From positions 1-31,042 of the forward strand of contig JALWRO010000021.1 in assembly GCA_027080605.1 (NCBI GenBank): a stretch of 31,042 nt of DNA, written 5' to 3'. Below are positions 1-31,042 of this stretch, piece after piece; position 1 is the first letter of the stretch; each line of letters opens with the position of its first letter. The notes under the pieces are model-generated. The model saw only the letters and a list, made by a program, of their open reading frames with translations, had not been told where the DNA came from and did no database searches. The position numbers and the translations under genes were made by a program. The DNA is from Campylobacterales bacterium (GTDB lineage Bacteria > Campylobacterota > Campylobacteria > Campylobacterales > QNZT01).

Positions 1-8
1 GTATTGAG

Positions 9-1097
9 TTGATTCCCCTGTTTGACAAATTGCTTTGTTACAGATCGGTAACTCCGGATGATGACGGAGCATTTGATTTTATTGAAGGTTATCTTGAAGA
101 TTTTGAAACGATCTTTTTTGAGAAAGAGGGGGTGAAAAACCTCTTCATGTATAAAAAGTTCGGAGAGGGGGATCACCTCTGTTTCGCAGGGCATATCGAT
201 GTTGTACCGCCCGGAGACGGATGGGAAAGTGATCCGTTTGAACCGGTGCATAAAAAGGGTAAAATTTATGCCCGCGGTGCACAGGATATGAAGAGCGGCG
301 TGGCAGCGTTTCTCAAAGCATGTAAAGATACAAAAGAGTTTAACGGTACGCTCTCGGTGTTGCTGACCAGTGACGAAGAGGGTGATGCGACGTACGGTAC
401 GATCGAGATGATCAAAAAACTCGAATCGATGGATTTCCTGCCCGATTATGTCATTGTTGCGGAACCGACGTGTGAAGAGAGGTTTGGCGATGCCGTGAAG
501 ATCGGACGGAGAGGTTCAATCAACGGTGTTATCGAAAAGATCGGTATGCAGGGGCATGCCGCTTACCCGGAAAAGGCAAAAAATCCTATCCACATCGTTG
601 CACAGGTTTTACCGCATATGGCGGGGGTCAATCTCGACGAAGGGGATGAGAACTTTGCACCGAGTCAGTTTGTCATTACCGATATTCGTGCAGGTATGGA
701 GGTGACCAACGTTACACCCGGAAAACTGAAGATGATGTTCAACGTGCGAAACTCCACCAAAACGACCATCGAAGATGTGGAAGCGTTTGTAGACAAATAT
801 TTTCATGAAATGGACTATACGCTGACACTGAGCCAAAGTGCCAAACCGTTTGTCACCAACCGAAACTCCAAAGTGGTACAGAAGATGCTTGCTTCCATCA
901 AAGATGTAACCGGGATCGATACGAAACTCTCTACTGCCGGCGGGACAAGTGATGCGCGTTTTTTCGGGGAGTACGGGATCGATACGGTGGAGTTCGGTGT
1001 CATTAACGATACAATCCATGCACCGAACGAACGCACATCTGAAGCGGAGGTGGAAGCACTCTACGGCGTGTTTTCCAGAATAATCGAGACGTTTTAA
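9..1097 (+). CDS. dapE: Succinyl-diaminopimelate desuccinylase (M20 family); true start may lie just upstream of the window
   Basis: Motifs FAGHIDVVP, RGAQDMKSG, DEEG, EPT, GRRGS, GHAAYP, GGTSDARF, IHAPNE. The frame stays open to the left edge (ATT GAG before the TTG at 9). Confidence 0.95.
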   Translation: MIPLFDKLLCYRSVTPDDDGAFDFIEGYLEDFETIFFEKEGVKNLFMYKKFGEGDHLCFAGHIDVVPPGDGWESDPFEPVHKKGKIYARGAQDMKSGVAAFLKACKDTKEFNGTLSVLLTSDEEGDATYGTIEMIKKLESMDFLPDYVIVAEPTCEERFGDAVKIGRRGSINGVIEKIGMQGHAAYPEKAKNPIHIVAQVLPHMAGVNLDEGDENFAPSQFVITDIRAGMEVTNVTPGKLKMMFNVRNSTKTTIEDVEAFVDKYFHEMDYTLTLSQSAKPFVTNRNSKVVQKMLASIKDVTGIDTKLSTAGGTSDARFFGEYGIDTVEFGVINDTIHAPNERTSEAEVEALYGVFSRIIETF

Positions 1098-1109
1098 AAA
1101 GGATAGCCT

Positions 1110-2360
1110 GTGATTAAAAGAGAACTCTTCTTCGATGAAGAAGCGACAGATGAGGTGGTGACAGCGGCGTATGATGCGCTCAGAGCGGAGATGCAAAGCG
1201 GCAAAATAGGGTATTATCTGCTGCCGGAATCGGATATGCTGACAAAGATCGAAGTTTTTATCGACGATTACGATTTTGATGCAAAGGGTATCAAAAATAT
1301 CGTGGTGATCGGTATAGGCGGTTCCTCTCTGGGTGCCAAAGCAGTTGATTCGCTGCTTGCACATACACCGTCACGCAATGAGAGAAAACTGCTTTTTCTG
1401 GAAAATGTGGATCCGGTAGAGACTGAAAATATTTTGAAAGAGCTTGTGTATGAAGAGAGCTTTTTCATCATGATTTCCAAATCGGGTTCGACGATAGAGA
1501 CCACTTCGCATGTCAAACAGATTGTCGCCCGTTTCGATGCGCCGGTGGAGAGTGAGAGGTTCAGAGAGCATTTCGCGTTTATTACCGATGCGGGATCGCC
1601 GCTGGATGCATTTGGCAAAGCGTGTCAGGTGCCGACGTTTCATATTCCGCACAATGTCGGTGGGCGTTTTTCCGTCCTCTCCGCAGTTGGTTTGCTGCCG
1701 CTGACACTGCTGGGGTACGACACCAGAGCACTGCTTGCCGGAGCAAAAGCACTGAAAGACTCTTTCTTTGACCACAGTGAAGATTTGCTGGTACAAAAAG
1801 CGTATTACTATGCAACCCACAGCAAAATGTTTCCTATTAACGTGCTTTTCTCCTATGGCAGTGCTTTTAAAGAATTTAACGCATGGTATGTCCAGCTTTG
1901 GGGTGAGTCGCTCGGGAAAATCGACAAAGATGGGAACCATGTCGGCATGACACCGGTCGGGATTATCGGTTCGGTGGATCAGCACTCCTTTTTGCAGCTT
2001 CTGATCGAAGGTCCGCGTGACAAAACGGTGACGATGATCAAGATAGTCGATTTTCAGATGCCGACGGTCATTCCCAATGTTTCCCTGCCGCATCTTGAAA
2101 AGACAGACTATATCAATGGACACACATTTAATGAATTGATCAATGCGCAGTGTGATGCGACGATGGAGAGTATCCTGCAGCAGGGGATCAGTGTGGACAA
2201 AATAGAGATCGGCAAACTCGACGAGTACAATACCGGATATATGATTATGTACTATGAACTGCTTACCTCACTTTGCGGGCACTTTCTGGGTGTCAATACC
2301 TACGACCAGCCGGGTGTGGAACTGGGCAAGCAGATTTTGAAAGGGAAATTTGCCGGCTGA
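1110..2360 (+). CDS. pgi: Glucose-6-phosphate isomerase
   Basis: GIGGSSLG, SKSGSTIET, VGGRFSVLS, QLWGESLGK, DQHSFLQL, YDQPGVELGK; GTG start. Confidence 0.96.
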   Translation: MIKRELFFDEEATDEVVTAAYDALRAEMQSGKIGYYLLPESDMLTKIEVFIDDYDFDAKGIKNIVVIGIGGSSLGAKAVDSLLAHTPSRNERKLLFLENVDPVETENILKELVYEESFFIMISKSGSTIETTSHVKQIVARFDAPVESERFREHFAFITDAGSPLDAFGKACQVPTFHIPHNVGGRFSVLSAVGLLPLTLLGYDTRALLAGAKALKDSFFDHSEDLLVQKAYYYATHSKMFPINVLFSYGSAFKEFNAWYVQLWGESLGKIDKDGNHVGMTPVGIIGSVDQHSFLQLLIEGPRDKTVTMIKIVDFQMPTVIPNVSLPHLEKTDYINGHTFNELINAQCDATMESILQQGISVDKIEIGKLDEYNTGYMIMYYELLTSLCGHFLGVNTYDQPGVELGKQILKGKFAG

Positions 2361-3105
2361 TCGTTTGATTATCTTCACCGACCTCGACGGAAGTCTGCTC
2401 GACCACGGAGACTACAGCTTCTCCGGGGCGCTTCCTGTGCTCTCTTATCTTCGAAAAGAGCATATTCCTCTCATCTATACTACCAGCAAAACACGTCAGG
2501 AGTGCCTTCTTTTGCAAAAAGCGATGCAGATCAGTGCGCCGTTTATTGTCGAAAACGGTGCGTGCGTCTGTTACCCCGACGGGGAAGAGGTGTTGCTGGG
2601 ACGTCCTCATGAAGAGATTGCCGCTTTTATCGACAAATATAAGGGGCGTTTCGGTATCCGGGCGTTTAAAGATATGTCTGTCGAAGAGATTGCCCGGCAT
2701 ACCGGTTTTTCGAAAGAGCAGGCGATACTGGCAAAAGCAAGAGACTTCAGCGAACCCTTTTTGATCGACGAAAAGATGGATATTGCCGGATTGACCGCTG
2801 TTGCAGAAAAAGAGGGGTTTAAGATTCTTCGTGGAGGGCGTTTTTACCACTGTGTCGGTGCGGGGCAGGACAAAGGTAAAGCGGTGCAAAAAGTGCTGGA
2901 GCGATACCCCGGTTACACCAGTATTGCCCTGGGGGACAACTTCAACGATATTGCAATGCTGGAAGTGGTGGATATTCCCATCCTCATTCCCCGGTACGGG
3001 GGCGACTATATTCCGCTTCGTTTGCCAAATCTCATCAAAGCGCCTCATGAAGGAAGCAGAGGCTGGAACGAAGCGCTCGAAAAGGTGTTGTGGCATGAGT
3101 CATAA
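2350..3105 (+). CDS. gpgP: HAD-superfamily mannosyl/glucosyl-3-phosphoglycerate phosphatase (MpgP/GpgP family)
   Basis: FTDLDGSLLD, TTSKT, PFIVENGA, ARDFSEPF, GGRFYH, ALGDNFND. Context next to gpgS favours a glucosyl substrate. TTG start overlaps the pgi stop. Confidence 0.85.
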   Translation: MPADRLIIFTDLDGSLLDHGDYSFSGALPVLSYLRKEHIPLIYTTSKTRQECLLLQKAMQISAPFIVENGACVCYPDGEEVLLGRPHEEIAAFIDKYKGRFGIRAFKDMSVEEIARHTGFSKEQAILAKARDFSEPFLIDEKMDIAGLTAVAEKEGFKILRGGRFYHCVGAGQDKGKAVQKVLERYPGYTSIALGDNFNDIAMLEVVDIPILIPRYGGDYIPLRLPNLIKAPHEGSRGWNEALEKVLWHES

Positions 3106-4303
3106 AAAGCGTGCAATAGCGCTTTTTCAAAGCGGTGTGGAGGCGGTACAGCCGGAAAATCTGCATTATGATCTGGAGGGGTTTGCTGAAAAAGAGATCA
3201 CGTTGCTGGGTTCCGGAAAAGCGGTAGCGGGTATGGCAAAGGCGTTGCTGGCGCAGGGCGTGAAAGTGAAAAAGAGTTTTCTGGTGAGTCATGTTTATGA
3301 AACGGTTCCCGGAGTGGAGATGTTTGTCTCTTCACATCCGGTACCCTCATCCCAAAGTGTGGAAGCGGCAGAAAAGCTCATGAAGATTATGGCAGAACTG
3401 AAAGCGGAGGAGCAGTTTGTCTATCTGCTTTCCGGAGGCAGTTCCGCGCTGGTTGAAAAGCCGATTGCACCGGTGACACTGGAAGAGATGCGCGTTTTGA
3501 CGACCATGTTGTTACAAAGCGGTGCGTCGATCGGAGAACTCAACACGGTTCGCAAACACCTCTCCATGATCAAAGGCGGCAGACTGGGGGCAATGACAAA
3601 GGCAAAGGGTAAAGTGTTTGTCATCAGCGATGTGATCGGCGACGACTTGGAAGCGATCGGATCGGCACCGCTTTACTGCGACAGCAGCAGTAGTGAAGAT
3701 GCCAAAGAGGTTTTGGTACAATACGGTTTATGGGGACGTGTGGCAGAGTCTGTTCGAAATGTGATTACATCGTCTCTTCATGAAACACCCAAAATGCCAA
3801 ATCCGGCGATTGTGCATGAAGTGGTGGCATCGAACAGGAGAGCGCTGGAAGCGGTAGCGCGTGAAGCGCAGCGGATGGGGTACGAAGCAGAGATTGTCAC
3901 TGACCGTATGCAGGGGGATGTTCGGGAAGTTGCCGGTAAGATTGCCCGATATGCAGAACTGCCGGTAAAAGAGAAGCCGCGCTGCTTTATCTTCGGCGGG
4001 GAAACGACGGTGGAAGTCAAAGGTAACGGCAAAGGCGGTCGCAATCAGGAACTCGCCCTTTGGGTCCTCAAAGCGATTCAAGAGAAAGGTATCTGTACTT
4101 TTCTGAGTGCCGGAACGGATGGTAAAGACGGTGTGGGTGATGCAGCAGGCGCGGTGGTGGAGAGCGGCGATCTTCATGAAGATGTGGATTACTATTTGCA
4201 AAACAACGACTCTTACCGCTACCATCAAAAGTACGGTACGCTGATTCGCACGGGTGCAAGCGGTACCAATGTCATGGATATCATGATCCTGATAAAGGAG
4301 TAA
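3095..4303 (+). CDS. Glycerate kinase, MOFRL/DUF4147 class (glycerate 2-kinase type)
   Basis: GSGKA, LSGGSSAL, RKHLSMIKGGRL, SDVIGDDL, GGETTV, GKGGRNQELAL, GTDGKDG, GTNVMD. Start moved to the ATG at 3095 (MSHKK); the upstream part of the 500-aa track ORF overlaps gpgP. Confidence 0.88.
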   Translation: MSHKKRAIALFQSGVEAVQPENLHYDLEGFAEKEITLLGSGKAVAGMAKALLAQGVKVKKSFLVSHVYETVPGVEMFVSSHPVPSSQSVEAAEKLMKIMAELKAEEQFVYLLSGGSSALVEKPIAPVTLEEMRVLTTMLLQSGASIGELNTVRKHLSMIKGGRLGAMTKAKGKVFVISDVIGDDLEAIGSAPLYCDSSSSEDAKEVLVQYGLWGRVAESVRNVITSSLHETPKMPNPAIVHEVVASNRRALEAVAREAQRMGYEAEIVTDRMQGDVREVAGKIARYAELPVKEKPRCFIFGGETTVEVKGNGKGGRNQELALWVLKAIQEKGICTFLSAGTDGKDGVGDAAGAVVESGDLHEDVDYYLQNNDSYRYHQKYGTLIRTGASGTNVMDIMILIKE

Positions 4304-4304
4304 T

Positions 4305-5513
4305 ATGTCAGATTTTTTTCAAAACGGTGTTATTACGACTATCCCGAAACTGGGAAGCCGTACGATCGAAGATATGGAAGCGGAACTGGTCAGGCTCTCA
4401 AAACGACGCAATATGGTGCTGATTTTACCTGCACTGTACAGTGAGTTTGAGTCGGATGCGATGCGGCGAATTGTGGATGAGCTGAAAAAGGTGACCTATC
4501 TCTACCGCATTGTGCTGGGACTGGATAAGGCGAATGCATCTGAATTTGAAAAAGTCAAAGCGATTATGTCGGAAATCCCTACCCCGGTCGATGTTATATG
4601 GAATGACGGTCCGCGTATCAAAGCGCTGAAAGAGGAGCTCTCCGCAGCGGGGTTTCAGTCGATCAACATGCGGGGAAAAGGGCTCAATGTCTGGATGATG
4701 CTGGGGTATATTCTCTCCGACCAGGATGCCTACGCCATTGCCGTGCATGACTGCGACATCGTGAACTATACACGGGAGGTCCCCGCGCGGCTGCTTTATC
4801 CGATTGTCCATCCTGGGTTTGATTTTGAGTTTAACAAGGGGTATTACGCCCGGGTGACAGATCGGGTACACGGGCGTGCGACACGGCTCTTTTACACGCC
4901 GCTGCTCAAGTCACTGGAGCGGATTTTTGGAAAAAACCGCTATCTGGACTATATGGGCAGTTTCCGGTATGCCCTTTCGGGCGAGTTTGCATTTATCCGC
5001 TCGCTGGCACGGGGTATCCGTATCTCTCCGACATGGGGACTGGAGGTTTCGACTTTGAGCGAAGTCTATCACAACACTTCCAAAAAGAGAATTTGTCAGT
5101 CGGAGATTATGGAGAGTTATGAGCATAAGCATCAAAATCTAGGCGTTGAAGCGGCAGGTGGCGTCGCGAAGATGACCAAGGAGATTGCCGAGACAATTTT
5201 TCGTATCATGAGCCAGAGCGGTACGACATTTTCAAGCGCCAATTTCAATGCGCTTCTGACGACCTATTTTGAAGAGGCGCAGCGGGCGATTGCGCAGTAC
5301 AGTGTTATTTCCGAAGTCAACGGTTTGGTCTATGACCGTCAAAAAGAGTTGCAGGCGATCAAAGAATTCACCAACTCACTGCGTGCGGCAAACGAAGAGT
5401 TCAACCGTGATCCTATGGGTGTGCCGTCTCTCTCCGCCTGGACGGCGGTACGGTCGGTATTGCCGCATTTTACGTACAAATTCAATGAAGCGGTCAGACT
5501 GGATAATGCCTGA
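4305..5513 (+). CDS. gpgS: Glucosyl-3-phosphoglycerate synthase-like glycosyltransferase (about 400-aa type also seen in marine cyanobacteria and proteobacteria)
   Basis: N-terminal DFFQNGVITT, WNDGPR, GKGLNVW, HDCDI, KGYYARV, GRATRLF, FRYALSGEF, WGLEVSTLSE, YEHKHQ; flanked by a phosphatase and a GH13_18 gene. Confidence 0.82.
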   Translation: MSDFFQNGVITTIPKLGSRTIEDMEAELVRLSKRRNMVLILPALYSEFESDAMRRIVDELKKVTYLYRIVLGLDKANASEFEKVKAIMSEIPTPVDVIWNDGPRIKALKEELSAAGFQSINMRGKGLNVWMMLGYILSDQDAYAIAVHDCDIVNYTREVPARLLYPIVHPGFDFEFNKGYYARVTDRVHGRATRLFYTPLLKSLERIFGKNRYLDYMGSFRYALSGEFAFIRSLARGIRISPTWGLEVSTLSEVYHNTSKKRICQSEIMESYEHKHQNLGVEAAGGVAKMTKEIAETIFRIMSQSGTTFSSANFNALLTTYFEEAQRAIAQYSVISEVNGLVYDRQKELQAIKEFTNSLRAANEEFNRDPMGVPSLSAWTAVRSVLPHFTYKFNEAVRLDNA

Positions 5514-7227
5514 AAAGATGGATGCGATTTACACACGTCTGGTGATGCTTTACGGAGAAGTACATGCCCGGCAGGCGATGGAGGGTATAGAGAAGCTTAT
5601 TGCCGCATACCGGGAAAAGATCACGCCGCAACCCTACAGACTGACACAGAAAGATATGATTTTGATTACCTACGGGGATCAGGTCGTGCGGATCGACGAA
5701 GAACCGCTTGCAACGTTGAAACATTTTCTCGACGAGCATACGGAAGATGTGATTAACACGGTGCATATCCTCCCATTTTATCCCTATTCGTCGGATGACG
5801 GATTTTCGGTGATCGATTATAAAGATGTGTCGCCCCGGATGGGATCGTGGGAAAATATCGAAGCGCTGGCGGAGTCGTACCGGTTGATGTTCGACGGGGT
5901 AATCAACCACATTTCCCAGTACTCCTACTGGTTCAAAAGCTTTCTGGCGGGTGATCCTGCGTACAAAGATTTTTTTATCGATATGGATCCCTCCACCGAC
6001 CTCTCCAGAGTGGTCAGACCGCGTACGCTGCCGCTGCTTCATGAATACCGTGACGAAACGGGGAAAATACGTTATATCTGGACGACATTCAGTAAAGACC
6101 AGGTTGATTTGAACTATAAAAATTATCGGGTGTTGCTGGCGGTGCTCGACGCGCTGCTTTTTTATGTGGAAAAGGGGGCGAAGATTATCCGGCTGGATGC
6201 GATTGCGTTTGTCTGGAAAGAGCCGGGGACGAGTTGTATCCATCTGCCGCAGACACATGAGCTGATTCAGTTGATGCGGGAAGTATTGCACCGGGTATCA
6301 CCGGAGTTGATGATTATTACCGAAACCAATGTGCCTCATGAAGAGAATATCTCCTATTTCGGCAACGGGGAGAATGAAGCGCAGATGGTCTATAACTTCG
6401 CGCTGCCGCCGCTTTTGGCACATACGATGCTCAAAGAGGATACCACCGTACTCAAAGAGTGGGCGCAGACGCTTTCCCTGCCGAGTGATAAAGTCTGTTT
6501 CTTTAACTTTACCGCCAGCCATGACGGATGCGGGCTTCGACCTGTCAGCGAACTGCTTTCGGAGTGCGAGATCGAAGATTTGGTCACGGTTGTCAAAAAG
6601 AGGGGTGGATATGTTTCGTACCGTGCAACGGGTGACGGTGGAAAGAGTCCCTATGAATTAAACGCCAGTTACATCGACATCGTCTCCGATCCAGAAGAGC
6701 CGAATGAGATACGTGCGAAGAAGATGTTGCTGACACAGGCGGTAGCGCTGGCGATGCCCGGTGTGCCGGGAATTTACTTTCATTCGCTGGTAGGATCGGT
6801 AAGTGATTTCAACGCGGTAAAAAGAACGGCGGTGTACCGCTCGATCAACCGGGAAAAACTGAATTTTGATATATTGTCGGAAGAGTTGAACAGACCCGGA
6901 AATCTCAGAGCGATGATTTTCCGAAGTTACAAAAAGCTGCTCTCTATCCGTCGCAATGAATCGGTGTTTGATCCGTATGCCTCTTTTTCATTTCCGGATT
7001 TCGGTAAAGAGGTATTTGCTATACACAGGAAAAATAAAAAGAGCAGTGAAAGTCTGCTGGCACTTTATAATTTTTCAAAAAATCCGATATTATGCAATAT
7101 ATCAAATTTTATCACCCACCCTGCGGAAGAACTTATAAGCAGTGAACGGGTGGAAAATGGTATGATAACAGTTGCACCCTATGCAATACAATGGATAAAA
7201 CAGAAGGAAGATCATGAAAATAAGTAA
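5506..7227 (+). CDS. GH13_18 sucrose-phosphorylase-family enzyme, probably glucosylglycerate phosphorylase
   Basis: LITYGD, VHILPFYPYSSDDGFSVIDY, INHIS, RLDAIAFVWK, GTSCIHL, TETNVPH, ASHDG, YELN. Start placed at ATG 5506 (alternative 5518), overlapping the gpgS stop. Confidence 0.85.
   Translation: MPEKMDAIYTRLVMLYGEVHARQAMEGIEKLIAAYREKITPQPYRLTQKDMILITYGDQVVRIDEEPLATLKHFLDEHTEDVINTVHILPFYPYSSDDGFSVIDYKDVSPRMGSWENIEALAESYRLMFDGVINHISQYSYWFKSFLAGDPAYKDFFIDMDPSTDLSRVVRPRTLPLLHEYRDETGKIRYIWTTFSKDQVDLNYKNYRVLLAVLDALLFYVEKGAKIIRLDAIAFVWKEPGTSCIHLPQTHELIQLMREVLHRVSPELMIITETNVPHEENISYFGNGENEAQMVYNFALPPLLAHTMLKEDTTVLKEWAQTLSLPSDKVCFFNFTASHDGCGLRPVSELLSECEIEDLVTVVKKRGGYVSYRATGDGGKSPYELNASYIDIVSDPEEPNEIRAKKMLLTQAVALAMPGVPGIYFHSLVGSVSDFNAVKRTAVYRSINREKLNFDILSEELNRPGNLRAMIFRSYKKLLSIRRNESVFDPYASFSFPDFGKEVFAIHRKNKKSSESLLALYNFSKNPILCNISNFITHPAEELISSERVENGMITVAPYAIQWIKQKEDHENK
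7158..7166 (+). promoter_or_regulatory. Putative extended -10 box (TGGTATGAT) for galU, inside the phosphorylase 3' end
   Basis: Near-match to TGnTATAAT 47 nt upstream of the galU ATG, within an AT-rich tract. Confidence 0.45.
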
Positions 7228-8044
7228 ATGTCTGTTTCCTGCCGCAGGGTATGGAACACGCTTTTTGCCTGTGACCAAGGCTATGCCCAAAGAGATGCTG
7301 CCGATTTTGACCAAACCGCTGATTCAGTACGGTGTGGAAGAGGCGGTGGAAGCCGGACTCGATACGATGGCTGTGATTACGGGACGGGGAAAAAGAGCGA
7401 TCGAAGATCATTTTGATATTTCGTACGAATTGGAGCATCAGATCAAGGGAAGTTCTAAAGAGCATTTGCTCAGAGAGATTCGTATGCTGATTGCAAAATG
7501 TACGTTTACTTACACCCGGCAAATAGAGATGAAGGGACTCGGTGATGCGATTTTAAAAGGCAAAGTGCTGATCGGACAGGAACCTTTTGCGGTTATTCTG
7601 GCAGATGATCTTTGTATCAATGAAGAGGGTAAAGGGGTATTGACACAGATGATCAATCTCTATAAAAGGTATAAATGTTCTATCGTAGCGATTATGGAAG
7701 TGCCGATGGAAGAGACATACAAGTATGGGGTGATTGATGGGAAAGAGCTGGAAGAGGGGGTGTTTATTGTCTCTAAAATGGTGGAGAAACCGGAGCCGTC
7801 CGAAGCACCTTCCAACCTGGCGATTATCGGTCGCTATATTCTGACACCGGATATTTTCGATATTATCAAATCGACTAAACCGGGTAAAAACGGTGAAATA
7901 CAGATTACCGATGCGTTGATGACAATGGCGCAGAAAGGGATGGTTTTAGCGTGTAAATTTAAAGGAAAACGTTTTGACTGCGGTAGTGTGGACGGGTATG
8001 TCGAAGCGACGAACTATCTGTATAATCTGGAAAAAGAGAAGTAA
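7214..8044 (+). CDS. galU: UTP--glucose-1-phosphate uridylyltransferase
   Basis: FPAAGYGTRFLPVTKAMPKEMLP, GLGDAI, LADD, VEKP, GRYIL, GEIQITDA, FDCGS. Confidence 0.97.
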   Translation: MKISKCLFPAAGYGTRFLPVTKAMPKEMLPILTKPLIQYGVEEAVEAGLDTMAVITGRGKRAIEDHFDISYELEHQIKGSSKEHLLREIRMLIAKCTFTYTRQIEMKGLGDAILKGKVLIGQEPFAVILADDLCINEEGKGVLTQMINLYKRYKCSIVAIMEVPMEETYKYGVIDGKELEEGVFIVSKMVEKPEPSEAPSNLAIIGRYILTPDIFDIIKSTKPGKNGEIQITDALMTMAQKGMVLACKFKGKRFDCGSVDGYVEATNYLYNLEKEK

Positions 8045-8052
8045 AAAAGAGG

Positions 8053-8085
8053 GAAAAGCACAGCAGTCAAGCCGCTGTGCTTTTC
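8053..8085. terminator. Bidirectional intrinsic terminator between galU and the convergent OMP gene
   Basis: Perfect 12-bp inverted repeat GAAAAGCACAGC / GCTGTGCTTTTC with a 9-nt loop; A/T runs on both sides. Confidence 0.85.
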
Positions 8086-8095
8086 GTTGCAGGGA

Positions 8096-8644
8096 TTAAA
8101 ACTTATATTCGGCACCGAATGTAAGCTGATTGATATCATCTTCAAACTTGGTAAAGTTGGTGAAGATTTTATAGTTTTCGGTCAAATTATATGCCGCGCC
8201 GATACCGCCGCTCAGGGCAAGATCTTTTCTGATCGTTTTACTGTCCATCAATGCGTCGTTGTTGGTGTGGATATTGAGTGTCGATTTGATACTTTCGTAC
8301 ACTACACCGAGCCTCGGTTTGATGCTCAGTTTATTGATTTTCCAGATGTATGTACCGTACAGACCCAGTGACCAAAAGTCGACATCATGTGTCTTGCCGT
8401 TAAATTTCGCTTCCGGTTTGCTCAACCCGACGGTACCTTCCAGCTCAATTCCCATATCGCTGTAGATATCTTTTCCGGCATTCAGTACGAGTGCTGTTCC
8501 GGTGTCAAATTTATCATTTTTGACATCCTGCATCGCAAACCCGACGCCTACACGATCGAGGTACGATTCTGATGACACATCGCCTGCGGACAGCGCTGTG
8601 CTTACGAGTAGACCTGCAATGCATGTGGCTAATAATCTATTCAT
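8096..8644 (-). CDS. Small outer-membrane beta-barrel protein (OmpA-like membrane domain/porin family)
   Basis: Signal peptide (MNRLLATCIAGLLVSTALSA), amphipathic strands (GIELEG, GLYGTY, GGIGAAYNL), C-terminal GAEYKF; AAGGAG RBS at 8651-8656 on the - strand. Confidence 0.8.
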   Translation of the reverse strand: MNRLLATCIAGLLVSTALSAGDVSSESYLDRVGVGFAMQDVKNDKFDTGTALVLNAGKDIYSDMGIELEGTVGLSKPEAKFNGKTHDVDFWSLGLYGTYIWKINKLSIKPRLGVVYESIKSTLNIHTNNDALMDSKTIRKDLALSGGIGAAYNLTENYKIFTNFTKFEDDINQLTFGAEYKF

Positions 8645-8670
8645 AACAAACTCCTTAGTTCTTAATACAT

Positions 8671-8676
8671 ATTATA
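8671..8676 (-). promoter_or_regulatory. Putative -10 box (TATAAT) for the OMP gene
   Basis: ATTATA on + strand, about 27 nt upstream of the start codon. Confidence 0.45.
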
Positions 8677-8717
8677 TAGAATAAACTTTAAAATAAAATT
8701 TATGTTTATATATATTT

Positions 8718-8726
8718 TGTTATAAT
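8718..8726 (+). promoter_or_regulatory. Extended -10 box (TGTTATAAT) for ridA
   Basis: Exact TGnTATAAT 25 nt upstream of the ATG. Confidence 0.7.
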
Positions 8727-8751
8727 CCTGAAAAATCGATTTCAAAGGATA

Positions 8752-9144
8752 ATGATGACACGGGTGAGTACAGACAATGCACCGGCAGCAATAGGACCTT
8801 ATTCTCAGGCGGTCAAGGCAAATGGATTTATCTATACATCGGGTCAGATTCCGCTGACACCGGATGGCGAATTAGTGACAGGAGATATCCGTGATCAGAC
8901 CAGACAGGTTTTGACTAACCTGCGCGCTGTACTCGCGGTAGCGGGGAGCTCTATGGAAAATGTTGTCAAAACGACTATCTATTTGACCAATATGGATGAT
9001 TTTATCGCTGTCAATACAGTTTATGCAGAGTTTTTCGAAAATTCTTTCCCTGCCAGAAGTACAGTAGCGGTAAAATCATTGCCCAGAAATGTGAATATAG
9101 AGATCGATGTTGTTGCTTTGGACATGGGATTTGCACACCTTTAA
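8752..9144 (+). CDS. ridA: RidA/YjgF family enamine/imine deaminase
   Basis: APAAIGPYSQA, SGQIP, VKTTIYL, PARSTV, IEIDVVA; start at 8752 or 8755. Confidence 0.92.
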   Translation: MMTRVSTDNAPAAIGPYSQAVKANGFIYTSGQIPLTPDGELVTGDIRDQTRQVLTNLRAVLAVAGSSMENVVKTTIYLTNMDDFIAVNTVYAEFFENSFPARSTVAVKSLPRNVNIEIDVVALDMGFAHL

Positions 9145-9167
9145 TGAACTATTAATGTTTCAGAGGG

Positions 9168-9173
9168 TATAAT
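9168..9173 (+). promoter_or_regulatory. Putative -10 box (TATAAT) for rplU
   Basis: Consensus hexamer 28 nt upstream of the start; AAGGA RBS follows. Confidence 0.6.
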
Positions 9174-9201
9174 CGGCGTTCAAAATTTTAAACAAGGACA
9201 T

Positions 9202-9513
9202 ATGATGTATGCTATCATAAAAAACGGCGGAAAGCAGTATAAAGTCCAGGAGGGAGATTTTATCAATCTCGACAAACTTGGCGCTTCCCCGAAAGAGAAA
9301 ATTACTCTTACAGAAGTTCTTGCCGTAAACGACGGTGAGTTGAAGATAGGTACACCTTTCGTAGAAGGTGCTAAAGTAGAACTGGAAGTGGTTGCTGAAG
9401 GTAAAGACAAAAAAGTCATTATCTACAAAAAGAGAAGAAGAAAAGACTCCAAACTGAAAAAAGGTTTCAGACGAGAGTATACAAGAGTCAAAGTGACCGG
9501 AATCTCTGCGTAA
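9202..9513 (+). CDS. rplU: 50S ribosomal protein L21
   Basis: [42 protein letters not shown]; start at 9202 or 9205. Confidence 0.97.
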
Positions 9514-9539
9514 ACTTTAGTATCGTTTTAATAGATGAG

Positions 9540-9575
9540 AAGGGGAGGCTCGTTTTTCGGGTCTCCCCTTTTTTT
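9540..9575 (+). terminator. Intrinsic terminator of rplU
   Basis: 13-bp stem AAGGGGAGGCTCG / CGGGTCTCCCCTT (two G.U pairs), 5-nt loop, T-run to 9575. Confidence 0.85.
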
Positions 9576-9669
9576 ATGTTCATGAAGAATCGGAATTTCA
9601 CCGATTTGCTTAAATTCTTTACCCCGAAAGGGGTTGGACATAAAGCCCAATTGCCGGTACAAACCGGGA

Positions 9670-10266
9670 TTATAACTCTTCTGCGTGTTTTGCGAGATAC
9701 TCTGCAACACCTTCTGTGTCTGCTTTCATTCCCTCTTCGCCTTTGTGCCAGCCTGCAGGGCAAACTTCACCGTGTTCGTCAGTAAAGAGCATTGCGTCGA
9801 TCATTCTGATCATTTCGTCAATATTTCTTCCCAGCGGCAGGTCATTGATGACGGCATGTCTGACGATTCTGTTTTTGTCGATCAGGAAAGATCCTCTGAG
9901 TGCTACGCTTTTGTTGAACAGAACGTCATATTTTTTTGCGATTTTTTTTGTCAGATCTGCTACGAGAGGGTATCTTACCTGTCCGATTCCGCCTTCGCTT
10001 ACCGGTGTGTTTTTCCATGCAAAGTGAGAGTATTGGCTATCAACGGAACAACCGATGACATTGATACCTCTTGATGTAAACTCATCGAGTCTGTGGTCGA
10101 AAGCAATGATCTCTGAAGGACAAACGAATGTAAAGTCCAGTGGATAGAAAAAGAGAACTGCTCCGTTTTCTCCGAGGTTTTCGCTCAGTTTAAAATCGTC
10201 AACGATGGTGTTGTCGCCGAGAACGGCAGTTGCAGTGAAGTTAGGTGCTTTGTTGGTTACTAACAT
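9670..10266 (-). CDS. ahpC: Typical 2-Cys peroxiredoxin (alkyl hydroperoxide reductase C)
   Basis: FFYPLDFTFVCPSE, ALRGSF, LPLGRN, EVCPAGW. Confidence 0.97.
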   Translation of the reverse strand: MLVTNKAPNFTATAVLGDNTIVDDFKLSENLGENGAVLFFYPLDFTFVCPSEIIAFDHRLDEFTSRGINVIGCSVDSQYSHFAWKNTPVSEGGIGQVRYPLVADLTKKIAKKYDVLFNKSVALRGSFLIDKNRIVRHAVINDLPLGRNIDEMIRMIDAMLFTDEHGEVCPAGWHKGEEGMKADTEGVAEYLAKHAEEL

Positions 10267-10378
10267 ATGTAAATCCTTTTTGTAAAATTTATTTGAGGAA
10301 AAATTTTATCGAATATTAACTTAAAAGTCGATAAGTTCTTCATGTAGATCGGCAGAATTGATAGAAAAAGATTTTTTT

Positions 10379-10387
10379 TGCTAAAAT
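10379..10387 (+). promoter_or_regulatory. Extended -10 box (TGCTAAAAT) directly abutting the 270-bp structured element; likely metK promoter
   Basis: TGn + TAAAAT preceded by a T-tract; the expected TSS (about 10393-10395) falls within the left repeat arm. Confidence 0.6.
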
Positions 10388-10657
10388 ATGGTCACATCTA
10401 AAACCCCTATGCGGTCTCAGCGTTACAGAGAACGTCACAATCAAGGCAGTACTTTGCAGCCTTAGCCGTCGCTAAGTCAAAAAGTGCTAACGCGGAGTGT
10501 GGCTTTCTCTGTAACGCCCTCCGGGAAGGCTTTGGAGGCACGATCTTTCCTCCGTTTTCCGATTGACGTAGTTATGGCTATGCCTGCTCGTAAAACAGAG
10601 AAAATCTCATGCCTCCAAAGTCCTCTGAGACCGCATAGGGGTTTTAGATGTGACCAT
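10388..10657 (+). repeat. 270-bp non-coding element with a perfect 33-bp terminal inverted repeat enclosing two long hairpins (structured RNA leader/ncRNA or MITE-like element)
   Basis: 10388-10420 ATGGTCACATCTAAAACCCCTATGCGGTCTCAG is the exact reverse complement of 10625-10657. Inner stems: 10421-10432/10505-10516 (12 bp) and 10530-10540/10610-10620 (11 bp). The repeats are certain; the functional class is not. Confidence 0.9.
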
Positions 10658-10692
10658 GAACACGATTTTTATTATACATACAGGGAACTTAG

Positions 10693-11853
10693 ATGTTAAA
10701 AAACTTTTTGTTTACAAGTGAGTCAGTCACGGAGGGGCATCCGGACAAGATGGCTGACCAGATCAGCGATGCGATTTTAGATTATATTATTGAAAGAGAT
10801 CCAAATGCCAGAGTAGCATGCGAGACGATGCTTTCCAACGGTTTTTGTGTGATTGCGGGAGAGTTGAAGACGACCACCTATGCACCGATGCAGGATATCG
10901 CCAGAGAAGTAGTGCGTGAGATCGGCTATACCGATGCGCAGTACGGCTTTGACTACCGCAGCGCCGGTGTGCTCAACGGAGTAGGGGAACAGAGTGTCGA
11001 TATCAATCAGGGTGTCGACCAGGCAGGCGGTGAGATTGGAGCAGGTGATCAGGGACTGATGTTCGGATATGCCTGTAAAGAGACTGATGTCTTGATGCCG
11101 TTGCCGATTCATATGGCGCATCGTCTGACCCAGGGACTGGCGGAGGCGAGAAAGAGTGGCTTGATTCCTTTTTTACGTCCTGACGGCAAGGCACAGGTGA
11201 GTATTCGCTATGAAAACGGGGTACCTGCAGAGATCGACACGATTGTTATCTCAACGCAGCATGCGCCGAGTGTGGAGCAAAATACCCTTAAAGAGGCGGT
11301 GATTGAAGAGATTGTCAAGAAAAATATTCCGGAAGGAATCAAAGCAGACAATATCAAGTACCATATCAATCCGACAGGACGTTTTGTCATTGGCGGTCCG
11401 CAGGGCGATGCCGGTTTGACAGGACGGAAGATTATTGTCGATACATATGGTGGAAGCTGTCCTCACGGCGGTGGGGCGTTCAGTGGGAAAGATCCTTCCA
11501 AAGTGGACAGAAGTGCAGCGTATATGGCACGTTATATTGCTAAAAACCTTGTGGCTGCGGGTGTCTGTGACAAAGCGACGATCCAGCTTGCCTATGCGAT
11601 CGGCGTAGTAGAGCCTGTATCGATTCTGGTTGATACCCACGGTACTTCGTATGTCGATGAGAGCAGACTGGAAGCGTGTGTGCGTGAGTTTTTCCGTCTG
11701 ACGCCGCGGGGAATTATCGAAAGTCTCGATCTTTTGCGTCCCATTTATCGCAAGACAGCTGCGTATGGGCATTTTGGACGGGAACTGGATACTTTCAGCT
11801 GGGAAAGAAAAGACAAAGTGTCACAAATTAAAGACTATTTCGGATTAAAGTAA
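10693..11853 (+). CDS. metK: S-adenosylmethionine synthetase
   Basis: [58 protein letters not shown]. Confidence 0.98.
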
Positions 11854-11891
11854 GTAAAAATTATATTTTTAGATTTCTTTTATATTCCATA

Positions 11892-11900
11892 TGTTATAGT
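11892..11900 (+). promoter_or_regulatory. Extended -10 box (TGTTATAGT) for fdxA
   Basis: Near-consensus, 32 nt upstream of the ATG; AAGGAG RBS follows. Confidence 0.55.
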
Positions 11901-11932
11901 TTTATTCAACTTATTAAAGTGAAGGAGAAAAT

Positions 11933-12208
11933 ATGGCAGTAATGATTACAGATACTTGTATCAATTGTGGTGCTTGCATCGACGAATGTCCGGTAGAAGC
12001 TATTGTAGATGACGAGGATAATCCAACAGGGGAAGAGATTTACTACGTTTATGCAGACAAATGTGTAGAGTGTGTCGGTTACCATGATACACCTGCATGT
12101 GCTGAAGCATGTCCTACAGAGGGTTGTATTCAGTGGGGTGATTGCGGTGAAGGCATGACATGCTCTGAGAACAGAGGCGAAAAAGGCGAGCCTGTTATCG
12201 AAGACTGA
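11933..12208 (+). CDS. fdxA: 2[4Fe-4S] ferredoxin
   Basis: CINCGACIDECP and CVEC...CAEACP clusters; position upstream of ndk as in C. jejuni. Confidence 0.92.
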   Translation: MAVMITDTCINCGACIDECPVEAIVDDEDNPTGEEIYYVYADKCVECVGYHDTPACAEACPTEGCIQWGDCGEGMTCSENRGEKGEPVIED

Positions 12209-12231
12209 TCTACAACATATAAATATTGTGT

Positions 12232-12261
12232 AAAGCCCCGGAACTCAGCTTTCCGGGCTTT
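12232..12261 (+). terminator. Probable terminator hairpin after fdxA
   Basis: AAAGCCC(C)GGAA / TTCCGGGCTTT with one bulged C, followed by a pyrimidine/T-rich tract. Confidence 0.65.
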
Positions 12262-12308
12262 GCCGATTCTTCTTTTTTTCTGCTTTAAACTTTATTATAG
12301 ATTTCATT

Positions 12309-12317
12309 TGATATACT
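12309..12317 (+). promoter_or_regulatory. Extended -10 box (TGATATACT) for the ndk operon
   Basis: Near-consensus, 47 nt upstream of the ndk ATG. Confidence 0.5.
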
Positions 12318-12364
12318 CTCAGCCTTTATTTTAAGATGAAAAATAGCTATTGGAGCAATATATT

Positions 12365-12778
12365 ATGGAACAAACATTATCCATCATCAAACCTGATGCG
12401 GTTCAAAAAGGTGTTATCGGTAAGATAATCGACAGATTCGAAAGCAATGGACTTCGTATTGCGGCAATGAAAAAGATCAAATTGAGTGAAGAGGTTGCCG
12501 GCGGTTTTTACGCTGAGCACAGAGAGAGACCTTTCTTCGGTGATCTGGTTGCTTTTATGACAAGCGGTCCGGTTGTGGTTATGGTTCTCGAAGGTGAAAA
12601 TGCGATTGCCAAAAACAGAGAACTGATGGGTGCAACAAACCCGAAAGAGGCGGAAGCAGGTACAATCAGAGCAGACTTTGCCGAAAGTATCGATGCCAAT
12701 GCAGTACACGGAAGCGACTCTGAAACGAGTGCGGCACGTGAAATAAAGTATTTCTTTAGCGATATTGAGATATTATAA
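12365..12778 (+). CDS. ndk: Nucleoside diphosphate kinase
   Basis: [41 protein letters not shown]. Start moved to ATG 12365 (GGAG RBS at 12352), 137 aa. Confidence 0.97.
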
Positions 12779-12798
12779 GAAATTATTAAAAATAATTT

Positions 12799-13161
12799 AT
12801 GAGAATAGAGTTTCGTAAAATAACTTCAAATGCCAGTCCGTTTGAGATTAAGAAAAGTGCTTTTATATCCAGAGGTACTTTTCGGAAGCTCTCTCAAAAA
12901 CTTGTAGAACTCGATTTTCATCTCTATGCCCCGGCTATGCTGGTGTGTGACAGATGTGGAAATGAGTATCTTCATGAAATGGATAAGAAAATATCTTTGA
13001 AAGTCAGTGACGGCGCTTTTGAAGGTGAAGATCTTGATGTAATAGAGTATTTTGACCATTATGTCGATTTTGACGCTATTATGCTGAGTGAAATTGAAGC
13101 GGAGAAGAGTGACTACCACTTTTGTCCAAATTGTAAAAATCAAGAAATAACAGGAGAATAA
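12799..13161 (+). CDS. YceD/DUF177-like protein
   Basis: CDRC and CPNC metal-binding pairs; conserved position immediately before rpmF. Confidence 0.75.
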
Positions 13162-13163
13162 TT

Positions 13164-13316
13164 ATGGCAGTACCAAAGAGACGTGTAAGTAAAACCAGAG
13201 CGGCAAAAAGAAGAACACACTATAAACTGACTTTACCGAGACCGGTAAAGGATGCTGACGGAACATGGAGAATGCCTCATCGTGTAAACAAAACGACAGG
13301 TGAATACAAAGCCTGA
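13164..13316 (+). CDS. rpmF: 50S ribosomal protein L32 (missing from the ORF track)
   Basis: Translated by hand: [50 protein letters not shown] (50 aa); AGGAG RBS; no cysteines. Confidence 0.97.
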
Positions 13317-13324
13317 GTTTTTAA

Positions 13325-14326
13325 ATGTATACAATAGCTGTTGATGCGATGGGAGGAGATCACGGATCTTTTCCCAACGTAAAAGGAACCATACTGGCAC
13401 TTCGCAAAAGCAAGAAAAAGTTTAAAGTCATTCTTGTCGGTGACCCATCGACTTTTTCACACAAAATTCCCAAAAAGCTTTTGCCTTATATCGAAATTGT
13501 CGAAACGAAAGATGTTTTTGGAATGGAAGAGAGTGCCACAGAGGTTCTGAAGCGTAAAGAGTCTTCACTCTATAAAGCGATCGAACTGGTGCGTGAAGGG
13601 CGAGCCGATGCTGTTGTATCTGCAGGACACAGCGGAGCGACGATGAGCCTGGCGACACTGCGTATCGGCAGAATAAAGGGTGTACAGCGACCGGCTATTG
13701 CAACATTGATGCCTACGGAGACGGGAGGCAAAACGCTTGTACTCGATGTTGGAGCAAATACCGACTGTAAGCCCGAGCATCTCTTTCAGTTTGCTATTTT
13801 GGGCGAAGCGTATGCCAAAGATGTATTGAAAGTACCGTCACCGAGGATCGGTCTGCTTTCCAACGGTGAAGAAGAGTCCAAAGGCAATGAAATCACCAAA
13901 GCGACTTTTCCGATGCTGAAAAAGATGGATGCGTTTATCGGCAATGTTGAAGGTAACGATATTTTCAATAACAGTGTCGATGTCGTGGTATGCGATGGAT
14001 TTATAGGCAATATTTTGCTGAAAACGAGTGAAGGTGTGGCGACATCTATTTCCAAACTGATCAAAATGAATATCAAACGATCGCCCAGAGCACTGACCGG
14101 TGCCCTTTTGATGCGCCGTGTTTTCAAGCTGCTGAAAAAGCAGATCGACTATGCGGAGTACGGCGGAGCACCGCTTATAGGTGTCAAAAAACCGACGATC
14201 ATATGTCATGGAAAAAGCAATCATATTGCGATCAAAAATGCGATCTATCAGGCGCTTTCATTTGCAGAGTCTGATATTAACGAAGATATCGCCCAAAATA
14301 TAGCTTCATACAAAATCGATACTTAA
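13325..14326 (+). CDS. plsX: Phosphate acyltransferase
   Basis: [58 protein letters not shown]. Confidence 0.97.
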
Positions 14327-14337
14327 AAGGATTTCCA

Positions 14338-15336
14338 GTGTACGCTTCGTTTAAATCTATAGGCGCCTATGTTCCACCAAAGAGATTAACCAATAAAGAT
14401 CTTGAAAATATTGTTGAAACTAGCGACGAGTGGATCAAACAACGTACGGGAATTGAAAACCGTTTTATTGCCGATGAGAATGAGTCTACAAGTGATCTGG
14501 CGTATAAAGCGGCTGAAAAAGCAATAGCACGCAGCGGTCTTGCGAAAGAGGAGATCGATGCAATTATCTGTGCAACGATTACTCCCGATTTTTTCTGTAT
14601 GCCTTCCACAGCCTGTGTCGTTGCGGACAAACTGGGAATCAAATATGTTACGGCATTTGATATTTCTGCGGCATGCAGCGGGTTTGTCTATGCGCTCAAT
14701 ATCGCCAAAGCCTTTATTGAATCGGGTTTGAAAAAGAATGTCTTGATTATCGGTGCTGAGAAACTGAGTGCAATTGTTGACTATACCGACAGAACGACTT
14801 GTGTACTTTTCGGAGACGGAGCAGGTGCTGCCGTGATCGGTGCAACCGATAAAAAAGAGGAATCGGTACTCGATATTCATACCTCTGCGGACGGTGCATA
14901 TCAGGATTTTCTGATCACACCGGGCGGAGGAAGTCAAAATCCCTGTTCTCAAAAGGTGCTCGACGAACATCTGCAGTATCTGAAAATGAAGGGTAACGAA
15001 ACCTTTAAACTGGCGGTCAATACACTGACCAAAGACGTGACACGTATTTTAGAAAAAAATGCTTTGACCAGTGCAGACGTTGATTTCTTTATTCCCCATC
15101 AGGCAAATTTTCGTATTATTGATGCAGTCGGGCGCAAGCTGAAGTTTCCGGAAGAGAAGATTGTCATGACTGTTGCAAAATATGGTAATACTTCGGCAGC
15201 TTCTATCCCGATGGCAATCAACGACTGGTATGAATCCGGTAACCTCAAAGCAGGTGATTTGATGCTGCTGGATACATTTGGAGGCGGTTTGACCTGGGGA
15301 AGCGCACTGGTGCATTTTAACCAGCGTAATTTATGA
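14338..15336 (+). CDS. fabH: Beta-ketoacyl-ACP synthase III
   Basis: [38 protein letters not shown]; GTG start. Confidence 0.97.
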
Positions 15337-15692
15337 AGATATACGAAAACAGTTTCGCCTATATCGAACCTGAAGAGAGTGAAGTTCCCTGGCTGAAAAT
15401 TTTTACCCAAAAACCGTATAAAGAATTTTCCGAGGCGCCTGCCGAAGTGAAAAAAGAGATCTGGCATTTGCTGGATATTATCGAAAAAGAGATGCTCTCC
15501 TTTTACCAGCCCGATAAAATCAATATCGCTTCCTTCGGTAACTATGTACCGCATCTGCATTTTCATATTATGGCACGTTTTCAAAACGACTCTTTCTTTC
15601 CGGAACCGATGTGGGGCAAAAAACAGCGCGAAGGAAGTTATGAGTTGAAAGAGTTTGCCTCTTTTATAGAACAGTTACAGCAAAAATTATAA
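15333..15692 (+). CDS. HIT-family nucleotide hydrolase
   Basis: [15 protein letters not shown] (HxHxH triad). Confidence 0.88.
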
Positions 15693-16304
15693 CCCCTCCT
15701 CAATAATTTTCCACAAAAAATCAACCTCTTCATCTGCGAGAAACAGTGTACTTCCCTCTCTGAAAAGTGTTTCGATGTTTTGTTTATTAATGATTTGTCC
15801 AAAAAGGCAGCGCTGATGTGCCGGTAAAAATCCACGGGTCAAAACCAGGTCGTTTTCTATCTCTCCCTCACAGATAAAACAGCTGAAATCATTGTGGAGA
15901 CGACCTTCATGAAGCAGGATTTTGATATATGATTCGACAAGGCAGCGTTTGGGATTTTGTTTACTGAATCTGGTGCTGATTTCATCGAGAAGATCGAAGT
16001 AAAAAGTATCCACTTCTTCAATATCGCGAAGATGCTGATAGAGGAGTTTGATAAACTGTTGCCAGAGGTAAAATTTGTCAATATTAAGTATCCAGGGAAC
16101 ACTCAGGTGGAGGACGTTGCGTAGCATGTTGATTGTTGATTTCGGACTGAATTGTTCTTCGAAATCGATCTTGTATCCCAGATGAATATTTGCATGACGT
16201 GCACCGTAAAATCTGTAAAGTGTTTTTAACTTTTTTTGTGTTAAGAGTGTGACAATCAAGTCCTCTTCCTTAACTCTGACGATGTTGAGTATATAGCCTT
16301 GCAT
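15687..16304 (-). CDS. recO: DNA repair protein RecO (Campylobacterota type)
   Basis: MQGYIL..KEEDLIV, RFYGARH, LGYKIDFE, C-terminal CFIC..H..C zinc motif. Start moved to ATG 16304. Confidence 0.88.
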   Translation of the reverse strand: MQGYILNIVRVKEEDLIVTLLTQKKLKTLYRFYGARHANIHLGYKIDFEEQFSPKSTINMLRNVLHLSVPWILNIDKFYLWQQFIKLLYQHLRDIEEVDTFYFDLLDEISTRFSKQNPKRCLVESYIKILLHEGRLHNDFSCFICEGEIENDLVLTRGFLPAHQRCLFGQIINKQNIETLFREGSTLFLADEEVDFLWKIIEEGL

Positions 16305-16331
16305 AGGGGTTCCTGGCATAAATTAAACTGA

Positions 16332-16340
16332 ATTTTACCA
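16332..16340 (-). promoter_or_regulatory. Extended -10 box (TGGTAAAAT) for recO
   Basis: ATTTTACCA on the + strand, 27 nt upstream of the recO start. Confidence 0.5.
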
Positions 16341-16349
16341 CGATTCAGC

Positions 16350-16355
16350 TATAAT
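16350..16355 (+). promoter_or_regulatory. -10 box (TATAAT) for gltBD
   Basis: Consensus hexamer 26 nt upstream of ATG 16382; AAAGG RBS. Confidence 0.6.
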
Positions 16356-16381
16356 AAGCAACTTTTTATTAAAGGTTGTTT

Positions 16382-19300
16382 ATGGATTTACTCAGAAGCT
16401 TTAAAGACAACTGCGGTTTTGGACTGCTTGCACATTTACACAACGTACCTTCTCACCAAAATGTGGAAGATGCGATTACTTCGCTGGAACGCATGATGCA
16501 TCGCGGTGCGATTGCAGCCGACGGCAAAAGTGGAGACGGCAGCGGTTTGCTGTTTGGTATGCCCCGGGAGTTTATGAAAAAGGTGGCAAAAGAGGAGGGT
16601 GTCGATCTGCCTGAGCAGTTTGGCGTCGGCATGCTTTTCCTTCAGGATGAGGCGCAGAAGGAGAAGATTGAAGAGATCTGTATAAACAACGATATTCGTG
16701 TACTGCTTTTCAGAAAAGTACCTGTCAATACCAATGCGCTCGGAGAGCAGGCACTGGCTTCACTTCCGGAGATCACACAGGTCTTCCTTGCGCCAAAATC
16801 GATCATTGCGACGAAACGTTTCGATGCGTTGCTCTATTTGACGAGACGTGAAATAGAAGATGTTTTTAAAGAGGAAGAAGATTTTTATATTCCCTCTTTT
16901 TCAACTTCGGTTATCGCCTATAAAGGTCTGGTGATGCCAACCCATATCCGGGAGTTTTACACTGATCTGACCGATCCGGATTTTAAAGTAGGCTTTGCGC
17001 TTTTCCACCAGAGATTTTCTACCAATACACTGCCTCAGTGGCGGCTGGCACAACCTTTTCGGTCGATTGCCCATAACGGTGAGATTAACTCGATTTCCGC
17101 CAATAGATTTAACGCTGCTGCAAAGAGTGAATGGATAGAGAGCCCGATTTTTTCCAACAAAGAGCTGGAAAAACTGTTGCCGATTACGAAATCCGGACAG
17201 AGTGACAGTGCGAGTCTGGATAATATGTTTGAGTTTCTTATCGCCAACGGTATGGATTTCTTCAAAGCGGCTCGTGCACTTATTCCGCCGCCGTGGCAAA
17301 ATGCACCGCATATGGATTCGCACCTGAGAGCTTTTTATGAGTATATGAGTACCTGTTTCGAAGCATGGGACGGTCCGGCTGCTGTGAGTCTGACTGATGG
17401 TCGCTATATCGGCTGTGTGCTTGACAGAAACGGCTTGCGCCCTGCAAAGTATGTCATTACCAGAGATGACCGCATTATCATTACCAGTGAGTACGGTGTT
17501 CTGGATGTCGATGAAGATTTGATTATCGAGAGGGGAAGGCTCCAGAGTGGTGAAATGATCGGTGTCGATCTGAAATTTGGCAAAATCCTCAAATCCGATG
17601 AAATTGACAACTATCTAAAATCCAGCAACTCATATGCTGACTGGCTCAATCAGAATATGACCTATCTGCAGGAGTTTGTGGAACTTCCGTTTAACGAAAC
17701 TCGTTGTTATGAGATTGATGAACTGGCAAAAAAGCAGCGTTTGGCAAATATTACGCAGGAGATCATCGAAATGGTTATTGAACCGATGATGAAAGACGGT
17801 AAGGAAAATACCGGTGCGATGGGTGATGATACACCGCTTGCCGCGTTTAGTAACAAACAGCGTAATTTCAGTGATTTTTTCAAACAGAAGTTTGCGCAGG
17901 TCACCAATCCACCGATCGATCCGATCCGTGAAAAAGTGGTCATGAGTCTCAATACCGGTTTTGGCGAAATTCGTAATATTCTTACCGAAGATCCTGATCA
18001 TGCCATCCGGCTTAAAGCGATCTCTCCGATTTTGATGGAAGAGAAATATGATGTACTCCTTTCCTTTGGAGACAAGAATCATCCCCGTTACAGAAAAGAG
18101 TATAAAAATAAAACTTTCTCCACACTTTTTGAAAAAGATATAAAAGGATCTCTTGAAGCGCTGGTGGCAGATGTTGTAAAAAGTGTGCGTGAAGAAGATG
18201 TGCGGATTATTATTCTCGATGATCGCTGTAACAGCAAAAACATGAAGTATATTCCGATGGCAATGGTGATTGGTCGGTTGAACAAAGTATTGCTTGACGA
18301 GGGTCTGAGACACTTGACTTCGACTATTGCCATTACTGCTGAAGCAGTCGATTCACACTCCAGTGCAACACTGATTGCTTACGGTGCCAATGCGATCTAC
18401 CCGTATCTTCTCTATGCTTCAGTACTGGAAATTTGTAAACAAAAAGGTGTATCCGGATATGAACAGAAACATGCGTTCAAAAACGTACACCATGCACTTG
18501 GTGCCGGATTGTTGAAGATTATGTCCAAAATGGGTATCGCGACGATCGCATCTTACCGTAACTCTTCACTTTTTGATGTTCTTGGTCTCAGTAATGAAAT
18601 TATAGAAGATTGCTTCTGTGATTCACACGGATTGATTCCCGGACTGGGATATGAAGATATTGAAGCGCGACTTGAGAGAGATTATCAAAATGCGATTTCT
18701 CTTGATGAACGCCGCAAACTCTTTCCTCTTGAAATAGGCGGTTTTCACAAATATATTCATGGAAATGAGCATCACGATTATTCACCGACTGTAGTCAACA
18801 GACTTCATGAAGCGTGCACAAGCGGTGATCCGGAAGCATATGACAAATATAAGACAGTGGTCAATGAACGCGGTTTGAAAATGATTCGTGACTTTTTTGT
18901 CTTTGAATCGGACAGAGAGCCGATTTCTCTGGATGAAGTAGAGCCGAAAGAGGCGATTTTCAAGCGCTTCTGTACCGCTGCAATGAGTCTGGGTTCAATC
19001 TCTCCCGAAGCGCATGAAGCGCTTGGAGAAGCAATGAACCGCATCGGTGCACAGTCCAACTCGGGTGAGGGCGGTGAAGCGCCTGAACGTCTCAAAAGTT
19101 CACGAAGATCGAAAATCAAACAGATCGCTTCGGGACGTTTCGGGGTTACACCGGAGTATCTCAGAAGTGCGGAAGAGATTCAGATCAAAGTGGCACAGGG
19201 TGCGAAACCTGGCGAGGGTGGTCAGTTACCGGGGCACAAAGTGACGCCGCTGATCGCATCGCTGCGTTATACCATTCCGGGTGTGACGCTGATTTCGCCG

Positions 19301-20806
19301 CCGCCGCATCATGATATCTACTCTATCGAAGATCTGGCGCAGCTTATTTTCGACATGAAGCAGATCAACCCCGATGCGACCATTACCGTCAAACTGGTTT
19401 CGACAGCAGGTGTCGGTACGATTGCCGCAGGTGTCGCCAAAGCCTATGCCGATAAGATTATTATCTCCGGCGGTGACGGTGGTACGGGTGCGGCACCTCT
19501 GACGTCGATCAAATATGCCGGTAATCCGTGGGAGCTTGGTTTAAGCGAAGCACACAATGCCCTGAAAGTCAACGGACTCAGAGAATTTGTGCATCTCCAG
19601 ACAGACGGTGGACTCAAAACCGGACTCGATGTCATTAAAGCGGCGATGCTCGGGGCGGAGAGTTATGCGTTCGGTACGGCGGCGCTGACGATGGTTGGAT
19701 GCCGGATTCTGAGAATCTGTCACATGAACAAATGTACCGTCGGTGTTGCGACACAGGATGAAAACCTGAGAGAACATTTTGTCGGAACCGTTGATCGGGT
19801 AATTAACTTTTTCACACTTCTGGCGGAAGATGTACGGCAGATCATGGCATCACTGGGGTACAGAACGATGGAAGAGCTGATCGGTCGCAGTGATCTCATG
19901 AAGCTGAGAGACGATCCTTTTGTGCAGAAGTTCGATTTCTCTTTCATACTGCAGCAGGTGGAGGGTGTCAATACCTGTCAGCGGGAAAGAAATGAACCGT
20001 TTGATAAAAACGAGTATGAGAAGAAGATTCTCAAAGAGGTTTACAAAGTTATCGAAAATCCGAAAGAGAGTATTGTCGTTACCAAAAAAATCAGCAACCT
20101 GAATCGAAGTTTCGGTACGCTGATCAGCGGTGAAGTTGCTAAATATTACGGCAATGCGGGCTTGCCTGATGACAGTATTACCTTTAAACTCGAAGGGATT
20201 ACCGGACAGTCTCTGGGAGCTTTCCTGACCAAAGGTATCTCTATCTATGTCCGCGGTGCCGGAAACGATTATGTGGGTAAAGGTATGAACGGTGGCAAGA
20301 TCGTCATTACTCCACAAACCCAGAGCGAACAGTTTTCATGTGCGGGAAATACCTGTCTTTACGGTGCAACAGGCGGTAAGCTTTTTGTCGCGGGAAGTAT
20401 CGGTGAGCGTTTTGCGGTCAGAAATTCCGGTGCGATTGCGGTGGTCGAGGGAACGGGTGATCACGCCTGTGAATATATGACCGGCGGTGTTGTGGTGATT
20501 CTTGGGAAAACAGGGGTCAACTTCGGTGCGGGTATGACCGGCGGTGTGGCGTTTATTTACGATGAAGACCGTGAATTTTTCGATAATCTCAATCAGGAGC
20601 TTGTCAATGCGACGAGAATCGATACAGATGAATCGGATGAAGAGAGACACTACATCAAGAAACTGCTGCGTACATATATTAACGAAACATCGAGCAAGAA
20701 AGCGCAGTACATTCTGGACAATTTCAGACATACGCTGAGGGATTTCTGGATTGTTAGACCGAAAGATATGCGTAAAACACCGTTAAATCCGGATGAGGGG
20801 GATTAG
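16382..20806 (+). CDS. gltB: Glutamate synthase large subunit
   Basis: N-terminal CGFG, HQRFSTNT, HNGEIN, WDGPA, AMSLGSIS, SNSGEGG, KVAQGAKPGEGGQL, CHMNKCTVGVATQ, GXGXG C-domain. ATG 16382 preferred over TTG 16376. Confidence 0.98.
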   Translation: MDLLRSFKDNCGFGLLAHLHNVPSHQNVEDAITSLERMMHRGAIAADGKSGDGSGLLFGMPREFMKKVAKEEGVDLPEQFGVGMLFLQDEAQKEKIEEICINNDIRVLLFRKVPVNTNALGEQALASLPEITQVFLAPKSIIATKRFDALLYLTRREIEDVFKEEEDFYIPSFSTSVIAYKGLVMPTHIREFYTDLTDPDFKVGFALFHQRFSTNTLPQWRLAQPFRSIAHNGEINSISANRFNAAAKSEWIESPIFSNKELEKLLPITKSGQSDSASLDNMFEFLIANGMDFFKAARALIPPPWQNAPHMDSHLRAFYEYMSTCFEAWDGPAAVSLTDGRYIGCVLDRNGLRPAKYVITRDDRIIITSEYGVLDVDEDLIIERGRLQSGEMIGVDLKFGKILKSDEIDNYLKSSNSYADWLNQNMTYLQEFVELPFNETRCYEIDELAKKQRLANITQEIIEMVIEPMMKDGKENTGAMGDDTPLAAFSNKQRNFSDFFKQKFAQVTNPPIDPIREKVVMSLNTGFGEIRNILTEDPDHAIRLKAISPILMEEKYDVLLSFGDKNHPRYRKEYKNKTFSTLFEKDIKGSLEALVADVVKSVREEDVRIIILDDRCNSKNMKYIPMAMVIGRLNKVLLDEGLRHLTSTIAITAEAVDSHSSATLIAYGANAIYPYLLYASVLEICKQKGVSGYEQKHAFKNVHHALGAGLLKIMSKMGIATIASYRNSSLFDVLGLSNEIIEDCFCDSHGLIPGLGYEDIEARLERDYQNAISLDERRKLFPLEIGGFHKYIHGNEHHDYSPTVVNRLHEACTSGDPEAYDKYKTVVNERGLKMIRDFFVFESDREPISLDEVEPKEAIFKRFCTAAMSLGSISPEAHEALGEAMNRIGAQSNSGEGGEAPERLKSSRRSKIKQIASGRFGVTPEYLRSAEEIQIKVAQGAKPGEGGQLPGHKVTPLIASLRYTIPGVTLISPPPHHDIYSIEDLAQLIFDMKQINPDATITVKLVSTAGVGTIAAGVAKAYADKIIISGGDGGTGAAPLTSIKYAGNPWELGLSEAHNALKVNGLREFVHLQTDGGLKTGLDVIKAAMLGAESYAFGTAALTMVGCRILRICHMNKCTVGVATQDENLREHFVGTVDRVINFFTLLAEDVRQIMASLGYRTMEELIGRSDLMKLRDDPFVQKFDFSFILQQVEGVNTCQRERNEPFDKNEYEKKILKEVYKVIENPKESIVVTKKISNLNRSFGTLISGEVAKYYGNAGLPDDSITFKLEGITGQSLGAFLTKGISIYVRGAGNDYVGKGMNGGKIVITPQTQSEQFSCAGNTCLYGATGGKLFVAGSIGERFAVRNSGAIAVVEGTGDHACEYMTGGVVVILGKTGVNFGAGMTGGVAFIYDEDREFFDNLNQELVNATRIDTDESDEERHYIKKLLRTYINETSSKKAQYILDNFRHTLRDFWIVRPKDMRKTPLNPDEGD

Positions 20807-20809
20807 AAT

Positions 20810-22207
20810 ATGCAAAACTTTACCAACCTGGAAAGAATTGAACCGTTAAAGCGCGGTTCAAACGAAAGAAAGAAAGATTACAAAGAGATCTATGAAGTTT
20901 TCAGACCTTCCGAAGCGTCTGCACAGTCTGACCGATGTGTACAGTGCGGTGATCCGGGATGTCATGACAAATGTCCGTTGCATAACTATATTCCCTATTG
21001 GCTGCGCGGTGTAGCGTCAAAAGATATCGCGCTTTCTTTTAAAATTTCCAATGAGACCAATCCGTTTCCGGAGATTACCGGACGTATCTGTCCGCAGGAC
21101 AGACTTTGTGAAGGCGACTGTACCCTCCACCAGGACGGTTACGGTGCTATTACAATCGGTTCGATTGAGACGTTTATCAGTGAAGAGGGCTTTAAAAAAG
21201 GGTTGACACCGGAATTCGCGGAACACTTTACCGACAAAAAAGTGGCTATTGTCGGTTCCGGACCTGCCGGATTTTCGGCAGCCACGTATCTGATGCGTGC
21301 GGGTATCAAAGTGGAGATGTTTGAAAAAGCCAACCGTCCCGGCGGTTTGCTGACGTATGGAATTCCTAACTTTAAACTGGAAAAAGAGGTGGTATTCAGA
21401 CGTTTCAAGTTTTTGCAGGATGCCGGCATGAAACTTTTTCTGAATGTGGAAGTGGGAAAAGATATCGATTTTAAAGAGTTGCTGGAAAATTACGATGCCG
21501 TATTTATCGGGATCGGTGCGGAAAAACCGAAAAAAGCGAATATTCCCGGCGAAAATGCGGAAAATGTTTTTCTCGCAATGGACTTTTTGCGCAGTATCCA
21601 GAAAAAACTTTTTGAAGAAGTGTATGATCATAAATATGAAGTTTCAGGCAAGCGTGTTGTAGTGATCGGCGGTGGTGATACGGCGATGGATTGTATCAGA
21701 ACATCGCTTCGTGAGGGTGCAGCAAGTGTCAAGTGCCTCTATCGACGTGACGCCAAAAATATGCCGGGAAGCCGCAAAGAGTTTAAAAATGCGAAAGAGG
21801 AGGGGGCTGAGTTTATCTTCAATGCTTCTCCCAAAGAGATCCTGATCAATGAAAAAGGGGAAGTGATCGGCATTGAGATGCTTAAAACCCAGCTTTCACA
21901 AAAAGATGAAAGTGGACGACAGCGTGTGGAAATTGTCGATAACAGCGAATTTCGCGTCGATGCCGATGTGATTATTATGGCACTCGGTTTTGATCCTGTC
22001 AAACCGGAATTTCTCTATGAAAACGGTATAGAGACGAACAGATGGGGCGGTATTGTCGCCGATGAAAACCAGGAGTGCAGCAAACCGTTCGTCTTTACCG
22101 GAGGGGATTGTTTCAGAGGCAGTGATCTTGTCGTGACTGCCGCGCAGGACGGTAAAATAGCCGCACAGGCAATAGCGAAAAAATTACTGGCACCTGTCCA
22201 GGATTAG
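20810..22207 (+). CDS. gltD: Glutamate synthase small subunit
   Basis: RCVQCGDPGCHDKCP, GRICPQDRLCEGDC, GSGPAG, GGLLTYGIPNFKL, GGGDTAMDC, GSDLVV. Confidence 0.97.
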   Translation: MQNFTNLERIEPLKRGSNERKKDYKEIYEVFRPSEASAQSDRCVQCGDPGCHDKCPLHNYIPYWLRGVASKDIALSFKISNETNPFPEITGRICPQDRLCEGDCTLHQDGYGAITIGSIETFISEEGFKKGLTPEFAEHFTDKKVAIVGSGPAGFSAATYLMRAGIKVEMFEKANRPGGLLTYGIPNFKLEKEVVFRRFKFLQDAGMKLFLNVEVGKDIDFKELLENYDAVFIGIGAEKPKKANIPGENAENVFLAMDFLRSIQKKLFEEVYDHKYEVSGKRVVVIGGGDTAMDCIRTSLREGAASVKCLYRRDAKNMPGSRKEFKNAKEEGAEFIFNASPKEILINEKGEVIGIEMLKTQLSQKDESGRQRVEIVDNSEFRVDADVIIMALGFDPVKPEFLYENGIETNRWGGIVADENQECSKPFVFTGGDCFRGSDLVVTAAQDGKIAAQAIAKKLLAPVQD

Positions 22208-22953
22208 TGATAATGTCCCGGGAAAGCCGCTGTGAAGCGTTTGTCAATGCTGCTGTCAAAGCGAATCAGGAAGTTTACCAAAGGTTAAAAAATCCTGATC
22301 CTTCTTTGTATGAAGCATTGCAGCAAGGTGCGGGTGGCGATATCACCCACGGGATCGATCAGCTTTCAGAAGATATATTTGTACGGCATCTTGGCTCATT
22401 CGGGCGAATCAGTTCGGAAGAGAGCGGGATGATCGGTACAGGCAGTGAACTGATCAGTCTCGATCCGCTTGACGGCAGTGACAATTTTCTCTCGGGACTT
22501 CCCTATTACGGTACCTCGGTAGCGTGGGAAGATGAGACGGGAAAAATGGTTGCGGGTATCGTGACCAATCTTGCCACAGGCAGCATTTATATCAAAACTA
22601 AAACCGATTTTGTCCGTGGTCATCTGGAATGCATGAAGATGCAGCCTGTGTCTTTGCGAAAGCATTCGACAGTCGGTATTTATGAACGTGTGTACCGTTC
22701 GTTTGAGAATGTCAACAAACTGAAAAAAGCCCATGTCAAGTACCGTTCTCCGGGCGCTATTGCACTCTCTCTCGCGCTGGCAAGAGATGTCTCTTTTGTG
22801 ATTATGGAGGGGCGGCTCAGAGACTTCGATGTGAAGGCAGGCTTGTTTATGTGCGAAGATTTGTATCAGCATAAAACAAATGATTTAACGCTAATATGCC
22901 ATCAGGAAAATATATTTAAACGATTAAAAACCATACTGTTTGAGGATGAGTGA
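22207..22953 (+). CDS. Inositol monophosphatase family protein
   Basis: [37 protein letters not shown]; start GTG 22207 or ATG 22213. Confidence 0.85.
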
Positions 22954-23921
22954 TGAACTTCGGTGACATTTTTAAGAACTTCAGGAAGCAGCAACCTACA
23001 CGAGACGAAGCGCCCAGCCACTGGGTCAAGTGCCCCCAATGTAACTCTTTAATGTACTACAAAGAGGTGGAGAACCTTGCACAGGTATGTCCAAAATGTA
23101 AATTTCATATGCGTATCGGTGCGCAAAAGCGTATTGATTTGCTGGCAGACAAAGGGACATTTACGGAGTATGATGCCGATTTGATTCCGGTGGATCCTCT
23201 CGGTTTTGTCGATAAAAAATCGTATAAAAAACGTGTTGCTGAGAGTGAAAAAAAGACAGGCAAACGCTCCTCCGTTGTCTCTGGAGAGTGCACGATTGGC
23301 GGGGTGCCTATACAGCTGGTGGTATTCGACTTTACGTTTATGGGCGGCAGTCTGGGCTCTGTAGAGGGTGAAAAAATTGTACGTGCGGTACACCGGGCGA
23401 TTGAAAAGCGCCAGGGTGTGATCATTGTCAGTGCCAGCGGCGGTGCGAGGATGCAGGAGAGTACTTTTTCGCTGTTGCAAATGTCCAAAACATCTGCGGC
23501 GTTGAAACGGCTTGCCAAAGAGGGGCTGCCGTATATCTCTGTGCTGACTGACCCGACGATGGGTGGTGTCAGTGCATCGTTTGCGATGCTTGGCGATGTG
23601 ATTATTGCAGAACCGGGTGCTTTGATCGGCTTTGCCGGTCAAAGGGTGATCAAACAGACAATCGGTGCGGAGTTGCCGGAAGGATTTCAGCGTTCGGAAT
23701 TTCTCATGAAACACGGTTTTCTGGATCTTATCGTACAGCGTTCGGAAATGAAAAAGACACTTGCCGATCTGCTGCTCTATTTCAGTGCGGGAATCAACAA
23801 AGCACAGGAAGAGCACTTTGTACCCCGAAGGCGCAAAGAGGATTTTCAGACACCCGAACCGGAACCGGTCGTTACGCCCGAACCTGAGCCTGAGAACGAC
23901 CAAGGCGCTGATGCAACATAA
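22953..23921 (+). CDS. accD: Acetyl-CoA carboxylase carboxyltransferase beta subunit with a C-terminal Pro/Glu-rich extension
   Basis: WVKCPQC..CPKC zinc ribbon, [41 protein letters not shown]; GAGGA RBS before ATG 22953. Confidence 0.97.
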
Positions 23922-24477
23922 AATCTACGCTCTTTTCGATTTTGAGCTGAATCGAAAGAAGGGCTGTACGCTTCATGAATTCCTCCAGCTTCCCAAAGTG
24001 CAGTCCGCTGCACTGCTTCAGTACCGGGACAAAGTCGGTACTACTGCACAAAAAATAGAAAATATTTGTTTTTTCAAGAACAATTTTCACGGTTCCGTGA
24101 TTATCAATGATGATCTTACCTTGATTTCATATGCGGACGGCTTGCATGTCGGACAGGAAGATGTGTTACGTTTCGGAACATCGGTTGAAAACGGTATTAA
24201 GCTTTTGCGGGCGCGGATCGGTAGCAAACTGCTGGGACTCTCTACCCACAATTTTCATGAAATAAAAGTGGCGAACAGCCTCCCCCTGGACTATATCGGG
24301 CTGGGTGCCTACCGAAATACATCTACTAAAAATGTTACACATCTACTGGGGGAAAAGATCAGTTCACTGGCGGCTGAAAGTGTGCATGATGTTGCCGTGA
24401 TCGGTGGCGTTAAAAGTAGTGATAAAATCGCGAATGCCGCGTATCTCGTACTGGGTTCTGATCTCTATGAAAATTGA
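23911..24477 (+). CDS. thiE: Thiamine-phosphate synthase family protein
   Basis: [40 protein letters not shown]. Start moved to ATG 23911. Confidence 0.8.
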
Positions 24478-24922
24478 TCTTTATACCATCGAAAAACAGT
24501 CCCGTGACGAGTATGCAGCCATAGGTGATCACTTCCGAAAAATGATCGGTAAATATGCTTCGATGCGGGAGCATAATATCTTTAACAAGAAAATTAATTC
24601 TGCCCAGAACAGAGATGCAAAGAGTGCGCAGGAGAGCTATACACAGGCATTTTTACCCTATATGAAAGGGTATAATATTATTTTACATCCTGAAGGAAAA
24701 ATATTAGATAGTTTTGAATTTTATAAAAGTTTTGATATAAATACAAACTTAAATTTTTTTATTGGCGGTGCATACGGTTTTGAAAAAGACTTTTTGCAAA
24801 AAGGCGATTTAATTATAAGTTTAAGTAAATTGACTTTAAGTCACAAAATAGCAAAAGTCGTGCTTTACGAACAGATATACAGAGCATTGACACTTTTGCA
24901 CAAACATCCGTATCACAAGTGA
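24467..24922 (+). CDS. rlmH: 23S rRNA (pseudouridine1915-N3)-methyltransferase
   Basis: FFIGGAYG, ISLSKLTLSH, VLYEQIYRA, HPYHK. Start moved to ATG 24467. Confidence 0.92.
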   Translation: MKIDLYTIEKQSRDEYAAIGDHFRKMIGKYASMREHNIFNKKINSAQNRDAKSAQESYTQAFLPYMKGYNIILHPEGKILDSFEFYKSFDINTNLNFFIGGAYGFEKDFLQKGDLIISLSKLTLSHKIAKVVLYEQIYRALTLLHKHPYHK

Positions 24923-24945
24923 TGCCAGGCAATAAAGGAGCGTAT

Positions 24946-25296
24946 ATGACAGAAGAACAACTTAAAGAATTCGAAACGATGCTGAACCAGCGTAAGGAAG
25001 AGATTCAAAAGACCGTACAGGACAGTGAAAAAGAGATACAGTCACTGAAAAGTGCCGATGCCAGTGATGAAGCAGACCATGCAACCATCAGCGCGGATAG
25101 TGAAATAGAGCGTACAATCAGCTCCAAACTGATGAATGAATTAAAAGAGATAGATTATGCTCTTTTTAAGATTTCGAACAAAACGTACGGAATCTGTGAG
25201 ATGTGCGAGGAGCCCATCGGTATCGCCAGACTGCAAGTCAAACCACAGGCGAAATATTGTATAGTATGCAGAGAGATAGTAGAAAAATCATCATAG
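24946..25296 (+). CDS. dksA: RNA polymerase-binding protein DksA
   Basis: DEADHA coiled-coil tip, YGICEMC...CIVC zinc finger; AAGGAG RBS before ATG 24946. Confidence 0.93.
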   Translation: MTEEQLKEFETMLNQRKEEIQKTVQDSEKEIQSLKSADASDEADHATISADSEIERTISSKLMNELKEIDYALFKISNKTYGICEMCEEPIGIARLQVKPQAKYCIVCREIVEKSS

Positions 25297-25309
25297 AAGG
25301 ACTATACAT

Positions 25310-26320
25310 ATGGGCTTAAAAAAGTATATCATTTTCGGCGCGCTTTTTTTAATAGCGATGGGAGTAGGGATCTACTCTTATACCGGTGATTACTATGCCA
25401 TGCCAATTGCGGGAGTGACACTGAGACTTCCGGTTGCAGTGTGGGTGATGCTTCCCGCATTTCTGCTCTATCTGATGACAATCGTACATTTGATGTTTTA
25501 CGGTGCAGTAACGTTCAGCAGACTCAGAGCCATCAAAAAAGACAGTGAAAAATTTGTCGAAAACGCCAAACGTGCGCTGCTTGGAAAACAGTTGAGCGGC
25601 GAGGGGTACAAAAGCGAAGCCTTCAAACTTCCCGGTGCGATTTTGCCGCTTTTGAATATCGATCCGAAGCGTTCCGCGCATCACCGTGTCTATGATGACG
25701 GTATACAGGATATACTTGAAGCCAAACAGCGTGTTAAAGAGGGTGAAGTGATTGACCTCTCGAAGTTCAACCTTCTCTCTGACAACGCACTCGTACTGAA
25801 AAATGCGGAAAACGCACTTGCAAAAGACAAAACCTATGCGACAACGATTTTGAAAAAATGTGACGATAAAAAGCTGTGTCAGAAAGCCCATCTGTCACTT
25901 GCGGAGTTTGCGTCACTCGATGAAATCAAAAAATATGAAGTCGAACCGACCAAAGAACTTTTTGATAGACTGATCGACCGTATCGGCGCCAAAGAAAATC
26001 CGATCGAAATGAGTGACGATGACATTATTGCATATATTCGTCAGCTCAATTTCAAGAAAGAAGATTTCATAGCGCTGGCGAAAAAACTGAAACGGAAACT
26101 CAACCCGGATCGTCTGATTTTACTCTTTGAAAAACTGGCACATGAATTTCCTCATGAAGCTGGCGACGGGTACCTGTACCTGCTGTTTGAGCTTCAGATG
26201 GTGGATACTGCCAGAGAGTATCTTGAAAACTCCAGTGAAGAGGAGTATCCGGTATTTAAATATCTGCTCTTCCTCAAAGACAGCGGCAAAAATTTCGATA
26301 CCGATCTTTTCTTCAAATAG
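25310..26320 (+). CDS. Conserved membrane-anchored hypothetical protein
   Basis: Two N-terminal hydrophobic segments followed by a helical soluble region; lies between dksA and dus, as recalled for C. jejuni. Confidence 0.8.
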   Translation: MGLKKYIIFGALFLIAMGVGIYSYTGDYYAMPIAGVTLRLPVAVWVMLPAFLLYLMTIVHLMFYGAVTFSRLRAIKKDSEKFVENAKRALLGKQLSGEGYKSEAFKLPGAILPLLNIDPKRSAHHRVYDDGIQDILEAKQRVKEGEVIDLSKFNLLSDNALVLKNAENALAKDKTYATTILKKCDDKKLCQKAHLSLAEFASLDEIKKYEVEPTKELFDRLIDRIGAKENPIEMSDDDIIAYIRQLNFKKEDFIALAKKLKRKLNPDRLILLFEKLAHEFPHEAGDGYLYLLFELQMVDTAREYLENSSEEEYPVFKYLLFLKDSGKNFDTDLFFK

Positions 26321-27270
26321 TGCCGGTGAAAAAAGCACTGATCGACTTTTCCAAAAAAGATCTCGTTGCACTCGCTCCACTGGCAGGGTATACCGATTTG
26401 CCTTTTCGGCATGTCGTGAAAAAATTCGGTGTTGATCTCACCTTTTCGGAGATGATCAGCGCCAATGCCCTCGTACACAACTCCAAAAAATCTTTTAAAA
26501 TGCTTGAAAAATCCCCGCTGGAAGTCCCCTATATCGTACAGATTGCCACAGGAGATGTCGAGGTCGCCCGGAAAACTGTGGAGATTTTAAACGATATCGA
26601 GGGGATAGACGGGATCGATCTTAACTGCGGGTGTCCAGTCCCCAAAGTCGTTTCCCAAAACTCAGGTTCATCGCTGCTGCAGGATCTCGACCAGCTTGCA
26701 AGGGTTGTGGAGACGATTAAAACATATTCCAATAAGCAATATACTTCTGTCAAATCGAGACTCGGGTTTGCCGAGAAGATCCCCGAAGAGATCGCCAAAA
26801 CAGTGGAAAAAGCGGGTGCCGATTTTCTGACACTGCACGGACGGACACGTGCAGGAAAATACAAAGCGCCGGTCGATTACGATGCCATTCGCCGTGCAAA
26901 GGAGGCAGTTGCTATTCCGGTGATTGCCAACGGCGATATCACTTCAGTAGAGCGTGTGCGGGAAGTGCGTAAAGCAACCGGATGTGACGGTGTTATGATT
27001 GGGCGTGGTGCTGTCGGGAACCCGTGGATATTTTACCAGATCAAAGCGAACCAGACCTATGTCGACAAGTCGAAAATCCTGGAAATAGTACTGGAACATT
27101 ACGATGCGATGATCGACTTTTACGGAGAAAAAGGCGCCACTATTTTTCGCAAGCATGTCCATACCTACTCGAAAAGTTTCCCAAACGCTTCACAATTTCG
27201 TGATAATGTCAACCGAGTCGATGATGTCGCCGTTATACGGGAGATGATTGTCGATTTTTTTAGCAACTAA
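26320..27270 (+). CDS. dusB: tRNA-dihydrouridine synthase (DusB-like)
   Basis: LAPLAGYTD, DLNCGCP, HGRTR, IANGDI, MIGRGA, RKH. Confidence 0.92.
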   Translation: MPVKKALIDFSKKDLVALAPLAGYTDLPFRHVVKKFGVDLTFSEMISANALVHNSKKSFKMLEKSPLEVPYIVQIATGDVEVARKTVEILNDIEGIDGIDLNCGCPVPKVVSQNSGSSLLQDLDQLARVVETIKTYSNKQYTSVKSRLGFAEKIPEEIAKTVEKAGADFLTLHGRTRAGKYKAPVDYDAIRRAKEAVAIPVIANGDITSVERVREVRKATGCDGVMIGRGAVGNPWIFYQIKANQTYVDKSKILEIVLEHYDAMIDFYGEKGATIFRKHVHTYSKSFPNASQFRDNVNRVDDVAVIREMIVDFFSN

Positions 27271-27279
27271 TGGTATAAT
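27271..27279 (+). promoter_or_regulatory. Extended -10 box (TGGTATAAT) for the DUF2018-ispB-hemA-proS operon
   Basis: Exact TGnTATAAT immediately after the dus stop codon. Confidence 0.75.
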
Positions 27280-27340
27280 CTGCCCTTAATAAGCAGGCTG
27301 AGTAGTATCGGCTTGTGTAGTTCAGCAAAAAGGTGACAGT

Positions 27341-27622
27341 ATGTTTTTAGATGACGACGACGATATCTTCGGAGGAAGTCCCCGAAAAAAATATTTCGAT
27401 ATTATTTTCAACGCGAACCGAAATCTCGTAGAAGATGAACTTGCCAAAAATCTTGAAAAACTGGCGGCGTATGAGTTGCTGTTTGAAGAGATGATGGGCG
27501 AAGAGAAAGATATCATGCAGATTATCCAGAACTATATCTGGGAAAATCCCGATAAAGTCAAAGAGAAGCAGACAAGCCTTTTTATTGAAGGAATGGGAGA
27601 TATTTTAACGAAAAATGAGTAG
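27341..27622 (+). CDS. DUF2018-like conserved hypothetical protein
   Basis: Acidic 93-aa protein with IFGGSPRKKYFDIIFNANRNLVE and GDILTKNE; position upstream of ispB-hemA-proS. Confidence 0.75.
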   Translation: MFLDDDDDIFGGSPRKKYFDIIFNANRNLVEDELAKNLEKLAAYELLFEEMMGEEKDIMQIIQNYIWENPDKVKEKQTSLFIEGMGDILTKNE

Positions 27623-28046
27623 GATACTGCTCATAGTTTCCGTGCTGGTGACACTGCTGTCTGCCGGGACGGAAAATTTTGATTTCACTCATCTGTTCAC
27701 GCTGAAAAAAGATCAGACGGCAGTGGTGGAAATCATCAAAGATTATCCCCGTACGTTCAGACATGAAGGGGTTTTGCGGTTTCGCTGGACTCTCTATCAT
27801 AACAAAGAACTGGTATTGCTGGTAGATTACGAAGGATTTAAAACCCAGTATATACTGGAGACCAGATATGGGAAAAATACGATCAAACTCTTTTTGACAG
27901 GAGATTATCCACGTCTCGACAAACGACCGTTTATGTTGCTGAGTTTTAGTGATTTCGATACCAAAACGAAGCGTGCAAAATTGCTGACAGAGTTTGCGGA
28001 TCCGGAAAAACGTCTGGAGATAAGAGTCAAAAAACCTGAAAAGTAA
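27615..28046 (+). CDS. Exported hypothetical protein
   Basis: Signal peptide MSRILLIVSVLVTLLSA; LRFRWTLY motif; coupled to its neighbours. Confidence 0.78.
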   Translation: MSRILLIVSVLVTLLSAGTENFDFTHLFTLKKDQTAVVEIIKDYPRTFRHEGVLRFRWTLYHNKELVLLVDYEGFKTQYILETRYGKNTIKLFLTGDYPRLDKRPFMLLSFSDFDTKTKRAKLLTEFADPEKRLEIRVKKPEK

Positions 28047-28054
28047 AGGTACTT

Positions 28055-28948
28055 ATGTTAGAAAACGTCGAATCACTCATGCTGGAGTATGTCAGTGATG
28101 TTGATACCCACGCCAGATCACTCTACGAAAAGATTCCGAAAGGAAAGCGTCTGCGTGCCAAACTTGTGTTGAAAATCGCTCCTGAAGCTTCCGAATCTGT
28201 CAAACTTGCAGCTATTGTCGAGTTGATTCACGCCGCAAGTCTTCTGCACGACGATGTCATCGATGAGGCCACTACCCGACGGGGTATTCCCTCTATCAAT
28301 GCGACACATGACAGTAAAACTGCCGTCATGCTGGGTGATATTCTCTATTCAAAAGCATTTTGCGAATTGACCGCATTTTCACCCTTTGTCGCCCGAAAAA
28401 TTGCCGATGCCGTCACAAAGCTCTCCGCCGGCGAACTGCTGGATGTGGAATATTCCAAAGCGTTGCAGCTGAATGAAGAAAAATATTTTGATATGATCTA
28501 TAAAAAAACCGCGGTATTGATCGAGGCGACAGCGGCGAGTGCAGCGGCGCTGGCAGGTAAAGAGAGTGCGGCTTTTGGACTCTACGGCAAAAATCTGGGA
28601 CTCGCTTTTCAGATTATCGATGATGTGCTCGATATCACATCGGACAGTGAAAAACTGGGTAAACCTGTACTGGCGGATTTCAAAGAGGGGAAAACGACAT
28701 TGCCCTATATTTACCTTTACCGGACATTAAACGATGCAGACCGTCAAAAGCTGATCCAGCTTTACCGAAAAGAGCTGGAGACAGGTGAAGCCCTCTGGAT
28801 CAAACAGAAGATGCAGGAGAGCGGCGCCGTCATGAAGTCGATTGCTCTGGCTCAGGAATTGGGAAGAGAAGCGCTGGATGCAATTGCGTCAGATAAGAAC
28901 CATGCACTGGAAAAAGTGATTACGGATATGATAGAAAGAGAGTTTTAA
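28055..28948 (+). CDS. ispB: Polyprenyl (octaprenyl-type) diphosphate synthase
   Basis: GKRLR, LLHDDVID, FQIIDDVLD, DFKEGK. Confidence 0.93.
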   Translation: MLENVESLMLEYVSDVDTHARSLYEKIPKGKRLRAKLVLKIAPEASESVKLAAIVELIHAASLLHDDVIDEATTRRGIPSINATHDSKTAVMLGDILYSKAFCELTAFSPFVARKIADAVTKLSAGELLDVEYSKALQLNEEKYFDMIYKKTAVLIEATAASAAALAGKESAAFGLYGKNLGLAFQIIDDVLDITSDSEKLGKPVLADFKEGKTTLPYIYLYRTLNDADRQKLIQLYRKELETGEALWIKQKMQESGAVMKSIALAQELGREALDAIASDKNHALEKVITDMIEREF

Positions 28949-30276
28949 TGCGTTATCTCATCGCAAGTTTTACCCATAAAAATACCAATATAGAGACCAG
29001 AGAAAAATTGTCGTTTGCCGATACCGAACTGCGTAAAAAATTTTATGATGCTTTACTCTCCATTCCCGGAGTTCATGAAGCTTTGATACTTTCCACCTGC
29101 AATCGTGTAGAAATTCTTGTCAGTACCGAGGATCATACCGATTTAAAAAAGCAGATTCTGGAAAAGATTTGCGAGGTTACAGAGGTTTGCTGTGACGAGC
29201 TGGAGGGCAAAGGTGAAATTTACACGGACGGGCAGGCGATACACCATATTTTCAGCGTTGTATCTTCTCTCGACAGCCTTGTACTGGGGGAGACACAGAT
29301 TGTCGGTCAGGTAAAAGATGCGTTCAGTTTCTCTTATGAAAACGGTTACAGCGGGCAGAAGATAGCCCGTGTCATGCACAACGCCTTTCGCTGTTCCGCG
29401 ACAGTACGCAATGCGACCGATATTTCCAAAAATCCTATCTCCGTGGCGAGTGTTGCCGTCGCGAAGGCGAAAGAGATTTTCGGAGGTAATCTGGGTGGTT
29501 ATACCGGCGTGGTAGTAGGTGCGGGTGAGATGGGTGAACTGACTGCCAAACACCTTGCCAATGCCGGTGCAAATATTGTTCTCGTCAACCGGGATATGGG
29601 TAAAGCGCTTGAACTGGCGAAAAGAATCGATCAGGTGACTGTCACGGTGGAACCCTTTTCTGAACTTCCGAAGCTGGTCAACCACTACCGTCTGCTCTTT
29701 TCCGCGACAGGAGCGTCCGAGCCGATTATCACTAAAAGTATGGTCGAAGAGACGACGTTTGAACGACATTGGTTCGATATTGCCATTCCCCGCGACATTG
29801 AGCAGTGCCAGTGCGATAAACTGACAGTCTATGCGGTGGATGATTTAAAGAGTATTATGCAGCAAAATTTGCAGCTGCGGGAGCAAAATGCACAAAAAGC
29901 GTATGCCATTGTCGGAAAATTCACCGAAGATTTTTTCAAATGGCTTCAGACGCTTTCCGTCGATCCTATGATCAAAGAGATTCGCAAAAAAGCGCGGGAG
30001 TGCAGTCACAAAGAGTTGCAGCGTGCTATTAAAAAAGGGTATGTCCCCAAAGAGTATGAGAAACAGATTGAAAAGATCATTCATCAGGCTTTTAACACTT
30101 TTTTACATGAACCGACAGGCATTTTGAAAAATATTGCCGAGCAGCCGCAGGCGGATACAGTCGTACAGTCGATACAACTCTTTTTCAATCTCAATGCGGG
30201 GCAGCGCAAGGCACTCGATACCTACAAATGTGATTATCAGATACAAAAAGATCTATATAAAAAGGAGTCAAATTGA
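28948..30276 (+). CDS. hemA: Glutamyl-tRNA reductase
   Basis: [35 protein letters not shown]. Confidence 0.97.
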
Positions 30277-31042
30277 GACTAAGCAAACTCTTTGCCCCAA
30301 CCACCAAAGAAGCGCCCAAAGACGCTGTTTTACCAAGCCATATTTATCTGGTCAGAGGCGGTTTTATTGCCCAGATCGGAAGCGGTATTTACAACTATCT
30401 GCCGCTGGGAAAAATAGTGCTCGACAAGATTCGCGCGATTGTCAAAGAAGAGCTGGACAATGCCGGATGTGAAGAGGTGCTGCTGGGATTCATTACACCC
30501 TACGAACTCTGGAAAGAGAGCGGCAGATCGGAGAAATTCGGCAGAGAGCTGCTGCGTTTCAAAGATCGTAAAAACAATGACTTCGTTCTGGGACCAACCC
30601 ATGAAGAAGCGATGGTGGATCTTGTGCGCAACCGTGTCAAAAGCTACAAACAGCTGCCTTTGCATCTCTATCAAATCAATACCAAATTCCGTGACGAAGC
30701 GAGACCGAGGTATGGATTGCTGCGCGGACGTGAATTTATCATGGAGGATGGCTACAGCTTTCATGAGAGTGTGGAAGATATGCAGCGTGAATATGCGCTG
30801 ATGGAAAAAACATACGGCAAAATTCTTGATCGTCTGGGGCTGACATACCGCGCGGTGGAAGCGGACAGCGGCGCTATCGGCGGCAGCGGCTCCAAAGAGT
30901 TCATGGTGCTTGCCGAAAATGGTGAAGACGATATCGTCATCTGTGAGGGGTGTGATTACGCTGCCAATATCGAAGCGGCGAAGCGGGCAAAAAAAGCGGT
31001 TTCCAAAGAAGAGATCGAGATGACGCCGGGTGCGTTTCATAC
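30273..31042 (+). CDS. proS: Prolyl-tRNA synthetase, 3'-truncated by the window (missing from the ORF track)
   Basis: Hand translation from TTG 30273 (AAGGAG RBS): [23 protein letters not shown]...GIYNYLPLG...LGPTHEE...[18 protein letters not shown]. Confidence 0.96.

Follow-up and report, generated by a model that had tools for sequence, protein, structure and literature searches.

What does a Campylobacterales bacterium gain from keeping genes predicted for both the synthesis and the breakdown of glucosylglycerate side by side, between pgi and galU? This question is raised by a contig (JALWRO010000021.1, assembly GCA_027080605.1) of which positions 1-31,042 are called the window here. We consider it likely that pgi-gpgP-glyK-gpgS-ggaP-galU, perhaps preceded by dapE, encode a full pathway to 2-O-alpha-D-glucosylglycerate (GG), a compatible solute, together with an energy-conserving way of reclaiming it. 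The identities of these genes, their signatures, their order and their distribution are observations, and the locus is organized as follows:

3-1097, + strand: dapE (succinyl-diaminopimelate desuccinylase), truncated at its 5' end by the window boundary; 429 bits with NF009557, above the cut-off of 284
1110-2360, + strand: pgi (glucose-6-phosphate isomerase), GTG start; NF003016, 559.1 bits against an equivalog cut-off of 487; Pfam PGI
2350-3105, + strand: gpgP, HAD-IIB phosphatase of the mannosyl/glucosyl-3-phosphoglycerate phosphatase family (TIGR01486), TTG start
3095-4303, + strand: glycerate kinase of the MOFRL type (class II), ATG start; Pfam DUF4147 and MOFRL
4305-5513, + strand: gpgS, predicted glucosyl-3-phosphoglycerate synthase, ATG start; match to NF040724 (GpgS_Meth)
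5506-7227, + strand: ggaP, predicted GH13_18 glucosylglycerate phosphorylase (GGaP, YcjM type, EC 2.4.1.352), ATG start; YcjM similarity and signatures
7214-8044, + strand: galU (UTP-glucose-1-phosphate uridylyltransferase), ATG start; TIGR01099, 396.9 bits against an equivalog cut-off of 326.8
8053-8085, no strand assigned: hairpin (14-bp stem) separating galU from the convergent gene
8096-8644, - strand: outer-membrane-protein gene, convergent to galU

The junctions from pgi to galU are, successively, two overlaps of 11 nt, a gap of 1 nt, and overlaps of 8 and 14 nt; the spacing given in the original prediction is thereby reproduced exactly from the coordinates. The segment 2350-7227 covers only the four-gene module (gpgP, glycerate kinase, gpgS and ggaP). 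Of the five starts that follow pgi, four have a clear Shine-Dalgarno-like purine run 5-10 nt before them: AAGGGA precedes gpgP (2350), AAGGTG the glycerate kinase gene (3095), AAGGAG gpgS (4305) and GAAGGAAG galU (7214). The phosphorylase start at 5506 has a weak ribosome-binding site. An alternative TTG start for gpgP at 2365 would leave a 4-nt gap after pgi instead of the 11-nt overlap, but of these two candidates only 2350 has a ribosome-binding site. The hairpin at 8053-8085, directly 3' of galU where a single terminator had been predicted, is the strongest terminator-like hairpin within positions 1-8800 and probably acts in both directions, for galU and for the outer-membrane-protein gene. 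The overlapping or abutting junctions, the ribosome-binding sites and this single strong hairpin after galU indicate one transcription unit. The dapE gene, which ends 12 nt before pgi, may open this unit; the functional unit comprises at least 1110-8044 and probably dapE as well.

The identities first proposed for the four module genes, as well as for pgi and galU, are borne out by profile, sequence and structure matches. The gpgP product scores 211.4 bits with TIGR01486, above the family cut-off of 164.75, and stays below the MpgP equivalog models (187 against 353). It carries the HAD motifs I (DLDGS at residue 11) and IV (GDNFND at residue 195), and its PDB matches are E. coli YedP (1xvi) and the MpgP enzymes from Thermus (3ztw) and Pyrococcus (1wzc). 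The kinase scores 203 and 111 bits with the Pfam domains DUF4147 and MOFRL, respectively. Its closest solved relative is the glycerate 2-kinase TM1585 of T. maritima (PDB 2b8n), a full-length homologue with the same domain architecture (E 2.6e-75). The kinase is below the cut-offs of both NCBIfam glycerate 2-kinase equivalogs (237 against 550 and 211 against 670); it is probably a glycerate 2-kinase, with 2-phosphoglycerate as the predicted product.

The window GpgS belongs to the long form (about 400 aa) of the Methanococcoides type. It matches NF040724 over the full length (profile positions 2-398 of 402 aligned with residues 3-400, E 1.8e-99), yet with 333 bits against an equivalog cut-off of 700, which makes it by the NCBI rule a homologue and not an equivalog, on a branch distant from the Methanococcoides sequences on which the model is based. 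The two-step GpgS/GpgP pathway of Methanococcoides burtonii and Persephonella marina likewise combines a long GpgS with an HAD phosphatase of the MPGP family. In the AlphaFold2 model of the window protein (pLDDT 91.9) the fold is the GT-A fold of sugar-phosphoglycerate synthases, with a DXD site for the metal and the nucleotide-sugar; the corresponding HDCD motif (148-151) has an invariant D149 and nearly invariant H148 and D151. The top 33 Foldseek PDB matches of the model are all mycobacterial GpgS, with target-normalised TM-scores of about 0.7-0.75, the best being the GT81 enzyme Rv1208 (4Y6N, 5JQX, 7PDO; E 3e-12, TM-score 0.75, also target-normalised). The mycobacterial enzyme shares with the window GpgS the GT-A fold and the DXD motif, and it catalyses the reaction that is predicted here. 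However, the two are only about 20% identical, a PDB sequence search with the window GpgS returned no mycobacterial GpgS, and the window protein exceeds the mycobacterial one by about 100 aa and has, in the model, a helical extension at its C-terminus. Moreover, the partner phosphatase of mycobacterial GpgS belongs to a different family. With respect to annotation, NCBI labels the Campylobacterota synthases only as "glycosyl transferase", and the JGI label is glucosyl-3-phosphoglycerate synthase.

Since the synthase (333 against 700) and the kinase (237 against 550) fall below their cut-offs, sequence fixes neither the donor sugar nor the regiospecificity of the kinase. A synthase preferring GDP-mannose, which would make another glycosyl-glycerate such as mannosylglycerate, would agree with a score under the equivalog cut-off, with a phosphatase family that by its name acts on both mannosyl- and glucosyl-3-phosphoglycerate, and with the presence of Rubrobacter MpgS among the structural matches of the model. 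However, MpgS appears there only from rank 34, behind GpgS structures exclusively; galU, whose product makes UDP-glucose, ends the operon, and the co-transcribed phosphorylase bears the signatures of strict glucosylglycerate phosphorylases. We regard such a product as highly improbable. The donor is probably an NDP-glucose, namely UDP-glucose, to judge from the co-transcribed GGaP and galU.

Over 541 aa, the ggaP product shares 44% identity with E. coli YcjM (E 8e-174). The catalytic residues of GH13 enzymes, D231 (nucleophile, in RLDA), E273 (acid/base, in TETN) and D340 (transition state, in SHDG), are invariant in the phosphorylase alignment. The TETN motif, at residues 272-275, is also present in YcjM and in all 71 of the 71 related loci. 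Glu384 of loop A is part of PYELN (PYEIN in YcjM), at a position that aligns with YQ in sucrose phosphorylase (7qqj) and in glucosylglycerol phosphorylase (7xdq). TETN and a loop-A Glu, which is Gln in other clades, are signatures of GGaP (PMC7178133); they make glucosylglycerate specificity, acting in phosphorolysis, the most likely prediction for the window enzyme. According to PMC7178133, the loci of Meiothermus silvanus, Spirochaeta thermophila and E. coli also encode GH13_18 proteins of ~560-575 aa with TETN and the loop-A Glu, and GGaP genes are often accompanied, as in the window, by those for glycerate kinase, GpgS and GpgP, an association on which the published specificity was based (Franceus 2017, cited there). 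In many producers GGaP is the sole known GG sink (PMC7178133). Unlike these known loci, the window has the four genes plus pgi and galU in one translationally coupled operon, in an order kept phylum-wide.

In E. coli, by contrast with the window, the phosphorylase gene stands alone next to sugar ABC transporter genes, and salvage of environmental GG, for instance from cyanobacteria, has been proposed for ycjM. That bacterium has a GGaP and no GG synthesis, and the gene occurs in many organisms that are not regarded as GG accumulators (PMC7178133). To extend salvage to the window, in place of self-made GG, seems to us barely credible: the locus has conserved gpgS and gpgP genes, and neither the operon nor its flanks, which consist of housekeeping genes, contain a transporter gene.

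The window's family has the four module genes, in the same order and usually followed by galU, in 20 of 24 genomes, and five other families of Campylobacterota carry the cluster as well. Carriers include named Arcobacteraceae, Sulfurimonadaceae and Sulfurovaceae, and also Flavobacteriaceae, whose copies were acquired by transfer. No match to the module was obtained in the two largest Campylobacterota families sampled (0/118 and 0/158). Among loci with enough sequence to tell, gpgP and the glycerate kinase gene lie upstream of gpgS in 19/20 loci of the window's family and 43/44 of other Campylobacterota, ggaP lies downstream of gpgS in 20/20 and 46/47, and galU directly follows ggaP in 18/20 and 40/46, respectively. 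The same order recurs in dozens of genomes, so that the arrangement is far from chance, and this conservation of neighbours points to selection on the unit as a whole.

The surroundings of the module are more variable. Within the window's family, dapE and pgi adjoin in those loci whose sequence extends far enough upstream. Arcobacteraceae have the layout module-galU-pgi, and in other families galU is followed by zwf-pgl or pgm. A phosphoglucomutase gene comes after galU in a named Poseidonibacter, and a Kef-type exchanger gene does so in a Sulfurovum. Wherever module and galU adjoin, the module is directly upstream, and it is the position of pgi that varies. The original prediction had the module inserted between neighbouring pgi and galU. 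Its synteny argument stands insofar as the two genes do adjoin in module-free relatives. However, four module-free genomes from three other families of the order have galU and then pgi, the reverse of the window order. Two species of the window's genus without the module do show pgi directly followed by galU, and for these loci a loss of the module by deletion is the better reading. As both species live without it, the module is dispensable.

A foreign donor, for which the GpgS phylogeny had been suggested as a check, is not visible there: the Campylobacterota sequences form one clade, with those of the window's family as a monophyletic branch inside it. The module is old in this lineage and mostly vertically inherited. 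Outside the clade of Campylobacterota and Flavobacteriaceae the nearest GpgS sequences are about 43% identical, and both named ones are from Myxococcota.

The predicted chemistry follows from characterised families and agrees with the loop of GG synthesis and phosphorolysis, fed by GalU, that was initially suggested; the sugar donor, the product, its role as an osmolyte and the mode of control are what we infer from it. Pgi, with a phosphoglucomutase encoded elsewhere (the host genome has five PGM/PMM-family loci), would supply glucose-1-phosphate, which GalU would convert into UDP-glucose. GpgS would join NDP-glucose, probably UDP-glucose, to 3-phosphoglycerate, and the HAD-IIB phosphatase would set GG free. 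In the other direction, the GH13_18 phosphorylase would cleave GG phosphorolytically to glucose-1-phosphate and D-glycerate, and the MOFRL kinase would feed glycerate back into glycolysis, 2-phosphoglycerate being its most likely product; in that case, regeneration of 3-phosphoglycerate also needs phosphoglycerate mutase. Each turn of an unregulated loop would consume one UTP and one ATP, and it counts against the proposed function that co-transcribed synthesis and breakdown are wasteful unless regulated, with no regulator to be seen in the window. Since both directions are translationally coupled on one transcript, control of net flux must be post-transcriptional, through substrate levels, phosphate or allostery.

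The phosphorylase might instead run synthetically, making GG from glucose-1-phosphate and glycerate as a second route without sugar nucleotide, the kinase only setting the level of glycerate. GGaP catalyses a reversible reaction; its Km for D-glycerate is 1-5 mM, and its specific activity in synthesis is high (PMC11009771). In addition, a Myxococcota protein of 991 aa has GpgS fused to a GGaP with TETN and PYEIN, which would be odd for a purely antagonistic pair. We nevertheless hold this direction to be very unlikely: the presence of a glycerate kinase gene along with that of the phosphorylase in almost every locus fits glycerate removal, the operon encodes no source of free glycerate, and the high phosphate content of cells favours phosphorolysis.

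The most likely role of GG would be that of an anionic, nitrogen-free osmolyte with a pool that the cell could quickly draw down. It could also be mainly a soluble buffer of carbon and energy, with carbon cycled between glycogen/UDP-glucose and GG, or the precursor of a larger glycoconjugate. The sugar-phosphate genes around the module (pgi and galU here, zwf-pgl or pgm elsewhere) and the glycogen synthase/phosphorylase cluster of the host genome are in line with a carbon buffer. Furthermore, Synechococcus turns compatible solutes over towards storage polymers, and mycobacteria draw energy from GG after nitrogen starvation (PMC11009771). However, all named carriers with a placeable habitat are marine, as judged from record titles, the two largest families sampled gave no match, and the operon has no second glycosyltransferase for extending GG; a role other than osmolyte appears unlikely on this basis. 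Returning to the osmolyte role, the window DNA occurs in hydrothermal-vent metagenomes, its host being a marine vent bacterium. In the host MAG (95% complete) no OtsA, BCCT or OpuAC was found in a search covering a handful of alternative osmolyte systems, the one for ectoine synthase being run without a positive control. A bolder and, for the moment, doubtful proposal is that GG is the main organic osmolyte of marine and vent Campylobacterota, and that the conserved co-translation of synthase and phosphorylase, which a Myxococcota relative has as one fused protein, reflects a deliberate substrate cycle; post-translational switching of its net direction would allow very fast osmotic adjustment in steep and fluctuating vent gradients.

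Regarding novelty, no paper linking GG to Campylobacterota, Arcobacter or Sulfurimonas was found in the searchable literature, in agreement with the earlier statement that GG was not known to have been characterised in this phylum. The reservation that the cluster might already be described and widespread proved partly justified: it is widespread, and the association of its genes is published (PMC7178133). The operon is therefore less new than hoped, being a known gene set, widespread in marine relatives, that is unreported for the phylum in the searchable literature.

The same literature yielded nothing on osmotic balance or compatible-solute chemistry in Campylobacterota. At hydrothermal vents and sulfidic marine interfaces these chemolithoautotrophs are the dominant primary producers, and a conserved pathway for a nitrogen-free anionic solute would fill that gap. 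The mesophilic marine GGaP enzymes are candidate biocatalysts for GG production. The operon, with its coupled synthesis and breakdown and with cultured carriers such as Arcobacter iocasae, Poseidonibacter ostreae and Sulfurimonas sp. HSL3-7 at hand, offers a clean natural case for the in vivo role of the phosphorylase and for the avoidance of futile cycling. If the proposed pathway is correct, GG would be an added metabolite that these bacteria could pass to hosts and grazers.

The first 8100 nt of the window contain seven genes, all oriented in the same direction:

Genes at positions 1-8100 of the window
3-1097, plus strand: dapE, cut at the window edge; exceeds the NCBIfam equivalog cut-off
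1110-2360, plus strand: pgi; exceeds the NCBIfam equivalog cut-off
2350-3105, plus strand: gpgP, HAD phosphatase; passes the TIGR01486 cut-off
3095-4303, plus strand: glyK, glycerate kinase with DUF4147 plus MOFRL architecture
4305-5513, plus strand: gpgS, synthase; full-length match to NF040724
5506-7227, plus strand: ggaP, GH13 phosphorylase; similar to YcjM and carrying the signatures of glucosylglycerate phosphorylases (GGaP)
7214-8044, plus strand: galU; exceeds the NCBIfam equivalog cut-off

The junctions from pgi to galU are those of the original prediction: four overlaps (11, 11, 8 and 14 nt) and a gap of 1 nt. Of the five starts that follow pgi, four have a clear purine-rich ribosome-binding site a few bases upstream, and the one before 5506 has a weak site. 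For gpgP, a TTG at 2365 is a conceivable alternative to the TTG at 2350, but only the latter has a ribosome-binding site. A single terminator had been noted at the end of the operon, and the most pronounced terminator-like hairpin in this region (8053-8085, 14-bp stem) indeed separates galU from a convergent gene for an outer-membrane protein. Further downstream there are housekeeping genes (RidA, L21, AhpC, metK, ndk, plsX, fabH and recO), and neither a transporter nor a regulator adjoins the operon in the window.

The specificity of GGaP for 2-O-α-D-glucosylglycerate (GG) was discovered through its co-occurrence with glycerate kinase, the synthase of glucosyl-3-phosphoglycerate (GpgS) and the matching phosphatase (GpgP) (PMC7178133; PMC11009771). 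Franceus and Desmet described a (T/S)ETN motif and a Glu residue in loop A as signatures of strict GGaP enzymes (PMC7178133). In the ggaP product the first signature is TETN, at residues 272-275, and the second is E384 in the PYELN sequence of loop A, a position occupied by Gln in sucrose and glucosylglycerol phosphorylases. Phosphorylases from related loci share TETN (71/71) and PYE(L/I)N (70 of the 71). Over 541 residues the protein also shares 44% identity with YcjM of E. coli, which both its annotation and the literature name as a glucosylglycerate phosphorylase. An amylosucrase identity was considered for this GH13 enzyme and rejected: the matches are weaker than those to GH13_18, and the GGaP signatures together with the identity to YcjM decide for GGaP.

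A homologous protein of 991 residues from a Myxococcota metagenome-assembled genome (MAG), P0126 (NCBI MEE2903252.1), carries a full GpgS (residues 1-401) fused to a GGaP half in which RLDA, TETN, SHDG and PYEIN are all intact. This fusion shows that the GpgS-GGaP pairing is functional and not incidental. The enzyme committing to GG synthesis and the GG-degrading enzyme are a single polypeptide in this protein.

GpgS proteins of this group are annotated automatically by JGI as glucosyl-3-phosphoglycerate synthase and by NCBI only as "glycosyl transferase". The gpgS product of the window aligns from end to end with NF040724, the profile of Methanococcoides-type GpgS (E 1.8e-99), yet it scores 333 bits where the equivalog cut-off is 700 bits. 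When its sequence was searched against the PDB there was no match, and solved GpgS structures were linked to it by fold comparison only. An AlphaFold2 model built with 36 homologues is confident (pLDDT 91.9), and Foldseek places mycobacterial GpgS structures at all ranks from 1 to 33, with the mannosyl-type synthase (MpgS) of Rubrobacter appearing from rank 34. Of the two Asp residues in the HDCD motif (residues 148-151), D149 is invariant and D151 almost so.

The gpgP product scores 211 bits against a cut-off of 165 for TIGR01486, the mannosyl-3-phosphoglycerate phosphatase family, and contains the HAD motifs DLDGS and GDNFND. Relatives with solved structures are YedP and the mannosyl-type phosphatases (MpgP) of Thermus and Pyrococcus. 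The glyK product is a full-length homologue of the Thermotoga glycerate 2-kinase TM1585 (end-to-end match, E 2.6e-75).

Within the window's family, GpgS is present in 20 of 24 further genomes, covering six of the seven other genera. Among 400 good Campylobacterota genomes, sampled evenly, it was found in five further families (9-33% each) and not in the two largest ones (0/118 and 0/158). The named carriers, with 60-65% identity, include Arcobacter iocasae, Poseidonibacter ostreae, Halarcobacter, Sulfurimonadaceae, Sulfurovum, Thiovulum and Sulfurimonas sp. HSL3-7, as well as, outside the phylum, the flavobacteria Flavicella and Wenyingzhuangia. The four-gene order is kept nearly everywhere, as indicated by the following counts.

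Neighbours of gpgS, counted only at loci with enough sequence to tell
gpgP-glyK upstream of gpgS: window's family 19/20; other Campylobacterota 43/44; Bacteroidota 6/6
ggaP downstream of gpgS: window's family 20/20; other Campylobacterota 46/47; Bacteroidota 5/5
galU next after ggaP: window's family 18/20; other Campylobacterota 40/46; Bacteroidota 0/5

The genes that follow galU differ by lineage (regions L048:9862-11496, L059:9940-11562, L044:9832-11977 and L040:9827-11290). For instance, galU is followed by phosphoglucomutase in P. ostreae, in a Sulfurovum MAG by a Kef-type Na+/H+ exchanger carrying a TrkA_N domain, and by zwf in A. iocasae and a Sulfurimonadaceae MAG, with pgl next after zwf in A. 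iocasae. Candidatus Thiovulum imperiosus (L092) has a GpgS on a long branch, and the 6 kb to each side of it yielded none of the other module genes. In-frame stops occur inside the tblastn matches to gpgP at loci L015 and L051 and to ggaP at L067 and L080; they could reflect a pseudogene, a MAG frameshift or an alignment running past the gene end.

The module is directly upstream of galU wherever both adjoin, and the position of pgi varies by family: dapE-pgi-module-galU in the window's family, module-galU-pgi in several Arcobacteraceae. It had been proposed that the module was inserted between neighbouring pgi and galU genes. The two are indeed neighbours in module-free genomes (n=4, from three other families), but there galU precedes pgi. 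The window's own genus includes two species (L093, G010:C4; L094, G003:C2), represented by MAGs that are 99% and 84% complete, which lack the whole module and have contiguous dapE-pgi-galU, with spacers of 11 and 50 nt. These could look like an empty ancestral site; they are read instead as clean deletions, because wherever else pgi was seen ahead of galU the module stood between them, and because the module occupies this site in six other genera of the family. The proposed insertion thus has only partial support. The pgi-galU junction shows a clean presence/absence polymorphism within the genus.

The GpgS tree was rooted on the nearest outside sequences (about 43% identical; the two with an organism name are from Myxococcota). 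A single clade (SH-aLRT 98) holds the Campylobacterota sequences together with the nested flavobacteria, and the window's family is monophyletic within it (99). Flavobacterial GpgS proteins form their own clade (99) within a weakly supported (88), Arcobacteraceae-rich group, and this nesting suggests a transfer of the module out of Campylobacterota into Bacteroidota (Flavobacteriaceae). The module loci of these marine flavobacteria, including Flavicella and Wenyingzhuangia, are without galU (L038, L043, L045, L052, L060 and L073). The GGaP tree agrees in outline, with the window's family inside a clade supported at 96. Phylogeny of GpgS and the phosphorylase had been proposed as a way to identify a donor, but none can be named and there is no sign of a recent import: at 0.49-0.52 the module's GC content lies inside the range of the window, its flanks are housekeeping genes, and the placement in both trees (GpgS 99, GGaP 96) also argues against recent horizontal acquisition.

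According to established family chemistry, GpgS would join NDP-glucose and 3-phosphoglycerate into glucosyl-3-phosphoglycerate, from which the phosphatase would release GG. GGaP would reversibly convert GG and phosphate into glucose-1-phosphate and D-glycerate; the MOFRL kinase would most likely phosphorylate glycerate with ATP to 2-phosphoglycerate, and GalU would form UDP-glucose from glucose-1-phosphate and UTP. UDP-glucose is the probable donor for GpgS, since galU is the conserved last gene. Closing the cycle would need phosphoglucomutase and phosphoglycerate mutase, encoded outside the operon; the source genome has five PGM/PMM-family loci. Glucose-1-phosphate could also come from glycogen, since glycogen synthase and α-glucan phosphorylase are encoded on one contig of this genome (G000:C253:3730-11714). 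A full turn would cost one UTP and one ATP and, with synthesis and breakdown on one transcript, we infer that the net direction of flux must be set after transcription.

The closest records to the window are MAGs that carry the label Sulfurospirillum sp. or Campylobacterales bacterium, and its DNA occurs in hydrothermal-vent metagenomes of several studies. A look for RNA data sets containing the operon, or just gpgS, gave none. GG probably acts as an osmolyte in the source organism, given the marine habitat and the fact that OtsA, BCCT and OpuAC, a short list, were not found in its incomplete assembly (2.45 Mb, 357 contigs, 95% complete).

The searchable literature contains no report linking GG to Campylobacterota, Arcobacter or Sulfurimonas, in line with the earlier remark that GG is not known to have been characterised in this phylum. 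Searches for GG with Epsilonproteobacteria or Campylobacter gave no relevant match, judged mainly by titles and term counts, and osmolytes go unmentioned in two papers on the genomics of vent Sulfurospirillum. Four aspects appear to be unreported in that literature: the occurrence of the pathway in Campylobacterota as such, the nearly fixed arrangement of five genes, with galU last, that it has throughout the phylum, the polymorphic presence of the module inside one genus, and its export to Flavobacteriaceae. As an annotation the finding is correct and useful, and its interest is moderate.

Follow-up and report, generated by a model that had tools for sequence, protein, structure and literature searches.

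A folded 270-nt insertion upstream of metK in a Campylobacterales genome, probably an IS5-type MITE whose core is common to several phyla

The folded 270-nt sequence upstream of metK in the window, the whole 31,042-nt stretch of Campylobacterales DNA that was analysed, is very probably a non-autonomous MITE that has nothing but its terminal inverted repeats in common with its parent and is mobilised in trans by an IS5-family transposase, a reading to which we assign a probability of about 0.85. It represents a new family of a known kind, the IS5-type MITE; what is unusual is its folded core, which is common to phyla and joined in them to different IS5-family ends. An earlier, sequence-only reading of the window had proposed either a MITE-like non-autonomous element or a so far unrecognised structured RNA or 5′ leader that controls SAM synthetase. 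The former is borne out by ends common to IS5-family IS elements, by 4-bp target duplications and by presence/absence polymorphism.

The insertion at metK and its fold

The element body, a 266-bp member of subfamily A delimited by its fold, by alignment and by comparison of ends, occupies positions 10390..10655 on the + strand. Its closing stem P1 consists of a 5′ arm (10388..10420, the inverted repeat noticed earlier) and a 3′ arm (10625..10657, + strand), which lie 204 nt apart and are exact reverse complements over 33 of 33 nt, as the claim of a perfect 33-bp stem had it. The minimum free energy of the + strand is −150.3 kcal/mol, compared with −73.0 ± 4.9 kcal/mol for dinucleotide shuffles (z = −15.7), and that of the − strand is −155.2 kcal/mol (z = −16.1); both strands therefore fold equally well, and the strand is not decided by energy alone. 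On the + strand the architecture is a four-way junction of P1, P2, P3 and P4. Arm P2 (10421..10517) contains an internal loop formed by AATCAAGGC (10439-10447) and AACGCGGAGT (10489-10498) and ends in an apical hairpin, TAGC-N4-GCTA. Arm P4 (10530..10620) has conserved internal-loop segments, (C)RATCT and ATCTYAC, and the apical sequence TAGYT..GGCTA. The two long hairpins described before are thus recovered in the + strand fold, at ~10421-10517 and ~10530-10620, and between them lies a feature absent from the earlier list, the + strand mini-hairpin P3 (10517..10525), with 3 bp of the form CCC-N3-GGG, here CCC-TCC-GGG. The argument that G.U pairs favour a + strand fold stands in part: the pair 10435/10502, corresponding to columns 49/116 of a 14-copy alignment, is a U.G pair kept in 12 of the 14 copies, but the energy is strand-neutral.

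The element has no transposase gene, and the only two ORFs called mechanically across it are 44 and 71 aa long. Nor does the element match a known RNA family. An Rfam cmscan of the window copy with E-values up to 10 returned only noise, SAM riboswitch families included, and permissive thresholds applied to the window copy and 15 cross-phylum loci returned only tRNAs and noise, in line with the failure to recognise a known RNA from the letters. Several likenesses judged by eye were dropped, namely those to attC R-boxes, the IHF consensus, loop E, the k-turn, the GNRA-receptor motif, the hairpin and twister-sister ribozymes, and SRP and 6S RNA.

Downstream of the insertion lies metK (10693..11853, + strand), whose product, S-adenosylmethionine synthetase, is assigned from three S-AdoMet_synt domains (E = 1e-39 to 4e-66); the divergent gene on the − strand (9670..10266) is an AhpC/TSA peroxiredoxin gene by domain match. 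A strong promoter-like site on the + strand (10358..10387) combines TTGATA, an 18-nt spacer and a TG-extended TAAAAT (TTGATA-18-TGcTAAAAT; 10 of 12 matches, with the TG present) and stops at 10387, the base before the inverted repeat starts. The TGCTAAAAT of this promoter is also preserved at the empty sites of relatives. The element has landed directly past the metK −10 box, and its nearness to metK is incidental. Because the promoter-like site ends at 10387, transcription should start within the element, and we infer that the metK mRNA would carry a highly folded leader of ~260 nt. Once transcribed, this predicted leader with its long stem is a plausible substrate of RNase III, which may cut it.

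Copies, empty sites and IS5-family ends

The assembly from which the window derives (G000; 2.45 Mb, 357 contigs, 95% complete) contains a second full copy upstream of groES that is 91% identical at the DNA level, together with ~10 partial matches, which turned out to represent diverged subfamilies at full length. In total, the genome holds ~19 copies in four subfamilies, of which subfamily B is the commonest. Many dispersed copies had been named in advance as the sign of a MITE, and ~19 dispersed copies are what the genome search found. Terminal inverted repeats are present in all full copies. No recurrent neighbour gene was found around the 19 copies, all of which lie tightly between unrelated (housekeeping) genes; around 48 cross-phylum copies the sole recurrent neighbours were ABC transporters and LysR regulators, which are no more than the most abundant gene families. 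The same genome displays a series of decayed forms, comprising mini-hairpins of the two ends only (P1-only), one-arm forms without P3 and P4, and solo ends; the loci of decayed forms are C78:3872-3915, C194:8825-8875, C266:2203-2373, C81:1067-1228, C142:5843, C73:2796 and C238:8060. Some contigs start or end inside a copy (C236:1-224, C87:1-243, C318:11161-11332 and C338:1-20), which makes the repeat family one cause of the fragmented assembly. More generally, such copies fragment metagenome assemblies and, in genome scans, can pass for regulatory RNAs.

Around the groES-proximal copy, which sits within the groES 5′ region downstream of a −10-like box, TGTAAAAT, we noticed by eye a tRNA-like sequence ~250 nt upstream (L002:660-780, on contig C13 of G000); inspection of that 5′ region by eye showed no CIRCE-like operator.

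The metK site is empty in three genomes of the same genus (G004, G008 and G009), in which the flanks are 81-92% identical and the site reads ...AAAATAG(A/T)CGCG, in fuller form ...TGCTAAAATAG(A/T)CGCGATTTT.... Altogether, nine of the nine other same-genus genomes that matched have a metK leader without the element. Contigs from vent metagenomes carry both alleles: X1 and X2, from two studies, bridge both filled junctions at metK, and X7 and X8, from two other studies, have the empty allele, with a 277-nt skip and GA(C/T)GCGAT joining the two sides. The metK insertion is therefore real and polymorphic, and with both junctions bridged by metagenome contigs the doubt that it might be an assembly artefact is removed. 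The metK promoter with and without a 270-nt folded insert in co-occurring vent populations would constitute a natural experiment. Empty orthologous sites were likewise found in relatives for the groES copy and for the copy on contig C322.

In a further genome, G015, a copy splits the ORF of an RT-Cas1 protein, and deletion of exactly 270 nt restores the frame SPLLSNIYL. This adaptation gene has probably been inactivated by the element. The ORF (L039:905-3268, on contig C39 of G015) encodes a fusion of RVT_1 followed by Cas_Cas1, with the RT domain split by the copy at L039:1503-1768, and it lies downstream of a 300-aa ORF. A 266-bp body together with a 4-bp target duplication accounts for the 270 nt added per insertion.

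The link to IS5 emerged from comparison of the ends. Campylobacterales genomes contain an IS whose transposase, 347 aa long, reaches 280 bits with NF033581, an IS5-family equivalog for which the cut-off is 140 bits. This IS, ~1.27-1.35 kb in length and with termini GGGCACCTCTAAAAAC / GGG(A/C)ACCTCTAAAAAC, is found in G015, G032 and the complete genome G033; it is present as fragments in G017 and as a degraded 991-bp copy in G007, a member of the window's genus. Element subfamilies A, C and D have the same 16-nt termini as the IS. In the window copy, the left terminal motif GGTCACATCTAAAACC (10390..10405, + strand) matches the IS terminus GGGCACCTCTAAAAAC at 13 of 16 positions, and the right motif (10640..10655, − strand) is its inverted copy, as given by the exact repeat and the table of ends. 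The sister copy on contig C13, with the end GGGCACCTCTAAGAAC, matches the same terminus at 15 of 16 positions. A second IS clade, with ends GAACCCTCTGAAAAAC, corresponds to another element subfamily with ends TTGAACCCTCTGATAAAC. The termini of subfamily B, ATTACCGCACCAAC, differ, and a search for its parent IS identified none. A scan of the IS elements for the structured core gave no match, so that only the ends are common to element and IS.

The target sites point to the same family. TTAA...TTAA flanks the IS in G033 and three copies of the element, and one copy in G027 has a non-palindromic duplication, TGAA...TGAA; YTAR targets and 4-bp duplications are characteristic of IS5. At metK the duplication is degenerate: its putative left copy, ATAT (10386..10389), placed from other copies and the parent IS, overlaps the final two bases of the −10 box, and its putative right copy, ATGA (10656..10659), agrees with the left one at two of four bases, compared with an ATAG-like empty site.

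The parent IS was not found in G000, where, at 95% completeness and 357 contigs, absence is weak evidence, nor in the complete genomes G027 and G039, both of which have many copies of the element, with up to ~30 loci in G027. Across 41 Campylobacterales genomes the IS is present in 7 and the element in 26, and the IS does not track the element. Neither do any of the other profiles searched over these 41 genomes (Y1_Tnp, RVT_1, DDE_3/IS630 and DDE_Tnp_1). The generic DDE_Tnp_1 profile masked the relevant IS among other elements, which is why the link emerged only from the ends. A check of the multi-copy ORFs in G000 for a transposase found none, and an IS630 origin, suggested by the TA flanks, was abandoned since DDE_3 was not found in any of the 11 genomes of the window's genus.

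A second, independent pair of MITE and IS with shared ends occurs in Oscillibacter, where the IS differs from the Campylobacterales one. All 19 of the 19 young one-arm copies examined there read Y-TA/GGCC...GGCC/TA-R, with sharp junctions (slashes), and between one pair of MITE-like ends 851 bp apart lies an IS5-family transposase, NF033580, in two ORFs, with the split at position 112 of the profile. In Oscillibacter sp. 1-3 this 851-bp IS (L277:1270-2838) directly follows the stop codon of an IS630-type (DDE_3) transposase ORF, one mobile element being nested against another. Copies in Flammeovirga and Phaeodactylibacter are flanked by TTAA/TTAA and CTAG/CTAG. Flammeovirga aprica contains a full IS5-family element (L301:194-1397; NF033581, 366 bits) with canonical IS5-type ends, GGAAGGTGCGAA, and TTAA on both sides. 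It was rejected as the parent of the local MITE, the ends of which are GTACTGTGACAGAAG; as the only full NF033581 element there, it leaves Flammeovirga with no parent IS identified.

Taken with the shared ends, these target sites suggest a mechanism in which an IS5-family DDE transposase, supplied in trans by the ~1.27-kb IS with ends GGGCACCTCTAAAAAC, most likely recognises the ends common to both elements. Insertion would occur at AT-rich TTAA/YTAR-like sites and duplicate 4 bp. The four-way-junction core is not derived from the IS. Its fold is kept by compensatory changes in those lineages that are still transposing, a pattern that fits selection for the fold there and neutral decay after insertion.

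Covariation and spread of the core

Conservation of the fold was assessed by aligning 14 full copies with MAFFT, without any fitting to a structure. The RNAalifold consensus comprises 92 pairs, 74 of which have changes on both sides, and within P1 25 of 29 pairs covary among copies. Pairing is found in 95.7% of cells, compared with 71.6% when partners are shuffled and 36-43% when one side is slid by 1-3 columns; the corresponding covariation scores are 0.66, 0.21 and ~0.1. The core helices are P1 of ~31 bp, P2 with the loop AAUCRAGGC / AACGNRGAGU and the apical UAGC-N4-GCUA, P3 (CCC-N3-GGG) and P4. The P2 internal loop is invariant across phyla, and the P3 stem is invariant in 14 of 14 aligned copies and kept across the order. 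Strand-specific features consist of the loops and three G.U pairs. A covariance model gives forward-strand scores about twice the reverse-strand ones in bits, and G.U exceeds A.C mismatches ~2.5-fold, with counts of 158:60 within the order and 201:80 across phyla.

In subfamily B, which is young, 27 of 33 shared stem changes are compensated, and of 57 private changes 25 affect one side only and disrupt a pair. Compensation among shared changes together with one-sided private changes argues that the fold most likely helps the element to propagate. Double-strand cut-and-paste does not by itself explain a core conserved in a strand-specific manner and across phyla.

A pattern built on the P2 loop matched many phyla in a named genome collection, and the covariance model confirmed nearly all of these matches. 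With viral contigs as a control the model passed only 4 of 22 pattern matches and rejected 18, which indicates that it is selective; a search of a plasmid collection returned no match. The core recurs in Campylobacterota, Gammaproteobacteria, Burkholderiales, Bacteroidota, Clostridia, Planctomycetota and others. Pattern-free searches of whole genomes for a ~160-nt one-arm form (P1 and P2) returned at least 76 matches in Oscillibacter sp. 1-3, at least 104 in Flammeovirga aprica and at least 122 in Phaeodactylibacter luteus; the Oscillibacter genome holds ~116 copies of this form. Whole-genome searches of Shewanella and Pelomonas revealed a few 270-nt copies. A MITE family does not usually extend beyond one genus or family. 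Our search of the literature for the core sequence, for MITEs in Epsilonproteobacteria/Sulfurimonas and for structured intergenic repeats found no description or name.

A tentative and, in our estimate, rather doubtful extension of the IS5-type MITE reading is that the four-way-junction core, or minimally P2 with its invariant loop, is a functional single-stranded module of RNA or ssDNA that spreads by pairing with local IS5-family ends and whose fold promotes mobilisation or persistence. Under this proposal the fold may recruit the transposase or a universal host factor, or may bring the ends together. If it holds, the element would belong to a new class of structured hitch-hiker, unlike a deletion-type or ends-only MITE. 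Should the fold contribute to transposition, non-autonomous elements could carry their own conserved structural cargo, and the identified transposases would put a testable model easily to hand.

Modules of ~90 nt that consist of P2 only, without closing stem or transposon ends, are also seen in the spacers between tRNA genes. In a Sulfurimonas MAG two of them (L154:3396-3489 and 3768-3861) form a tandem arrangement, hairpin-tRNA, hairpin-tRNA, in the sense orientation, and at two other tRNA spacers (L130:177-258 and L151:3178-3267) the module is antisense.

Alternative readings and known systems

A leader RNA serving metK alone, cis-regulatory or riboswitch-like, that responds to SAM or a related metabolite or governs the stability of the mRNA through RNase III, would fit both the place of the element, between −10 box and start codon in sense orientation, and its very stable fold with covariation. 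It does not agree with ~19 copies beside unrelated neighbour genes, with an orthologous metK leader that lacks the element in every matched same-genus genome and in environmental alleles, or with the absence of any Rfam match, SAM riboswitch families included. Transcription orientation is not biased either: between co-directional genes 13 copies are sense and 20 antisense, and a further 18 lie in divergent and 8 in convergent gaps. The claim of the sequence-only reading that a structured RNA or 5′ leader controls SAM synthetase falls on the same grounds, and we consider a metK-dedicated regulatory RNA to be largely refuted and its probability close to negligible; one candidate metK riboswitch in Campylobacterota is thereby removed. 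The random orientation relative to host transcription also counts against a broader proposal, in which the conserved core is itself a functional non-coding RNA, a multi-copy sRNA or ribozyme-like module that acquired transposon ends and spread for the effect of the RNA. The invariant internal loop and covarying stems across phyla, the ~2.5-fold excess of G.U over A.C, the lack of matches to known RNA families and the occurrence of P2-only modules without terminal repeats, several of them in tRNA-gene spacers, would all be expected of such an RNA. However, the element is not accompanied by a conserved promoter or terminator, inserted copies decay through one-sided changes, and among RNA runs none was found to contain the locus, so that we regard this proposal as improbable.

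The strand-specific features, that is, the conserved loops, the G.U excess and the forward covariance-model scores of about twice the reverse ones, would equally suit a REP/REPIN-like or IS200/IS605-type element that moves as folded ssDNA through an HUH (Y1) transposase, with the similarity to IS5 ends being secondary, and so would the conservation of structure but not of stem sequence. The distribution of Y1_Tnp argues otherwise: of the 26 genomes with the element 8 lack it, the complete genome G039 among them, and of the 15 genomes without the element 8 have it, an association with an odds ratio of ~2 that is not significant; G018 and G008 likewise bear the element without a Y1 hit. In two complete genomes in which dnaA was located, 15 copies lie on the lagging-strand template and 21 on the leading-strand one, that is, without the replication-strand bias expected of an IS200/IS605-derived element (PATE). 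Long terminal inverted repeats and target duplications are present here, and IS200/IS605 elements have neither; the IS200-bearing contigs of G000, moreover, have no sequence in common with the element. An HUH-driven mover therefore appears very unlikely, and mobilisation by an IS5-family transposase is the reading that we retain for the comparisons below.

MITEs linked to IS5-family elements through their terminal inverted repeats alone have been described in Porphyromonas and Neisseria, namely BrickBuilt, MITE293 and MITE700 of Porphyromonas gingivalis with ISPg1/3/4/9, and the Neisseria ATR with ISNme1 (PMC4596501). The element at metK resembles them, compared by description, in being small, gene-less and multi-copy, in having (almost) the same ends as an IS5-family element from related genomes, and in its interior unrelated to the IS, its short target duplications and its predicted long stem-loop; it differs in its four-way-junction core with invariant loops and in its occurrence in many phyla with varied IS5-family ends. 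Folded repeats maintained by compensatory base changes are known from bcr1 of the Bacillus cereus group, a dispersed intergenic repeat of ~155 bp that, like the element here, has short flanking direct repeats and a strain-variable distribution (PMC3184786). Unlike the phylum-spanning core described here, bcr1 is restricted to a single species group; its direct repeats are 5 bp long, and its transcription has been shown (PMC3184786).

With REP/REPIN sequences and their RAYT (Y1 HUH) transposases the element has in common that it is a hairpin-forming intergenic repeat of conserved structure, a single strand being recognised in REP/REPIN; it differs in its long terminal repeats and target duplications, its larger, branched form and the lack of a Y1 association. 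The likeness to SAM riboswitches (SAM-I, SAM-II, SAM-V and others) goes no further than a multi-stem fold and a location upstream of metK, whereas the element matches no Rfam model, is not conserved at metK loci and is multi-copy in the genome. Correia elements (CREE/NEMIS) of Neisseria are MITEs whose terminal repeats measure ~26 bp; they insert at TA, often within a promoter or 5′ UTR, and their hairpins, when transcribed, are RNase III substrates and alter the expression of neighbouring genes. They are simple hairpins of 100-155 bp, occur in Neisseria only and have no known transposase; in contrast, the element described here is 266 bp long and branched, and has a candidate parent IS.
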